Part shown: piece by piece, positions 1 through 64,000 of the stretch
Position numbering within the stretch: position 1 is the first letter of the stretch
Layout: every line of letters begins with the position of its first letter
The notes under the pieces: model-generated
What the model was told of the DNA's origin: nothing
Database searches by the model: none
Seen by the model: only the letters and a program-made list of their open reading frames with translations
Assembly: GCA_037138055.1 (NCBI GenBank)
Contig: JBAXJB010000002.1
Span: 4,968 to 68,967, forward strand
Source of the DNA: Alphaproteobacteria bacterium
GTDB lineage: Bacteria > Pseudomonadota > Alphaproteobacteria > Paracaedibacterales > CAITNM01
Reading direction: 5' to 3'
Length of the DNA: 64,000 nt
Translations under genes and position numbers: made by a program

Positions 1-57
1 TTTACTTTCTACAAATAATGAATATACTAAACACTTAACGAACTGCTTGCCAAAGAA

Positions 58-1953
58 ATGAAAAATTTTACTAAAATGAAAACTAAATTTTCAGAGCCCA
101 GGGGAACTATGCGATTTTTAGCCATACCACTATTTTTACTTTGTTCATCACTGTTAGTAGAAAAAGCAGAAGCATCAGCTTCTACTTTTGATGTTAGTAA
201 AGGTTTTTCAAGTGTAGTTGATAAACTTTTACCTGCTGTTGTTAGCGTTCAGGCAACTCAAGTTGTAGAGCAGCGTCCAAATGAAGGTGGAGTAATGGCA
301 ATGCCAGGTCTGCCACCTCAAGGTCGTATGGGGGCAGGTAATCCTTTGGAAGAGTTGTTCCGTGAATTCATGGGGCAAATGGATCGTCCACGTAAAATGC
401 AAGCTGTAGGCGCTGGTTTTATTACTTTTTGTGATGGTAAAATTGCATATGTAGTTACGAACCACCACGTCGTTTCTGAAGCTAAAACCCTAACTGTTGT
501 ACTGGAAGATAAAACTGAAATACCAGGAACATTGCTTGCTTCTGATGAAAGAAATGATGTCGCTGTTATAAAGCTTGATTTGTCATCTCTTCCAGCTGAC
601 AAACGCAATCTTCCAACCGTTGACTGGGCAGAATCTGATAAAGTTAAAACTGGTGATTGGGTTATTGCTATTGGAAATCCATTTAACTTTGGTGGAACTG
701 TTACAGTTGGTGTTGTTTCCCATAAGGGACGTTATGTTCCCTCAGGCATGCAACAAGACTTTGAATTTATTCAGCATAGTGCTCAAATCAACGTAGGCAG
801 TTCGGGTGGGGCACTATTTGACGTAAATGGCAAAGTTATTGGTATTAACAACGCCATTATTACCAACACAGGCGGAAACATTGGTATTGGGTTTGCTATT
901 CCTGCCAATGTTGCTCGTCAAACAGTTGATCAGCTTGTTAAGTACGGTAAAACGCGCCGGGGTCATTTGGGTATTCGTATTCAAGCGCTTGATGAGGATG
1001 CAGCAGAAAGCCAAGGATTAAAAGACCGAGGCGTTATTGTTGGCAGTGTCATTGAGGGGGGTCCTTCAGAAGGCAAGCTTGAACGAGGTGATATTATCCT
1101 TGAATTTGAAGGCAAAAAAGTTACTGAATCTTATATTCTTTCAAGAATGGTAGGAGAAACAGAGATTGGTAAGTCCATCACATTGAAAATTTGGCGTAAA
1201 GGAAAAACAACTGAATTTAAAATTAAAGTTGAGGAAATGCCAGATGTTAAAAAAGATGATCACAAAATAAAATTAGCTGCAGATGGCAGCTCTGCGACTG
1301 TCAATATAGCTGGTCTTGAAATCAGTAAAATTCCTGCTGACCTTAAAGAGCACTTGAAAGAACTCAATAAGGAAACTAAGGGAGTATTAATTCTTCGTGT
1401 GGACCATAACAGCATCGCTGGTGATCAAGGGTTGCTAATGAAAGGTGATATTATTGAAGAAGCAAACCACAAAGCTCTAGAATCACCTTCTGATTTTGAG
1501 TCAATTGTGAAGCAAGCTAAAAAAGAAAAGCGCAAAAATATTTTGTTATTAATTTCTCGAGATGGTAAACCAGCTTATTTGCCATTGCGCATTGAAGAAG
1601 AAACGCCTGTAAAGCCTGCAGAAGCAGTCAAGGAAGAAGCTAAACCAGAGGAAAAAAAAGAAGAAGCAAAAAAAATTGAACAACCAAAAGAAGTGGTTCC
1701 TCCGCTTCCAGAAAAAACAGAGCACGTGCATGCTACCGACACAACTCCCGTTCATGAAGTAGAAGAGAATCATGAAAATGAAGAAATCCATGAACTTCAA
1801 GATGCCGATGAGGATGATGTAAGGCCAGCAAAAGAAGGCGTTTCAGACAATACTCTTGCCAAAGACAGTAAAAATGCGCTACAAGAGAATGGTAGTGATT
1901 CTTTAACTTCACGTGTAGTGAATAAGTTAAGGTCAATATTTGGAAGAGGTTGA
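58..1953 (+). CDS. htrA: Periplasmic serine endoprotease, DegP/HtrA (Do) family, with a long acidic C-terminal tail
   Basis: 631-aa ORF with an N-terminal hydrophobic signal-like segment. Trypsin-fold triad contexts are present (TNHHV, NDVAVIK, GSSGGALF). PDZ-like segments follow the protease core. The last ~120 aa are E/K/D/H-rich low complexity. Confidence 0.9.
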   Translation: MKNFTKMKTKFSEPRGTMRFLAIPLFLLCSSLLVEKAEASASTFDVSKGFSSVVDKLLPAVVSVQATQVVEQRPNEGGVMAMPGLPPQGRMGAGNPLEELFREFMGQMDRPRKMQAVGAGFITFCDGKIAYVVTNHHVVSEAKTLTVVLEDKTEIPGTLLASDERNDVAVIKLDLSSLPADKRNLPTVDWAESDKVKTGDWVIAIGNPFNFGGTVTVGVVSHKGRYVPSGMQQDFEFIQHSAQINVGSSGGALFDVNGKVIGINNAIITNTGGNIGIGFAIPANVARQTVDQLVKYGKTRRGHLGIRIQALDEDAAESQGLKDRGVIVGSVIEGGPSEGKLERGDIILEFEGKKVTESYILSRMVGETEIGKSITLKIWRKGKTTEFKIKVEEMPDVKKDDHKIKLAADGSSATVNIAGLEISKIPADLKEHLKELNKETKGVLILRVDHNSIAGDQGLLMKGDIIEEANHKALESPSDFESIVKQAKKEKRKNILLLISRDGKPAYLPLRIEEETPVKPAEAVKEEAKPEEKKEEAKKIEQPKEVVPPLPEKTEHVHATDTTPVHEVEENHENEEIHELQDADEDDVRPAKEGVSDNTLAKDSKNALQENGSDSLTSRVVNKLRSIFGRG

Positions 1954-2510
1954 TGTTTATTCAAACTGAAGAAACTCCAAATCCACAGACTCTAAAATTT
2001 ATACCGGAAAATCCGGTATTGACTGAGGATTTTGGCGTAAAATCCCTTGAATTCAAAAGGAATCAAGACGCATCGGCATCGCCGCTTGCTAAAAGATTGT
2101 TGTTGGTTGAAGGCATTGAAGGCGTTTTTTTTAGTGCTGATTACGTTTCCATCACCAAGCAAGAATCGTTTGATTGGTATGTTTTAAAGCCAGTCATTCT
2201 CGGGCTTTTAATGGAACATTTCATTAATGGACTTCCAATCTACACAGGAAATACCGAAGAAGCTGTGGATGATTCGGATCCACTTATTAAGCAAATTCGA
2301 GAGATTATTGACACCCGCGTACGTCCATCAGTAGCTATGGATGGGGGTGACATCACTTTTGAATCATTTAAAGATGGGATTGTTTATTTAAAGCTTCGCG
2401 GGGCATGCAGTGGCTGCCCTAGTTCAACCGAGACATTAAAATCAGGCATTGAAAATATGCTAAAATATTATGTTCCAGAAGTTCAGGAGGTCTGTCAGTA
2501 TGCAGAATAA
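1953..2510 (+). CDS. Nfu/NifU-type Fe-S cluster scaffold protein
   Basis: Nfu_N-like N-terminus (FIQTEETPNPQTLKF) and a NifU C-terminal CxxC motif (ACSGCPSS). The ATG overlaps the htrA stop (TGATG). The ORF track starts 3 nt earlier at a TTG. Confidence 0.85.
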   Translation: MFIQTEETPNPQTLKFIPENPVLTEDFGVKSLEFKRNQDASASPLAKRLLLVEGIEGVFFSADYVSITKQESFDWYVLKPVILGLLMEHFINGLPIYTGNTEEAVDDSDPLIKQIREIIDTRVRPSVAMDGGDITFESFKDGIVYLKLRGACSGCPSSTETLKSGIENMLKYYVPEVQEVCQYAE

Positions 2511-3129
2511 ATTAGGTCGTTTTTTTCTTCCCTTACTTGTAACGCTAAGTAATTTACAACCAGCAAATGCAATGGTTACTCCCGCTTTAAAAAACAAAAC
2601 CCCAAAGCGGTTGAATTTTTCAAAAAAAGACTGCAAAAACCTTATTAAACAGCTTGAACAAGTGCACGGAATTCCAGCAGGGTTGTTGGCAGCTATCGGA
2701 GCCGTTGAATCAGAACACACTCCATTTGCAGTAAACTGTAATGGAAAGGCTCGCATGTTTACCAATCATGACGCAGCTAAGCAGTATATAAGAGAGTTGA
2801 GAAATCAAGGAATTATTGATATTAACATCGGTATTTTGCAAATTAATTATGCTTATCACCAAAAGCGCTTTAAAACTGCTGAAGAATTTCTTGATCCTAA
2901 TAACAATGTACCATATGCAGCTAAATACCTGGCTTCTCTGAAACAAATTCATGGTTCTTGGGAAAAGGCTGTGAAATTCTATCATTCTCCAGTTGCTAGG
3001 TATCAAAACATGTACTTTACAAAAGTGATGAATGCATTAAAACAAATTGATGTGAGTACACATCAACAGCTTGTTAGCACAAAAACATCAAGCTTCAAAT
3101 TGGCAAGATCTAAAAAAACAGCAGCATAA
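2500..3129 (+). CDS. Lytic transglycosylase (SLT domain), secreted
   Basis: Signal peptide (FFLPLLVTLSNLQPANA). SLT-like catalytic Glu context (AAIGAVESEHTPFA) followed by GILQINYAYH. Start chosen at the internal ATG (MQNKLG), which overlaps the nfu end. Confidence 0.7.
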   Translation: MQNKLGRFFLPLLVTLSNLQPANAMVTPALKNKTPKRLNFSKKDCKNLIKQLEQVHGIPAGLLAAIGAVESEHTPFAVNCNGKARMFTNHDAAKQYIRELRNQGIIDINIGILQINYAYHQKRFKTAEEFLDPNNNVPYAAKYLASLKQIHGSWEKAVKFYHSPVARYQNMYFTKVMNALKQIDVSTHQQLVSTKTSSFKLARSKKTAA

Positions 3130-3136
3130 AATATAG

Positions 3137-4003
3137 GTGACTAAGTTCAATACACATCAAACAGCTAAAATTCTTTGCGGAACAACCCTGGCAGATGCCC
3201 AGCAAGTTCTTATAGCTCAATCTGCTAAAGAAATAAAATTAAACAGAGGGTGGGCTCCGTGTCTTACCGTTGTTTTGGTTGGAGAGCATCCTTCAAGTCT
3301 TGTTTATGTTGGGGCCAAACAAAAAGCCTGTAAAAGTGTTGGTATCGAATCTAGAGTATTGAAGCTCGGAGCAAACACACCTCAAGCTGAACTTCAAAAA
3401 ATAATAGAAGACCTGAATGCTGATTCATCAGTTGATGGTATTCTTATTCAGTTACCTTTGCCGAATGGCTTAAATGCTAATGCATTGTTGGATATTTTAA
3501 ATCCAGAAAAAGATGTTGATGGCCTAACACCTCATAATCTTGGCCTCTTAATGAGTAAACGTCCGGCATTTATTCCTTGCACACCGCTTGGGTGTATGGA
3601 TTTGATTACGCAAGTAATTGACCCAGCGGGTAAAAGAGTCGTAGTATTTGGTCGCTCCATTTTAGTAGGGCGCCCCATAGCGCTTTTGCTTGAAGCAGCT
3701 AACGCCACAGTTACAATAGTCCATTCCATTTCCACTAATGCAAAAGAGATAGCTCGTGAAGCTGACATTGTTGTTGCCGCAATTGGCCACCCTAATTTCA
3801 TTACAGCTGATTACATAAAACCAGGCGCTGTAGTAATTGATGTGGGCATGACTAGATGTGAGAATAAGCTATTGGGTGATGTACATGAATCAGTTGCAGC
3901 TGTGGCAGGATGGTTGACCCCTGTTCCTTTTGGGGTGGGGCCTATGACTATTACTAAACTTTTGAGTAATACGGTATTGGCAGCACTTCGACATGCAAAT
4001 TAA
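3137..4003 (+). CDS. folD: Bifunctional methylenetetrahydrofolate dehydrogenase/methenyl-THF cyclohydrolase
   Basis: 288 aa with a GTG start. Typical FolD blocks: PCLTVVLVGEHPSSLVYV, DGILIQLPLP, PEKDVDG, PCTPLG, VVFGRSILVGRP, GGVGPMT-like PFGVGPMTI. Confidence 0.9.
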   Translation: MTKFNTHQTAKILCGTTLADAQQVLIAQSAKEIKLNRGWAPCLTVVLVGEHPSSLVYVGAKQKACKSVGIESRVLKLGANTPQAELQKIIEDLNADSSVDGILIQLPLPNGLNANALLDILNPEKDVDGLTPHNLGLLMSKRPAFIPCTPLGCMDLITQVIDPAGKRVVVFGRSILVGRPIALLLEAANATVTIVHSISTNAKEIAREADIVVAAIGHPNFITADYIKPGAVVIDVGMTRCENKLLGDVHESVAAVAGWLTPVPFGVGPMTITKLLSNTVLAALRHAN

Positions 4004-4727
4004 TGCAATCAAAACTCATAAGGTATCTGCAAATGAATCCTTGGAAAGTGTTCTCGACCAATACGTGACTAATCTTAATAATGGCGATATTTTGGCCATT
4101 ACTTCAAAAATTGTTAGTCTTTGCCAGGGACTGGTAGTTGAAAAATCATCTATTTCCAAACGTGATCTTATAGCTCGTGAAGCTGATCGTATTTTGCATA
4201 CAGACCATAATCCATATGACCTGTACCTTACCATTAAAGACAACATCCTTATTCCCTCTGCAGGCATTGATGAATCAAACAGTAATGGTGTGTATATTTT
4301 ATACCCCCAAAACGTGCAGGCTGTTGCTCACACTATTTGGCAACATTTGACTGCTAAATTTTCCATAGAAAACTTAGGCGTTATTATTACCGATAGTCAT
4401 ACAACCCCAATGCGTCGGGGTGTTACAGGAATTACCCTTGGTTGGTGTGGATTTGAACCACTGCATTCTTATGTTAATAAGCCAGATATTTATGGAAACC
4501 TGCTGCATGTGACCCAAATCAATATTCTTGATGCGCTGGCAACGTCTGCAGTTTTCATGATGGGAGAGGGGGATGAACAAACCCCCCTAGCAATTATACG
4601 TAATGCTCCTAAAATAAAGTTCACATCGCTTGCACCAACCACTGAAGAAGAGAAAAGCGTCACTATCAGCATGGCAGAAGATTTGTACGCCCCGCTGCTT
4701 ATGGCTGCAAAGTGGGCTAAGAGTTAG
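3993..4727 (+). CDS. CofE/F420-ligase-fold gamma-glutamyl ligase; candidate FolC2-type folylpolyglutamate synthase
   Basis: 244 aa resembling the F420-0:gamma-glutamyl ligase fold (ITSKIVSLCQG, IPSAGIDESN, ITDSHTTPMRRGVTGITLG). Overlaps the folD 3' end by 11 nt. Confidence 0.6.
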   Translation: MQINAIKTHKVSANESLESVLDQYVTNLNNGDILAITSKIVSLCQGLVVEKSSISKRDLIAREADRILHTDHNPYDLYLTIKDNILIPSAGIDESNSNGVYILYPQNVQAVAHTIWQHLTAKFSIENLGVIITDSHTTPMRRGVTGITLGWCGFEPLHSYVNKPDIYGNLLHVTQINILDALATSAVFMMGEGDEQTPLAIIRNAPKIKFTSLAPTTEEEKSVTISMAEDLYAPLLMAAKWAKS

Positions 4728-4730
4728 AAG

Positions 4731-5165
4731 TTAGGCGTCATCTTTTGTTTCGTTATCTCCATTAGATTGTGCTGATGCGTCCTGCAGTTCTTTAATGCGC
4801 TGAAGCTCTTGCAACATAGTGGGAACTTTGGCGATAAGCAAACATTGATAATGGCTCAGTGCAACGATAGCCTCATCTATATTCGGCTGTTCACAATTTA
4901 ATGCATTAAAAATGGCTTCAAGACGAGCGCGTGTATCAAGCAAAGAAAGCTGAATGGCGGCAATTTTATCGTTTCTATGCGTTACGGAAACTTCTGTATC
5001 TGAATCATCGCTATCATCATCTCCATGCCTACTGCTACTTGTGGGTTTTGGTGTTTCATCAAGAGAATATAAATTTTCCCAACTGCCGTCACCTGCAGTA
5101 GCAAAAATAGGGGGAATAATCAAAGAAACTAAACAGACTAAACAGACTAAACGTAAGCATTTCAT
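4731..5165 (-). CDS. Hypothetical secreted protein
   Basis: 144-aa ORF with an N-terminal signal peptide (LVCLVCLVSLIIPPIFATA), an acidic Ser/Asp stretch and a helical C-terminus. No recognisable domain. Confidence 0.5.
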   Translation of the reverse strand: MKCLRLVCLVCLVSLIIPPIFATAGDGSWENLYSLDETPKPTSSSRHGDDDSDDSDTEVSVTHRNDKIAAIQLSLLDTRARLEAIFNALNCEQPNIDEAIVALSHYQCLLIAKVPTMLQELQRIKELQDASAQSNGDNETKDDA

Positions 5166-5274
5166 ACGTATTCCTTTTCATAGGTCAGTAGTCCATATAA
5201 AAATTTTGAACTACTCAGCAACAAAATGAAAGGAGTTTATGCATTTTCGCCATTTAGTATGTAGTATGGCTATT

Positions 5275-6558
5275 CTATTTCCTAAAAATTCCAACTACTT
5301 CTAAATGAGCAGCCCATAAAAATTGGTCTACTGGGTGCACAACTTCCAAGGTGTATCCGCCATTTTCCAAAACTTTTGCGTCTTTGGCAAACGTATGGGG
5401 ATTACATGAAATATAAATAATCAACGGTACCTTGCTTAGGGCTAGCTGCTGTATTTGCTTTTCAGCACCGGCACGCGGAGGGTCAATCACTACCGTACTA
5501 TAGTCATTTAATGCTTTTGTATCTAAAGGATTCTCGAACAGGTCCTGAACGTATGCAGACAGTGGAAATCCTTTGGCTGCTTCTGTAAGTACTTCAATAG
5601 CTTTGGGAGCGCCCTCAAACGCATCTACCAGTCCGTAGTCTAATAAAACGCCACTGAACGTGCCGCGTCCGCAAAATAAATCTAATAGTTTTGTTTGTGG
5701 ACCTGCCTTATCAAGGGTTTGAATTACAATGTCTTGCATCCACCCCTGTGCCATGCTGCTTGCTTGTAAAAATGCCCAAGGGTCCACCGGTACTGTTAAT
5801 TGACCAAATTTAGTTGTCATAGGCGCCACTTGCCATAACACGTCATACACCTTGCGATGCCTAAATTGCAGCCTATTCCATTTCGCCTGTTCAGCAATGG
5901 CGCTTAGTTGTGCGCGTTGATCTTCAGTTAGCTGATTTATCCCTTGAACTTCAATGGCAATATCTACCAGGCCTTCTAGTTCCAAAATAAAAATTGTTGA
6001 TTTTTGAAAGGGCTCAAGCAGGTTTTCTAATGCTGTGCGCAAAAAGGGCAGGGCTTCTTGCAACGGTTGCGTTAAAACCGGACATTCTTCCATATCAATA
6101 ATCTGGTGGCTTTGAAGACGGTGAAAGCCCATGAAAAGCTTATCACCTTTTTTAACAGCTTCAAGGTTCGCCCGGCGCCGTTGAGCCGGTGGCACTACTT
6201 TAATGGGTTCAATAACATAAGGGTTCAGACCGTTATCTAAAAATGCTTGAGTTAATAACGCCGTTTTGAATTCTTTATAAAACCCTTCACTAGCGTGTTG
6301 CAGTATGCATCCCCCGCAAGCGGTAAAATGCTTACATGCAGGAGGTTGCCGTTCACTAGATGGCTTAAGAACCTGTTTGAAATACGTATTAGTGCGCCTT
6401 GGGTATTGCACCCGTTCAAACTCAACTTCTTCTCCAGGAAGGCAAAACGGCAGTTCTGTATCGCCACTGCTGCTTATTACCTCGGCAAAGCAATTGTCCT
6501 TTAGGCGCAAAGCCTTTCCTGTTGCTTGGGTAATTATTGGCGGAGTTTGATTACGCAT
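5275..6558 (-). CDS. 23S rRNA (uracil-C5)-methyltransferase, RlmD/RumA family
   Basis: 427 aa. Cys cluster CKHFTACGGCILQH typical of the RumA 4Fe-4S site. SAM motif LLDLFCGRGTFS. C-terminal VVIDPPRAG and IIYISCNP blocks. Confidence 0.8.
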   Translation of the reverse strand: MRNQTPPIITQATGKALRLKDNCFAEVISSSGDTELPFCLPGEEVEFERVQYPRRTNTYFKQVLKPSSERQPPACKHFTACGGCILQHASEGFYKEFKTALLTQAFLDNGLNPYVIEPIKVVPPAQRRRANLEAVKKGDKLFMGFHRLQSHQIIDMEECPVLTQPLQEALPFLRTALENLLEPFQKSTIFILELEGLVDIAIEVQGINQLTEDQRAQLSAIAEQAKWNRLQFRHRKVYDVLWQVAPMTTKFGQLTVPVDPWAFLQASSMAQGWMQDIVIQTLDKAGPQTKLLDLFCGRGTFSGVLLDYGLVDAFEGAPKAIEVLTEAAKGFPLSAYVQDLFENPLDTKALNDYSTVVIDPPRAGAEKQIQQLALSKVPLIIYISCNPHTFAKDAKVLENGGYTLEVVHPVDQFLWAAHLEVVGIFRK

Positions 6559-6732
6559 AAAACACTAATGTAGACGTTGATTCATAACTTCGCATGTTAA
6601 GTCTTTTTGTTTTTTTAATCTATGCAAAAGTGACAGTACGTAGAAGAGGCGAAATATTTTTTACAATATTTACTATTTGTTCATTAATTACTCCTTACAC
6701 TAAATATAGTTACTCAAATAGGTAATTTGGTA

Positions 6733-7344
6733 ATGATTGATAAGGTTTTTGTACTTCTCACCTTATGGCCTTGCATATGGGCCTGTGGCGAACTGTCTGA
6801 AATTGAATCTTATCTGGGTGATATAGAATATTGCCTAAGGGAGTGGTCAGTATGCAAAATCTATACACAACAAGAAATGGACTCATTGCCACAAGCTACG
6901 CAATTTGCAGGTCGTGAACGCCTTATTGAACATATGAAAAGTATGAATTCCATATTAGACCGCTACGCCAATTTCAAACTTAAACGCGACGAGGGGCTTG
7001 CCTTAAGCGCAAAAATCAAAACATTTGCTGACATAGACGTATTTCAAGAAGAATTTTTTGCTTCAGAAGACGCTGTTGAGGGAGATCCCAACGCTACAAT
7101 AGAAAGATGCCTAAAATATTGTGGAATATTTTTAGCGAAGCGTCAGCTTATCTCTATGTTTAGTGGCGACAGAATCCGCGGAGAACCCTATTACAAAGCC
7201 ACAACTGAACCGGTTTATCTTTATATGAAAAAATTAAAGGAAAACATTGAATATGATGGCGGCTGTATAGGACGCTACAATGCAACGCTTGCAACTATAA
7301 AGGTAACAGGTGCCAAAAAATCATGGTTATGGTACCCTTGGTAA
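6733..7344 (+). CDS. Hypothetical protein (ORFan)
   Basis: Long ORF with a hydrophobic N-terminus ([13 protein letters not shown]) and no recognised motif. ATG at 6733; the ORF track starts at a TTG at 6727. Confidence 0.4.
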
Positions 7345-7363
7345 AAAAGTAAGGGTAATTCCA

Positions 7364-8287
7364 ATGGAATACGTAATTTACGGCGTTGCTGCGCTGGTTG
7401 GTATTTATTTAATACGTTCAGTACGTATTGTACCACAAGGGTATGAACACACAGTTGAACGGTTTGGTCGCTACATTCAAACCTTAAAACCTGGTTTGAA
7501 TCTGATTATTCCTTTCGTTGATGCGGTTGGATCTAAAATCAACATGATGGAATCAGTCTTGCAAGTTCCATCGCAAGATATTATCACCAAAGACAACGCA
7601 GTCGTGAATGTTGACGGAGTGATTTTTTATCAAATTCTTGATGCATCAAAGGCGGCATACGAAGTGACTAACCTTCAAGTTGCAATTTTAAATTTAACCA
7701 TGACCAATATTCGTACTGTTATGGGTTCAATGGATTTAGATGAATTGCTATCATGCCGTGAAAAAATCAATGCACGTCTATTGTCTGTAATTGATGGTGC
7801 CACACACCCATGGGGCACAAAAGTGACTCGTATTGAAATTAAAGATATTAAGCCCCCTAAGGACTTAGTTGATTCCATGGGGCGCCAAATGAAGGCTGAA
7901 CGTGAAAAGCGCGCTTCAATTTTAGAAGCAGAAGGTCAGCGTCAATCTGAAATTCTAAAAGCAGAAGGCGAAAAGCAAGCCGCTGTCCTACAAGCCGAAG
8001 GTAAGCTAGAAGCTGCACGCCGCGAAGCTGATGGTCGTGAACGTCTAGCAGAAGCAGAAGCAAACGCTACTATCGCAATGTCAAATGCTATCAAGACCAG
8101 CGGACCAATGCCATTACAATATTTCATTGCAGAACGCTACGTTCAAGCATTCAAAGACCTTGCATGCTCACCAAATCAGAAGGTGATTATGCTACCTTAT
8201 GAAGCTACGAATATGCTAAGTTCAATTCAAGGAATTCGTGAGCTTTTAGATGCTACCGATTCAAACCCAAAATCAAAGAAAGCCTAA
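7364..8287 (+). CDS. SPFH/band-7 (stomatin-like) membrane protein
   Basis: N-terminal TM segment followed by the SPFH core ([42 protein letters not shown]) and a coiled-coil [26 protein letters not shown]. Start set at the internal ATG (MEYVIYG). Confidence 0.85.
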
Positions 8288-8299
8288 CGGAGATAATTT

Positions 8300-8743
8300 A
8301 TGGATGCGATGTTTAATTTTTGTATGAATATGGCTGCTTGGCAGTGGATGAGCTTAGGTGTGGCTTTCTTGGCATTTGAGCTAATGTTCCCAGGCATATT
8401 TATGTTGTGGTTTGGTATTAGCGGTTTACTTACCTCTGGCCTTGTGTACTTATTAGGTTTTTCAGGTGCACCTGCCATTATCATTTTCTTGGTACTTGGT
8501 TTGGTGGTTAGCTTTTTTGGCTATAAGTTCCAAAACAAAGAACCTAAGTTTTTAGTCAACAACATGAAAAAGGCGATGATTAATAAAACGATCACCCTTC
8601 AAGAACCAATCACAAACGGACAAGCGCGTGTGAAAATTGGCGATGGTCACTGGACAGTAACAGGACCTGATCTCCCAACTGGTTCAAAAGTTAAGGTTGT
8701 GGAAGTTTCTGGAAACAGCTTAGTTGTTGAATTGGCGAAGTAA
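8300..8743 (+). CDS. NfeD-family membrane protein (partner of the SPFH protein)
   Basis: 147 aa with multi-TM N-terminal half and a C-terminal OB-like soluble segment (GQARVKIGDGHWTVTG...VKVVEVSGNSLVV). Lies directly downstream of the SPFH gene, as in known SPFH-NfeD operons. Confidence 0.75.
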   Translation: MDAMFNFCMNMAAWQWMSLGVAFLAFELMFPGIFMLWFGISGLLTSGLVYLLGFSGAPAIIIFLVLGLVVSFFGYKFQNKEPKFLVNNMKKAMINKTITLQEPITNGQARVKIGDGHWTVTGPDLPTGSKVKVVEVSGNSLVVELAK

Positions 8744-8744
8744 T

Positions 8745-9956
8745 CTACCCAGCCATCTTCATAAAGAGCTTGCCCCATAAACAACTAAGTGCATTGACCA
8801 TATCGTGAATCATTTCTTTGGTATGAAAGGGCGTTACCGTTAGGCGCAGGCGCTCTTCCCCTCTGGGGACGGTTGGGTAATTGATTGGTTGTACGTAAAT
8901 GTCAAAATCATGTAAAAGTGCGTCAGTAAAGTCTTTACATGCTTTGGCGTCACCAATAACCACTGGCACAATATGGCTTGGGGTATTGTGGTAATTCACT
9001 TGTGTTTTAGCTAAAAGGCTTTTTAACAAGTTAACATTATCCCAAAGCTTCTCGCGCAGGTCATCCGCTTCTTGCAATACTTTAATTGAAGTTGTTGCAG
9101 CACTTGCCACCATTGGCGGAAGAGATGTTGTAAAAATAAAACCAGAAGCCAAACTGCGCACATAATCAACCAGGGATTTTGACCCAGTAATGTAGCCACC
9201 AATCACGCCATAAGCTTTTGCAAAATTTCCTTGAATAACATCAATGCGGTGTTGTTGATTAAGCGCATTGGCCAAACCAGCACCGCCCTTGCCATATATG
9301 CCAACTGCGTGCACTTCATCTAAATAGGTTAGGGCGTTGTATTCTTTAGCCAAATCGCAAATAACTTCTATGGGGGCAAAATCTCCCTCCATGGAATATA
9401 CAGAAACAAAAGCAATCAGCTTAGGTTGCTTTTTGTCATATTGCTCTAGCTGTTTGCGTAATTCATCTAAATTATTGTGAGAAAACACATGTTTTTGCAC
9501 ACGGCTGTGGCTTATGCCATGAATCATGGATGCATGAATTTTTTCATCGCAAAATGCCACACAATTAGGCAGGCCTTTAGCTAAGGTGCACAATGCAGCT
9601 TCATTGGCTACGTAGCCAGATGTAAAAACGAGCCCTGCTTCTTTTTCGTGCAAATCCGCAATGGTACGTTCAAGTTCCACGTGTAAATGGGCTGTGCCTG
9701 AAATATTGCGTGTGCCACCAGAACCAGCTCCATATGCTTTAGTTGCTTGTATCGCCGCTTCAATAACGCTGGGGTGATGACTCATGCCTAAATAATCATT
9801 GCTGCACCAAACAACTACAGGCTTAGGCCCATTGGCAGAATGCCAGGTTGCAACAGGTGAATTATGGGCATGCCGCTCTAAATCAGCAAACACACGGTAG
9901 CGTCCCTCTGATTTTAAAACATTTAGTTCTTGCTCAAAAAAATTATCGTAAGGCAT
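8745..9956 (-). CDS. hemA: 5-aminolevulinate synthase
   Basis: 403-aa alpha-oxoamine synthase. ALAS-like N-terminus (FFEQELNVLKSEGRYRVFADLER, VVWCSNDYLGMSHHP) and PLP-Lys region (FTTSLPP). Confidence 0.85.
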   Translation of the reverse strand: MPYDNFFEQELNVLKSEGRYRVFADLERHAHNSPVATWHSANGPKPVVVWCSNDYLGMSHHPSVIEAAIQATKAYGAGSGGTRNISGTAHLHVELERTIADLHEKEAGLVFTSGYVANEAALCTLAKGLPNCVAFCDEKIHASMIHGISHSRVQKHVFSHNNLDELRKQLEQYDKKQPKLIAFVSVYSMEGDFAPIEVICDLAKEYNALTYLDEVHAVGIYGKGGAGLANALNQQHRIDVIQGNFAKAYGVIGGYITGSKSLVDYVRSLASGFIFTTSLPPMVASAATTSIKVLQEADDLREKLWDNVNLLKSLLAKTQVNYHNTPSHIVPVVIGDAKACKDFTDALLHDFDIYVQPINYPTVPRGEERLRLTVTPFHTKEMIHDMVNALSCLWGKLFMKMAG

Positions 9957-10005
9957 CGGGGTAGTTTGCAGGTTTTTAATGGAAACATAAAGAGGAATTT
10001 GTGCT

Positions 10006-11307
10006 ATGACTATAATAAAAGTTTCAAATTATTTGGTTAATGTGTACGCGCAAGCTGAAAATGTAGCGGTTTTTTCTGTTTCTGAGCTTTCCCAGCTTTT
10101 AAAGCGAGCTGTTGAATCGCAATTCGCACAAGTATGTGTGCGCGGTGAAATCTCTGGATTTAAGTTGCACAGCTCTGGTCATGCTTATTTTGCACTGCGT
10201 GACGCTGATTGTGTGCTCGATGCTGTTATGTGGCGTGGAACAAAAACCACAGCCCCTCTTCAAGACGGGCTAGAAGTAATAGCCACTGGTAAACTGACCA
10301 CCTACGGCGGACGTTCAAAATACCAAATGGTTATTACCCACGTCGAAGCTGCGGGGCAGGGTGCCCTACTTAAAATTTTGCAAGACCGAAAAATCAAATT
10401 GCAAAAAGAAGGCTTGTTTGACAGAAAACGTGAACTACCCAAATTCCCTAGTACTATTGGTGTAATTACGTCGCCAACGGGTGCGGTTATCCGTGATATT
10501 TTACACAGGATTAGTGATCGCTTTCCTTGTCATGTATTGGTTTGGCCAGTGTTGGTGCAGGGGCCGGGGTCATCTGATCAAATAACAGCAGCAATTAAAG
10601 GCTTTAATAGTCTAGCTCAACGACCAGATGTGCTAATTGTGGCCCGCGGTGGTGGCAGTCTTGAAGATTTGTGGGCATTTAACGAAGAAAACGTTGTGCG
10701 TGCTGCAGCTTTTAGTGAAATTCCTATTATTTCCGCTGTTGGCCACGAAACTGACACAACCTTAATTGATTTTGCATCTGACAAGCGCGCACCAACGCCT
10801 ACTGCGGCTGCGGAATTTGCTACGCCTGACCAGCAAAGCTTGAAATTATTCATTAGTGAATCAGAAACCAGGCTGCAACGTATTACTTTGCAGACTCAAG
10901 AACGCTATAAGCTAATGCTGGAAAACCTAAGTCGCAGAATTCCTGATTTACCGTCAATTGTACTTGAAAAAAACCAACGGCTAGATGAATGGTTTGAACG
11001 CTACGTTCGTTCCAGCGTGGTGTTTTTGGAACGCCAAGAGAATCAATTAGAAAAAATCACTAAACCTTTAAGCTTTGCATTTGCAAAGTCTTTTTCAGAA
11101 AAAGAGCAGGCCCTGAAATGGCAGGCTATGTTGCTTAATCAAAATTCCTTCCAACGAACCTTAGAAAAGGGATTTTGTTTGGTTGAAGGAGACAAGGGCG
11201 TGATCAGTTCAGCGCAAGCATTAAAAGCTGAAAAAGAAGCGAACATTCATTTTGCTGATGGCAAGGTTCGCGTGCAGCCCGTTAAAGAACAGAAAACATT
11301 GTTCTAG
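10006..11307 (+). CDS. xseA: Exodeoxyribonuclease VII large subunit
   Basis: 433 aa with an OB-fold N-terminus ([22 protein letters not shown]), [29 protein letters not shown] and [14 protein letters not shown]. Confidence 0.9.
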
Positions 11308-11396
11308 CGCACTAAACTTATTGCTTTTTATTGAAATATAGATGATGGTATGTAACAAAAAAATTTTTGATTTAAACAAAAATACAGGGGGTTTAT

Positions 11397-12269
11397 ATGA
11401 TAAAAAAAACAACATTTTTAATAATTTTGGGTCTGCTAAGCATAAGTCAGTTGACCGCTTCAGAAATTTTGCAGGGGCTTGTGTTAGAAACACCAATTAT
11501 ACGTGGTACTGTGGATGATTATGTTGCCAGACGCGGAGATCAACCAAGTAAGCTAGTTCTTGGTGCAGGACATATTGAAAATCCATATGCGCTCCATCCA
11601 AAATATCAGCCAGATGGTAATAATAGACTTACGGAAAGTTTACAAAGCGGTTATGAGTTTCATAAACATGAAAGATGGTATGCATTCAGCGCTGAAACAG
11701 ATGGACCATTTGGTTCTGATATGGTTGGAAATATTCGTATTCCTTCTCATCAGGAAATGATTTTTGTTCCTAATACTTGGGATATAATTTGGGATGAGTC
11801 TTATCACCCAAGTGTGTTGTCAGCGCAAAATCTTTTTGAAAATGCTTTTGCTTCTATGAAAACTGGAGGCCTTTTTGTGTTTACGCTGCCCATTTATAGG
11901 GTTTCTGATTACATTGCTACGGGACATGTTCCTAGGGTTCCTGATTACATTGCTACGCGACATGCCCAATTTAATGAAAAGTTAGCTTACCAAAATATAT
12001 CTAATCATTTTACTTCGTTAGAAGACGTTGAAGAATTTGTTAGAAGAAATTTACAAATTATTGGTTTCTCAGAAGTCAGTATGCATAAAGGTGCTTTACT
12101 GAAAGCAGCAGGAGTTGATTTTATAGGGGATTTTCCAAAAGAAAATATTGCCCATATTTTGAGTTCGGCTACTACTATAGCTGCTAATCCAGGTACAAAT
12201 CCTTTGCTTGCGATAGATGAGATTTTTGCGCATACAGGTGGCATGTATTATTTTGTTGCAAAAAAATGA
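11397..12269 (+). CDS. Secreted hypothetical protein, paralogue A of a tandem pair
   Basis: 290 aa with a signal peptide (FLIILGLLSISQLTA). Weak resemblance to the class I methyltransferase fold (KLVLGAGH, WDIIWDES, MKTGGLFVF). Internal 12-aa tandem repeat RVSDYIATGHVP/RVPDYIATRHAQ. Confidence 0.6.
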   Translation: MIKKTTFLIILGLLSISQLTASEILQGLVLETPIIRGTVDDYVARRGDQPSKLVLGAGHIENPYALHPKYQPDGNNRLTESLQSGYEFHKHERWYAFSAETDGPFGSDMVGNIRIPSHQEMIFVPNTWDIIWDESYHPSVLSAQNLFENAFASMKTGGLFVFTLPIYRVSDYIATGHVPRVPDYIATRHAQFNEKLAYQNISNHFTSLEDVEEFVRRNLQIIGFSEVSMHKGALLKAAGVDFIGDFPKENIAHILSSATTIAANPGTNPLLAIDEIFAHTGGMYYFVAKK

Positions 12270-12428
12270 AGAAGAATTCGTAACAATAGCTGGTGCTGTT
12301 TTTCTTACAGATGGTTATAGAACAGAAAACATTATTTAGAGCGATAAATTTATTGCTTTTTGTTGAAATATAGATGATGGTATGTAACAAAAAAATTTTT
12401 GATTTAAACAAAAATACAGGGGGTTTAT

Positions 12429-13301
12429 ATGATAAAAAAAACAACATTTTTAATAATTTTGGGTCTGCTAAGCGTAAGTCAGTTGAATGCTTCAGGAATT
12501 TTGCAGGGACTTGCGTTAGAAACACCAATTATACGTGCTACTGTGGATGATTATGTTGCAGGACGTGGAGATGAGCCATGTAAGCTAGTTATTGGTGCTG
12601 GACATATTGAAAATCCAGATGCGCTCCATTCAGAATATCTGCCAGATGGTGGTAATAGCCTTACAGAAAGTTTACAAGGCGGTTATGAGTTTCATAAACA
12701 TGAAGGATGGTATGCATTCAGCGCTGAAACAGATGAACCATTTGGTTCGGATATGGTTGGTAATATTCGTACTTCTTCTCATCAGAAAGCGATTTTTGTT
12801 CCTAATACTTGGGATATAATTTGGGATGAGTCTTATCACCCAAGTGTGTTGTCAGCGCAAAATCTTTTTGAAAATGCTTTTGCTTCTATGAAAACTGGAG
12901 GCCTTTTTGTGTTTACGCTGCCCATTTATAGGGTTTCTGATTACATTGCTACGGGACATGAGTGTGACGAAGAAATTGATCATCCCCAATTTAACGAAAG
13001 CTTAGCTTACCAAAATTTATCTAATCATTTTTCTTCGTTAGGAGAAGCTGAAGAATTCGTTAGAAGTAATTTACAAATTATTGGTTTCTCAGAAGTCAGT
13101 ATGCATAAAAGTGCTTTACTGAAAGCAGCAGGAGTTGATTTTATAGAGGATTTACCAGAAGAAAATATTGCCCATATTTTGAGTTCCTCTACCACTATAG
13201 CTGCTAATATAGCTGCTAATCGAGGTGAAAATCCTTTGCTTGCGATAGATGAGATTTTTGCGCATACAGGTGGCATGTATTATTTTGTTGCAAAAAAATG
13301 A
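12429..13301 (+). CDS. Secreted hypothetical protein, paralogue B of a tandem pair
   Basis: 290 aa, roughly 85% identical to paralogue A by eye. The central ~170 nt is identical to copy A. Carries a 12-nt tandem ATAGCTGCTAAT duplication near the 3' end. Confidence 0.6.
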   Translation: MIKKTTFLIILGLLSVSQLNASGILQGLALETPIIRATVDDYVAGRGDEPCKLVIGAGHIENPDALHSEYLPDGGNSLTESLQGGYEFHKHEGWYAFSAETDEPFGSDMVGNIRTSSHQKAIFVPNTWDIIWDESYHPSVLSAQNLFENAFASMKTGGLFVFTLPIYRVSDYIATGHECDEEIDHPQFNESLAYQNLSNHFSSLGEAEEFVRSNLQIIGFSEVSMHKSALLKAAGVDFIEDLPEENIAHILSSSTTIAANIAANRGENPLLAIDEIFAHTGGMYYFVAKK

Positions 13302-13412
13302 AGAAGAATTCGTAACAATAGCTGGTGCTGTTTTTCTTAGTGAATGTATAGCAAAAGCCGTGTGCTCCCCCTTGCTGCACAAAAGGAAATCAAGTATTCT
13401 TCAATAATCCTT

Positions 13413-13503
13413 TGGAGAGGTGGCCGAGCGGTTGAAGGCGCACGATTGGAATTCGTGTATACGGTTAAACGTATCGAGGGTTCGAATCCCTTCCTCTCCG
13501 CCA
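13413..13503 (+). tRNA. tRNA-Ser (anticodon GGA), CCA encoded
   Basis: Acceptor GGAGAGG/CCTCTCC; anticodon stem CACGA/TCGTG with loop TTGGAAT; long variable arm; T-loop GGTTCGAATCC. Confidence 0.95.
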
Positions 13504-13598
13504 TCTGTCGTCGCTAAATTCTAACGCCTTAATTCTTATTGAATTTTCCAAAACAACTCACTATAGTAAACTCACATACAATAAGAGAGTGTTACATT

Positions 13599-14024
13599 AT
13601 GTGGGTTCGTTCATATAGCAAAGTTTATCCAAATGTTTCAGCACAACAAGTCTGGAAACTATGGACTGACATCAATCAATGGCCTTCTTGGAATGCTGAC
13701 CTTGAATACTGCAAACTTGAGCAACCATTTAAAGTTGGTAGCGTCTTCAAACTTAAGCCAAGGGGTGCACCAGCAGTACAAATTTCCCTTGTCGAAATTG
13801 ACCATGAAAAAATGTTTACCGATCGTACGAAATTTTTGGGTGCAAAAATGTATGGTAAACACGAAATGCATCTTGAAAAAAATGGACTTCGCCTCACAAC
13901 CACTATAACAGTGACTGGAATGCTAAAATATTTATGGATTGCGCTAGTTGCACAAAAGATTGTTGACAAATTTTCCGTACAGATGGATACATTAGTACAA
14001 CTGGCCCTTATTCAAAAAAGATAA
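13599..14024 (+). CDS. SRPBCC (polyketide cyclase/dehydrase-like) family protein
   Basis: Typical SRPBCC N-terminus (VSAQQVWKLWTDINQWPSWNADLEYCKLE). Start set at the internal ATG (MWVRSY). Confidence 0.6.
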   Translation: MWVRSYSKVYPNVSAQQVWKLWTDINQWPSWNADLEYCKLEQPFKVGSVFKLKPRGAPAVQISLVEIDHEKMFTDRTKFLGAKMYGKHEMHLEKNGLRLTTTITVTGMLKYLWIALVAQKIVDKFSVQMDTLVQLALIQKR

Positions 14025-14028
14025 TCAT

Positions 14029-14853
14029 ATGAAAAAGCTTTTGTACACAGTGCCTTTTCTGCTTCTACTGATAGGTGGATATTTCTTATGGCCCTCCTCT
14101 AAACCGGTTGTTTCTAATTTGAATCAAGCAAGGTTAATGCTTTCAGAACTTCGCGGGGGTGATTTTACTCATGCGGGTGATAGAGAGGCTGTCGATATGG
14201 TCATAACTAAAATAAAACAGGAAGCTTCAGAAGTTCTGAACGGCAATTGCTTAGATGTTGGTTGTGGTTTTGGAGGAACAGCTGATTACTTAGTAAAAAA
14301 TGGCTTCAAACATGTTTGGGGCATAGATATAGACCCAGCGGTTATTAAATATGCAAAAAGTAAGTATAAGGGAATTGAATTTTCTGCCGTAGATGCTGCT
14401 TCAGTCAGTTTGAAATTTGATCGAGACTTTTTTTCATTTGTATACCTATTCAATGTTTTGTACGCAATTGAAGATAAAGTTACAGTGCTGCGCCAATTAG
14501 CAAGGGTTTCTAAACCAGGCGCCTTTTTAATGATTTTTGATTACAGTGTAGAAGAAACCACCGAACCATTACTTGATCTGACTGGAAAGCCTATGCGACC
14601 AGTTTCAATGAAAAAAATAAAACAGCAGTTGTACGAATCAGGCTGGGAAGTTTTGGAAGTGCGTGACCTAAGCGAAACGTTTGTTGTGTGGTATGAACAA
14701 CTTCTTCAAAAACTTGAAGATAAAAAGAAGGAAATAAAAGGGCACTTTTTAGAAAAAGATATTGCCAAATTTTCGGCGACATATATACACATATTACATC
14801 AATTACGCCACAAAATTCTGGGTGGCGTGTTAATTTATGCAAAACGCATTTAG
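14029..14853 (+). CDS. Class I SAM-dependent methyltransferase with an N-terminal membrane anchor
   Basis: Motif I CLDVGCGFGGTADYL, acidic loop GIDID, post-I AVDA, and LKPGG-like SKPGAFLMIFDY. Confidence 0.8.
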   Translation: MKKLLYTVPFLLLLIGGYFLWPSSKPVVSNLNQARLMLSELRGGDFTHAGDREAVDMVITKIKQEASEVLNGNCLDVGCGFGGTADYLVKNGFKHVWGIDIDPAVIKYAKSKYKGIEFSAVDAASVSLKFDRDFFSFVYLFNVLYAIEDKVTVLRQLARVSKPGAFLMIFDYSVEETTEPLLDLTGKPMRPVSMKKIKQQLYESGWEVLEVRDLSETFVVWYEQLLQKLEDKKKEIKGHFLEKDIAKFSATYIHILHQLRHKILGGVLIYAKRI

Positions 14854-14870
14854 CGCAGGCACTTGCCCAA

Positions 14871-15317
14871 ATGGCCAAAACGTCTTTCGGGTTTGAAGAG
14901 CCACAACACAGTCCAGGATTTTGCTTGTGGCAAGCAACGGTTGTTTGGCAGCGATTAATTAAAAAAGCTATTGAACCCTACGGCGTTGCTCACGCGCAAT
15001 TTGTGCTTATGGCAATTCTTTTGTGGATTGAAGAACATCATAAACAGTCAACCCAAGCGGTGCTTGTGAAAATGTCAAAGCTTGATAAAATGACTGTTTC
15101 TAAAGCGCTGAATACACTTAGTGACAAAGAATTCATTACAAGAATTGAAAGCCCTAAGGATTCTCGTACCAAAGTCACACATCTAACAAATAAGGGCAGG
15201 GCGCTGATTCAGCAACTGGTACCAATTGTTGAAGCAGTCGATGCGCAATTTTTTGGAGGCTTGGAAAAAGCTGGCCAAAAACAACTTACTCAAGCGTTAG
15301 CATTACTGGTGGAATAA
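14871..15317 (+). CDS. MarR-family transcriptional regulator
   Basis: 148 aa with a winged-helix segment (MSKLDKMTVSKALNTLSDKEFITRIESPKDSRTKVTHLTNKGRAL). Confidence 0.8.
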   Translation: MAKTSFGFEEPQHSPGFCLWQATVVWQRLIKKAIEPYGVAHAQFVLMAILLWIEEHHKQSTQAVLVKMSKLDKMTVSKALNTLSDKEFITRIESPKDSRTKVTHLTNKGRALIQQLVPIVEAVDAQFFGGLEKAGQKQLTQALALLVE

Positions 15318-15760
15318 TGAACACGATCTTTTTTAAAGTTATTGCTTACGAAACATCAGATTATGAAGCTTCAGTCGCATTGCGACAAGAAGTATTACGT
15401 ACCCCACTAGGACTAGTATTTTCCCCGGAAGAACTTGAAAAAGAAGCACATCACATTCACCTAGTTGGTTTTAGTGATAACAAGCTAATCGCCACGGCTA
15501 GTTTAGTGCCAGAACAGTCTGCTTGTAAAATGCGGCAAGTGGCTGTGCACCCATGCATGCAAGGGCAAGGTATAGGTTCAAAACTGGTTGATTTTTGCGA
15601 AAGTCATGCAATCGAAAAAGGATACCAATCTATTCATTGCCATGCGCGTGACTACGCTGTGCCTTTTTATACAAAAAAAGGATACGTAAGCGAAGGTGGG
15701 TATTTTATGGAAGTGAATATTCCTCACCTACATATGAGAAAAGTATTAAGTGCACTTTAA
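15317..15760 (+). CDS. GNAT-family N-acetyltransferase (ElaA-like)
   Basis: Acetyl-CoA motif A (RQVAVHPCMQGQGIGSKLV) followed by FYTKKGY. The start overlaps the marR stop. Confidence 0.85.
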   Translation: MNTIFFKVIAYETSDYEASVALRQEVLRTPLGLVFSPEELEKEAHHIHLVGFSDNKLIATASLVPEQSACKMRQVAVHPCMQGQGIGSKLVDFCESHAIEKGYQSIHCHARDYAVPFYTKKGYVSEGGYFMEVNIPHLHMRKVLSAL

Positions 15761-16432
15761 AAAATGTTGCCGCTCGGCTTCAGGAAATTTCTCAATTGCA
15801 TAGCGCAACATTGTGCGGGGCATGGTTGCAGCGTGTTGGTTTAAAAACGTCTTTAATGGTTCAACATCTCTTTTGCCCATTTCCCGTAACATCCACCCAA
15901 CCGCTTTATGAATTAAATCGTGAGAATCCGTAAGCAATATCTTTGCCAATTTTAGCGTCCATTCGAGTTCATTCATTTTTATAAAATACCACGTTGCAAC
16001 AATCGCAACTCTGCGTTCCCACATAACCGTTGAATTTGCTAGGGTATGCAAAATGTCTTTGTCTTTTTTATGCAAATGTTTGCCTACAATTAAATGTGCC
16101 GAGGCATCAACCAAATTCCAATTGTTTACCTGTTGAATATTATCCATGTAAAACTGGTAGACGGCATCTGGTTCAGCTGCGTATCTATTGGTTAAAATTA
16201 TTAATGCAAATAAGCGTTCTTCATTAATTTTTGAATGCAGCAATACGTGTAGGTTATCTAAGCCAATACGTTGAAAGTCTTTAGCTAGCTTTCTAAGTGT
16301 TGGCACAGATACGCCAATAAACTGATCATGCTCTGCATAGTCACCAGGGCCTGTTTTGAAAAATGTACCCTGTGGAGCTGGTGTGCTTTCAGCAATCTGT
16401 TTTAATTTTAATGATACACTAGCGTGACTCAT
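15746..16432 (-). CDS. DNA alkylation repair protein (AlkD-like HEAT-repeat glycosylase family)
   Basis: AlkD-like blocks: FIGVSVPTLRKLAK, NEERLFALIIL, VNNWNLVD, WERRVAIVATWYFI, HDLIHKAVGWMLRE. Start set at an internal ATG to limit overlap with lolD. Confidence 0.7.
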   Translation of the reverse strand: MSHASVSLKLKQIAESTPAPQGTFFKTGPGDYAEHDQFIGVSVPTLRKLAKDFQRIGLDNLHVLLHSKINEERLFALIILTNRYAAEPDAVYQFYMDNIQQVNNWNLVDASAHLIVGKHLHKKDKDILHTLANSTVMWERRVAIVATWYFIKMNELEWTLKLAKILLTDSHDLIHKAVGWMLREMGKRDVEPLKTFLNQHAATMPRTMLRYAIEKFPEAERQHFLKCT

Positions 16433-17090
16433 GTAATTTGCCATCTTTAAGCTCAACAAAGCGGTCCATAGAATGTGCGAGTGCATGATTATGGGTCGCA
16501 ATAATTGCGGCAATTCCTTGGTCTTTGACCAGCTTTACTAGCATACTAAACACTTCAGATGCAGTTGATGGGTCCAAATTCCCCGTTGGTTCATCAGCAA
16601 GTAGTATTTTGGGGTTGTTTGCCAGGGCACGCGCAATGGCCACTCGCTGCTGCTCACCACCTGATAGTTGCTTTGGGCGGTGTTCCAACCTATGACCTAA
16701 GCCTAGCGTCTGCAGCAGCTCACAAGCTCGGTTTTTAGCCGCTTGTTTGCTAACGCCAGCAATAAGTTGTGGTAACATCACGTTTTCCATAGCACTAAAT
16801 TCGGGCAACAAATGGTGAAACTGATAGACAAATCCGTAGGTATGACGCCTCAATAGGGTACGACTTTCATCGTTCAGCGTGCGAGTGGACTGCCCTTGAA
16901 CTTGTATATCCCCGCTCTGTGGTTGCTCTAAAAGACCCACCAACTGCAAAAGGGTGGTCTTTCCTGCACCACTATTACCAACCAACGCAACAACTTCTCC
17001 GCCATTAACATTTAATGAACAGCCATTTAAAATGTTTAAAGTATTGTCACCTTGCGTGTATGAGTGTGAAATATTCAAAATTGAGAGCAT
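16419..17090 (-). CDS. lolD: Lipoprotein-releasing ABC transporter, ATP-binding protein
   Basis: Walker A GNSGAGKTT, ABC signature LSGGEQQRVAIARA, Walker B ILLADEPTGNLD. Size (223 aa) and sequence are typical of LolD. Confidence 0.8.
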   Translation of the reverse strand: MLSILNISHSYTQGDNTLNILNGCSLNVNGGEVVALVGNSGAGKTTLLQLVGLLEQPQSGDIQVQGQSTRTLNDESRTLLRRHTYGFVYQFHHLLPEFSAMENVMLPQLIAGVSKQAAKNRACELLQTLGLGHRLEHRPKQLSGGEQQRVAIARALANNPKILLADEPTGNLDPSTASEVFSMLVKLVKDQGIAAIIATHNHALAHSMDRFVELKDGKLHESR

Positions 17091-17176
17091 GCGTTAAAGA
17101 AAATTAAGGGTACTACATTGACTTTTTGCACAAATTCTTGTATTTATCAACCGTGCAAAAATATGGAGTATGAAAA

Positions 17177-18481
17177 ATGTTAAGGTTTCGAATGAAGATG
17201 TTGTCTAAAGAGAATTTAATGGCCAGAACAAGTGATATAGGGTCTTGTTTGGGATTGTTAGCTAGAAAAATATTGACTGTTGGGTTTGTTATTGGTGCGT
17301 TTAGTGCAAATGCAATGGATGATGAGTTTTCTAATTATAGCCATCAAAAATCTCAAGTTGTGGGAACAAAGTATAAAAAAGAACGTGATGCATTTAAAAG
17401 TCAAGTAGGAGCGCTTCAAGAACAACTATCAAAGCGGTCAGCATCTTCATCTGAAGAAGATGTTATCGCTACAAAAGAAAATCTAGGCAGTGCTTTAAAT
17501 GAGGGGGGGCCTTTTGATAGTCCGATTAAAATGCTTAACTCTCGCGCAAATGCAAAAGATACGCCAGGTCGCGTTACACTTAGAAGAGAAATTGTAGCGT
17601 TACAATTAACTGGCAACCAAGCTGAAGATTTGGCTATGGTTCTTCAATTGTTTAAGCGTTATGCAGATAGAAAAATAGCAACAAGTGACTCTACTGCTTT
17701 GGTCAGAAGAAGTGGTGAAGCACAGCCAGTTATTGTCGACTTAAGTGATATTTTAACTGCACTAAATTATGCTGCAGCCGGCGTTTTTGGTCAGCAAATG
17801 CAGTCACTATGCAAGCAATTTTATGTGCCAGCTTCTCTAGTACAGCAAGCTAAAGCTCTAACAATAGATTTTGATCAAATTGCAAATAAATATATAAGAA
17901 AAGTAAAAGCAGCTCTTTTCCCAGAAGGAAAAATTTGGCAAAGAATTCAACCATACCAACCAGAGATTCTTGATAACGATGTTCTTTGCCAAATGATAGA
18001 TATCACCTTACATGAAACAGCAGGTCAATTCACTATCTCAGAAAAAGTGGAAGATATTTTTGATGCAAAAGAAGAGCTTGCTGCTCAACTGTTTAAAACA
18101 ACATGCTCTACATTTTTCAATTACATGCGTGGTAATGCTAATAAAAAAACTTCAGCGCTTTTTGGGCGAGGAGATGACATTGATGTAGAAGACCTTCGCG
18201 AATTGCACAGAGAATTATCGAATATTTTTGATTCAAAATCATTACCTTCTTTTAGAGTAACCCATACACAAATTGATTTTGGCACTGAAAGAGTTCGACA
18301 TTTTTCTGCAGATTCTCCCAGAATAGCTATGTGGGGATGGGAATTTCCGCTACTAAACACTCTTATTCAAAATGCTATGTGTCCCACTGGGCCACATCGT
18401 CCTTTGCTAGAGACTGGTGGCGCATCATTTGATAGTAGTTCTTCAATTCACCGAATAGCTGAGAGGGCAGAGGAACTTTAA
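17177..18481 (+). CDS. Hypothetical protein (ORFan, membrane-anchored or secreted)
   Basis: 434-aa ORF with a hydrophobic segment (ILTVGFVIGAFSANA) and no recognisable domain. The exact start among several N-terminal Met codons is uncertain. Confidence 0.5.
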   Translation: MLRFRMKMLSKENLMARTSDIGSCLGLLARKILTVGFVIGAFSANAMDDEFSNYSHQKSQVVGTKYKKERDAFKSQVGALQEQLSKRSASSSEEDVIATKENLGSALNEGGPFDSPIKMLNSRANAKDTPGRVTLRREIVALQLTGNQAEDLAMVLQLFKRYADRKIATSDSTALVRRSGEAQPVIVDLSDILTALNYAAAGVFGQQMQSLCKQFYVPASLVQQAKALTIDFDQIANKYIRKVKAALFPEGKIWQRIQPYQPEILDNDVLCQMIDITLHETAGQFTISEKVEDIFDAKEELAAQLFKTTCSTFFNYMRGNANKKTSALFGRGDDIDVEDLRELHRELSNIFDSKSLPSFRVTHTQIDFGTERVRHFSADSPRIAMWGWEFPLLNTLIQNAMCPTGPHRPLLETGGASFDSSSSIHRIAERAEEL

Positions 18482-19065
18482 CTAATACTCTGGCTTTCTT
18501 TCGCCAACGTTTGGCAAAGATCCTTCACTTTTTTTGCATCCATGGCCGCCAAAATTAGGGCGGCCTTTTTCTTGCCCATTCGCTTCACAATCTCTTTTAA
18601 AATGGGCATATCCATTAAATTTAAAATATTGGCAGCTAGCTTAGGTTTCATAACACTGTACACTTTTACCAAGTCTTCGAGCTGCTTTTCATCTTTTTCT
18701 TTAAGTTTATCTAGCATTTTTAATAGGTCTTGTTTTAACAAATCAAAATGCTTTAGTTTTTCATTCATTGAAGACTCAGCCGCTTTTAATAACAAGGCTT
18801 GCTGCTTTAAAGCTTCTTCCCTTGCATTAATTTCCTTTGACCTTTTTGCAAGCTCTTGAAAAAGAACTATTTCTTCTGGCGCGCTTTCATTTAAAGGATC
18901 AAATGTTATCTTTGCTTCTTTTGAGGGCTTAGTTGTTTCTTGTTTAGAAGCTTCCACAGCGGGCTTTTCATTGCTAGGGGCAGCTGAAAGCACAGTGGCA
19001 AGAACAGCTGTCTTTGTCATTCTCGCAAAAGCGGGAATCCACATGTTAATAAACTCCATTCTCAT
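18478..19065 (-). CDS. MotE/MgtE-N-like flagellar motility protein
   Basis: 195 aa with a signal/anchor, a coiled coil, and a C-terminal MgtE_N-like segment (VYSVMKPKLAANILNLMDMPILKEIVKRMGKKKAALILAAMD). Last gene of the fliL-fliM unit. Confidence 0.5.
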   Translation of the reverse strand: MRMEFINMWIPAFARMTKTAVLATVLSAAPSNEKPAVEASKQETTKPSKEAKITFDPLNESAPEEIVLFQELAKRSKEINAREEALKQQALLLKAAESSMNEKLKHFDLLKQDLLKMLDKLKEKDEKQLEDLVKVYSVMKPKLAANILNLMDMPILKEIVKRMGKKKAALILAAMDAKKVKDLCQTLAKESQSIS

Positions 19066-19578
19066 CTATTGCTGACTCTGACTTAGTTCTTGCATAGGAG
19101 TATGTGTCACTCCTGCGTCTTTTGGATACCGCGAAATGACACGTTGCACGAATAAGTCCCTAGGGTCATTAGCTTTGCTTATTTGTATTTCAGGGTTAAG
19201 TTCTGCCTGTTTTTCAGTTTGGCGCATGCTTACAAGAACCGTTTGACGAAGGTTTTTTTCAATTTCACCAGCTTTGACAATAAGGTCATCAAGGCGGTAA
19301 CTAATCCTATCGGCGTGTTCAATTAATAAAATAACATCTTCGCTTATTGCTTGTGCGTTTGGAATATAGGTTTCTATTCCTTTTTGACTTGTTTCTGTTG
19401 CTTGCTTTAAATAGCCAATCGCTTGGTTTGCGCCATTTAAAACCTGGGTCAATCGCTCAATAGAAGGGGCCAAAACAGTAGTGAAACCTTTTAAAGACTG
19501 CAACCTATCGCTAAGTCGGTAACAAAATCCAACCGCAATCATCAACAAGAAAATAATACCAACATCTAACCACATCAT
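19066..19578 (-). CDS. Flagellar-cluster membrane protein (DUF6468-like)
   Basis: 170 aa with an N-terminal TM. Its start overlaps the fliM stop, and it lies between fliM and the motE-like gene. Family assignment is from memory only. Confidence 0.4.
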   Translation of the reverse strand: MMWLDVGIIFLLMIAVGFCYRLSDRLQSLKGFTTVLAPSIERLTQVLNGANQAIGYLKQATETSQKGIETYIPNAQAISEDVILLIEHADRISYRLDDLIVKAGEIEKNLRQTVLVSMRQTEKQAELNPEIQISKANDPRDLFVQRVISRYPKDAGVTHTPMQELSQSQQ

Positions 19579-20576
19579 TATATCTCTCCATTCTTACCAA
19601 ATAAAATATCATCTACTTTAACGGCTACATGCCCATTCTTTTGTCCCAGCTTCCCCAATAGAAGCTGATGGTTTTGACTGCGCAAATGAATTGGGCTTTG
19701 CATATCAGAAGAAAGCACTATCTGTGAACCTTTTTTCCAGCTCAACACGTCTTTTAGGCTAAACACTTCTGTGGGTAACGCTGCTTCAAGACTTACTTCA
19801 GCTTCACGTATTCGATCTGCCAAATGATCTTCCCAAATTTGATCACAACCAAATTTTTCACCCATAAAATTTTGAATCAGTAAATCACGTATGGGTTCAA
19901 CGCTAGAGTAGGGGATTACAATGTCAAAGTGTCCACTTCGGTCTTCCATTTCCAATTTGAAGACAAATTTCATTGTGACATTTTTTTCGTGTACTACCGC
20001 TGCAAAACGAGGGTTAGTCTCTAATCTTTCATATTGAAAATCAACAGCGCATATTGGCGAAAAGGCTTCGGTTAGGTCAGTTAATATGACTGCAATAAGT
20101 CTTTCTATTAAATTTCTTTCAAGGGTTGTATAAGGGCGTCCTTCTGCCCGACTGGTTGTGTGTGTACTCTTTCTGCCTCCTAGAAGCACATCAACTATTG
20201 AATAGACAAGCTGACTATCAATAGTGATCAATGCAGGAGTGTCCCATTGCTTAGCTTTAAATACGCCAATCAAACTGGGAAGGGGAATAGCATTAAGGTA
20301 ATCTGAAAAACGAACGGATGTAACACGTGCACAGCTTACATCAACATTATCAGATGTGAAATTACGCAGTGATGTTGTTAGAAGCCTAACCAAACGATCA
20401 AATACCACGTCTAAAATTGGTAAGCGCTCTGAATGGATTTTTCTACCCTCAAGAATTGCTGCTATTTTTTTGTGTTGATTTTCTTTTTCTGTAAGCTTGG
20501 TCACGTCTTCATGATTTAAAACATCAGAGAGTGTGTTTGGCATGCTTAAAGGAGTTCTTCCTGTGGTATATTCCAT
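19578..20576 (-). CDS. fliM: Flagellar motor switch protein FliM
   Basis: 332 aa with FliM blocks: SERLPILDVVFDRLVRLLTTSLRNFT, LVYSIVDVLLGG, and a C-terminal SpoA-like region. Confidence 0.85.
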   Translation of the reverse strand: MEYTTGRTPLSMPNTLSDVLNHEDVTKLTEKENQHKKIAAILEGRKIHSERLPILDVVFDRLVRLLTTSLRNFTSDNVDVSCARVTSVRFSDYLNAIPLPSLIGVFKAKQWDTPALITIDSQLVYSIVDVLLGGRKSTHTTSRAEGRPYTTLERNLIERLIAVILTDLTEAFSPICAVDFQYERLETNPRFAAVVHEKNVTMKFVFKLEMEDRSGHFDIVIPYSSVEPIRDLLIQNFMGEKFGCDQIWEDHLADRIREAEVSLEAALPTEVFSLKDVLSWKKGSQIVLSSDMQSPIHLRSQNHQLLLGKLGQKNGHVAVKVDDILFGKNGEI

Positions 20577-20582
20577 GTGTGC

Positions 20583-21104
20583 CTACTGAATAATAAAATC
20601 TTTAAGGATTACCCGATGAATTTTAATCGGTCGCACAATATTGCTAATGCGTAAAAGTATTGCTTCTCGCATACGTTCAAGGCCAGGCCCTTCAAGGTCG
20701 CTTATTGATTGGTCGCGCAAATAAGACAATAGCTGATCAAGAATAATGGGCATGAAGTCCCTTATTCTTTCTTCGTCATCTTTATTATAAATTTGCAAAT
20801 TAAAGGTTGCTCGCAGAATGTTTCCCTTAGGGTTTACAGAGCGGAGATTAACAACAATTTCTGGAATGGAAATGTAGCAATTGATTTCACGGTGGGTTGT
20901 ATTATGATCTGAAAAATGATCATAAATGAACCAACCACCAACACAAAAGAGCAAAATAATGAACAGAATGGTGTTTACAAGCAACACTTTTGAAGATGCT
21001 TTTTTCTTTCTAACACCTCTTTCAACAAGTTCTTCTATCTCATTTTTCAAGGTATAGCTGGTCTGATCGGCGTTTTGAGATTTATCTGTCATCAGTGTTC
21101 CCAC
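20583..21104 (-). CDS. fliL: Flagellar basal-body-associated protein FliL
   Basis: Single TM, then a FliL-like core (IPEIVVNLRS...LRATFNLQIYN...IRDFMPIILDQLLSYL). GTG at 21104; an alternative ATG is at 21092. Confidence 0.7.
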   Translation of the reverse strand: MGTLMTDKSQNADQTSYTLKNEIEELVERGVRKKKASSKVLLVNTILFIILLFCVGGWFIYDHFSDHNTTHREINCYISIPEIVVNLRSVNPKGNILRATFNLQIYNKDDEERIRDFMPIILDQLLSYLRDQSISDLEGPGLERMREAILLRISNIVRPIKIHRVILKDFIIQ

Positions 21105-21207
21105 TTTTCTTCTACCACTATCATCGTGAAATTTAATTAAAAATTTCTTAACTTTTACAATAATTGTCTTATAATAGAAAAAAATTTATCGATTAAAGGA
21201 GAAGTCG

Positions 21208-21693
21208 TTGATTACGAAACTTGATACTATTGATTTAAAAATTCTACAAATTCTACAAAAGTCAGGACGTATGACTAATGTGGATTTAGCAAAGCGTGTG
21301 GGAATATCTGCTCCACCATGTTTACGCCGATTGAAAAATTTGGAAGATGGTGGCGTTATTCAAGGATACCAAGCTAACCTCAATCCAAAATCACTTAGCT
21401 ACAACATTACTCTTTTTGCTTCTGTTGGGCTAAAAGAAAACAGTGAAGCACAACTTAGCTCATTTGAAAAAGCTATGCATGGCATCGATTTGGTTCGTGA
21501 ATGCTACCGCATAAGTGGTGAAGATGATTTCTTGTTGAAGATTGTTGCTCAAGACTTTGAGCATTATCAAAATGTTCTATCTAAAACATTACTAAATCTG
21601 AGCAACGTTGAACGTGTTCAGACAACAATTGTAATGGGTAACGCTAAAGCAGAGCCAGGAATTCCTGTAGCTGTTTATGAAGAAGCTGCGTAA
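21208..21693 (+). CDS. Lrp/AsnC-family transcriptional regulator
   Basis: HTH (LDTIDLKILQILQKSGRMTNVDLAKRVGISAPPCLRRLKNLE) plus an AsnC-type ligand domain. TTG start preceded by AAAGGAG. Confidence 0.9.
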   Translation: MITKLDTIDLKILQILQKSGRMTNVDLAKRVGISAPPCLRRLKNLEDGGVIQGYQANLNPKSLSYNITLFASVGLKENSEAQLSSFEKAMHGIDLVRECYRISGEDDFLLKIVAQDFEHYQNVLSKTLLNLSNVERVQTTIVMGNAKAEPGIPVAVYEEAA

Positions 21694-21706
21694 TTCATAA
21701 CTAATT

Positions 21707-21746
21707 TTTTCCCGTTCTTTATATAAAAGGACGGGAAAATTTTTAT
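21707..21746 (+). terminator. Rho-independent terminator downstream of lrp
   Basis: 9-bp perfect stem TTTTCCCGT/ACGGGAAAA (21707-21715 and 21731-21739), extendable by further pairs, followed by a T-rich tract. Confidence 0.6.
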
Positions 21747-21828
21747 TTCTTTATCATTGAGCCGCCACGCCTGTTTCAATAAAATCTTCTTTTTGCTACC
21801 CTTAATCAGTTAATAAAAAAATGCAGAC

Positions 21829-23436
21829 TTGATGTTGAACATATTGCATGATTGGTGTACTCGAAGTCACTTGTATGGCTTTGTATTGCGAAAATCTGTG
21901 CATGGGCAACTTAGAGATATTCATCAAGACAGCTGGCCTTCTGTTGCATGGAATGTCAGGAGTTTAAGCGCTGGCCTTTACCAAGTGTGTGGCGCAACCC
22001 TAACAATAGCTGAAGTTCTCAAAAATTTAGCCGAACCAAAAATGGATCCTCCAACTGTATGCTTGCATACCTTCGATTTCATACGCGATCTACACACTCT
22101 TGGCGATAATAATAGTCGGCGTCTTACAAGGCAGTGCATTACCCATTGGATAGAAAACAATAGTCAGTGGTCGAATAAACCCTGGAGAAGTCCAAGCTGG
22201 AACCTTGATATTTTAGGATATCGTCTTTGTAATTGGTTGGGATTTTATGAATTTTTTGCCCATAGCGCGAATCAATTGTTTCGTAAAAAACTCATTTCCT
22301 CAATTGGTCAGCAGTATCGTTTTTTAAAGCGACGATACCCCAGTTTGAAAGACCCTATTAGTCGCTTTCGTGCATTAAAAGGGTTGATTTATGCTGGATG
22401 TGCACTTCCTGGAGAGCAAAATCAGCTAGGCAAATGGATCGAAAAATTACATAAATGCTTGCAAGAACAGCTTGATGACAATTTTAATCAGCAATCGCGC
22501 CACCCCGGAACTGTTGTTCTGTTATTACGTGATCTAATCGATTTACGTTTGCTACTTCGTCATTTCTACGCAGGGCAGGTTGATTATTTAAATGATTACA
22601 TCATTCATCTGGCGCCAATTGTTAGGCACCTCCGTCATGGAGATGGCGCATTAAGTTCATTTACTGGCAATGCAACGCAACGATTAGAAGCTTTTTGTAG
22701 TCCTGTGCTGGGTGATGGCCTAATAGATATGGCCCTATCTTTGGCTGATAGCCGTGTGGCGCTGCCTGAACCTGTTGCCATGGGATATGTTCGCTGCTCA
22801 ACTAAGCCGGGATTTATTTTAATCAATACTCAACCCACAACCCTCAACACAACTCTTCATGATTGGTACGTAAAATCTACCGGCGTTTTAGATTTTGAGT
22901 GGTCAGAAAGGGCGCAGCGGTTGCTTGCTCGGTGTGACGCAAGCGTGCATGCGCACGATTCAAATCATTTCATGCACCTAGAACAGAAAAAAAAGCAAAC
23001 TCTCAAAAGTGAAATTATTCATGAAAAAGGTCATGCGTTTTTCTCAGGAGAATACCAAATAAATTGCAGTCCAAATAAGAATGACTTATACGGTGCTGTT
23101 TTACAGGTTAAGCGAGATTTGTATATTTCTCCAAACGGCGATATCCGAGGAGAAGAATTTTTTATTTTATCTCAACTGGGGCAGGGGAGTGTACGTTTTT
23201 TAGCAGCTCCAGAGCTAGAGTGGCGAATAGTCCAAGAAACCGAAAGCGCCTTCTTATGCAGAAAAACTAGCGAAGAAAAACCACAAAAACCAGAACATTT
23301 GAAAAAATTTCTATGCCAAGCTGATGCACAATTACATATAGTAGACGTTTTAGGTTTTAATGCATTGTGTGTAACATTTCCTTTAAATGCTAATCAACAA
23401 ACATCTGTAAAATGGGCGCTATCACCTATTAGCTAA
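21829..23436 (+). CDS. Heparinase II/III-like family protein (conserved alphaproteobacterial)
   Basis: 535 aa. N-terminal region resembles the heparinase II/III-like family (FDFIRDLHTLGD...THWIENN...WNLDILGYRLCNWL). Called from memory of the family, not from a search. Confidence 0.55.
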   Translation: MMLNILHDWCTRSHLYGFVLRKSVHGQLRDIHQDSWPSVAWNVRSLSAGLYQVCGATLTIAEVLKNLAEPKMDPPTVCLHTFDFIRDLHTLGDNNSRRLTRQCITHWIENNSQWSNKPWRSPSWNLDILGYRLCNWLGFYEFFAHSANQLFRKKLISSIGQQYRFLKRRYPSLKDPISRFRALKGLIYAGCALPGEQNQLGKWIEKLHKCLQEQLDDNFNQQSRHPGTVVLLLRDLIDLRLLLRHFYAGQVDYLNDYIIHLAPIVRHLRHGDGALSSFTGNATQRLEAFCSPVLGDGLIDMALSLADSRVALPEPVAMGYVRCSTKPGFILINTQPTTLNTTLHDWYVKSTGVLDFEWSERAQRLLARCDASVHAHDSNHFMHLEQKKKQTLKSEIIHEKGHAFFSGEYQINCSPNKNDLYGAVLQVKRDLYISPNGDIRGEEFFILSQLGQGSVRFLAAPELEWRIVQETESAFLCRKTSEEKPQKPEHLKKFLCQADAQLHIVDVLGFNALCVTFPLNANQQTSVKWALSPIS

Positions 23437-25030
23437 CCTTTTTAAAGATTGGGTTGCTTCCTTCATGCAAAAAGCTCACATAAGCCAATGTTTGCCCCTT
23501 TTCATCTGATCCAAATTCAATAAAGTGTGGGTCTGTGCGCGACATGTTGCCGTTAAACTCCCAGCCATTAAGCGTAAATTCATCGGCATTCCAGTGCACA
23601 ATTTTGCATGAATTATCTTTTATTTTAAGCCGCAACCCATTTTCTGTTGCTTCAATTTTCATTTCTCCGTACAGCTCATTAGTGTAGGTGCCCACATAAA
23701 ATTTGTCAGCTTTTTTGGGAGATGGGCTCTGAAGCTTCTTATTGGATCTTTGTGCAATTATTTTTTTAAAAGTCTGATCTTTTTTTTCTAAATATTCTTT
23801 ACTCCAGTCTCGCTCTTCAAGTTCCAAGAAGAAATTTAAAAAGACATTACGTAAGGCTTCCGGAAATAAGTTCAAATTGAAATGCCCTAGATTGGTTAAA
23901 ATGCCAACAGAAAAGCCAGCAGAAGGGCACATAAACATAAAGCTTCGTTGTCCTGTATATCCGCCCATATGTTCAAATACCTGAGTAGTATTGTCGCCAA
24001 CTCCATAGTCGTACATAAACCAGCCCATTCCATACCCTACATCTTTCATTAATTCCGGGGGGAATTGCATATCCTTCGGTTTAATTTTTGTATGCTTAAC
24101 CACAGATTTGCGCATGGCATTTATGTGTTCCTCCGGAATAATTTGAACACCATTATGCTTTCCGTTATTTAGCTGACATTGAAGCCAAATTCCAAAGTCA
24201 TGCGCGCTTGTGTTTATGCCAGAGGTGGAAGGAAATACATATACTAAAGGATCTAGGCCCATGCAAACAGCATTACCTTCTAAATCTTTATCATGGCAAA
24301 GAGCTATATTTTCATCAAATCCAAAAATTCTTTTTACTGAATTCCAAAACGAATTCTCTTGTTTAATAAGTGTGTGTCCGGCAGAGCTTCTTGTCATGCC
24401 TAATGGCTGATAGATATATTCTCTTAAAAGCTCTTCATAGCTCTTGTGAGTAACTTCTTCCATGACTAACCCCATGAAACCAAACATTTGGTTGCTGTAC
24501 GTGTAGTCTTCTCTAAATCTGCTATCAAATGGAATTTGGTGAATTTTTTCTATAATTTCTTTCGTTGAAAGACCTGCTTTCATTAAGCTATCGCCAGCAA
24601 AGCTTCCAATTCCCATGCGATGACTGATTAAATCTTGTAGGGTTGCATGTTCGGAAGCTTCCTTATTAGCCAGTTTAAAATCAGGTATGTATTTTTTAAC
24701 TCTGTCTTGAAGAGAAAAGATTTTCTTTGCCTCAAGAATTCCAGCAAGAGAAGCCGTAAAATTTTTGGTAAGCGACGCTACTTGAAAAAGTGTATGCTCG
24801 TTAACGGGCTTATTTTTCCCTACTTCTCTTGTACCAAACCCCTTGCTCAACAAAACTTTATCTGGGGTAACAATCACTATTGCCATGCCCGGAATGGCCC
24901 AAGTTGGCATATTTTTCTCTATATACTGTACAAATTTAGGCAAAAATTGATTTATACGTTGTTCCGTAGTTGTTGCTGCAGACAGAGCAAAGCTGAAAAT
25001 AACAGGAAGAATAAGAAAATATTTGAACAT
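23429..25030 (-). CDS. Serine hydrolase, beta-lactamase/PBP (class C-like) family, secreted
   Basis: Signal peptide. SxxK motif (VASLTKNF) and YxN motif (YTYSNQ). Extra C-terminal domain of ~100 aa. Confidence 0.8.
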   Translation of the reverse strand: MFKYFLILPVIFSFALSAATTTEQRINQFLPKFVQYIEKNMPTWAIPGMAIVIVTPDKVLLSKGFGTREVGKNKPVNEHTLFQVASLTKNFTASLAGILEAKKIFSLQDRVKKYIPDFKLANKEASEHATLQDLISHRMGIGSFAGDSLMKAGLSTKEIIEKIHQIPFDSRFREDYTYSNQMFGFMGLVMEEVTHKSYEELLREYIYQPLGMTRSSAGHTLIKQENSFWNSVKRIFGFDENIALCHDKDLEGNAVCMGLDPLVYVFPSTSGINTSAHDFGIWLQCQLNNGKHNGVQIIPEEHINAMRKSVVKHTKIKPKDMQFPPELMKDVGYGMGWFMYDYGVGDNTTQVFEHMGGYTGQRSFMFMCPSAGFSVGILTNLGHFNLNLFPEALRNVFLNFFLELEERDWSKEYLEKKDQTFKKIIAQRSNKKLQSPSPKKADKFYVGTYTNELYGEMKIEATENGLRLKIKDNSCKIVHWNADEFTLNGWEFNGNMSRTDPHFIEFGSDEKGQTLAYVSFLHEGSNPIFKKVS

Positions 25031-25149
25031 AGTGTAAACCTTTTGAATAACCGTATTTTAAGTTTTAAAGCAATAAAATTGATAATTTATTAATAATTAG
25101 CTGATAACTTCAAATTAAGTATAGCAAAAAGATTTGTCGTGGAGAAGTT

Positions 25150-25662
25150 ATGGGGCCAATGTTGTTATTAGTTCTGGGTATATTAAGTGCTGTGGGTTTC
25201 AGCCTTTATCAATTTGGTGAACATCATCGCTTTGATGTTATTCCAGATGCCAAAGGTGGCATTTTCATTCTTGATAAAAAGTCAGCAGCAATAAATTACT
25301 GTAATGATAAAACATGTTCGCTTGTTGGTAATGGGGCGCTGCCTAGTCAAATTATGGGCAATCCAGCCGCCATGGCTTCAATGCAAGGTGCAATTATGGG
25401 GGCTCCAGCAGCTGTGTCTGCTCCTCAAGCAGGGCAGGCACCAAATGGAATGAATGCAAATATTGCAGCTTCCGGAGTTGCCAACGCTGCCCAGGCAGAT
25501 GTGGCGACAGCTGTGCATGATGATGGCGATGTTCAAAACGCTGATGCTGAAGCAGCGCACCCAGATGCAGAAGCTCCACATCCTGACGAAGCAGAGCAAC
25601 CAGCAGATGCTGCACCAGCTACTGCGGAAGCTGCAGCACCAGAAGGGTATGCATTTAACTAA
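25150..25662 (+). CDS. Hypothetical membrane-anchored protein with an Ala/Asp-rich disordered tail
   Basis: 170-aa ORF with an N-terminal TM (LLLVLGILSAVGFSLY) and an A/P/D/Q-rich C-terminal half with HPDAEA repeats. Confidence 0.4.
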   Translation: MGPMLLLVLGILSAVGFSLYQFGEHHRFDVIPDAKGGIFILDKKSAAINYCNDKTCSLVGNGALPSQIMGNPAAMASMQGAIMGAPAAVSAPQAGQAPNGMNANIAASGVANAAQADVATAVHDDGDVQNADAEAAHPDAEAPHPDEAEQPADAAPATAEAAAPEGYAFN

Positions 25663-25770
25663 ATACACCCAGAGATAGTTTTGCGCACCAGAACTATCAA
25701 GCATTAAGATTGCATAATCTAGATTATGGAAAATTATTATATAACCCAGTTCTCAGAGGGTCTGTATATC

Positions 25771-25792
25771 TGTGGACAACTTCTGTGGATAA
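25771..25792 (+). promoter_or_regulatory. Two closely spaced DnaA-box-like 9-mers
   Basis: TGTGGACAA (25771-25779) matches 8/9. TGTGGATAA (25784-25792) is the exact reverse complement of TTATCCACA. Both are in the same orientation, upstream of the tlpA-like gene. Confidence 0.3.
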
Positions 25793-25801
25793 ATATTCTG
25801 C

Positions 25802-26497
25802 TTGAGCTGCGCTAAAGCCTTTGCTCTAATTACACATATAGTTTTTATATGCACATATATGTTCGTAGTTGCGCCGTTACTATTTTGGGCTTGGTTGAAT
25901 AACGAATCCCCAATTTACTCAATAGAAAGTAGAGACAAAGCTGAGGTTGTAAAGGCAACCGAGGACAAAAAAAGTAAAGGCATTACCAAGAAAATGCCCG
26001 CTGACAAAGCAATGGAAATCATGCTTGAACATGGATTCCTTCCGCAGTTATCACCAGTGTATGTCCCTTCCCTAATCATTAATGTGCAAACTTCAAGCAC
26101 TAAACATTTTCATGGAATAAACTATAAGGACTCAAAAAAACCAGTCTTATTACACTTTTGGGCTACTTGGTGTGGTCCTTGTAAGCAGGAGCTTCCATTT
26201 TTTGCCGAATTCGTGAATACACAAGATATAATAGATGTCTATACGATAACTTCTGAGCTAAAAGAAAGTAACGCTGATGTAGCAACCAAAATATGGAATT
26301 TTTATAGTACACACAACATAAAAGGTCTTAATGTCTGTACAGATTTTCATAATAGACTGGCATCGCTATTTGACGTTAGCGGTATACCAGCAACGATTAT
26401 TATATCAGCCAATGGCCAGTTGCTGGGAAGGTTTTTGGGGGCAACCGATTGGGCAAACCCAGAATTGTCTGCCGCTTTGGTGTCTTATTTGGGATAA
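25802..26497 (+). CDS. TlpA/ResA-like thiol:disulfide oxidoreductase (thioredoxin fold), membrane anchored
   Basis: WATWCGPCKQE active site and downstream GIPATIII motif. The true start is probably the ATG at 25859 (MFVVAPLLFW). Confidence 0.8.
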   Translation: MSCAKAFALITHIVFICTYMFVVAPLLFWAWLNNESPIYSIESRDKAEVVKATEDKKSKGITKKMPADKAMEIMLEHGFLPQLSPVYVPSLIINVQTSSTKHFHGINYKDSKKPVLLHFWATWCGPCKQELPFFAEFVNTQDIIDVYTITSELKESNADVATKIWNFYSTHNIKGLNVCTDFHNRLASLFDVSGIPATIIISANGQLLGRFLGATDWANPELSAALVSYLG

Positions 26498-26661
26498 TGG
26501 ATTCCTTGTAAGTTTTGTGTTCTCCATCCTGGTTCCAATATTAGAAACCAATCCTCATTAGATGGCATTGTTGGTGCTGTGCGCCCCATGACACCAGCGC
26601 TGATTCTCGGGAATTCCTAGCATCGCAGGGCTGAGTGTTTTACCTTAATGAGTGTTTTACC

Positions 26662-27078
26662 TTAAGCGGATGTAGGGTTGTCGTGTTCATCTAAAACTTT
26701 TCGTTGTTCCAAATCTAGCCTGTAAGTTTTACCTGTTCCATAAATTGATCCTGATTCAATTTTTAGCTCAGTACCGTCAGATGACCATTCAATAGATCTA
26801 ATATCTAAGAATATTTTAGAGTCGTGCCAAAAACGGCTAACCGAACAGGCTTCAGCTGCCCTTATTTTTATAATGCCAATATTTGTTCCTCCACCATCAT
26901 CGCACCATACCCAAACCGCATATTTATTATTCGGTCCCATCAAAGCACCAGGTGTGCAGACCTTTGGATAAATATCTATTTTAGTGGGGTTTTTCTTTAA
27001 GCTTGAATGCAAAACAAGGGCAACACCGGCAACGGCTAGAAAAATAAAAATTATCCAAGTTTTAAAGAATTTTTTCAT
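26662..27078 (-). CDS. Hypothetical membrane-anchored or secreted protein
   Basis: 138 aa with an N-terminal TM/signal (WIIFIFLAVAGVALVL). No recognised domain. Confidence 0.45.
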   Translation of the reverse strand: MKKFFKTWIIFIFLAVAGVALVLHSSLKKNPTKIDIYPKVCTPGALMGPNNKYAVWVWCDDGGGTNIGIIKIRAAEACSVSRFWHDSKIFLDIRSIEWSSDGTELKIESGSIYGTGKTYRLDLEQRKVLDEHDNPTSA

Positions 27079-27087
27079 TGTGATTAC

Positions 27088-28347
27088 CTACAATGTCCAG
27101 TAATTAAATCCTGCTGGAGGAGATTGGCGCCAAATCGCTTTCAGGTCAAACACCCAGCCCTGTGGGGCTAAAAATTGCGCAAAATCAGCGCTGGTGAACT
27201 GACAATATAAATCATGGGGTACAGCACCAACAATACCATCGTAATGGGTATCTGTTTCTAATGTTGGAACTAGGTCATAATTGAAGAATTGGCTTGCTTC
27301 CTTAGGGTCTGCGCAGGCATCGTGCACATCAACATGATGTCCACGCATTTTTAGTGCTTCAACTAAATCAACCACTTTTGTGTTACGTAAATCTGGTACG
27401 TTTTCCTTAAACGTTAACCCTAAAACTAACAACCGCAACGGGCGCCCTGCCCTTTGTGTCATGATGTCTGCCAATTCATTTGCCATTGATTCATTAATTG
27501 AACGACCTGCTAAAATCATTTGTGGGTCATGCCCAAGTGACTTTGATGCTTGCGCTAAGTAATACGGGTCCACGCCAATGCAATGTCCACCAACAAGACC
27601 AGGCAAAAACTTCAAGAAATTCCACTTGGTTGATGCCGCATCTAAAACATCGTAGATAGAAATATTCATTTTTGAAAAAATCAGGGAAATTTCATTCATG
27701 AAGGCAATGTTGATATCACGTTGTGTGTTTTCAATAACCTTAGCGGCTTCTGCAGCCTTAATGGTTTTAGCTATGAAAATATTGTTGTTATTCATTTTTC
27801 CATAGATTTGTGCAATTTTTTTTGCAATCTCAGGGGTTTGGGCGGCAACAACTTTAGTGATTTTTTCAACGGTATGAACCTTATCACCCGGGTTAATACG
27901 TTCTGGTGAATAACCCAAGTAAAAATCTACGCCAGCTTTAAGGCCAGATACTTTTTCCAAAATTGGCCCACAGAAATCTTCGGTAACACCTGGGTAAACT
28001 GTGCTTTCATAAACGATTATAGAGCCTTTAGAGATGATTTCTCCAAGCGCTGTTGATGCTTTGCGCAATGGCTCAAGGTCTGGCGTATTTGAGTCATCAA
28101 CCGGTGTTGGTACTGTTACAATGAATACATCGCAGCCAAGCATAGAATTAGCATCTGTTGAAACTTGTAAGCTGCTTTTCTTTAAAACATCGCTTTCAAT
28201 TTCATTGGTGCGGTCATAACCTTCTTTAATTTCACGAATACGGTGCTCTGAAACGTCATATCCAACAACCTTATAGCTTTTTGCCAAAGCAACCGCTAAT
28301 GGTAAGCCTACATAGCCAAGCCCAACAACTGCAATTTTAGATTCCAT
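27088..28347 (-). CDS. Nucleotide-sugar 6-dehydrogenase (TviB/WbpO-like UDP-N-acetyl-hexosamine dehydrogenase family)
   Basis: Rossmann motif VVGLGYVGLPLA, catalytic region GGHCIGVDP, and C-terminal LGLTFKENVPDLRN. Start set at the internal ATG (MESKIAV). Confidence 0.85.
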   Translation of the reverse strand: MESKIAVVGLGYVGLPLAVALAKSYKVVGYDVSEHRIREIKEGYDRTNEIESDVLKKSSLQVSTDANSMLGCDVFIVTVPTPVDDSNTPDLEPLRKASTALGEIISKGSIIVYESTVYPGVTEDFCGPILEKVSGLKAGVDFYLGYSPERINPGDKVHTVEKITKVVAAQTPEIAKKIAQIYGKMNNNNIFIAKTIKAAEAAKVIENTQRDINIAFMNEISLIFSKMNISIYDVLDAASTKWNFLKFLPGLVGGHCIGVDPYYLAQASKSLGHDPQMILAGRSINESMANELADIMTQRAGRPLRLLVLGLTFKENVPDLRNTKVVDLVEALKMRGHHVDVHDACADPKEASQFFNYDLVPTLETDTHYDGIVGAVPHDLYCQFTSADFAQFLAPQGWVFDLKAIWRQSPPAGFNYWTL

Positions 28348-29305
28348 AGTATTCCTTGTACCATTCAACAAATTTTTTAAGACCGTCTTCAATGTTTGTT
28401 TTAGGTTCGAACCCAAAATCACGACGGGTAGCTTCAATATCAGCTATTGTTTCTTTAACATCGCCAGGCTGCATAGGCATTAAATTACGCACACCTTTTT
28501 TGCCTAAATGTTTTTCTAGCACATCTATAAAATGCATTAACTCTGCAGATTGGTCGTTACCAATATTGTATAAACCGTAAGGGACATCACCTTTTGGAGT
28601 GTGGCTTAAACTGCCCAAAATACCGTTCACAATATCATCAATGTAGGTGAAATTTCGTCGCATTTCGCCGTTATTATAAACAGGAATTGGCTGATCGTTT
28701 AAAATAGCGTTTGCAAAAATGAAGGCAGCCATATCAGGCCTGCCCCATGGGCCATAAACCGTAAAAAAGCGTAATCCTGTTGAAGGGATTTTAAAAAGGT
28801 GCGCATAAGCATGCGTCATTAATTCGCAACATTTTTTGGTCGCAGCATATAAGGAAATAGGACTGTCAGTGCGGTCATCCACGCTAAAGGGCATTTTTGT
28901 ATTTGCCCCGTAAACCGACGACGTGCTTGCATACACTAAGTGCTTTAACCCAGGCAATGCCTTGCTTAATTCCAAAATATTCAGGTGCCCTGTTACGTTA
29001 GAGTCAACGTAAGCATGGGGATTTTCTATGGAATATCTAACTCCAGCTTGCGCTGCTAAATGAATAATATATTCAATTTTTGGGTGTTTTTCAGCCAAGT
29101 TAACGACGGATTCTTTATTGATAATATCCAATTTATAAAAAATAAAATTATCAAAGGCCTGAAGTTGCTTTAGCCGAGCATGCTTAAGAATGGGGTCATA
29201 GTATTCATTAAGATTATCAATACCAACAACTTCCTTACCTTGTTTTAAAAGCGTAAGAGAAGCATGAAATCCAATAAAACCGGCACATCCGGTGACTAAT
29301 ATCAT
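28337..29305 (-). CDS. NAD-dependent nucleotide-sugar epimerase (UDP-glucuronate/GlcNAcA 4-epimerase-like, TviC/CapI family)
   Basis: VTGCAGFIGFH Rossmann motif and YAATKKCCE (YxxxK). 322 aa. Forms an operon with the downstream dehydrogenase, with overlapping ends. Confidence 0.85.
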   Translation of the reverse strand: MILVTGCAGFIGFHASLTLLKQGKEVVGIDNLNEYYDPILKHARLKQLQAFDNFIFYKLDIINKESVVNLAEKHPKIEYIIHLAAQAGVRYSIENPHAYVDSNVTGHLNILELSKALPGLKHLVYASTSSVYGANTKMPFSVDDRTDSPISLYAATKKCCELMTHAYAHLFKIPSTGLRFFTVYGPWGRPDMAAFIFANAILNDQPIPVYNNGEMRRNFTYIDDIVNGILGSLSHTPKGDVPYGLYNIGNDQSAELMHFIDVLEKHLGKKGVRNLMPMQPGDVKETIADIEATRRDFGFEPKTNIEDGLKKFVEWYKEYYGI

Positions 29306-29450
29306 TTAAGATCTTCTATTTTTTTATAAGCTACATATTGTCATGAAAGATGCCCAGAATCAAGTTCAAAGCTTTTTTGCACTATAGACCTTAATGACAT
29401 TTTAATTGATGGATAGCATAATTATATAGAACTTTTATTTTTGGTATTTT

Positions 29451-30176
29451 ATGAAATCAATTTTTACAATTTTAGCTGTTCTATTATTTTCTCTACCTTT
29501 AAGAGCCTCAGACAGCAATAACCTTTTTGAAGCAGAAAGCATCATAAAGCAAAGAATTTTTTATAATAATTTGGTAAATTTTTGTGATACTTCTAGTTGC
29601 GCATTGCTATACTTAGGAGCAGGCAGTACGTCGTTAAGCTACATAACAAAAGAATACGCTAAGCCATTAATCATAGGATCCTCTGCTTGTTTTTTAGGGC
29701 ACATCCTCTTTAAAAGCATAGGCAGAATTGCGACGGGTCAGCTTATATTAGTTGACATTTTATTGAGAAAAGAAATGCAAAAAAGAGACGTTGAATTTAC
29801 ATCTGATATTCAACTTCCCTCAATCACTATTGCTTTAACTGAACAAGCACCTGTAACTAATCACGCAGTTGAAGATGGTTTAGCACAACATCATTCGCCA
29901 TCAACAGTAGACGCAGATACTCTTGGTGCCGACCAAGATCAACCTGCTACTAATCTTACAGTAACTCCTCCAATTACAGTTGGGACGCCGGCTAATTCAC
30001 CTGGTTCTTTAGATCCAAAGGATGATAGTAGTGACATATCTAGTACTGATTGGGAAGAAACAGCAAAAATGCCGGTAGCACCAACAGATTACAGTCTTAG
30101 CAATGCCATACAATACATAGGAAGAGCAACTGCTCCATATTTCTTATGGTGGTCTGGAAAGCCAAAAACTGACTAA
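29451..30176 (+). CDS. Hypothetical secreted/membrane protein (ORFan)
   Basis: 241 aa with a signal peptide (ILAVLLFSLPLRA), internal hydrophobic segments and a Pro/Thr/Asp-rich C-terminal half. Confidence 0.45.
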   Translation: MKSIFTILAVLLFSLPLRASDSNNLFEAESIIKQRIFYNNLVNFCDTSSCALLYLGAGSTSLSYITKEYAKPLIIGSSACFLGHILFKSIGRIATGQLILVDILLRKEMQKRDVEFTSDIQLPSITIALTEQAPVTNHAVEDGLAQHHSPSTVDADTLGADQDQPATNLTVTPPITVGTPANSPGSLDPKDDSSDISSTDWEETAKMPVAPTDYSLSNAIQYIGRATAPYFLWWSGKPKTD

Positions 30177-30200
30177 CAAGTGCGCTTAAGCACCCTGCCC

Positions 30201-30644
30201 TTAATCTGTTGCTAACTCTGCGAAGACGCCTTTAATGCGGATAATCTGTTTTTCGCGCTCATCCTCTGAATAAGCGCTTTCTACGCCGCAATACCAAACC
30301 GGACGTGGCCATGCTCCATCATTTTCAAATCTTGCCACCACATGCACGTGTATTTGCGGCACAGCATTGCCAATACTGGCTACATTCAATTTTTTAGGAT
30401 TGTACAATTGACGCATCACAATGCTAGCTAAGCAAATTTCCTTCATCAACAGTTGTTGCTCGGCTTCGCTTAAATCTACCAGCTCAATAACATTTGTATT
30501 GGGAACAAGCATTAACCATGGAAATGCAGCATTGTTGCATAGGCGAACTTGGCACAAACTCAAATTTGTGACATATGCTGAATCTGCTTCTATGCGTGGA
30601 TCTACATTAATAGTTTCTAATGCCATTAGGATATTTTTTTCCAC
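30201..30644 (-). CDS. HIT-family (histidine triad) protein
   Basis: Histidine triad PQIHVHVVAR. 147 aa. Confidence 0.85.
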   Translation of the reverse strand: MEKNILMALETINVDPRIEADSAYVTNLSLCQVRLCNNAAFPWLMLVPNTNVIELVDLSEAEQQLLMKEICLASIVMRQLYNPKKLNVASIGNAVPQIHVHVVARFENDGAWPRPVWYCGVESAYSEDEREKQIIRIKGVFAELATD

Positions 30645-31300
30645 AAAGGATCCTTAAGTAACTTTAAAAATTCTTCGTGTTCATGGAGTTCATTTTCATT
30701 AACCGCAAATAGTCTTGGTTCGCGATAAACGTTGTTTGATGTAATCGTAGCCGGCTTATCAGCAGTTTCTGGCTTGAATAGTTCTGTTTGCCTGCCACCC
30801 ATAAGTTCAATATAAACTTCCGACAAAAGCTGGGCGTCAATTAATGCGCCATGTTTTGATCTTTTTGAAAGGTCAATATTGAACCGCTTACACAAAGCAT
30901 CAAGGTTGGCAGCTTGGCCCGGAAATTTTTTTCGTGATAATACAACTGTATCGATTGCTTCTTTAACATCAAGGAAAGGTAAATTCACACGGGAAAACTC
31001 TGCATTAATAAAACCAATATCAAAAGACGCGTTATGAATTACCAAAGTCGCTTCTTGAATGAACTCCTGAAATTCCTGTGCTATTGAAGAAAAAGTTGGA
31101 AAATCTTTTAAAAAATCGTATGTAAGGCCAGAAACTGCTGATGCACCAGGTGATACGTCTCGCTCAGGATTAACATAACAATGAAAGGTGCGACCAGTTG
31201 GTATACGATGAACAAGCTCTACGCATCCTATTTCTGTAATGCGGTGTCCGTCCTTATGGCTAAGGCCTGTAGTCTCAGTATCTAGGGCAACTTCACGCAT
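30626..31300 (-). CDS. dnaQ: DNA polymerase III epsilon subunit (3'-5' exonuclease)
   Basis: Exo I (ALDTETTGL), Exo II (LVIHNASFDIGFIN) and Exo III (HGALIDAQLLSEVY) motifs. Confidence 0.9.
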   Translation of the reverse strand: MREVALDTETTGLSHKDGHRITEIGCVELVHRIPTGRTFHCYVNPERDVSPGASAVSGLTYDFLKDFPTFSSIAQEFQEFIQEATLVIHNASFDIGFINAEFSRVNLPFLDVKEAIDTVVLSRKKFPGQAANLDALCKRFNIDLSKRSKHGALIDAQLLSEVYIELMGGRQTELFKPETADKPATITSNNVYREPRLFAVNENELHEHEEFLKLLKDPLWKKIS

Positions 31301-31322
31301 GTCGAACTAACCTTCAAAGGTG

Positions 31323-31841
31323 TTATTTATCTTTTAGCTTATCGCTAAGCACAGAAAACGGAGAAACTTTTGCTTCTTTCTCGTTCTCATCAAATTCTAT
31401 GTGGTCTCCAGTTTCCCCTGCAAGCTTTGGGTTTTCTGGTAAACTTAAGGAAAGATATTCTAATGCCAAATTTCCAATGTCATATTCGCCATCAACAAAT
31501 ACATCACAATCATCATCTGGATGTGATTCTTCATATTCATCTAAGCGCTTTTGAGAAGGCATCAGCATTACGGTAAATTGTTCGCTAATACTAGTCGTTA
31601 CTGGCTCGCAGCTAACAACGCTTGACTGCACAATGATCGCGTTCAAACTCCCGTGTACTTCGTACGTTTTGTTAATTAACTGCTTAATCTGAGTCTGAAC
31701 AGTAAATGACTTCAAACCAAGCAAGTCAAAGACTTCCATAATTTGTTCACACTGCTCTTTTGATGCACTAAAGGACATGGCTCTTCCACGAAGATGCGCT
31801 TGTTCTAAATCAATAACGTGGGAAAAATAATTCACAGACAA
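31323..31841 (-). CDS. YceD/DUF177 family protein
   Basis: 172 aa, acidic, with a DUF177-like organisation. TTG start. Assignment is by general resemblance only. Confidence 0.55.
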   Translation of the reverse strand: MSVNYFSHVIDLEQAHLRGRAMSFSASKEQCEQIMEVFDLLGLKSFTVQTQIKQLINKTYEVHGSLNAIIVQSSVVSCEPVTTSISEQFTVMLMPSQKRLDEYEESHPDDDCDVFVDGEYDIGNLALEYLSLSLPENPKLAGETGDHIEFDENEKEAKVSPFSVLSDKLKDK

Positions 31842-31856
31842 ACCAAATTATATTAA

Positions 31857-31933
<77 letters not shown>

Positions 31934-32035
31934 GGGTTTATTACCCTAGGCAATGATCTGAAACTAATCAATCGCCGTTTTTTTGTCAAGCAATTTTCAG
32001 TATTATTTTAAAGAATGCCCTACCCTTTGGGGTTA

Positions 32036-34642
32036 TTATTCTAATAAACCTATAAAATGTGTTAGCTTTTCGCTTTCAACATGCTTGAATTTCAACAAAT
32101 CAGTATCTTCTTGCCATTGCTCAGGCTTAGCATTTTTATAAGCTTCATTTTGTAATTTTTTTTCTAAATGCAGTGCTTCTTTTTCAAGTGTCTCTTTTTT
32201 TTGAGACAAAATACTTTTAGCACTTATAGTATCAAGTGCAGTATCAAAGGCTACATAAAGGGTTGCTCCCTGCACGACACAAGGTAAGCTGTTTTTAGGT
32301 GGCGTATCTGAATCCCATGATTCAATTGAAGAAAAACGCGCCATTGAACTTAACACACCTAAATAAGGATCAAATTTATTTTCAAGCTCTGGCTCAACTT
32401 TTATATATGCCGTAAGCATGGCACCACCGGAAATATTTAATAATCCCTTCAAAGAACGTACTTCATCAATTAAGCACCATAGAGTATTTGTGTGATTAGA
32501 AGAAAAATGAACTTTCTTTTCAGCATATTTGTAATCTGTTAAACACTCATACATTTTGAAATATTTTGCTAAATAGCTTGTGATGCTTGGCATAATTGGG
32601 TGTAGCAAGCTTAAGTACTCAAACAAAGCCTGCATCGCCATTTTTTTTGTAGTGTCAGCTTGGTCACCTTGTACCAATACTTTTAGTGCTTCTAGGTACT
32701 GATCGCAAAATACATACCAAAAACTTTGGTAAAGACCTTGTGCAGCAAGGTCAAATCGATGTTCATTCAGATGATTTATTGTTGCGTCTTTAAGGTCAGC
32801 AAGATGATTAGCCATCCATTGGTCAATCGGGTGTGCATCCGATGATGGAGCAAATCCTTGCTCAAATTGACAATCATTCATTTCTAAAAAGCGTGCGGCG
32901 TTCCAAATTTTAGTACAAAAGTTGCGGTATCCTTCGATTCGGCTTTCTCCAAGCTTAATGTCGCGCCCAGGCGCTGCAAGGGCTGCTAGTGTATAACGCA
33001 CCACATCAGAACCGTATTTATCCATCAAGATCAAAGGGTCGATTACGTTTCCCTTGCTCTTTGACATTTTTTGACCTTTTTCATCGCGCACTAACGCGTG
33101 TATATACACCGTCTTAAACGGTACATCGCCCATGAAATGTATGCCCATCATAATCATGCGGGCGACCCAGAAAAAGATAATGTCAAACCCTGTTACCAAA
33201 GTATTGGTTGGATAATAGCGGCTAAGTTCTGGCGTTTTGTCGGGCCACCCAAGGGTTGTAAATGGCCATAGAGCACTTGAAAACCACGTGTCAAGCACGT
33301 CTGTCTCACGCCTAAGTGTCACATTTTCGCCTAATTGCTTGCGTGCTACTGCGTATGCTTCTTCTTCTGTTTTCTCAACAAAAATTTCTCCATCAGGTCC
33401 AAACCACGCAGGAATCTGATGTCCCCACCAAATTTGACGGGAAATACACCAAGGCTGAATATTGTTTAGCCATTCAAAATAGGTATTTTCCCAATGTTGG
33501 GGCACAAACTTGATCTTACCTGTTTTAACAGCATCAAGTGCTGGTTTCGCCAAGACTGCAGCATCAACAAACCATTGATCAGTTAAATAAGGCTGAAGCT
33601 CAACCCCAGAACGCTCTCCATATGGTGTGGGCCCGGTAATCTCTTCAGTCTTTTCAATAAATCCTTGGGATTCCAAATCAGCAACAACCGCAGATCTTGC
33701 TTTAATACAGTACATGCCTCGGTAAGCTTCAGGCGTGGCCTCATTTAGATGAGCGCGCTCATCAAGCACATTAATTTTTTCTAGGTTGTGTCGCTTCCCT
33801 ATTTCAAAGTCGTTAAAATCATGTGCAGGCGTAATTTTTACAGCACCCGTCCCTTTTTCCATATCGCAATAATCATCAGCAATAATCGGGAATGTGCGGC
33901 CAGTTAAAGGCTGAAGCACCTTACGACCAATTAATTTTTTATAACGCTCATCTTCTGGGTTAACTGCAACGGCAGTATCACCAAACATTGTTTCTGGTCG
34001 TGTGGTCGCAATAACAATGTTTTCTTGTGGGTTATCAGCCAACGGATACTTAATATACCAAAATGGTTTTTTTTCTTCTTTTGTCACAACTTCTAAATCA
34101 GAAACCGCTGTTAACAGTTTTGTATCCCAATTCACCAAACGTTTATCGCGATAAATAAGTTTTTCTTTATGAAGTTTTACAAAAACTTCAACAACAGCCT
34201 TTGAAAGCCCTTCATCCATTGTAAATCTTGAGCGGTCCCAATCAGCTGAAATACGCAAACGTCGCTGTTGCGTCACAATAGTGTTGCCTGAATATTCTTT
34301 CCATTGCCAAACTTTTTCTAAAAAAGCATCACGACCTAGGTCGTGACGTGTAATTCCTTGCTCAAGCAACTGACGCTCAACCACCATTTGCGTTGCAATG
34401 CCAGCATGGTCTGTTCCTGGCTGCCAAAGCGCATCAAACCCCATGGCTCGTTTAAAGCGAATCAAAATATCTTGCAATGTATAAGTTAAAGCATGACCTA
34501 AATGCAACGAACCAGTCACATTTGGTGGCGGCATCATAACCGTATAAGGCGTTGCTGAATTATTCAAATCAGCTTTGAAAAATGATTCTGATTCAGAGTA
34601 AAGCTGATCTTCAATTAATTGAGGAGTAAATTTATCGAGCAT
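32036..34642 (-). CDS. valS: Valine--tRNA ligase
   Basis: 868 aa with a HIGH-type motif (PPNVTGSLHLGHA), KMSKS, and a C-terminal coiled coil. Confidence 0.95.
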   Translation of the reverse strand: MLDKFTPQLIEDQLYSESESFFKADLNNSATPYTVMMPPPNVTGSLHLGHALTYTLQDILIRFKRAMGFDALWQPGTDHAGIATQMVVERQLLEQGITRHDLGRDAFLEKVWQWKEYSGNTIVTQQRRLRISADWDRSRFTMDEGLSKAVVEVFVKLHKEKLIYRDKRLVNWDTKLLTAVSDLEVVTKEEKKPFWYIKYPLADNPQENIVIATTRPETMFGDTAVAVNPEDERYKKLIGRKVLQPLTGRTFPIIADDYCDMEKGTGAVKITPAHDFNDFEIGKRHNLEKINVLDERAHLNEATPEAYRGMYCIKARSAVVADLESQGFIEKTEEITGPTPYGERSGVELQPYLTDQWFVDAAVLAKPALDAVKTGKIKFVPQHWENTYFEWLNNIQPWCISRQIWWGHQIPAWFGPDGEIFVEKTEEEAYAVARKQLGENVTLRRETDVLDTWFSSALWPFTTLGWPDKTPELSRYYPTNTLVTGFDIIFFWVARMIMMGIHFMGDVPFKTVYIHALVRDEKGQKMSKSKGNVIDPLILMDKYGSDVVRYTLAALAAPGRDIKLGESRIEGYRNFCTKIWNAARFLEMNDCQFEQGFAPSSDAHPIDQWMANHLADLKDATINHLNEHRFDLAAQGLYQSFWYVFCDQYLEALKVLVQGDQADTTKKMAMQALFEYLSLLHPIMPSITSYLAKYFKMYECLTDYKYAEKKVHFSSNHTNTLWCLIDEVRSLKGLLNISGGAMLTAYIKVEPELENKFDPYLGVLSSMARFSSIESWDSDTPPKNSLPCVVQGATLYVAFDTALDTISAKSILSQKKETLEKEALHLEKKLQNEAYKNAKPEQWQEDTDLLKFKHVESEKLTHFIGLLE

Positions 34643-34768
34643 TTCTATATGAAATTTATATTTTATCGCATCATAGCGAATTACAACTTAACTGTCATGA
34701 ATTCCTATTAACCTTTTTTTTACACTATGGTGCCACAATGGTATTTAAGCAAAGAAGTGTCAAAGATT

Positions 34769-35851
34769 ATGAAAATTACATTGATGATTTTATGGAGCGT
34801 GATTCTAAGCACACTAAGTGCAGCGCAAGCGCCAATTAGCTGTGCAAAACCAGGATCAAATGGGCAAAACTACGACGCGCAAAAACTAATGCCACCTCCG
34901 CATCCTTACGCTCAGCCTCCTTATCCTTATTACGCTCCTCCAGCTTATCCAATGACAGGGCCACAGCAGGGTGTTAACCCTTATATGCAACGCGGACCAA
35001 TGCAACCTAACATTGGCCAAGCAATGGGGCCACAGCAAGCAATGCAGCCTGGATTTATCCCTGGTGTTGTTCCTCAGCAGCATATTAGTAGTGGTTTTGT
35101 GAATTCTAATGGTAGCGTTGCTACCTTTCCACAACAAAGTGCTCAAACTGGTGTGCAGTATGGCAATATAACACCACCCGTAGCATGTAGTTGTGGTGTG
35201 AAGCCTGGTCAAAAAGCTCTTGCGGCTGCAAATGGTGTGACCCCTATTAGCGCTCAACCAACAGATCCAAAAATTATTGCTGCAGAGCAAAAAGTAGCTC
35301 AAAGCGCCATAGAGACAGCAAAAGCAGCAGCAGAAGCTCAAAAAATTGCAAACGAATCTCTCGTTGATTCCACACAAAAAGCCAATGAAGCTGCACAGCG
35401 TGTAGCAGAAGCTACGCAAGAATCTGTAGCAAAACAAAATAAAGCCGATGAACTTGCTATTGTTGCTCAGAATGCTTTGGCTGCAATTCCAGCATCAGCA
35501 GCTAACGATGATGGTGTAGTGAAATTGTATGCAGGTATGGCAGCAGATCCGCAACACTCTTTGGTTGGGACTTCTGTTACTGAAGAAAAAGAAGGAATTA
35601 AAGTTATTTACTCAGATAGTAGTGCGCCGGTTATTATCAGGCCAAATAAATTAACTTCAGCACAAACCGAGGTGCTAAAAGCGCAAGCTGCTGAACCAGA
35701 TCATCGGGTTGCTGCAAGTGCTGCTGTTCCCTCTTCTTCTGCTCCAGTTTCTGGCTCTCCGGCAGCGACAAACGCAAACTCAGCGCTTGATGTAGAACTT
35801 GATAAAATGAAAGGTTTTAGTCAAGCGTTATCGCATCTACCTACCGCATAG
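34769..35851 (+). CDS. Secreted low-complexity protein (P/Q/Y-rich region followed by an Ala-rich helical region)
   Basis: Signal peptide (ITLMILWSVILSTLSAAQA). P/Q/Y-rich stretch includes PPAY. Coiled-coil-like A/Q/E-rich centre. Start set at the internal ATG. Confidence 0.5.
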   Translation: MKITLMILWSVILSTLSAAQAPISCAKPGSNGQNYDAQKLMPPPHPYAQPPYPYYAPPAYPMTGPQQGVNPYMQRGPMQPNIGQAMGPQQAMQPGFIPGVVPQQHISSGFVNSNGSVATFPQQSAQTGVQYGNITPPVACSCGVKPGQKALAAANGVTPISAQPTDPKIIAAEQKVAQSAIETAKAAAEAQKIANESLVDSTQKANEAAQRVAEATQESVAKQNKADELAIVAQNALAAIPASAANDDGVVKLYAGMAADPQHSLVGTSVTEEKEGIKVIYSDSSAPVIIRPNKLTSAQTEVLKAQAAEPDHRVAASAAVPSSSAPVSGSPAATNANSALDVELDKMKGFSQALSHLPTA

Positions 35852-36593
35852 CTTGGTGCAGGGCTACTATACCGCCTGTCCATTTTTCGTAAATACATGT
35901 GGAAAAACCATGGTTTAGTATCATTTCACGCAAAATGCTTGGTTTTGGAAACTGACGAATGCTTTCTACTAAATACTGATAAGCCTCTCTGTCTTTGGCA
36001 ATTCGTTCTCCAACCCACGGGATAATTTTGAATGAATATAGATCATAAAATGGTTTCAGGACGCCCTCGGGCGGTGAAAACTCTAGGCAGCTTAATGTAC
36101 CTCCTGGTTTTAAAACTCTAGCCATTTCATTCAGTGCTGCATCTTTATTGGTAACATTGCGAAGACCAAAAGCAATTGTGACCCTATCAAAGCTTGCATC
36201 AGCATAAGGAAGTTTTTCCGCATTCCCAATATGCCACCTAATGCCCAATACTCCCGCATTCACAGCCTTATCTTTTCCCTGGCACACCATATCATAGGTA
36301 AGATCACAAACGGTTACCTGAGGGGCTAAATAAGCTTTATCTTTAGCAATGCGAATAGCAATGTCTCCTGTGCCTCCGGCAACATCCAAAATTTTCATAT
36401 TTGGCTTTAAAGCTAATTTTTCAATGAATGATTTCTTCCAACATCGATGTAATCCAAAGCTCATGACATCATTCATCACATCATACTGATTAGATACACG
36501 CGAAAATAAATCGCTAACTAATCCAGTTTTTAACTTTGATTTAACGCTTTTAAAGCCAAAATCAGTATAGTCAGTGTTGTGGTCGTGTTCCAT
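35841..36593 (-). CDS. ubiE: Ubiquinone/menaquinone biosynthesis C-methyltransferase UbiE
   Basis: UbiE blocks: YDVMNDVMSFGLHRCWK, ILDVAGGTGDIA, FGLRNVT, LKPGG, EFS. Confidence 0.9.
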   Translation of the reverse strand: MEHDHNTDYTDFGFKSVKSKLKTGLVSDLFSRVSNQYDVMNDVMSFGLHRCWKKSFIEKLALKPNMKILDVAGGTGDIAIRIAKDKAYLAPQVTVCDLTYDMVCQGKDKAVNAGVLGIRWHIGNAEKLPYADASFDRVTIAFGLRNVTNKDAALNEMARVLKPGGTLSCLEFSPPEGVLKPFYDLYSFKIIPWVGERIAKDREAYQYLVESIRQFPKPSILREMILNHGFSTCIYEKWTGGIVALHQAMR

Positions 36594-36649
36594 ATATACA
36601 GGCTCATAAAGCTAAGGCATAATGCTGTAGCTTAGCATAGGAAAAAAAT

Positions 36650-37297
36650 ATGGTAGAGATCCTTCTGTTTGCAGTGTTGTCAGTTTATTTAGCATACCGT
36701 TTGTGGGGCGTTCTTGGTACCCGCACTGGTAGCGAAAAACAGCGTCAATGGTCACGCCCAGAAACTATTGATGATAACGTCATTATTTTGCCTCAAAAAA
36801 GTACAGGACAACATGCTGAACCGGAAGTTGCTATTTCTGTTCCTGAGCCTTTTATCAGTCAGCTAAAAACTATTAAAAAATCTATTAAAGACTTTTCACT
36901 TGATCGTTTTCAAGCAGGATCAGTAAACGCTTTTCGCGCAGTTGTGCAAGCTTTTGCCAACGGAAACACTGAACGCTTAGAACAGCTGGTTGGTCCAAAG
37001 GTGTTAAAGGGGTTTCAAGCGGCAATTAAAACGCGGACAAAACAAAAAGAAACTATGAATATCGACATAAAAGACGTCGACGTTGAAATTGAAGACATTA
37101 TTTTAGTAAAAACGATTGCTCAAATTTTAGTTCGCTTTACCAGTGATCAGGTTGTTACCACAACGAATAAGGCCGGTGAAATCATTGATAACACCAACCT
37201 TATTACAAATCGTATGATTGACCGTTGGACCTTTGAAAAAGATCTAAAAGAATCTGGTCCTATTTGGCTATTAGTAAAGACCGAAAGCTTGGCTTAA
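36650..37297 (+). CDS. Tim44-like domain protein
   Basis: N-terminal TM followed by a Tim44-like C-terminal domain (FRAVVQAFANGNTERLEQLV...DRWTFEKDL...WLLV), as conserved in Alphaproteobacteria. Confidence 0.75.
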   Translation: MVEILLFAVLSVYLAYRLWGVLGTRTGSEKQRQWSRPETIDDNVIILPQKSTGQHAEPEVAISVPEPFISQLKTIKKSIKDFSLDRFQAGSVNAFRAVVQAFANGNTERLEQLVGPKVLKGFQAAIKTRTKQKETMNIDIKDVDVEIEDIILVKTIAQILVRFTSDQVVTTTNKAGEIIDNTNLITNRMIDRWTFEKDLKESGPIWLLVKTESLA

Positions 37298-37302
37298 AGC
37301 AC

Positions 37303-37692
37303 TTATTGCGAATACGTTTCATCGTCTAACTGCGGCAATATATCAAAACCAATAATATAGCGTGTATTTTCAAACCTATAAATTTGGTTAGTGCTTAGCT
37401 TCCCAAGTTGCACACAGCTAGGAACATTTTTTTTTGCTCGTAAATAATGTATTTCTATATCAACCCAAGCAACATTAGGATTTTCTTCATCAGCATCAAT
37501 AGATTTCGCCTTAATCTCAAATAAGTGTCGCTCATCATTAAGCACTTTTCCAAGCTCAAGCAAAATTCTTTCGCTTTTTCCAGTATAGGTATCAACTATC
37601 GCAACAGAAACAAATCCGGGGAATTTTGCTGCATTAATTGGACATAAATATAATAAAAGTAAAATAATACGTTGCAAAATCTGATTGTCCAC
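37303..37692 (-). CDS. Hypothetical secreted protein
   Basis: The ORF track runs to 37770 and would overlap rsfS by 43 nt. A GTG at 37692 gives a clean signal peptide (ILQRIILLLLYLCPINA). No domain recognised. Confidence 0.4.
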   Translation of the reverse strand: MDNQILQRIILLLLYLCPINAAKFPGFVSVAIVDTYTGKSERILLELGKVLNDERHLFEIKAKSIDADEENPNVAWVDIEIHYLRAKKNVPSCVQLGKLSTNQIYRFENTRYIIGFDILPQLDDETYSQ

Positions 37693-37727
37693 GTAATATA
37701 GGGAATTATTATTTTTAAGTTTGCCAC

Positions 37728-38093
37728 ATGGTAGTATCAACGGAAAGCCTGAAAGAACAATTAATTGCACTTCTTGGTGACAAGAAGGCAGAGCATGTAA
37801 GCGTAATTGATTTGCAAAAAAAATCTATTCTTGCTGATTATTTACTTATTGCTTCAGCTCAATCATCTCGACAGCTGTATGCTATCGCGGAACATATTGG
37901 CATTGAATTAAAGCGTCAGGGCATTATACCTATCGTTGATGGTACACCACCTACTGATTGGGTGGTTGTGGACGCTGGTGATATTATTGTACATCTATTC
38001 CGCCCAGAAGCGCGAGATTTTTATAATCTAGAAAAAATGTGGGGAAGCATTATGTCGGAACAAGCCGAAACGCCCACTTCTGCCGTACATTAA
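37728..38093 (+). CDS. rsfS: Ribosome silencing factor RsfS (iojap family)
   Basis: 121 aa with DKKAEHVSVIDL...ADYLLIASAQSSRQLYAIAEHI and WVVVDAGDIIVHLFRPEARDFYNLEKMW. Confidence 0.8.
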   Translation: MVVSTESLKEQLIALLGDKKAEHVSVIDLQKKSILADYLLIASAQSSRQLYAIAEHIGIELKRQGIIPIVDGTPPTDWVVVDAGDIIVHLFRPEARDFYNLEKMWGSIMSEQAETPTSAVH

Positions 38094-38530
38094 TGAAGGT
38101 TCAAATTATTGCTGTGGGACTGTTAAAAAGCGGTCCTGAGAAAGCTTTGTTTGACCAATATACCAAACGTTTAAACTACAAATTAAAAGTCATTGAAATA
38201 GAAAGCCGACAAGACAAGCGAATACCTGCATCGGCTTATCTGAAATCATTATCCGAAAAAGATATTGTTATTATTTTAGATGAAGGCGGCGAAAATCTTT
38301 CAAGTAGGTCTTTTGCTCAAAAACTAGAAATCTACAGCCAAACAGGCAAACAGCTAAGTTTCATTATTGGTGGTGCCGACGGCATTCCAGAAGAAATTAA
38401 ACTTCTGGCAAGCTTCAGCATATCATTTGGAAAATTAACCTGGCCACACCTATTGGTGCGCGCCCTTTTTGTAGAACAACTTTACCGTGCACAGCAAATT
38501 ATGTGTAATCATCCCTATCATCGCGATTAA
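38093..38530 (+). CDS. rlmH: 23S rRNA (pseudouridine1915-N3)-methyltransferase RlmH
   Basis: SPOUT fold with C-terminal FIIGGADGI...LSFGKLTWPH and QLYRAQ. The ATG overlaps the rsfS stop (TAATG). Confidence 0.85.
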   Translation: MKVQIIAVGLLKSGPEKALFDQYTKRLNYKLKVIEIESRQDKRIPASAYLKSLSEKDIVIILDEGGENLSSRSFAQKLEIYSQTGKQLSFIIGGADGIPEEIKLLASFSISFGKLTWPHLLVRALFVEQLYRAQQIMCNHPYHRD

Positions 38531-38739
38531 GCGATAATATCTGGCCTTAACATTCCGTGAATTTTAATAACTTGGTCACGAACTTCATTCTTTTGCTTCT
38601 TGATTTTGAAAAAATCAAAATTAAGAACACCAGAATTACTGCGTACTGCACCATCTAACTGATGATCGAGATCAGTTTGCTGCTTTCTAAGCTTTTGAAG
38701 CTGCATTTGCAGATTTCCTACTTCGCCAGAAACCATCAT
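38527..38739 (-). CDS. Small DUF465/YdcH-like protein
   Basis: 70 aa, coiled-coil, with a basic KIKKQKNEVRDQV segment resembling the DUF465 LKKxKLxLKDEI motif. Confidence 0.4.
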   Translation of the reverse strand: MMVSGEVGNLQMQLQKLRKQQTDLDHQLDGAVRSNSGVLNFDFFKIKKQKNEVRDQVIKIHGMLRPDIIA

Positions 38740-38847
38740 ACTAAATCTCCATTTATAATTTACCTACTATAGTTGTAGGACGATTTTTGAAAATTTCAAT
38801 AGAAAAATTAATAAAAAATAAACTTTTTTGTGAAATAATACGAGAAA

Positions 38848-38923
38848 TGGTGCCCAGAGCCGGAATCGAACCAGCGACACAGGGATTTTCAATCCCTTGC
38901 TCTACCAACTGAGCTATCTGGGC
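38848..38923 (-). tRNA. tRNA-Phe (anticodon GAA), CCA encoded
   Basis: Reverse complement: acceptor GCCCAGA/TCTGGGC, anticodon stem AGGGA/TCCCT with loop TTGAAAA, T-loop GGTTCGATTCC. Confidence 0.95.
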
Positions 38924-39030
38924 AACATAAAGACGTTTATAACCCGAAATAAGAACCTTGTCCAGCTGGAAAATATGTACTTTGCCAAAGTGCCACTAAT
39001 TAGCTAAATTACACTAAACATATTTCCCGG

Positions 39031-40224
39031 GTGCTAATGATAAAAATTATAAGATCTTTCAAATTTTTGATGGTAATGGTCGCTCTTGGTGTGCTCGCGG
39101 GAATTTCTCAACAACCACAGGTTTTAGAGTTCGCTCGTATTTTAAGCGATGTTTTTATGCGTTTACTAAAATTAGTTAGCTTGCCAATCATTAGTTTTTC
39201 TTTACTTGCAACCTTAACGGGTATGGGAAAATGGTCTGAAATAAAAAATCTTGGTCAACATGTCATTCGTTATACCGTAATAACAACTCTATTATCAGCA
39301 GTAACAGCTTGGGCCTTATATATTATTGTTGAACCTGAAGCTGCCATTCAAGTAACCACCATGCCAGACATGGCAGGCATAAAAGATGCATCGTACCTAA
39401 ATGCCTTGCTTAATATTTTTCCAAGCAATATATTGCAACCTTTTTTGGAACACAACGTCATGGGCGTTATGTTCATTACAGTCTTTTTAAGCTTTGCTGT
39501 GGTGCAGCTGCCATCAGAAAAACGTGATTACTTGCATCAGCTTTTTGACAGTTTGTTTTCAGCTATCATGGTTATCATCAGGTGGATCACTGCTTTAATG
39601 CCATTTGCTGTATGGGCATTCATTGTGGAATTCACCCAAGAAGTACAAAAGGGGTTAAAAATAGGGGAACTTGCTTCGTATCTAGGCATCATTATTGCAG
39701 CAAATATTATTCAAGCCGGTGTCACTTTGCCATTAATGCTTAAAAAAAATGGCATTCCCCCACTGCAGGCATTCAAAACAATGCTCCCTGCCCTTTCTTT
39801 AGCCTTTTTTTCAAAATCATCGGCAGCGGCCATGCCGCTTGCTATGCAGTGCAGTCACCGTTGCGGGGTAAGCAACAAGGTTAGCCAATTTAGCTTTCCC
39901 TTGTGTACCAGTATAAACATGAACGCTTGCGCGGCATTTATATTGATTACGGTTTTGTTTGTTGCGGAAAACTACGGAGTCCACTTCACTTTCTTAGAAC
40001 GTATTCTTTGGATTGCAATGGCAAGCGTTGCAGCTATAGGTAATGCTGGTGTTCCTATGGGGTGTTTTTTCCTAAGTTGCGCTCTTCTTACAGCTATGGG
40101 GGTCCCTATCACGATGATGGGGGTTATACTGCCCTTTTACGCTCTCCTTGATATGCTAGAAAGCGCAATCAATATTTGGTCTGATGCCTGCGTAACATTA
40201 ATTGTAAATAAAAAAGCCGAGTAA
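39031..40224 (+). CDS. Dicarboxylate/amino acid:cation symporter (DAACS family)
   Basis: 397-aa polytopic membrane protein with DAACS-like blocks (FFSKSSAAAMP, GNAGVPMG, LDMLESAINIWSDA). Confidence 0.8.
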   Translation: MLMIKIIRSFKFLMVMVALGVLAGISQQPQVLEFARILSDVFMRLLKLVSLPIISFSLLATLTGMGKWSEIKNLGQHVIRYTVITTLLSAVTAWALYIIVEPEAAIQVTTMPDMAGIKDASYLNALLNIFPSNILQPFLEHNVMGVMFITVFLSFAVVQLPSEKRDYLHQLFDSLFSAIMVIIRWITALMPFAVWAFIVEFTQEVQKGLKIGELASYLGIIIAANIIQAGVTLPLMLKKNGIPPLQAFKTMLPALSLAFFSKSSAAAMPLAMQCSHRCGVSNKVSQFSFPLCTSINMNACAAFILITVLFVAENYGVHFTFLERILWIAMASVAAIGNAGVPMGCFFLSCALLTAMGVPITMMGVILPFYALLDMLESAINIWSDACVTLIVNKKAE

Positions 40225-40240
40225 AACCCCGGCTCTTTTT
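40215..40240 (+). terminator. Possible weak rho-independent terminator after the symporter gene
   Basis: 5-bp stem AGCCG/CGGCT with a 10-nt loop, followed by CTTTTT. The stem is short. Confidence 0.35.
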
Positions 40241-40274
40241 GTGTGTAATTCTGGCGAGAGTCAAAATCTTTTTT

Positions 40275-41051
40275 TTACTTACTTTTTTTAGCTGACTTGC
40301 TTTTATTTTTGCTAGATCCTTTGTCTTTGCTTTTGCTGGCTTTTCCACTAGCTTTATTGTTTGAAGCTGCAGTTGCTTTTTTAGCAGCCGCTAATGCGCT
40401 TTTTAGCGCGTTTTCTGCTTTTTTCAAAGCTGCTGCCATTGATTTTTCTGCTGTGGTTATTTTTTTCTCGGCCTCAAGTGCCTTTTTTTGCTTCGCAGAT
40501 GCTGCAGCTTTTTTCATATTTGCATCTAATTTCTTTGCTTTCGCTATTGATTTTTTGATCAAGGCCACTGCTTTATTAGCAGCAGCTGATGCTTGTTTTG
40601 CCGCTGCTCCCTTTGCCTTATTCGCTTTATCTGCTGCCTGATTCGTAGTCTTTGTGTTTTTAACGAGTTCGGCAGTTTGCTTTTTGCTAGCAGCCACTAC
40701 CTTATTCGCTGCATCTTCAGCTTTCTTCTTTGCTGCTGCGTCTGCTGCAGCCTTTTTCTGTGCAGCGTCATCTTCTTCCGGAGGCGTGGCAGCGCTGTCA
40801 TCATCTGAGGAAGCGCTACCATCTTGTGCTGCATCATCTTCGGGAGGGACGCTAGCGCTATCATCTGAGCTTCCATCATCTGGAGAAGCATTGTCATCTG
40901 GTGTTGCATCTGCTGCATCTGTTGCATCGGTTTCTGGTGTTGCATCTGTTGCATCGGTTGTTGCATCATCTGAGGAGCCATCTTCATCTCCCGCGTAAAG
41001 AGATCCGCTATAGATCAAAGCCCCAAGTAAAAAATAATAAATGACTTTCAT
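40275..41051 (-). CDS. Secreted dipolar disordered protein (acidic D/S/T-rich N-half, Ala/Lys-rich histone-H1-like C-half)
   Basis: Signal peptide (VIYYFLLGALIYSGSLYA). DATDATPE-type acidic repeats are followed by AAKK/AKKA-rich sequence ending in KSKSAKKSK. ATG at 41051. Confidence 0.5.
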   Translation of the reverse strand: MKVIYYFLLGALIYSGSLYAGDEDGSSDDATTDATDATPETDATDAADATPDDNASPDDGSSDDSASVPPEDDAAQDGSASSDDDSAATPPEEDDAAQKKAAADAAAKKKAEDAANKVVAASKKQTAELVKNTKTTNQAADKANKAKGAAAKQASAAANKAVALIKKSIAKAKKLDANMKKAAASAKQKKALEAEKKITTAEKSMAAALKKAENALKSALAAAKKATAASNNKASGKASKSKDKGSSKNKSKSAKKSK

Positions 41052-41168
41052 ACCAACCAACTTTCTTTGTATTTTTAAAATAATATTTAACCAAACCTAT
41101 TTGTAATATTAGCAACTTCATCGGTAGATTTTTTTTGCTAGCTTTGAATCTCTATTGCTGATTTAACT

Positions 41169-41438
41169 TTATACTGCATCAGCTTCATCAGCCTCTGGTT
41201 CATTTGAATCATCGTCATGCGTATCTGTTCCATTTTTTTCAGTATCTGAAACCTCAGCATCAACCTCTGGTTCTTCTGAACCATCGTCAGGCGTATCTGT
41301 TTCATTTTTTTTAGCATCTGAAACCTCAGCATCAGCCTCATCACCATCCTCCACAACAGTTTCTTCTGGCGGATACAAATCCGTTGCGCGCAATACTGCC
41401 GCACAGCACAAAAAGCAAAATACTGAAAAATGAACCAC
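41169..41438 (-). CDS. Small secreted acidic repeat protein
   Basis: 89 aa with a GTG start and signal peptide (FSVFCFLCCAAVLRA). Contains two 24-aa tandem repeats (DAEVSD.(K/E)KN.TDT.DD.S.EPE.). Confidence 0.45.
   Translation of the reverse strand: MVHFSVFCFLCCAAVLRATDLYPPEETVVEDGDEADAEVSDAKKNETDTPDDGSEEPEVDAEVSDTEKNGTDTHDDDSNEPEADEADAV
41190..41333 (-). repeat. Two 72-nt in-frame tandem repeats inside the acidic protein gene
   Basis: The nucleotide units align with roughly 85% identity by eye and encode DAEVSDAKKNETDTPDDGSEEPEV / DAEVSDTEKNGTDTHDDDSNEPEA. Confidence 0.8.
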
Positions 41439-41517
41439 TATATAATTAACTTAATTAATACAAACAAATTAATTATATAACGGTAAATATTAAAAAAGTG
41501 TTTATTTGAAGTAAAAA

Positions 41518-41733
41518 CTATGCTTCATCATCTTCTTCTTCGCCATCAGCATCTTCTTCTTCTTCTTCTTCGTCTTCGTCTTCTTCATTTGTTGCACTTG
41601 TACCTTCTGTTTCTTTTGCATCTCCCTCTGCTGCTGGTGGTGCTGCAGCAGCGCTCATAGGTGCAAACATTGTTGCAAAAAGTATTATTGCTAAAATAGA
41701 TAAGCGAATTAGTGTCATGTATTGTATTCCCAA
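41518..41733 (-). CDS. Small secreted acidic protein with a poly-E/D tail
   Basis: 71 aa with a signal peptide (LSILAIILFATMFAPMSAAAA) and a tail EEDEDEEEEEEDADGEEEDDEA. Confidence 0.45.
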   Translation of the reverse strand: MGIQYMTLIRLSILAIILFATMFAPMSAAAAPPAAEGDAKETEGTSATNEEDEDEEEEEEDADGEEEDDEA

Positions 41734-41985
41734 TAAAATGTTTCTTTATAAAAAGCTTAAATAGTAAAAAAAAAAATTACAAGAACTTGAAGAAAATATC
41801 ACTTACAGTTGCCCCTAGGTCCTCAAAGAAACATCAAAATTGTATTTTTATTACCAAAAAAACACATGGATATGTTGCGTTTGAATAATATTTTTCAAAA
41901 AAACTTACGAATCTGTGAAAAACCCACTTGTAGAATTGGCAAGAAACGGTACAATAAAAGAAGGTAAAAATAAAGTTGATTAGTT

Positions 41986-43455
41986 ATGCCAAAAACAAAC
42001 TTAATCCATGATGAATTAGAATTGCGCCCTCGCATTAGCGTTATTGGTGTCGGCGGAGCGGGTGGAAACGCCGTTAACAATATGATACGCGCAAAACTTG
42101 AAGGCGTTGAATTTTTAATCGCAAATACTGATGCTCAGGCTCTCACTCAGTCGCTTGTTCCCAAAGAACGACGCATTCAACTTGGATTAACTGTTACTCA
42201 AGGTCTTGGCGCAGGTTCAAAGCCAGACGTTGGCCGCGCATCAGCAGAAGAATCAATTGAAGAAATTCTAGATCTTATTAAAGGTAGTAATATGTTATTT
42301 ATTACTGCTGGTATGGGTGGTGGAACTGGTAGTGGTGCCGCTCCTGTTATTGCGCGTGCTGCTCGTGAAATGGGCGTGCTTACAGTTGGTGTTGTTACAA
42401 GACCGTTTAATTTTGAAGGATCTCACCGTTCACGCACAGCTGAAGGCGCTATTGATGAACTTCAGCAATACGTAGACACACTAATCATTATTCCAAACCA
42501 AAACCTGTTTCGTCTTGCTAATGAACGCACAACTTTTGCTGATGCATTCAAAATGGCTGACGATGTTCTTTATTCAGGCGTACGTGGCGTAACAGACCTA
42601 ATGATTATGCCTGGTCTTATCAACCTAGACTTCGCAGATATTCGCGCTGTAATGGCTGAAATGGGCAAAGCAATGATGGGTACCGGTGAAGCAGAAGGCG
42701 AACGTCGCGCATTAGATGCTGCTGAAGCAGCAATTTCCAACCCACTTCTAGATGATGTTTCTATGAAAGGCGCGCGTGGCGTTCTTATTAACATTACTGG
42801 TGGCTACGACATGACATTGTATGAAGTAGACGAAGCTGCAAACCGCATTCGTGAAGATGTTGACTCAGAAGCGAATATTATCTTTGGTTCAACTTTCGAT
42901 GAGCGTTTGAATGGCAGAATGCGCGTATCTGTTGTGGCAACAGGTATTGGCGAATTGGTACCATCTTCTATGCACTCAAATCAACAAGCGCGCCCTACTG
43001 TGACTGCGCCAACAAATGATGCTTTTTCTGTGACAAGACCAGTAACCAACGGCAATGTGTTTTCAGCTTTTTCTGGGTTTAACCAAAACGCTACTCAAAG
43101 CCCAACACCAACGTATGCAGAATCTGCTCATGAGTTAGCACACGATCAAGATCACTACCAGCAAACTGAAACCAGCCTTGAAAATTTTGAGGAAGCTTCC
43201 GAAATGCCTAGTGCAACTTCAGAAGAGTATGTTCCAGAAGAAATTACTTCAAAGGGTTTTGCAGACCACATGCAACCAATTGAGCATCAGTCTACAGAGA
43301 AAAAAAGAAGCCCTAGTCTTTTTGAACGTTTTACTGGCGTTACCCGTAAAACTTCACAACAGGGGCCAATGATTGAAACAAATTTTGCTCAACAAACGTC
43401 TCAGAAAAAGGATGATCTTATCGACATTCCTGCTTTCTTGCGACGTGGTGGCTAA
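41986..43455 (+). CDS. ftsZ: Cell division GTPase FtsZ
   Basis: Tubulin signature [17 protein letters not shown], a long disordered linker and the conserved C-terminal peptide [12 protein letters not shown]. Confidence 0.95.
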
Positions 43456-43481
43456 GTTGCTAATATATTAAATCTCTGCTG

Positions 43482-43506
43482 ACCTGCCTTCGGGCAGGTT
43501 TTTTTA
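43482..43506 (+). terminator. Rho-independent terminator of ftsZ
   Basis: Perfect 7-bp GC-rich stem ACCTGCC/GGCAGGT with a TTCG tetraloop, followed by T8. Confidence 0.8.
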
Positions 43507-43630
43507 TGTCTACTAAAATAATTAACTAATCCAATCTGTTACGTGTTTACAATATTTAGAAAACCCTCGTAGACTTTATATAGATCAGATTTGATCCCTT
43601 CTACTAAACCCCTATTGTCTGGAGAGTAAT

Positions 43631-44347
43631 ATGAGTAAATTTTTTACTAAAACAAGTGCTTTTGTGTTTGTGTGTTCATCACTATTGTTTGCTGCTGATA
43701 ATGCAGCTGTGAGTGTAGCCATTACGTCTGAAGAGACTAAACCTGCGGCAAACCTAAGTAGTGTTATTGTCGATATAATACATGCTGAACCTGCTGTGCT
43801 TACCTTTCAAAAATGCGTTTTAAATTTTTCTGATCCTGCGCAAACAGCTCGTTCTTCTGCTAAAATTGCAACTTATTTAATGGTTGAAAAAACTACTGAA
43901 ACTTTAGATCTTGCAGACATAGCCTACCTTACCTGTGAAGGAATTGCAGCTGCATCTAGAAAAAACCCAGCAGCTTTTGGAAAATTGGCTCCATATTTTG
44001 CCGATGAAAATGCTGTTTACCTAAATATTGGGTACGTTATAGGAAGTATAGCAGTTGCTAGTCATGACTTAAGTATTTTGGGAACCTTGCCGTCGTGCAC
44101 AACGTTTGTACAACAAACTATCGCTACAGATCTTCCTAAGCTTCTCACTAGATTAGGAGCATCTGCCGAAGATCAAGCAGACATTACATTACTAGCAACA
44201 GTGTTTACTCCAATGTTTGCACAACTTCTGAACAAAACTTACACCGGAACAATGAATGCAGCAGCAGCCTTTGGTGAAATTGTTGAAGACCGTGTGCCAG
44301 CTGGTTGTGGTTGCTTTGGCTTTGGTTCAAAAAAAGCTAAAAAATAA
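43631..44347 (+). CDS. Hypothetical secreted protein with a Cys-rich polybasic C-terminus
   Basis: 238 aa with a signal peptide (SAFVFVCSSLLFA). Ends in PAGCGCFGFGSKKAKK. Confidence 0.45.
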   Translation: MSKFFTKTSAFVFVCSSLLFAADNAAVSVAITSEETKPAANLSSVIVDIIHAEPAVLTFQKCVLNFSDPAQTARSSAKIATYLMVEKTTETLDLADIAYLTCEGIAAASRKNPAAFGKLAPYFADENAVYLNIGYVIGSIAVASHDLSILGTLPSCTTFVQQTIATDLPKLLTRLGASAEDQADITLLATVFTPMFAQLLNKTYTGTMNAAAAFGEIVEDRVPAGCGCFGFGSKKAKK

Positions 44348-44359
44348 TAAGAAAAATAA

Positions 44360-45442
44360 ATGACAACATATTGCGTCATTGGTTGTATGACTGGCACATC
44401 GTGTGATGGGCTAGATCTGGCATATATAGAAACCAATGGCGCAGATATACTAGCTTTTGGCCCGTCAGAAACTATTCCGTTTCCTTCTGAATACAGCAAT
44501 CTTTTGCGTGAGCGAATAAACCTTAGAGCGCCTGTTCATTTTATGGATAGTGAGCTATCTAAAACCATTGCTGATTTTCACGCAAAACACATAGAAGAAT
44601 TCATGATTAATAATCAACTAACTGTTGATGCTATTGGTTTTCATGGGCAAGCAGTTTGGCATGATCCGGCTAACCAATTAACGGTTCAGCTAGGCGATTG
44701 TCAGCACCTTGCAAACTCAACCGGTATAAAGGTTATAGGACAAGTTCGTCAAAACGATATTAAAAATGGCGGCCAAGGTGCACCGCTTGTGCCGATATAT
44801 CATTTGGCATTAGCGTCTAAGCTAGAAAAGCCAACGGCATTTTTAAACATTGGTGGTGTTTCAAACATAACATTTATTAATGCTGATGAAACTCTTATCG
44901 CTGGCGATACTGGCCCTGGAAATGCATTGATTGATGATTGGGTTATAAAGCATACAGGAACGCCTCAAGATACGGATGGTCAATATGCAGCGCAAGGCAT
45001 TGTTAATAATGGCCTTCTAAACAAATGGTTGCAGCATCCATTTTTCGACCTGCCCTACCCTAAATCCTTAGATCGCATGGAATTTCATCAGGTACTAAAC
45101 GACTGCGGCGCATTATCGCTTGAAGACGGCGCAGCAACACTAACTCAATTCACTGTCGGTGCTATTATGAAAGGCATCAGCTTACTCCCAGAACAACCAA
45201 ATCAATTGATTGTATGTGGTGGAGGTTGCCATAACCCGGTGCTAATGAGCTTGTTACAAAAAAAGTTTGCAAATGTGAAAAAAGCATCTGAAATCGGTTT
45301 GAACCCAGATGCTATTGAAGCTCAATTAATGGGGTATCTTGCAGCACGATTTTTTGAAAATCTGCCCTCAAGTTTTGAAACCACTACAGGTGTAGAGCAA
45401 CCCACAATTGCCGGAGAGTTATTTCTTCCTGAATGTATCTAA
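44360..45442 (+). CDS. anmK: Anhydro-N-acetylmuramic acid kinase
   Basis: N-terminal GCMTGTSCDGLD (GxMSGTSxDG-type motif), NIGG(V)SN and a C-terminal GGG block. 360 aa. Confidence 0.85.
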   Translation: MTTYCVIGCMTGTSCDGLDLAYIETNGADILAFGPSETIPFPSEYSNLLRERINLRAPVHFMDSELSKTIADFHAKHIEEFMINNQLTVDAIGFHGQAVWHDPANQLTVQLGDCQHLANSTGIKVIGQVRQNDIKNGGQGAPLVPIYHLALASKLEKPTAFLNIGGVSNITFINADETLIAGDTGPGNALIDDWVIKHTGTPQDTDGQYAAQGIVNNGLLNKWLQHPFFDLPYPKSLDRMEFHQVLNDCGALSLEDGAATLTQFTVGAIMKGISLLPEQPNQLIVCGGGCHNPVLMSLLQKKFANVKKASEIGLNPDAIEAQLMGYLAARFFENLPSSFETTTGVEQPTIAGELFLPECI

Positions 45443-45901
45443 AGTTACAACGTTTGAGCCATCTTTAGGAATCTCAGCGATTTTATCTTTAGGCGCTTTG
45501 TCACCCTTAATTGTTTTGCCAACAACTTCTTCAGGGGCATCTTCAAAAATTGGACTAAATTGCAGGCCAAATTTAACCGAAGGATCAACAAAGCTTAAAA
45601 GTGCAGCGTAAGGCACATAAAGCTTTTCATGGTTATCATCAAAGCATAACGTAACAGAAAAGCCATTTTCATCTGCTGCTAAGTCCCAAAATTCATACTG
45701 CAACACAATGGTAACTTCATCACCGTATTGATCACGTAAATAGTCAGGAACCTCAACACCTGGGTGATCAGTCGCAAAAGTTATATAGTAATGATGATCG
45801 CCAGGTAAGCCGTGCTTAACCGTGTAAGACATGGTTTTATAAACAACTTCTCGCAAAGCTATTTGTACCATTGCTTCGTAATCTAATGGGTCTTGTGCCA
45901 C
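45419..45901 (-). CDS. sspB: ClpXP adaptor SspB (alpha-proteobacterial type)
   Basis: SspB-like core: DYEAMVQIALREVVYK...GLPGDHHYYITF...VEVPDYLRDQYGDEVTIVLQYEFWDL. GTG at 45901 is preceded by AAGGAGA with an 8-nt spacer. The ORF track's TTG at 45967 would run into the tmRNA. Confidence 0.75.
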   Translation of the reverse strand: MAQDPLDYEAMVQIALREVVYKTMSYTVKHGLPGDHHYYITFATDHPGVEVPDYLRDQYGDEVTIVLQYEFWDLAADENGFSVTLCFDDNHEKLYVPYAALLSFVDPSVKFGLQFSPIFEDAPEEVVGKTIKGDKAPKDKIAEIPKDGSNVVTLDTFRKK

Positions 45902-45969
45902 GGTCGTATTCTCCTTAAGTCCACTACTAAATAGTGGGGGATATTCTGTTGCAAGGCTACCCCCCAAGC

Positions 45970-46305
45970 CCCTAAGAGGCTACCGCTTCAACAAACAGAG
46001 TTTGTTTAGGCAGCAGCTGCAGCAGCAACACGAATGTTGTTGTTTGCCACAGTAGCCAATCCTGCAACCATTCCCTTACGGTTTTGGTTAGCAAGCTTAA
46101 CTGCTGTCTCTCTACGAGTGCGATTCAATCTGCCACTTGTAATGTTTAGTCCGATAACGACGGTACCATGCCGAGCGAAAGACCTATCTTTACCACGCGT
46201 GTCGATCCTATGTCGCCCCCATAAAAATGGTGGAGGCGCCGGGTACCGCCCCCGGGTCCACTACGCCTATTCCATAAACCGTTTATCGCTATAGATGCAA
46301 GCATC
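45970..46305 (-). ncRNA. ssrA: Two-piece (circularly permuted) tmRNA gene: acceptor piece, 7-nt spacer, coding piece
   Basis: On the minus strand the acceptor piece ends ...CCGGGGGCGGTACCCGGCGCCTCCACCA at 46228. After TTTTTAT the coding piece begins GGGGGCGACATAGGATCGAC at 46220. Acceptor pairing GGGGGCG/CGCCTCC includes the G3:U pair. Tag ORF GCA AAC AAC AAC ATT CGT GTT GCT GCT GCA GCT GCT GCC TAA (46047-46006) encodes ANNNIRVAAAAAA. The stop lies in a 7-bp hairpin, AACAAAC-TCT-GTTTGTT. Outer ends are approximate. Confidence 0.8.
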
Positions 46306-46311
46306 AGTTTA

Positions 46312-46339
46312 AATATAGTAGCTTCTGTAAATATTTCAA
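46312..46339 (-). promoter_or_regulatory. Candidate sigma-70 promoter of ssrA
   Basis: On the minus strand, TTGAAA (46339-46334), a 16-nt spacer, then TATATT (46317-46312), just upstream of the inferred acceptor piece. Confidence 0.4.
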
Positions 46340-46352
46340 GGATTTGATTGAA

Positions 46353-46739
46353 TTACTTCGTAAGGTGCTGATGTGCAATGACAGAACTTAACAATATGTT
46401 TCCGTAATAATGGGGATATTCCTTGCCACCTGGGCGGTTTGCTTCTATTTTTAATATTTCTGGATTCAAGCTATAACCGTCAATTTCTAACAGATAGCAT
46501 TCATCAGCGTTAAAGAATTTTTGCCAAATGCGATTCCATTGACTTTGAAGACTTAAATGAATAAAGCCATCTTGTTGATCAAGCTCAGAACCTAAGAAAA
46601 CTCTTTCACTTTGAAAATTTTGCCATTGAGCAGGCGTTAGAATTTTGAAAAATCTATTTTCCATATATGCATCATTTTTATGGTTAACCTGGCATGCCGC
46701 CAATAAAGGGAAGACTATAAGCCAAAAAAATCTTTTCAT
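46353..46739 (-). CDS. DUF952-family protein with a lipoprotein-type signal peptide
   Basis: DUF952-like core: FKILTPAQW...GFIHLS...CYLLEID...LKIE...YPHYYG. The N-terminus FWLIVFPLLAAC carries a lipobox-like LAAC. Confidence 0.6.
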   Translation of the reverse strand: MKRFFWLIVFPLLAACQVNHKNDAYMENRFFKILTPAQWQNFQSERVFLGSELDQQDGFIHLSLQSQWNRIWQKFFNADECYLLEIDGYSLNPEILKIEANRPGGKEYPHYYGNILLSSVIAHQHLTK

Positions 46740-46756
46740 GCGGTAAGTATAAAATT

Positions 46757-47233
46757 CTAAGCGTTGCGAATCAATGATAATTGCATAATATGCAGCCTTA
46801 CACTTTCAACCATTTCTCTTTTATAAAACGTATTGATTCTTTTTTTTATACGATTTTCTAAAATACTGGCAGCAGGTGCTTCTGGACCTAACCATAACCG
46901 AGACATTGCCGAATATAAATCGCAGAATATTTCATCTCTTAGTTTAATGCTTTCCACTTGCAGCTCACGATAATTATCTATTCCTGTACTTTTTAGCTCA
47001 ACCATAATTGTAAGGTGTCCGGCTAAATCACCCTTTTTTATAACCGGCACCACCATAACTGGGATCATTAAATAAGGTAAGCGAGAAATATATCTACGTT
47101 GGATTTTTTCTAAATAACTACTACCAGATGACTTTTTCTTGCTATCGCTTATTTTTGCTTCGGCATTTAACATGCCAAAACAGGCACTCAAAGAAACTAA
47201 TACGCCGGTAAGGTAACGATTTAAAGTATTCAT
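46757..47233 (-). CDS. Hypothetical periplasmic protein, weakly FliL-like
   Basis: 158 aa with a signal peptide. The segment LMIPVMVVPVIKKGDLAGHLTIMVELKS...IKLRDEIFCDL resembles the FliL family pattern. Low certainty. Confidence 0.35.
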   Translation of the reverse strand: MNTLNRYLTGVLVSLSACFGMLNAEAKISDSKKKSSGSSYLEKIQRRYISRLPYLMIPVMVVPVIKKGDLAGHLTIMVELKSTGIDNYRELQVESIKLRDEIFCDLYSAMSRLWLGPEAPAASILENRIKKRINTFYKREMVESVRLHIMQLSLIRNA

Positions 47234-47299
47234 ACAAAATTGGTTTTTTACAGTTCTTTGTGTTACCTTCTATTTTATATGGTAAATGATTAACAAATT

Positions 47300-48337
47300 A
47301 TGTCTGTAGCTGATTTAAGCCTACGATCTTTAGAAATTTTTCGCGAACTTGTTGATACATATGTAGAAACGGGTGAACCTGTTGGTTCTAGAACTTTATC
47401 ACGTCGCATAAAGACCTCATTATCTCCTGCTACCATTCGCAATGTAATGGCAGATTTAGAAGAAGCCGGTCTATTATACGCTCCGCACACATCAGCAGGA
47501 CGCCTTCCCACCGCCGAAGGCTTAAAGCTTTTTGTGCACGGTGTTTTAGAAGTTGGCGATATATCAGAATCAGATCGCTTGAGAATTGAAGACCATTGCA
47601 AAACAGCTGGTAAAAGTGTTGAAGATATTTTGCAACAAGCAACGGGCATGCTTTCGGGGCTGTCAAAATGCGCAGGTCTTGTCATGGCGCCAAAATCTCA
47701 GGCAGCCCTTCGACATATTGAATTTGTACATTTAGGTAATCAACGTTCATTAGTTGTGTTGATAAGCCAAGATGGAATGGTTGAAAACCGCCTAATCGAA
47801 CTGCCTGACGGTATTACCCCATCTATGTTAAATCAGGCATCTAATTACATTAATGCTCATTTCTACGGAGCAACCTTACAAGAAATTTTTCAACGCATTC
47901 ATTCCCAAATGAATCAGAATAAGAATGAACTAGACCAACTTACGCAGCGCGTAATTGAAGCAGGAATTGGTGTATGGAGCGGCGATAAAGATAATGGCTC
48001 TCTTATCATCAAAGGCCAAAACAACTTATTGCAAAACGTTCAAGAAATGAACGACCTGGAAAAAATTCGTGGACTTTTTGATGTAATGGATACCCAAGAA
48101 AGTTTGCATAAGCTGCTAAATGCATCAATTGATGCGGAAGGCGTGCAAATTTTTATAGGCGCTGAGAATAATTTGTTTTCTCTGTCAGGCTGCTCCATGG
48201 TAGTATCGCCCTATACAAATGCTCAACGCCAAGTCGTTGGTGCCATTGGTGTGGTTGGACCAGCCAGAATGAATTACGGAAAAATCATTCCCCTGGTAGA
48301 CTACACAGCAAAATTAGTTAGTCGATTATTAAGTTAA
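47300..48337 (+). CDS. hrcA: Heat-inducible transcription repressor HrcA
   Basis: N-terminal wHTH (LRSLEIFRELVDTYVETGEPVGSRTLS, SPATIRNVMADLEEAGLL). 345 aa. Directly followed by grpE. Confidence 0.9.
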   Translation: MSVADLSLRSLEIFRELVDTYVETGEPVGSRTLSRRIKTSLSPATIRNVMADLEEAGLLYAPHTSAGRLPTAEGLKLFVHGVLEVGDISESDRLRIEDHCKTAGKSVEDILQQATGMLSGLSKCAGLVMAPKSQAALRHIEFVHLGNQRSLVVLISQDGMVENRLIELPDGITPSMLNQASNYINAHFYGATLQEIFQRIHSQMNQNKNELDQLTQRVIEAGIGVWSGDKDNGSLIIKGQNNLLQNVQEMNDLEKIRGLFDVMDTQESLHKLLNASIDAEGVQIFIGAENNLFSLSGCSMVVSPYTNAQRQVVGAIGVVGPARMNYGKIIPLVDYTAKLVSRLLS

Positions 48338-48345
48338 GGTGAAAT

Positions 48346-48879
48346 ATGGATACACAGGACGTGCAAACCCAAGAAGAAATGACTGAACCAGTAACTACAG
48401 AAACTGAAGTGCTGACCGAGAACGAAAGCGCAATTCTGGAATTAAAAGACCAGCTGCTTCGTGCATTAGCTGAAAATGAGAATACACGCAAACGTGGTCA
48501 AAAAGATAAGGAAGATGCCCTGAAATTTGGCGTTTCCAACATGGCGCGTGATATGATTGGCGTAGCTGATAATCTTCGTCGTGCTTTGGAAAACAAATCT
48601 GAAAATCCAGCGGACCTAGCTGAAGCTTTATTTTCAGGGGTTGATCTTATTTTAAAAGACTTAGAAGGCATTCTTGGTCGACATGGCGTTCAACGTATTG
48701 ATGCTACTGGTCAACAATTTGATCCTCATTTTCACCAAGCTGTGTTTGAACTTGAAACAGATGAGCATACTCCAGGTACAGTTGTGCAAGTCATGCAAGA
48801 TGGTTACAAAATTCATGACCGCCTTCTAAGACCCGCTATGGTATCGGTTGCAAAGGCTAAACAACAAGGCGTAGCATAA
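48346..48879 (+). CDS. grpE: Nucleotide exchange factor GrpE
   Basis: LKDQLLRALAENENTRKR, FDPHFHQAV, and C-terminal GYKIHDRLLRPAMVSV. Confidence 0.9.
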   Translation: MDTQDVQTQEEMTEPVTTETEVLTENESAILELKDQLLRALAENENTRKRGQKDKEDALKFGVSNMARDMIGVADNLRRALENKSENPADLAEALFSGVDLILKDLEGILGRHGVQRIDATGQQFDPHFHQAVFELETDEHTPGTVVQVMQDGYKIHDRLLRPAMVSVAKAKQQGVA

Positions 48880-48885
48880 TTTTTC

Positions 48886-50226
48886 ATGGCTGAAGGCAGT
48901 TTACAAGCACCAATTCGTCACATTATTGATTGGGAAAGTGATGCCTTCTACGACGAATCAGCGCTCGACAAAGAATTACGTCGTGTTTTTGATATTTGCC
49001 ATGGGTGCCGCCGGTGCTTTAACTTATGCGATAGCTTCCCCACCCTTTTTGACCTAATAGATGCAACGCCTTTGGGTGAGTGCGATGAAGTCAAAAGCGA
49101 AGACTTTGCGCAAGTGGCTGATGCATGCACCCTTTGTGATTTGTGCTTTGTGAACAAATGCCCCTATGTTCCCCCGCACCAGTTTGACGTTGATTTTCCA
49201 CACCTGATGTTGCGCTACCGTGCAACCCAAGCTAAAACTCAGGGCATTAGTTTTGTTGATAAACAAATCAGTAAAACTGACCAAGTAGGTCCAATTTCCG
49301 TAAAAATGGCGCCAGTCGTTAACTGGGCAACTGCAACTTCAAACAAGCCCGTACGCAAAGCTTTAGAGGTGGTCACTGGTATTGATGCAAAAGCAAATTT
49401 ACCGACTTATGCCAATAAAACTTTATGCCAACAGGTTGAGCAAACCCCCTGCCCTGTTAATGTTTACGGCCCTGCTTACGGCCAAAAAGCTGTTTTGTTT
49501 GCCACGTGTTTCGGGAACTATAATAATCCAGCCATTGGCCTTGCGGCCCGAAAAGTATTGGCACACCAAGGTGTTGATGTTGAGGTTGTCTACCCAGGCT
49601 GTTGCGGCATGCCTTTATTAGAAAAGGGTGATTTACAAGCGGTTGCTGATCAAGCTGTAAAAATAAGCAATGCCCTTGCCCCTTATATTGAAAAAAATAT
49701 TCCAATCATTTCAATTATTCCATCGTGCAGTTTAATGCTGAAATCAGAATGGCCCTTGCTACTGCCTAAAAATGAGCAGGTGCAACGTTTAAGTAAGCAA
49801 GTTATGGATATTAGCGAATTCGTTATTCATTTGCACAAAAAGCATACTTTAACTCAAGGCTTGGAATCTCTAGAAAACAAAGCGGTAACGCTGCACCTTG
49901 CTTGCCATAGTCGTGCTCAAAACATTGGTGCAAAAGCCGCAGAAATGTTACGTCTTATTCCAAATTTGACTGTTCAAATTATTGAGAGGTGTTCAGGTCA
50001 TGGCGGGACATGGGGAATGATGAAAGCCCATTTCGAAATAGCACTGAAGGTTGGAAAACCAGCAGCTAAGCAGGCATTAACTTACGACAACCCACTAGTA
50101 CTTTCCGAATGTCCTTTGGCAGCCAAACATATTTTGCAGGGCATGAATTTGCAAACAAATGCAAGTCAAAGTGCCTATTCTACTATGCACCCAATTGAAT
50201 TACTGGCTAAAAGTTACGATTTTTAG
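48886..50226 (+). CDS. (Fe-S)-binding oxidoreductase subunit, GlpC/HdrD-like with CCG domains
   Basis: Two ferredoxin-like Cys clusters (CHGCRRCFNLC, CTLCDLCFVNKCP) and two CCG-type repeats (PGCCGMP, ERCSGHGG). Confidence 0.7.
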   Translation: MAEGSLQAPIRHIIDWESDAFYDESALDKELRRVFDICHGCRRCFNLCDSFPTLFDLIDATPLGECDEVKSEDFAQVADACTLCDLCFVNKCPYVPPHQFDVDFPHLMLRYRATQAKTQGISFVDKQISKTDQVGPISVKMAPVVNWATATSNKPVRKALEVVTGIDAKANLPTYANKTLCQQVEQTPCPVNVYGPAYGQKAVLFATCFGNYNNPAIGLAARKVLAHQGVDVEVVYPGCCGMPLLEKGDLQAVADQAVKISNALAPYIEKNIPIISIIPSCSLMLKSEWPLLLPKNEQVQRLSKQVMDISEFVIHLHKKHTLTQGLESLENKAVTLHLACHSRAQNIGAKAAEMLRLIPNLTVQIIERCSGHGGTWGMMKAHFEIALKVGKPAAKQALTYDNPLVLSECPLAAKHILQGMNLQTNASQSAYSTMHPIELLAKSYDF

Positions 50227-50299
50227 ATTTGAAATATATATATTGTAATATTATTTATTAGCTGCTATATGAGTAATATTACTTCAAATTAGATTTATT

Positions 50300-51529
50300 A
50301 TGAATTTTAAAAACTACCTTTTTCTAGTTTTTTGCTTTTTTAAATTAGAATGTGCCGCAACTTCTTCTGATGAAGCTCCAATGACTCTTCAAGAATTAGA
50401 GTATACCAAGGTCTTTTTATTTAAAAAACTCCCTCCCGCTGCACAACAAGAAGTCGATGATATTTGCTCTGAATGTGTGCGTGTTTTCGAAGGAATCAAA
50501 AATAGTGTTGCACTGCAAGATTTACATGATTCACTAGGGTGGCTTGGGATAAGGTTATCTAACATAATGGAGAATGACCCCACTTTCAACGATCTAATTG
50601 CTCGTTTTAAAAAACCAGTTAGAAATGGAAATGATTTATTTGAATTATTAAAGGCTACTTTAATTAAATCAAATCCTAATGCATCTGGAATTAGGATTGG
50701 ACACCCGAATAGCACTGGAGATGTGGATTTAACACTTAGCTATGCAAGAGATACTATTAACGAAATCATCCCTGACTATGTATATAGGTTTTTAAAAAGC
50801 AATGAAGGAGATTGGGATTTGGAAATGACGCTTGATATACAGATTAACTTTGCTAGAAATAAATTAGCAAGCGCCCAAAAATCCAAGAAAAAAGCAAGAA
50901 TGGGTAAAGTAGAAATGGCAGTGAAAGGCCCGGTTGCAAGTGACGTAGTGTGCGAAAGCTTAGCTTTCTCAGCTAGTGTTTCCGCTTCAAGCGAAAGCTT
51001 GGTGTGCGAACGACCAGTGTGTTCAAGTGCTTCTATTGTGGGTGGGGGAGAAGAAAAGACAGTCGCAGAAGAAACTGACAACGCCTATTCTTTATCTGCC
51101 CTAAAATCTATAGAAGGTGCAGAAACCCCAGAAACTATGATCTCTGATTCTGAAGAAATGACTGTTACCATCACCTTATCGCCTTATCACGAACAGCTTC
51201 GTGCTCTGCAAAAAACATCATTTTTCTCGAACTGGCTTAATAAAAGTGATGTCGCATCAATTAGTGCAATATTTAATACAGCTGGTGAATTAGTAGCATC
51301 TAGGGACGTTGCTGGTCTTCTTGAAAGATTAGTAAAAAAGCAGAAAGATCAAGGAATGAAAGCCCAGTACAGACAAAAAGGTAGTCATGCCCTTGCGGTA
51401 TTGACGTCCTCTTCCGGTGAAAAAATTATATTTCCTTTTGCAAATCATTCAGGATCTGATTTAGATAGAAATTCTCGTGATCTTGTAAAATCTGGATTTG
51501 AAAAACTATTTTGCCTTTCTCGGTCTTAG
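50300..51529 (+). CDS. Secreted ORFan with a HicA-like C-terminal domain
   Basis: 409 aa with a signal peptide (LFLVFCFFKLECA). The last 76 aa (51299-51526) resemble HicA: LLERL...RQKGSHALAV...IIFPFANHSGSDLDRNSRDLVKSGFEKL. Confidence 0.5.
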   Translation: MNFKNYLFLVFCFFKLECAATSSDEAPMTLQELEYTKVFLFKKLPPAAQQEVDDICSECVRVFEGIKNSVALQDLHDSLGWLGIRLSNIMENDPTFNDLIARFKKPVRNGNDLFELLKATLIKSNPNASGIRIGHPNSTGDVDLTLSYARDTINEIIPDYVYRFLKSNEGDWDLEMTLDIQINFARNKLASAQKSKKKARMGKVEMAVKGPVASDVVCESLAFSASVSASSESLVCERPVCSSASIVGGGEEKTVAEETDNAYSLSALKSIEGAETPETMISDSEEMTVTITLSPYHEQLRALQKTSFFSNWLNKSDVASISAIFNTAGELVASRDVAGLLERLVKKQKDQGMKAQYRQKGSHALAVLTSSSGEKIIFPFANHSGSDLDRNSRDLVKSGFEKLFCLSRS

Positions 51530-51568
51530 TCTTGAATATTTTGTCAATTTTAAGTACCTTAACACAGT

Positions 51569-51645
51569 GCGTCCTTAGCTCAGCTGGATAGAGCGGCGGC
51601 CTTCTAAGCCGTAGGTCAGAGGTTCGAATCCTCTAGGACGCGCCA
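51569..51645 (+). tRNA. tRNA-Arg (anticodon TCT), CCA encoded
   Basis: Acceptor GCGTCCT/AGGACGC; anticodon stem GCGGC/GCCGT with loop CTTCTAA; T-loop GGTTCGAATCC. Confidence 0.95.
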
Positions 51646-51677
51646 ATTCTATGGTATCACCTTTGACAAGAGGCCTC

Positions 51678-52409
51678 ATGAAGACCCTGGTTGTAATCCC
51701 AGCCCGCTTAGAATCCACCCGCTTACCACAAAAAGCTTTGGCAGACATTTGCGGCAAACCGATGATTGAATGGGTTTTAAACCAAGCAAAACAAAGCGCT
51801 GTTGGTGACGTTGTTGTGGCAACCTGCGGACCTGAAATAGCTAACGTTGTTGAAAAAGCCGGTGGTCGTGCGATTATAACCGACCCTGCCCTGCCTTCTG
51901 GTACTGATAGAGTATGGGCAGCGTACGTTGCCATGGGTAAACCCGCTGTTGATGTAATTATTGGCCTGCAAGGTGATTTGCCACTATTAAACCCAAATTT
52001 GCTTCGAGAACTTTTAAAGCCTATCCAAAATTTGGATGTTGATATGGTAACTCTTGGGACTCCCATTACAGACTCTGAAGAAATCACAAATCCAAATGTG
52101 GTTAAAATTGTCATGGACCAACCCAAAAATAACATTGCCAGAGCAATCTATTTTTCACGTGCTGCAGTCCCTGTTAATGCTTTGGTTTACTACCACCACA
52201 TTGGTATTTACGCATATCGCCCTAAAGTACTAGAGGCTTACGTTAATTACCCCCCATGTTATTTAGAACAAACTGAACGCTTAGAACAGCTACGCTTTTT
52301 ACAACACGGCTTTCGCGTTGATGTGGCTGTGGTTGATTCAACACCTGTGTCTGTTGATACATTATCAGACCTACACCGAGTTCGTGCAGCTGCGCCCAAC
52401 CATCAATAA
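51678..52409 (+). CDS. kdsB: 3-deoxy-manno-octulosonate cytidylyltransferase (CMP-KDO synthetase)
   Basis: VVIPARLESTRLPQKAL, GTDRV, LQGDLPL, HIGIYAYR and EQLRFL blocks. Start set at the ATG after the tRNA (MKTLVVIP). Confidence 0.85.
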   Translation: MKTLVVIPARLESTRLPQKALADICGKPMIEWVLNQAKQSAVGDVVVATCGPEIANVVEKAGGRAIITDPALPSGTDRVWAAYVAMGKPAVDVIIGLQGDLPLLNPNLLRELLKPIQNLDVDMVTLGTPITDSEEITNPNVVKIVMDQPKNNIARAIYFSRAAVPVNALVYYHHIGIYAYRPKVLEAYVNYPPCYLEQTERLEQLRFLQHGFRVDVAVVDSTPVSVDTLSDLHRVRAAAPNHQ

Positions 52410-52420
52410 GGATTTATCTC

Positions 52421-52555
52421 ATGAAAAATACAATTGTTTTAGTGTTTACCCTGGCCTTAATTGGATTTGGTATATTTCTTGGGGTTGGCATTCGCACCAA
52501 GTCAAACATTATAGAAAAGCCAATCACCCTTTCTATGACGGAAAAACAATCATAG
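52421..52555 (+). CDS. Possible 44-aa single-TM micro-protein between kdsB and ccmC
   Basis: ATG-initiated ORF MKNTIVLVFTLALIGFGIFLGVGIRTKSNIIEKPITLSMTEKQS fills the gap exactly; its stop lies 2 nt before the ccmC ATG. Below the ORF-track cutoff, and has only a weak RBS (TAAGGA). Confidence 0.2.
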   Translation: MKNTIVLVFTLALIGFGIFLGVGIRTKSNIIEKPITLSMTEKQS

Positions 52556-52557
52556 AA

Positions 52558-53247
52558 ATGATTGCCCTAAATCCCTCTCAATTAAAACGCTTGTTTAACA
52601 CCATTAAACCAATATCATTGTGGTTTTTTTTAATTTCAGCGCCCATTGCCTTGTTTTATGCCCTATACATTTCACCACCAGATTATCTGCATGGTGACTT
52701 GGTCCGTATTTTGTACATCCATGTTCCAGCAGCTTGGCTTGCGGTTGGAATATATACAGTTATGGGGCTCTGTAGTTTTGCAAGCTTAGTACTTCGATCA
52801 TCCTTTTACAGTTTATGCGCCCAAAGCCTAGCATTGCCAGGATGCGTTTTGACAGTTATCTGCATGCTAACTGGCGCCATATGGGGTAAACCTGCTTGGG
52901 GCACGTGGTGGGTCTGGGATGCTAGGTTAACATCGGTTGTTGTGCTGTTTTTTCTTTATGTAGGCTATATCAACTTTTGCGATGGTGCTTTGAACAAGGC
53001 CGCAAGTGTTTTGAATGTTGTGGGGCTTATTAATGTTCCTATTATCAAATGGTCTGTTGATTGGTGGTTTACCCTGCACCAACCATCCTCCTTCTTTTTA
53101 ACGAAGAAACCAGCCATTGCTACTGAAATGCTTGTGCCATTACTGCTAATGACCGTTGTGTTTGCTAGTTGGGCCGCAGCGGTATTTACAAGACGGTTTT
53201 TTACAAACATGGAAGAATTCCAACGGAGGCATAGTGGAATTTTGTAA
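52558..53247 (+). CDS. ccmC: Cytochrome c maturation heme exporter protein CcmC
   Basis: Trp-rich signature GAIWGKPAWGTWWVWDARLTS and LYIHVPAAW. Start set at the internal ATG (MIALNPSQ). The upstream part of the track ORF overlaps kdsB and is not CcmC-like. Confidence 0.85.
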   Translation: MIALNPSQLKRLFNTIKPISLWFFLISAPIALFYALYISPPDYLHGDLVRILYIHVPAAWLAVGIYTVMGLCSFASLVLRSSFYSLCAQSLALPGCVLTVICMLTGAIWGKPAWGTWWVWDARLTSVVVLFFLYVGYINFCDGALNKAASVLNVVGLINVPIIKWSVDWWFTLHQPSSFFLTKKPAIATEMLVPLLLMTVVFASWAAAVFTRRFFTNMEEFQRRHSGIL

Positions 53248-53344
53248 TCCTTTTGTCGCACTTGCTTATGGGCTAACTTTTACCTTATTAGTGGGCATTC
53301 TCTATAGCTTGGGGTATCAGGCACATTGGTGCAAACTTTCCTAG
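53234..53344 (+). CDS. ccmD: Heme exporter protein CcmD, with its 3' end replaced by transposon sequence
   Basis: GTG follows GGAGG. The TM segment FVALAYGLTFTLLVGILYS is typical of CcmD. From codon 26 the frame runs into the left IR of the transposon, giving LGYQAHWCKLS-stop. The pre-insertion frame ends FCRTKEK-stop and overlaps the ccmE ATG. Confidence 0.5.
   Translation: MEFCNPFVALAYGLTFTLLVGILYSLGYQAHWCKLS
53306..53310. repeat. Target-site duplication, left copy (AGCTT)
   Basis: AGCTT lies immediately outside the left IR. An identical pentamer lies immediately outside the right IR. Confidence 0.85.
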
Positions 53345-53348
53345 TTGG
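53311..53348 (+). repeat. Left terminal inverted repeat (IR-L)
   Basis: GGGGTATCAGGCACATTGGTGCAAACTTTCCTAGTTGG matches the reverse complement of 58602-58639. Confidence 0.85.
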
Positions 53349-53514
53349 TATTGTACGTATAATTCAGGTTTTTAGTCTTCCTGCAGAACTCCTTGTAAAT
53401 CTAGGTTTTTAGAGGTTAGTAATCTTATTTAAGCAGTCTATTTCATTTCAGCTAAATTTTCCAAACTTATCAAAACCTATCAATTTTTCTAATGTTTTCA
53501 TCTTGCTTTGGCAA

Positions 53515-53630
53515 ATTATACGTACATATATGACGTACAAATCATATTGTACGTACTACAAGCTGAGAATTATGTGTATTGTACGTATGAAATAGGTTGT
53601 GTAACATAGGGGGTAATTATACGCATAATA
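53515..53630 (+). promoter_or_regulatory. Candidate internal resolution site: five copies of an ATTrTrCGyAyAAT-like motif upstream of the recombinase gene
   Basis: Copies at 53515-53527, 53530-53542, 53546-53558, 53578-53590 and 53616-53629, in both orientations. All share a TACG core flanked by TGT/ACA-type arms. A sixth copy is at 53350-53363. Confidence 0.5.
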
Positions 53631-53684
53631 CAAACATGATTTTCTAACTGTTGATTTTGGTTGTTAGATGTAAAAGGTAATTTG

Positions 53685-54611
53685 ATGAATCAAAACAAAA
53701 ACTCGCTTACAGAATTTGAAAAAAGTCTTATCAGGCAAGATATGGCCGATCATACGATTCAAGGTTACCTTTATGATCTGCATACATTTAAAGTTTGGGT
53801 GAAAGATTTTTACCAAACAGAAATTGATTTATCTCAGGTTACATCAAGCGATATACGAGCTTATAGAGACTATCTCATTAAAATCAAACGCTATAAAGTT
53901 GCCTCAACTAACCGTAGCATCCAAGCTATTAAACGATTTTATGCATGGCTTTCGCTATCAACAAATAGCAAGGAAGAACACGCGGCTAAAAATATCCGAT
54001 TTATGCGTAGAAATAAACAAACAAAGCCAACTGTTTTAACAAATAAAGAAGTAAATGACCTCTTGCGTGTAGCAGGGAAGTCGCCTCATGGTCTTGCAAA
54101 GCGTAATTACGCTCTTGTTCAATTGTTTTTGCAATCAGGAATACGTGTTGGGGAAGTTGTTCAATTACAAATACGTGATTTGTTGATTCAAGAGAGATCT
54201 GGCCATCTAAAAGTTGTTGATGGTAAAGGTCATAAATCCCGTGTTATACCCTTAAATGCAGCTGTTCGTCGCGCGTTAAATAGTTATTTGAATACACGAG
54301 ATAACCTTAAGCCAGAAGATCATTTGATTTTTAGTAAACGCGGGAGCCCTCAAACAATCCGTGGACTTCAGAAAATAATACAAGCACTCGTACAACGTGC
54401 CAATATAACGCGTATTGCTGCTTCTGCACACACGCTGAGGCATACATTTGCTATGAATTATTTAAAAGCTAACCCTTCTGCTCTAGTTGCACTTTCTACC
54501 CTTTTAGGGCATGACTCTCTTGATACAACCGCCATCTATACTCAATCTTCTATGGAGGATTTAAGTGATTCTATAGAGCGTAGTGACCTTAACTTTATGG
54601 AGGAAGAATGA
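53685..54611 (+). CDS. tnpI: Tyrosine site-specific recombinase (TnpI/XerC-like resolvase of the transposon)
   Basis: SAM-like N-domain (IQGYLYDLHTFKVW...DIRAYRDYL). Catalytic R (GIRVGEV), HTLRHTFA, and LLGHDSLDTTAIYTQ with the Tyr nucleophile. ATG at 53685; the track starts at a TTG at 53661. Confidence 0.8.
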   Translation: MNQNKNSLTEFEKSLIRQDMADHTIQGYLYDLHTFKVWVKDFYQTEIDLSQVTSSDIRAYRDYLIKIKRYKVASTNRSIQAIKRFYAWLSLSTNSKEEHAAKNIRFMRRNKQTKPTVLTNKEVNDLLRVAGKSPHGLAKRNYALVQLFLQSGIRVGEVVQLQIRDLLIQERSGHLKVVDGKGHKSRVIPLNAAVRRALNSYLNTRDNLKPEDHLIFSKRGSPQTIRGLQKIIQALVQRANITRIAASAHTLRHTFAMNYLKANPSALVALSTLLGHDSLDTTAIYTQSSMEDLSDSIERSDLNFMEEE

Positions 54612-57484
54612 AGGTTGCTGTCATAACGGAAGACCAGCTTGCTAAAGATTGGACTCTGTCAGAAAAAGACATACAATTTGTGCTATCAAGTGCGCGTACG
54701 GAAATTCATCAGATCCGTTGCGCAATTTATTTTTGTATTTTACGCAAGACAGGACGCTTTGCGACTGAGCGCTTCGAACTTAGTTTAAAAGCTATAAATT
54801 ATTTAGCAGATCAATTGATGCAAGAGTCCTTACTTCAAATTCCAAACCTTGACTATTCAAAGGCTGATTATGTGCGCTTTGTAAAAATTCAAGAATACTT
54901 AAATTATAAGGATTTTGGAGACGTTGAAAAACAAAATTTAAATGACTGGTGCTTACAGCAAACACAATATTACCCACTAAATAATCAAGAACTTGTGGTC
55001 AAAGCAAAAGAGTATTTGCTTTCTAAAAGGATTCTGCTCCCATCCCCATCTAGTCTTGGGCGATTTATTGCAAAAGCCGTAAAAAATTCTCATTTTGGTT
55101 TGTTTGAGCAAATTGTCAATTGTTATCCCAATCATGAGCTCTCTCAACTAGACAATTTACTCACAAGTTCAGATAATTCTGTGTACACAGAATTAATGGC
55201 CTTTAAGAGACCTCCGCCAGAACCTAGTGCAACAGTCATCAATAAATTTCTTTCTTATTTTGAAATCTTAGAGAAGCTTAAAATACCTGAATGTGATTTA
55301 TCTAAGATAAGTCCTAAAGTGATTGAAACGATATCTCAACAAGCTAAAAATCAATCTTCATGGGGTATAAGGCGCATTAAGCCGGATCAAAAGCGGTATG
55401 CAATTTTGATTTGTTTTTTAGCTGAAAGCACAAAAACAATCCTTGACACAATTATTGATATGCATAGCCTTTTACTTGGCGATATAGAAAGAAAATCAAA
55501 AAACGAATTTAAGCTTCAAAGAATTACAATGATTGGAAATGCCAAAACCAGTCGAGAAAAAACCCTTGAATTTACAAAAAAAGCTCTTTCTTGTGAGTCA
55601 CCCGAAACTATGACGCTGGCTGATTTTTTAGTTACATTTAATCGCGATGAATTACATAATGCCGTTAAAACAGCTGAAGAATACGAAGAATTTGAAGAGC
55701 GAGGCATTGTAAGAAATATGACGAAGCGATTTTCTTATATGCGTAAATATTCTAAGAAGATGTTGAAGTTAAATTTTGAAGCAGCTACTGGTAATAAGCC
55801 CTTAATGGAAGCCATTAATATTCTACGGAACCATCATGAAAATGGTGAGAAAAATTTTCCAACAGACCCCCCTATTAGTTTTTTGCCAAAGGCATGGCGT
55901 GATAATTTGTATGATGACCAGGGCAAATTTCAAATTAAGTACTTCGAAATGGGCGTTTATTACGCCATGCGGCAAAATTTGAATAAGGGGGACCTATATC
56001 TCACGGATAGTCGTCACCATCGCTACTTTTGGGATAACATTTACAATCCTGTAGATTGGCAAGACCAAAGAGAAGAATCTTATAGTGATCTGGATCTGCC
56101 GACAGAGTTTGATCAAGTGCAGGTTAAGCTCACAAAAGAATTAGAAGAAAATGTTAAGAGGGTCCACGATAATTTAGAAAAGGATGGCTTTGCAACAATT
56201 ATTGAAGGCAAACTAAAGCTTTGCAGAGAAGATGCTTTGGAAATACCGCCTGAGGTCAAACATCTTAGACGCCAAATTGAATCTGCAATGCCCACCATAA
56301 GAATAGAAAAATTACTAGCAGAGGTTGATAAAATTACTAATTTCTCGGCGGCTTTTTTACCTAATCAGAAAGAGAGACCTCTTCCAAAAAAACCACTCTA
56401 TGCCGCTATCACAGCCCAAGCTACTAATATTGGTATTTACGCTATGGGTCAAAGCAACCAAGGCATTACTGCTGAAACTATTAATGGGTTTTCAGAGCGC
56501 TATATTACAGAAGAAAACATCCAAAACGGTAATGCCATCTTAATCAAGCACACCCAAGCATATCCACTTACTCAAGTATATGGTGGGGGTAATTATTCCA
56601 GCTCTGATGGGCAACGTTTTGGTATTCAAAGTAGTACGCCCTTATCAGCATACTATCCAAGATACTACGGATTTTATGACAAAGCTATTTCCATTTATAC
56701 CCATGTTTCTGACCAATATAGCGTCTTTCATACCAGTGTTATTTCGTGTGCAGTACGAGAAGCTACATATGTTTTGGATGGATTACTATTAAATAAAACA
56801 GTTTTAAATCCAGAGTTTCATTGCACCGATAGTCATGGCTATACAGATCATCTATTTGCTTTATGCTACTTGTTAGGTTATAGCTTCCAACCTCGACTGA
56901 GTGGATTGCCACATCATGTTCTTTATAAGATGGATAAAAATAATCAATATGGAAAGATTGACTGCCTTTTTAATGGCAGTGCTAATCTTGAAATCGCAAA
57001 AGAGCAATGGGATATTATCGTACGTGTAGCCGCTTCACTTCGAAATAGCATAGCTCCAGCCCATGTTATTATCCAACGATTAGCTGGTAGAGGTGATAAA
57101 GTTGCTAAAGCCTTACAGGCACTTGGTCGTGTGGTTAAAACCATCTATATTTTGCGCTATATTTCTGATCCTGGGTTAAGGCGCAAAGTGCACTTGCAAT
57201 TGAATAGAGGAGAATCAAGACATTCTCTTGCTAAGACTATATTTTTTGACAATCGGGGCGTTTTTAAAACAAGTGATTATGAAGAAATTATGAACAAAGC
57301 AAGTTGTTTGAGTTTTGTATCAAACGCTGTTTTGGTCTGGAAAACCCATCAAACTCAACAAATTTTAGACCGACTGCGACGAGAAGGATATAAAGTTGAT
57401 GATGCATTATTGGCCAAAATATCACTGTTATCATCTAAGAACATAATTTTTCATGGCACCTATAATTTTGAAGAAATCAGCTAA
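54608..57484 (+). CDS. tnpA: Tn3-family DDE transposase TnpA
   Basis: 958 aa with a DUF4158-like N-terminus (LSEKDIQFV...IRCAIYFCILRKTGRF). Hallmark catalytic blocks: SSDGQRF, TDSHGYTDHLFALCYLLGYSFQPRL, LNRGESRHSLAKTIFF. ATGA overlap with tnpI. Confidence 0.9.
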   Translation: MKVAVITEDQLAKDWTLSEKDIQFVLSSARTEIHQIRCAIYFCILRKTGRFATERFELSLKAINYLADQLMQESLLQIPNLDYSKADYVRFVKIQEYLNYKDFGDVEKQNLNDWCLQQTQYYPLNNQELVVKAKEYLLSKRILLPSPSSLGRFIAKAVKNSHFGLFEQIVNCYPNHELSQLDNLLTSSDNSVYTELMAFKRPPPEPSATVINKFLSYFEILEKLKIPECDLSKISPKVIETISQQAKNQSSWGIRRIKPDQKRYAILICFLAESTKTILDTIIDMHSLLLGDIERKSKNEFKLQRITMIGNAKTSREKTLEFTKKALSCESPETMTLADFLVTFNRDELHNAVKTAEEYEEFEERGIVRNMTKRFSYMRKYSKKMLKLNFEAATGNKPLMEAINILRNHHENGEKNFPTDPPISFLPKAWRDNLYDDQGKFQIKYFEMGVYYAMRQNLNKGDLYLTDSRHHRYFWDNIYNPVDWQDQREESYSDLDLPTEFDQVQVKLTKELEENVKRVHDNLEKDGFATIIEGKLKLCREDALEIPPEVKHLRRQIESAMPTIRIEKLLAEVDKITNFSAAFLPNQKERPLPKKPLYAAITAQATNIGIYAMGQSNQGITAETINGFSERYITEENIQNGNAILIKHTQAYPLTQVYGGGNYSSSDGQRFGIQSSTPLSAYYPRYYGFYDKAISIYTHVSDQYSVFHTSVISCAVREATYVLDGLLLNKTVLNPEFHCTDSHGYTDHLFALCYLLGYSFQPRLSGLPHHVLYKMDKNNQYGKIDCLFNGSANLEIAKEQWDIIVRVAASLRNSIAPAHVIIQRLAGRGDKVAKALQALGRVVKTIYILRYISDPGLRRKVHLQLNRGESRHSLAKTIFFDNRGVFKTSDYEEIMNKASCLSFVSNAVLVWKTHQTQQILDRLRREGYKVDDALLAKISLLSSKNIIFHGTYNFEEIS

Positions 57485-57500
57485 TTTGAAGGAAAAAAAT

Positions 57501-58550
57501 ATGAAGACACCTGTAATAAATCAAGAATACAATTTGTTTTTATCGAATCTAAAAAAACGTGTTTCTCTATCACGTCATAAGGCCGTTCTTAGCGTAAACA
57601 AAGAACTAATCCTACTTTACCATCATATTGGTACTGTCATTTTGAATTCTCAAACGAACCATGGCTGGGGCGCCAAAATCATTGATCAGCTTTCGCGAGA
57701 TTTACGATCAGAATTTCCTGAGATGAAGGGATTTAGCCCTCAGAACTTAAAATATATGAGACGATTTGCCGAGGAATACAGCTTTGATGAAATTGGTCAA
57801 CAGGCTATTGACCAATTGCCTTGGGGACATATCATAACCTTGATATATGACATTGCAAATAAAACGGAAAGAACATTTTATATTAATGGTACTATTCAAA
57901 ATGGTTGGTCGAGGAATATATTATCAATGCAGATTGAAACAGATTTGTTCAAAAGACAGGGCAAATCAATTACAAACTTTCAAAGTCAATTATCGTCCCC
58001 TCATTCTGATTTGGCACAGGCAACCTTGAAAAACCCCTATCTATTTGATTTTTTAAGCTTAGGAGATGATGCTCATGAGAGAGAAGTCGAAAAAGGGCTT
58101 GTTAGCCATATTGAAAAATTCCTTCTTGAACTTGGGGAAGGCTTTGCTTTTCTAGGGCGCCAGTACCATCTACAGGTTGAAGATCAGGATTTCTATATTG
58201 ATTTGTTATTTTACCATATTAAATTACGCTCTTTTGTTGTTATTGAGCTAAAATCTGGCAAATTTAAGCCTGAATATGCTGGTAAGCTGAATTTCTACCT
58301 TTCTGCAGTTGATGATTTGCTGCGTCAACCTGGAGATAATCCTTCTATTGGCCTAATTTTATGTCGGTCTAAGGTTGGAGTTCTTGCAGAGTATGCACTT
58401 CGAGACATGTCCAAGCCTATTGGTCTTGCTGAGTATAAACTAACTGAAAATCTGCCAAACAACCTAAAAACGGCTTTACCAACCATTGAAGAGCTAGAAG
58501 CCGAGTTAACAAAAAACTTTGAAAATGAAGGGGAAAATGAAAAGTCATAG
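57501..58550 (+). CDS. PDDEXK-nuclease-fold protein, YhcG/DUF1016 family (transposon cargo)
   Basis: N-terminal DUF1016-type helical region (LILLYHHIG...WGAKIIDQLSRDL, LPWGH). C-terminal nuclease core FYIDLLFYHIKLRSFVVIELKSGKFKPEYAGKLNFYL (D...ExK). ATG at 57501 is preceded by GAAGGA. Confidence 0.75.
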   Translation: MKTPVINQEYNLFLSNLKKRVSLSRHKAVLSVNKELILLYHHIGTVILNSQTNHGWGAKIIDQLSRDLRSEFPEMKGFSPQNLKYMRRFAEEYSFDEIGQQAIDQLPWGHIITLIYDIANKTERTFYINGTIQNGWSRNILSMQIETDLFKRQGKSITNFQSQLSSPHSDLAQATLKNPYLFDFLSLGDDAHEREVEKGLVSHIEKFLLELGEGFAFLGRQYHLQVEDQDFYIDLLFYHIKLRSFVVIELKSGKFKPEYAGKLNFYLSAVDDLLRQPGDNPSIGLILCRSKVGVLAEYALRDMSKPIGLAEYKLTENLPNNLKTALPTIEELEAELTKNFENEGENEKS

Positions 58551-58601
58551 AAATATGAGTCAACAGTGCATTATCAAATGGGGTAATTGTGCGCATAATA
58601 T

Positions 58602-58639
58602 GCTACTAGGAAAATTCACACCAATGTGCCTGATACCCC
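58602..58639 (-). repeat. Right terminal inverted repeat (IR-R)
   Basis: The reverse complement reads GGGGTATCAGGCACATTGGTGTGAATTTTCCTAGTAGC. Confidence 0.85.
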
Positions 58640-58644
58640 AGCTT
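58640..58644. repeat. Target-site duplication, right copy (AGCTT)
   Basis: Identical to 53306-53310 and directly abuts IR-R. Confidence 0.85.
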
Positions 58645-58662
58645 TTGTAGAACCAAAGAAAA

Positions 58663-59064
58663 ATGAGCCCAAAAGCCAAACAGCGCACTATACGCCTTGT
58701 CCTAATCTTAGGTCTTGTAACAGGTATTTGCCTTTTTCTAGTGGGTGCGTTGCGTGAAAATATTGTCTATTTCAAAACTCCAAGTGAACTTTTGGTTTTG
58801 ACAGATCATCCCAAAAAACTACGCCTTGGGGGTTTGGTCGTCAAAGGCACGCTATATTCAAAAAACAGCCAGCACAACTTTATGGTAACAGACCAAAAAA
58901 CTACCATACAGGTTATGTACAGTGGCCGTTTGCCAGATCTATTTCGGGAAAATCAAGGAATAGTCGCTATTGGAAATTACGATAGCTCTAAAAAAATCTT
59001 TAATGCTAATCAGCTTTTGGCAAAGCATGATCAGTATTACAGACCCCCAAAAACAACCGAATAA
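58663..59064 (+). CDS. ccmE: Cytochrome c-type biogenesis heme chaperone CcmE
   Basis: N-terminal anchor followed by an OB-fold (IVYFKTPSEL, LRLGGLVVKG) and the heme-binding His context LAKHDQYYRPP. Confidence 0.85.
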   Translation: MSPKAKQRTIRLVLILGLVTGICLFLVGALRENIVYFKTPSELLVLTDHPKKLRLGGLVVKGTLYSKNSQHNFMVTDQKTTIQVMYSGRLPDLFRENQGIVAIGNYDSSKKIFNANQLLAKHDQYYRPPKTTE

Positions 59065-59152
59065 TATAATAATAATTGAGTAAATAGTAGTTTTATATTA
59101 AATATAAGAATCAGCAAGCAAACTAGCAGCATTTTACGTTAGAGAAACTACT

Positions 59153-60160
59153 ATGACCAGCATCAATAAAATTTATGTCTTCTGTCTTTTTTTATGCATG
59201 AACCTAAATGCTGCTGATTCATCTTGTTCATCATCATCAGAATTTCTTCGGCCAACGCTTCATGAAAAAATGCTTGCTTCAATGAAAAGTGAACTTGAAT
59301 ATGATTGGAAAAGCTGTTTAGCTCTTGACGCAACTGCTAGAGAACATTATGAAGAAAAAGAAAAAGCAGGAACCACTTGTGTTTATAGCGAGCGCCTTTT
59401 AACAGAACCTTTAATGAGTGAATTGAAAAAAATAGCTCTTGAGCTGAAAGCTCGAATACCAGATGGTTCTATTTTAATACAAGTCGGTCGTTCCCCTTGG
59501 CTTTTGCAAGAAATGATGAAAGCGCTTGATCTAAATGTTAGCTGGATAACATTGCCGTTTAGTCATAAAATAGGCTTCGCTAGAACTGAGAGGGACTTAG
59601 TTGAATATCCAACTCCAGAACCATGGGATATTGAAGACTTGCAAGAACCCCAGAAAAGTTGGGTGACTTCCTATATTAAATTCTTACAAAACCAACTTCA
59701 TATAACTGAAGAATGGCTAATTCCTTGTGCTGGTCGTATTTATATTGTGGACTATATCGCTAGCGGAGAAAGCCTTCAAGACGCCCTTGAATTAGTCAAC
59801 AAAGCCATTGGAGTATGCTTGGGCATAACGAAAATTGGATTCAATCAAGATGATGAGCCTGATCCTTACTGGAAGACAAATCCAACAAACATATTTTTTA
59901 CAATAAGTAAAAATCTAGCAAACAGCATGATGCTAAAGCATACAGTAAGGAAGAAAATGGTTGAAAAATATAGTCTAGACAATCGCAATCCAGACAGCTT
60001 TTTTGAAAACGCGCATGGTCATACTTTTTATCCAGCCGAATGGGCTGATCCTATTGCATTAGCAAGAGTTTCTGAACCAGCCCCTTTAACGTTAACTGCA
60101 AAAGCAAAAAGACAGCAAATTATTGACTTCGCTTCATCACACAGAAGTGAAAAAAAATAA
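59153..60160 (+). CDS. Hypothetical secreted protein (ORFan)
   Basis: 335 aa with a signal peptide (IYVFCLFLCMNLNA). No recognisable motif. Confidence 0.5.
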   Translation: MTSINKIYVFCLFLCMNLNAADSSCSSSSEFLRPTLHEKMLASMKSELEYDWKSCLALDATAREHYEEKEKAGTTCVYSERLLTEPLMSELKKIALELKARIPDGSILIQVGRSPWLLQEMMKALDLNVSWITLPFSHKIGFARTERDLVEYPTPEPWDIEDLQEPQKSWVTSYIKFLQNQLHITEEWLIPCAGRIYIVDYIASGESLQDALELVNKAIGVCLGITKIGFNQDDEPDPYWKTNPTNIFFTISKNLANSMMLKHTVRKKMVEKYSLDNRNPDSFFENAHGHTFYPAEWADPIALARVSEPAPLTLTAKAKRQQIIDFASSHRSEKK

Positions 60161-60163
60161 ACC

Positions 60164-61093
60164 CTAACTCTCTAAGGTTTTTTCCATTTCAATCCATTCA
60201 CGCGCGGTTAGGCCACTGTTTTCTTTAGTGACCACTTCTCCGCTTAAACGTCTGCGCAATACTGCAAGCATTTTTGCTGAAAATACCGCAGCACCCATGC
60301 GATAATCCATGAATGCATCGTAAGCAAAAGGCACCCACTTTTTTAAAACATCGATCATCACATCTGCGTATGCTTGAATTTCATACTGAGCATGGGAATC
60401 GGCCCGAAGCCTTAAAAAATGCATAAGATTATGCAAGTCAATTTTCCAATACCACTGGGTATAATAATTCACCGGCAAGTTCATACGTGCTAATTCACGC
60501 GCAAGGCCCGGACGATCATCCTCACCTTTTTCATTTAAAAGGTATTCGTACGTATCGTAAGCCTGCATTGCATCACGTTTTAAAAGATCCAGAACTTTTT
60601 GTGCATATTCAGGCTCTAGAACATCACCACGACCTTGGTGATTAATGCTGGACTGTGCTGCCATATTTTCAATGTTTGGCATGTAAAACTCTCTATCGAG
60701 AATCGAATACCGTGCTGAATACTCGTTTACATTGGCTGTGCGATGGCGAATCCACTGACGCGCAATAAAAATTGGAACCTTCACATGAAATTTGATTTCG
60801 CACATTTCAAAAGGCGTAGTATGCCAATGACGCATAAGGTAATTAATCAACCCGCGGTCTTCACTTACTTTTTTGGTGCCTTTGCCGTAGGAAACCCTAG
60901 CTGCTTGAACGATTGCAGAATCGTCCCCCATGTAATCAACCACGCGAATAAACCCATGATCAAGCACTGGAATGGGCTTATACAGCATCTCTTCCAAAGC
61001 TGAAACTGTTGCTCGCCTTGTTTGAAATGACTCAGATGCTTGCTCAGCAAGTTCTTGGGCGTTTTGAGTGTTTAGGTGAACAACTTTTTCCAT
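60164..61093 (-). CDS. thyX: FAD-dependent thymidylate synthase ThyX
   Basis: ThyX signature [14 protein letters not shown] (RHRxxSxxxxSxR type). 309 aa. Confidence 0.9.
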
Positions 61094-61167
61094 AAATATT
61101 TGTATTTTTAAATAGGTTACAAGCTATACTAAAAAAGATTCTGCAAAAATCCAAGGGAAAAGCACCA

Positions 61168-61635
61168 ATGATACCAGCTAATAAGATGATAAAAATGCGT
61201 GCCCTAGACACCACTGACCTTAACCACATGGCGGAACAGCTGCGTGACGGGCTTTGTCCTATGGTTACCATGGTGCATGAAAAAAATAGTTTTACTCTTT
61301 TGGTAAATCGTTTTTGTTGGAATCATGAAGATAAACATGAAGGAAAGCCTTTGCACTACCGTTCTCATGTCGGGCTACTTTTTCGCCACGTCCAAAGCGT
61401 ACAACGCAAGGGGTTTGAACAACATTCAGCGGAAGATCGTATCTTAAATTTGCTACATATTCATGTTAAGGAAACACCTAAAGACACCTGGGTGCATTTA
61501 GTATTTTCAAAAGGGCATGAAATTCGCCTGAAAATTGAAAAGCTGGAGGCCTACCTTAGTGACCTCCATGACCCATGGCCAACTCGCTCAAAGCCAACCC
61601 ATTTACATGAACATATAGCAGAAATGGTTGCTTAG
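61168..61635 (+). CDS. DUF2948-family protein (alphaproteobacterial conserved)
   Basis: Pattern MRALDTTDLNHMAEQLRDG...FTLLVNRFCWNHE resembles DUF2948. The start among three Met codons is uncertain. Confidence 0.55.
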   Translation: MIPANKMIKMRALDTTDLNHMAEQLRDGLCPMVTMVHEKNSFTLLVNRFCWNHEDKHEGKPLHYRSHVGLLFRHVQSVQRKGFEQHSAEDRILNLLHIHVKETPKDTWVHLVFSKGHEIRLKIEKLEAYLSDLHDPWPTRSKPTHLHEHIAEMVA

Positions 61636-61715
61636 CCTACATCAAATAGTTTTTAACTATTCCTTAACAATATAGGTACTACTATCATAGGTGAAATGTG
61701 TAATATGCATAGAAC

Positions 61716-62717
61716 ATGCGCTTATTTACCACTGGTGGCTGCGGCTTTATAGGGTCAAATTTCATACTGAAATGGATAAATGAAAGACAAAACCCCTTAG
61801 TCAATATTGATAGTCTTAACTATGCGGGTCAGCTTGCCAACTTAAACGAAATTGAAAACAATCCTTTATACACATTCATGCATGGCAGCATCAATAATCG
61901 CTCTTTAGTTGCAAATACTTTTGCATTTCACACACCTGATTGTGTAGTTCATTTTGCTGCCGAGTCACGCACGGATGATGCTGCACAAAAAGCAGAACAA
62001 TTTCTAATCAATAACGTGATAGGTACTTTTAATCTGCTGGAAGAAACCTTAGCTTACTGGAAAAATTTATCACCAAGTGCTCAAGAAAAATTCAAATTCA
62101 TTCATATTTCAACTGATGAAGTGTATGGAAATGAAATTTCCTCATACCAACCTAATAGTCCTTATGCTGCAAGCAAGGCAAGTGCAGACCATTTTGTAAG
62201 GGCCTATCATCACACCTATGGTTTGCCAACCATTACTATTCATTCAGGAAATGTTTACGGACCCCGCCAATACACTGAAAAATTAATCCCCAGCATTCTT
62301 CAACAAGCTTTGTCAGGTGAGCCACTAGCAGTACATGGAAACGGGGAAAATATGCGTGACTGGCTATATGTTGACGATGCAGTTGCAGCTATTGGTCTGA
62401 TTGTGGAAAATGGGATGCCTGGTGAAGCCTATCACATTGGTGCTGAACAAGAACGCTCAAACTTAAACCTCATTAAAACCATGTGCCAAATTTTAGAAAA
62501 GAAAATAGAACACCCTGGAATTCCTTCATTTGAATCACTTATTCAGTTAATTCAAGATGGAGCAAGCAATGATGCGCATCACACACATGACAACGAAAAA
62601 ATCTGCAATCAATTAGGCTGGAATCCCAACACCTCATTAAATGAAGGGCTAGATGCCACAATAAACTGGTATTTGCAGCATTGGTCAACTGATTTGAGCG
62701 CGAAAATTTATAGTTAA
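61716..62717 (+). CDS. rfbB: dTDP-glucose 4,6-dehydratase
   Basis: TGGCGFIGSNF Rossmann motif, HFAAES, ISTDEVYG, YAASKASADH (YxxxK), and NYGP-like NVYGPRQ. Confidence 0.85.
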   Translation: MRLFTTGGCGFIGSNFILKWINERQNPLVNIDSLNYAGQLANLNEIENNPLYTFMHGSINNRSLVANTFAFHTPDCVVHFAAESRTDDAAQKAEQFLINNVIGTFNLLEETLAYWKNLSPSAQEKFKFIHISTDEVYGNEISSYQPNSPYAASKASADHFVRAYHHTYGLPTITIHSGNVYGPRQYTEKLIPSILQQALSGEPLAVHGNGENMRDWLYVDDAVAAIGLIVENGMPGEAYHIGAEQERSNLNLIKTMCQILEKKIEHPGIPSFESLIQLIQDGASNDAHHTHDNEKICNQLGWNPNTSLNEGLDATINWYLQHWSTDLSAKIYS

Positions 62718-63247
62718 GGTAGAGCTGCTGGGCTGTTAGACTGATTGCGCAAATATGCTATTAAGTCTGCCCGTTCCTGAACGTTTGAAAGTCCCACAAA
62801 TGACATCTTGGTACCCTTAATGTATTCTCGGGGCTTGTGTAAATACGCATTAAGCGCTTCGTAATCCCACTTGCCGCCATGAGACTTCATAGCTTGGGAA
62901 TACGCGTAGTCTGCAGCATGAGCAACCATACTCATAACAACACCCCATAGATTAGGCCCCGTTCTGTGGGAAGCACCTTTTTCAAAGGTGTGACACTGTA
63001 AACATTTTTTTGCAACTTTTTCACCATTTGCCACATTAGCTGTAGCAAGCAAAGGGCTTATTGGTTCAAGTGTTTTTTCTGCTTCCTTGGAATTTAAAGA
63101 AACTTGTGCACCACCATCAATGCCCAAAATGTTTTTTTCTAAGTACGTTGGATGCACCAATCCTTCACCAATTAAATGAAAAACTTGCATGCAAAGTAAT
63201 GCCACCAAAATGCTTGCAAATATTTTATTGAATTCCAGATTATTCAT
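62714..63247 (-). CDS. Membrane-anchored c-type cytochrome (CycM-like)
   Basis: N-terminal TM, heme motif CLQCH, and distal KMSFVGL (Met ligand region). Confidence 0.75.
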   Translation of the reverse strand: MNNLEFNKIFASILVALLCMQVFHLIGEGLVHPTYLEKNILGIDGGAQVSLNSKEAEKTLEPISPLLATANVANGEKVAKKCLQCHTFEKGASHRTGPNLWGVVMSMVAHAADYAYSQAMKSHGGKWDYEALNAYLHKPREYIKGTKMSFVGLSNVQERADLIAYLRNQSNSPAALP

Positions 63248-64000
63248 GCATAAAACTGCTCCATAGCAGTCACTATCTTATTTTCAAAAACTTTTGGCCT
63301 AGCGTGCCCCATGCCTTCTATAATGGTAAGTGTAGCATCGTAATGACTAGCAGTTTTTCTAGCATGAACTACAGGCAACATAGGGTCAGCACTGCCATGG
63401 ATAACATGGACAGGACAAGACGCCTGCACATTGTAATAAGTCATTGGTCCCTGCGCACATGCCATAACATGATTATGCATAATATTGGGCGGCATATCCT
63501 TATTGCGTCTTAAATACGCTTTTTCAAGAACGGGAACCCATTCAGCTTCGTCAAACTGGCTTTCCTTACCATTAAATAACTTAAGCACCTTAAGGCTTTT
63601 GAATAACCAGGAATCAAAATCAGATGGATCAATCGCCCCAATAGTTTTTAAACCATCTAGAACTTCTTTTTCAGGAGGCGGTAAATCATTAGCAGCTAAA
63701 TTGCCAAGCATTGCTTTGCTCATAGATGAAAAATCAACAGTGCTCATAATAAGCGTTACACTTAATAAACGTTCTGGTTTTTGTTGCATGCAAAGCTGGG
63801 CCAAATACCCACCCATTGAGGTGCCAACCAAATGCGCTTTTTGTATGTTGTAGCCATCTAAAATACGTATAACATCATTACTTAAGTCGCGCAGGCCATA
63901 GGGTTTCGCCATATAATTAATATGCGATGATTGCCCCACATCACGGTGATCATAACGAATAACGAAGAAATGTTTAGAAAGCAGGGTGCAAAAGCTATCA
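63244..64000 (-). CDS. Alpha/beta-fold hydrolase (5' end lies beyond the window)
   Basis: Nucleophile elbow GTSMGG and C-terminal GMGH. The frame stays open upstream of the first Met to the window edge, so the gene is partial here. Confidence 0.7.
   Translation of the reverse strand, partial: DSFCTLLSKHFFVIRYDHRDVGQSSHINYMAKPYGLRDLSNDVIRILDGYNIQKAHLVGTSMGGYLAQLCMQQKPERLLSVTLIMSTVDFSSMSKAMLGNLAANDLPPPEKEVLDGLKTIGAIDPSDFDSWLFKSLKVLKLFNGKESQFDEAEWVPVLEKAYLRRNKDMPPNIMHNHVMACAQGPMTYYNVQASCPVHVIHGSADPMLPVVHARKTASHYDATLTIIEGMGHARPKVFENKIVTAMEQFYA

Follow-up and report, generated by a model that had tools for sequence, protein, structure and literature searches.

The window, by which we mean the whole 64,000-nucleotide stretch of DNA that was analysed, contains a run of cytochrome-maturation (ccm) genes that is interrupted at 53311-58639 by a 5,329-bp transposon of the Tn3 family, made up of three intact co-directional genes between inverted ends. 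All of the genes discussed here lie on the forward strand. The left neighbour of the insert is ccmC (52558..53247), whose product matches Pfam Cytochrom_C_asm with an E value of 5.5e-30 and whose homologues, 93-98% identical, are named heme exporter protein C in their source records. The interrupted gene is ccmD, for heme exporter protein D (53234..53344), which begins with a GTG at 53234 and whose frame enters the transposon end and reaches a stop at 53342-53344; in translation its product ends ...LYSLGYQAHWCKLS, as against ...LYSFCRTKEK when the gene is restored. The detached 3' end of ccmD (58640..58666; AGC TTT TGT AGA ACC AAA GAA AAA TGA) lies beyond the insert, its stop overlapping the start of ccmE (58663..59064; Pfam CcmE, E 4.6e-26), which is now 5.3 kb away from ccmC-ccmD and has the orientation of the three transposon genes.

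An earlier, sequence-only reading of this DNA had proposed that removing the insert in silico would recreate ccmD, and excision does restore a 32-codon ORF that runs from the GTG at 53234 to a TGA overlapping the ccmE ATG at 58663. The ccm setting that it proposed is confirmed by Pfam for ccmC and ccmE, and is supported for ccmD by position together with a sub-threshold Pfam match, in which the restored ORF scores 18.3 bits against a cut-off of 25.6 (E 0.0025, helix only) and the interrupted frame gives an E value of 0.011. The restored ORF is small, has a single helix, lies between ccmC and ccmE, is coupled to ccmE and is conserved in relatives, in which the same place encodes ...LYGLCRTK(E/K)K. 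Through the insertion CcmD has a different C-terminus in place of its basic tail, and ccmE is no longer coupled to it, though expression of ccmE may have been kept by read-through, since all of the transposon genes point in the same direction as the ccm genes.

Both ends of the insert have the form known from Tn3-family elements, which start with GGGG and have inverted repeats of about 38 bp. Positions 53311-53331 and 58619-58639 are exact reverse complements of each other (21/21), and the pairing continues to 38 bp with five mismatches (33/38), with GGGG at both tips, as the earlier reading had described. The 5-bp target duplication that it noted, AGCTT, is also found at 53306..53310 on the left and 58640..58644 on the right, where relatives have a single pentamer (GGCCT at the left-hand position). 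By our own estimate, about 3e-4 inverted matches of 21 nucleotides lying within 10 kb of each other would be expected anywhere in a 64-kb window of such composition, even before an adjoining 5-bp direct repeat is demanded, and a chance origin of the ends is therefore excluded. With one gap allowed, the inverted repeat reaches approximately 53-54 bp (53311-53363 versus 58586-58639, about 45/55). The left repeat (53311..53363, forward strand, about 53 bp) consists of an outer 37 bp starting with GGGG and an inner dyad motif, ATTGTACGTATAAT, at 53350-53363, while the right repeat (58586..58639, reverse strand, about 54 bp) has the inner motif ATTGTGCGCATAAT at 58586-58599, with TGCG in place of TACG. 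Compared with the right end, and with 6/6 relatives, the left end lacks 1 bp between its outer 37 bp and its inner motif. The inner part of the end is the best-conserved non-coding stretch among seven related elements (0.89 column identity). A weak promoter-like site at 58571-58599, by the right end, is directed outward and faces ccmE; we record it as a lead only.

The three ORFs of the earlier reading are all present, including the ORF of 958 amino acids whose start overlaps the stop of the ORF upstream by four nucleotides (ATGA). This ORF, tnpA (54608..57484), had been recognized as a Tn3 transposase gene by its motifs, and Pfam, NCBIfam and an alignment with the Tn4430 protein agree that it encodes a full-length DDE transposase of this family. 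Pfam finds DUF4158 and DDE_Tnp_Tn3 (2-389/389, E 6.6e-119), the NCBIfam model transpos_Tn3 scores 719 bits against a cut-off of 500 over 2-954/954, and the protein aligns end to end with the structurally solved TnpA of Tn4430 (E 5e-110). The catalytic triad is intact, with D667, D741 and E869 aligning with D679, D751 and E881 of Tn4430, and the length of the protein is within the range of its relatives (957-962 aa). The canonical QLxxLR clamp-binding motif is absent from TnpA, which has YFCILR instead; approximately half of the family members are likewise without it (PMC11417375).

Directly upstream of tnpA and in the same direction, as in the subgroup of Tn3-family elements that use a tyrosine recombinase, lies tnpI (53685..54611), which encodes a tyrosine recombinase/resolvase of 308 aa. 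Its ORF opens with a TTG at 53661, and the ATG at 53685 corresponds to the start used in relatives. TnpI matches Pfam Phage_integrase (E 8.9e-31) together with a SAM-like N-terminal domain, is XerC/XerD-like over its full length, and by inspection has the residues R, K, HxxR, H and Y. It is 50% identical to Legionella plasmid recombinases whose genes adjoin Tn3 transposase genes, and 31% identical over its full length to the TnpI of TnBth4 (E 2e-41), although Xer-type models score equally well. Upstream of tnpI is a conserved block of 122 bp (53512..53633, forward strand) that is a candidate internal resolution site (IRS), with column identity of 0.80 among related elements versus 0.59 in the spacer. 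Copies of a motif are found in it at 53515-53524, 53546-53555, 53578-53587 and 53616-53629, with a divergent copy at 53528-53542. The motif, ATTRTRCGYA, has ten matches in the 64 kb, 9/10 of them inside the element, against 1.35 expected. A candidate recombination core at 53532..53555 (forward strand) reads GACGTACAA - ATCATA - TTGTACGTA, with inverted arms of 9 bp around a 6-bp central region; the arms are complementary at 7-9 of nine positions in 6/7 related elements, and arm positions 6-7 show paired changes (AC/GT, CT/AG, AT/AT).

This arrangement suggests an IRS of the type seen in the TnpI subgroup, in which an inverted core pair and directly repeated accessory motifs would present one and the same recognition sequence, and tnpI with its motif array would form a cointegrate-resolution module of the element's own, of the Tn3 kind. 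A motif of the recombinase type also lies within each extended end, at 53350-53363 and 58586-58599, as in Tn5401. All of these assignments of binding sites, for TnpI as for TnpA, are drawn from sequence conservation. A weak promoter-like site, GTAACA-17-CATAAT (53601..53629, forward strand; 9/12 in a consensus scan), has its -10 element in the tnpI-proximal motif copy, and by analogy with Tn5401 (PMC7157771) it is a possible autoregulated promoter of tnpI-tnpA. Promoter and terminator scans overall did no better than shuffled sequence, and this site and the outward one at the right end are leads only.

The third gene (57501..58550), whose ORF opens at 57453, encodes a YhcG/DUF1016 PD-(D/E)xK nuclease of 349 aa. 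Pfam finds DUF1016_N (E 1.1e-42) and YhcG_C (E 1.5e-64), and PADLOC assigns the protein at full length (16-353/357) to the candidate anti-phage gene PDC-S02 with an E value of 3.9e-150. The PD-(D/E)xK motif is seen on inspection (...FYIDLLFYH...VVIELK..., with ELK at residues 249-251, that is, E249 and K251), and a sequence search of the PDB returned no solved homologue. We regard this passenger as a candidate anti-phage nuclease; the PADLOC PDC systems are themselves candidates, and the anti-phage support for the family in the papers found consists of correlations. That it is carried by a transposon is one more hint of its selection as accessory mobile cargo.

The unoccupied ccmD-ccmE junction that the earlier reading had suggested looking for was found, with a single pentamer, in assemblies of close relatives. 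Five loci (L093, L095, L096, L100 and L101) are colinear across 53305|58641 without the insert, with flanks of 88-96% nucleotide identity, while a sixth, L102, is colinear only up to 53305. The insertion is therefore lineage-specific and precise, and the ancient, fixed remnant that would have spoken against the proposed recency is not what the unoccupied junction shows. Five mismatches between the 38-bp ends are the sole hint that the element might be an old, immobile remnant common to the whole lineage; left and right ends differ to an equal extent in related elements, the genes have no frameshifts or stops, and the uninterrupted site in such close relatives already refutes this explanation, to which we give almost no weight. 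It could also be supposed that a plasmid-borne transposon was mis-joined into a chromosomal contig during assembly, as the window comes from one contig (84,894 bp) of an uncultured organism and some relatives of the element are found in plasmid-like contexts. A mis-join would not create a 5-bp duplication of host sequence exactly at both tips, and the host sequence after excision is colinear to the base with the relatives, which makes such an artefact very improbable.

From the full-length DDE transposase, the coupled and co-directional tnpI, the GGGG ends with their 5-bp duplication and the unoccupied site in close relatives, we conclude with high confidence that 53311-58639 is a complete replicative Tn3-family transposon belonging to the rarer type, in which cointegrates are resolved by a tyrosine recombinase (TnpI) and not by a serine resolvase. 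The presence of a recombinase of the Xer/integrase superfamily could also be explained if the segment were an integrative element, inserted site-specifically by this enzyme and carrying the transposase gene as a passenger. We find that explanation scarcely credible: at the boundaries there are GGGG inverted repeats and a 5-bp duplication in place of attL/attR direct repeats, the recombinase motifs lie inside the element, with the inverted core upstream of tnpI as in Tn4430 and Tn5401, and the target is neither a tRNA gene nor a dif-like site. The element, as a TnpI-type Tn3 transposon (PMC7157771, PMC2847244, PMC9579193), is of a known type, with tyrosine-recombinase resolution like that of Tn5401 and Tn4430, and is a textbook example of it and no new kind; understanding of the family is unchanged by it.

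In architecture the element matches Tn5401 of Bacillus thuringiensis, as measured directly on TnBth4, which is 83% identical to Tn5401 (PMC7157771). TnBth4 has ends of 53 bp with one motif in each and, upstream of tnpI, an inverted core, its arms separated by 6 bp, together with two copies in direct orientation, and Tn5401 likewise has a recombinase-binding motif within its extended ends (PMC7157771). The element described here shares with them the order tnpI-tnpA, the ends of about 53 bp that start with GGGG and have one copy of the recombinase motif in their inner part, and an IRS just upstream of tnpI in which the inverted core with its 6-bp spacer is followed by direct copies. In contrast, the proteins are distant (26% identity for TnpA), the motifs are unrelated (ATTRTACGTA here, ATGTCCRCTAA there), there is one extra motif copy to the left of the core, the ParE/ParD pair found upstream of tnpI there is missing and a passenger lies downstream of tnpA instead, and the host is an alphaproteobacterium and not a Firmicute. 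Tn4430, also from Bacillus thuringiensis, has the TnpA with the closest solved structure and the same tnpI-tnpA order, but it has no passenger gene. Its IRS of 116 bp, with an inverted core and two direct accessory motifs (PMC2847244), compares with the 122 bp found here, although the spacer of its core is given as 4 bp, with a stagger of 6 bp, versus a central region of 6 bp here. The ends of Tn4430 are 38 bp long (PMC9579193), the target duplication in our element being 5 bp, and the literature cited here on Tn4430 makes no mention of a TnpI motif in its ends.

The closest relatives of the element overall are metagenomic elements (loci L081-L091) without the passenger gene, with TnpA identities of 63-71% and TnpI identities of 62-67%. 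Those with both ends on their contig are 4.2-4.26 kb long with ends of about 53-55 bp, and as a group these loci have the ends and the IRS block in common with our element, the ATGA overlap in most cases, and a right end that follows tnpA by 10-35 bp. Several adjoin plasmid genes (TraH/TraG, RepA, ParA), and one close relative has several different right-hand flanks. The tnpI-tnpA pair is present in all close relatives whose upstream sequence can be read. A clean 5-bp duplication was found in 1/6 relatives (L083, TATTT); we attribute the mismatched duplications of the others to short-read assembly, which mis-joins the flanks of repeated elements, and not to biology. The nearest named relatives are carried by plasmids from Legionella pneumophila (NZ_CP016875), Legionella antarctica and Ca. 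Megaera polyxenophila (NZ_CP104167), with identities of 44-49% for TnpA and 43-51% for TnpI. The best TnpA identity in a genome-collection scan was 45-52%. In the Legionella copy, too, tnpA is directly followed by one passenger, but this is a gene of the RhuM/Fic/DOC family. The Ca. Megaera copy has the same family of ends, including the inner ATTATGCG.. motif, and differs in that its tnpA is divided between two ORFs and a ParE-type toxin pair lies upstream. The passengers of these plasmid copies differ from the one here, and the copies have been annotated gene by gene and not as transposons.

In a 2020 census of 190 elements, the TnpI-type branch had three members only, all from Bacillus (PMC7157771). 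The present element extends this branch to an alphaproteobacterial chromosome, and tnpI is also found upstream of tnpA at 19/59 of the more distant genome loci sampled, these being loci with enough upstream sequence. It is tempting to go further, and we do so tentatively, rating what follows as possible and somewhat on the doubtful side: this element may belong to a proteobacterial clade of TnpI-type Tn3 transposons that is not yet catalogued, and be the first of them to be delimited in a chromosomal insertion. The elements of this clade would have Tn5401-like extended ends, with a resolvase that also binds the tips; they would circulate on plasmids of bacteria that are associated with protists and arthropods (Legionella, Rickettsiales and Paracaedibacter-like lineages), and would each carry one gene of a defence or virulence type, always in the slot that follows tnpA (a YhcG nuclease here, RhuM/Fic/DOC in Legionella). 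If this is true, control of the end-binding of the transposase by the recombinase would be ancient and widespread in the family and no peculiarity of Bacillus. With its Tn5401-like ends the element is a second, independent system in which to ask how a tip-bound resolvase controls a Tn3-family transposase. The occupied and empty sites, which differ only by the element and 5 bp, form a natural before/after pair and a useful reference annotation.

The mechanism established for Tn4430 and Tn5401 suggests the following course of events. TnpA would bind the outer 38 bp or so of each end, nick the 3' ends and join them to a target whose strands are cut 5 bp apart, after which host replication would copy the element and fuse donor and target into a cointegrate. 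TnpI, acting on the 122-bp site upstream of its own gene, would then carry out strand exchange at the inverted core (53532-53555), whose central region is 6 bp, and the flanking motif copies would impose resolution between directly repeated sites. The extra motif in the inner part of the ends of about 53 bp, as in Tn5401, probably lets TnpI modulate the binding of TnpA, and autoregulation is the probable effect of the motif copy that covers the -10 of the tnpI promoter. The donor was most likely a plasmid, since related elements adjoin genes for conjugation or plasmid replication on some metagenome contigs and more distant ones occur on plasmids from Legionella and Rickettsiales. During its transfer the present copy would have gained its one passenger, the YhcG-type nuclease, between the tnpA stop and the right end; no relic of an older right end was found between tnpA and the passenger at up to 8 mismatches.

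The intactness of the element suggests that this copy may still be mobile. Against this stand its occurrence as a single copy in the window, in which no further copy of the 38-bp end was found with up to 8 mismatches allowed, and the 1-bp deletion in the left end, which lies between the transposase-binding part and the inner motif and could impair recognition of that end. A metagenome scan for the 21-bp tip returned a single contig, the 1.1-kb L108, which was rejected as a second copy, having 23 bp of the tip and an unrelated interior. Apart from TnpA itself, a collection of 5.8 billion clusters has no protein of at least 90% identity to it, and searches for exact matches to the CcmE and TnpA of the window gave no result. 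A recently arrived copy that is structurally complete yet inert, through the left-end deletion, missense changes or missing host factors, would be in keeping with a deletion unique to the left end, with a second site found nowhere in the collections searched, and with the TGCG of the right-end motif, though relatives tolerate TGCG at another site. All three ORFs are of full length with catalytic residues intact, the duplication is perfect, and the absence of the insert from the closest sampled relatives leaves little time for decay; we consider inertness unlikely, while giving it more weight than any of the other alternatives above.

The sequence-only reading had found such an element unusual in what looked like a reduced, host-associated genome, a view that is unsupported: plasmids from Legionella, Ca. 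Megaera, Rickettsia, Ca. Bandiella and Francisella carry the nearest named relatives of TnpA, TnpI and the passenger. ValRS places the host as an alphaproteobacterium and no more closely, and its relatives were recovered from lake metagenomes. Its closest named ValRS relatives are Paracaedibacteraceae/Odyssella at 57-58%, with free-living genera of the Rhodospirillales type at 54-56%, and in view of this mixture we claim no host-associated lifestyle. In base composition, the transposon genes have a GC content of 36.5-37.6%, versus 41.4 +/- 2.2% for 16 host genes.

Between ccmC and ccmE lies a 5,329-bp element (53311-58639) which adds a new and clearly bounded member to the TnpI-type branch of Tn3-family transposons; its ends are Tn5401-like, and its passenger is a candidate defence nuclease. 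The ends, whose tip is GGGGTATCAGGCACATTGGTG, are exact reverse complements at 53311-53331 and 58619-58639 (21/21) and match at 33/38 positions over 38 bp, with AGCTT directly outside both, so that the sequence-only reading was correct in its description of the inverted ends and the target duplication. We estimate that a window of such size and composition would contain about 3e-4 inverted 21-nt matches within 10 kb by chance, and this figure leaves the adjoining 5-bp repeat out of account. Allowing up to 8 mismatches, no further copies of the end sequence were found within the 64-kb window, and no collection searched contained a second copy of the element.

The interrupted small ORF is probably ccmD, judging by its position and a sub-threshold Pfam match. 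Removal of 53311-58644 in silico yields a 32-codon ORF from GTG 53234 whose TGA overlaps the ccmE ATG, which agrees with the ccmD frame reconstructed earlier. In order to find the unoccupied site, we reached relatives' assemblies via CcmC homologues (93-98% identical) in NCBI assemblies (L093, L101), ENA lake metagenomes (L095, L096), JGI (L100) and Logan (L102, which reaches the left junction only). The first five of these loci show 88-96% nucleotide identity to the window flanks, and in each the alignment ends at window position 53305 and restarts at 58641, yet the relative is contiguous. The relatives read TCTAT GGCCT TTGTAG, with a single pentamer at an empty ccmD-ccmE junction, while the window reads TCTAT AGCTT [5,329 bp] AGCTT TTGTAG. 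The insertion is thus lineage-specific, exact to the base, and has duplicated the lineage's own pentamer. Such an exact, lineage-specific insertion set against empty sites in relatives excludes an old fixed remnant, and an assembly chimera is very unlikely for a join that is base-exact and duplicates the lineage's own pentamer.

Three ORFs lie between the ends, all on the + strand, the first two joined by an ATGA overlap. The first, upstream of tnpA, encodes a tyrosine recombinase, TnpI, of 308 aa counted from a conserved ATG at 53685. The second, of 958 aa, matches Pfam DUF4158 and DDE_Tnp_Tn3 with the whole profile covered (E 6.6e-119), scores 719 bits against NCBIfam transpos_Tn3 (cut-off 500), and aligns from one end to the other with the structure of Tn4430 TnpA (7qd4/7qd8; E about 1e-110). 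The catalytic residues of Tn4430 TnpA, D679, D751 and E881 (PMC9579193), align with D667, D741 and E869. These comparisons identify the 958-aa product as a complete transposase of the Tn3 family, and the interpretation of the element as a Tn3-family transposon in ccmD is upheld. The third ORF, the passenger (57501-58550), is by family match a YhcG/DUF1016 PD-(D/E)xK nuclease that keeps the D...ELK motif, and it shows a full-length match to PADLOC PDC-S02, a candidate single-gene defence family (E 3.9e-150). The GC content of the transposon genes is about 2 SD below that of host genes, which lends weak support to a recent foreign origin.

By aligning seven related elements at their left ends, we could add a non-coding anatomy to what had been described. 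Column identity is 0.76 in the outer end, 0.89 in the inner end (window 53348-53364), 0.59 in the spacer and 0.80 in a 122-bp block (53512-53633) just upstream of tnpI. Where its outer part meets the inner part, the left end lacks 1 bp that the right end and all relatives have. The conserved parts share a motif, ATTRTRCGYA. The window has 10 matches to it where 1.35 would be expected, and nine of them fall within the element, namely in the inner part of both ends (53350-53363 and 58586-58599) and at four positions of the block (within 53515-53629). Inside the block lies an inverted pair with a 6-bp centre, GACGTACAA-ATCATA-TTGTACGTA (53532-53555), whose arms co-vary in relatives (AC/GT, CT/AG, AT/AT) and are complementary at 7-9 of 9 positions in six of the seven elements. 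We read this pair as a candidate strand-exchange core, and the other motif copies as putative accessory sites. TnBth4, named as a relative of Tn5401 (PMC7157771), has by our measurements 53-bp GGGG ends with one copy of its own motif per end and, just upstream of tnpI, two inverted copies separated by 6 bp and then two direct ones. It shares its architecture with the window element, but the motif sequence is not close, and identity is only 26% for TnpA and 31% for TnpI. The 122-bp block is also comparable to the 116-bp resolution site of Tn4430, which follows the same logic (PMC2847244).

The components and a precise insertion that duplicated 5 bp are observed here, and the steps of a possible mechanism can be modelled on the family. 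Replicative transposition by TnpA would produce a cointegrate, which TnpI would resolve at the core site, with the accessory motif copies imposing directionality. TnpI may further bind at the tips and across the -10 element of a weak promoter-like site (53601-53629), and would in both places serve as a regulatory link, as in Tn5401. The passenger may have been gained in the interval from the tnpA stop to the right end, which spans only 10-35 bp in relatives.

The transposases nearest to the window TnpA (63-71% identity) are all metagenomic, and a tnpI-tnpA pair is present on each of those contigs with readable upstream sequence. Contigs with both ends carry inverted ends of about 53-55 bp around 4.2-4.26 kb, with no passenger. 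Where the surroundings of close relatives are visible, they resemble plasmids (TraH/TraG; RepA with toxin-antitoxin genes; ParA), and one related element is found next to several different right-hand and two different left flanks, as a mobile family should be. A clean 5-bp duplication (TATTT) flanks one relative; its absence from the others we attribute to short-read assembly. In two of these cargo-less metagenomic elements the 6-bp flanks are inverted complements, not direct repeats (L085, 93-4323, GTAATA...TATTAC; L088, 310-4573, GCTTTT(G)...(A)AAAAGC), possibly reflecting a palindromic target, an intramolecular event or mis-assembly. On a JGI contig (L108, Ga0105164_10165145, 186-208), a transposon-like end shares the outermost 23 bp of the window element (GGGGTATCAGGCACATTGGTGT..) next to an unrelated interior, and belongs to a separate element or to a miniature derivative with the same tip.

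The sequence-only reading had remarked that a recent, possibly still mobile element would be unusual in a reduced, host-associated-looking genome. This remark is not supported, as related elements are known from plasmids of Legionella and Ca. Megaera polyxenophila, and nothing about the element is out of the ordinary for this gene pool. The Legionella relatives show 44-45% identity in TnpA and about 50% in TnpI, and in L. pneumophila a RhuM/Fic/DOC gene lies directly 3' of tnpA. Ca. Megaera polyxenophila plasmids carry the same end family, a split tnpA and a ParE-type pair upstream of tnpI; on NZ_CP104167 (5691-10399), whose public record has no transposon annotation for this element, the inverted ends are 59 nt, tnpA is two ORFs, and the RHH/ParE toxin-antitoxin pair just outside the left end recalls that of Tn5401. 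An adjacent tnpI homologue is present at 19 of the 59 more distant genome loci whose upstream sequence is long enough to tell. The nearest plasmid homologues of the passenger are on Rickettsia asiatica pRA1 (65.5%, between traW and traU) and in Ca. Bandiella numerosa (64%), echoing an earlier report of DUF1016 genes carried on rickettsial conjugative elements (PMC4316617). On a Saccharibacteria MAG contig (L008, 3070-4032), a distant Tn3-family tnpA (38% identity) has immediately behind it a DUF1016/YhcG homologue that shares 31% identity with the passenger; the same slot seems here to have captured this gene family independently.

The insertion leaves the CcmD helix in place and removes its basic tail (...LYSFCRTKEK becomes ...LYSLGYQAHWCKLS). 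It uncouples ccmE from translation of ccmD and places it 5.3 kb from ccmC. All transposon genes run in the same direction as ccmE, a scan found no terminator-like sites between the passenger and ccmE, and a weak promoter-like site in the right end points outward.

The host is an alphaproteobacterium, as judged from its two-piece (permuted) alphaproteobacterial tmRNA gene (45933-46343, - strand); its ValRS is only 57-58% identical to that of the nearest named taxa, and its relatives derive from lake metagenomes. Alignments to relatives break within the tmRNA gene, at about 46014-46110, which suggests that it holds a variable internal segment. The slot between ccmE and thyX (59065-60162) also differs among close relatives: L093 has nothing there, L095 and L096 have a 742-aa DUF3857 protein on the opposite strand, and the window and L100 share a 335-aa ORF (59153-60160) with no family match and a GC content of 37.2%, as low as that of the transposon. 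A second variable region (50228-51529) adjoins tRNA-Arg(TCT) (51569-51645), and nucleotide alignments to relatives break at 50227. Its 409-aa ORF (50300-51529) is low in GC and has no Pfam, NCBIfam or PADLOC match; the region instead holds ORFs of 528 aa in L093, 401 aa in L095, and 200 plus 168/246 aa in L100/L101. In the window anmK is intact (44360-45442, 360 aa), but in L101 (GCA_973787335.1, 1582-2662) the gene is called as four fragments, either through pseudogenisation or through sequencing errors in that assembly.
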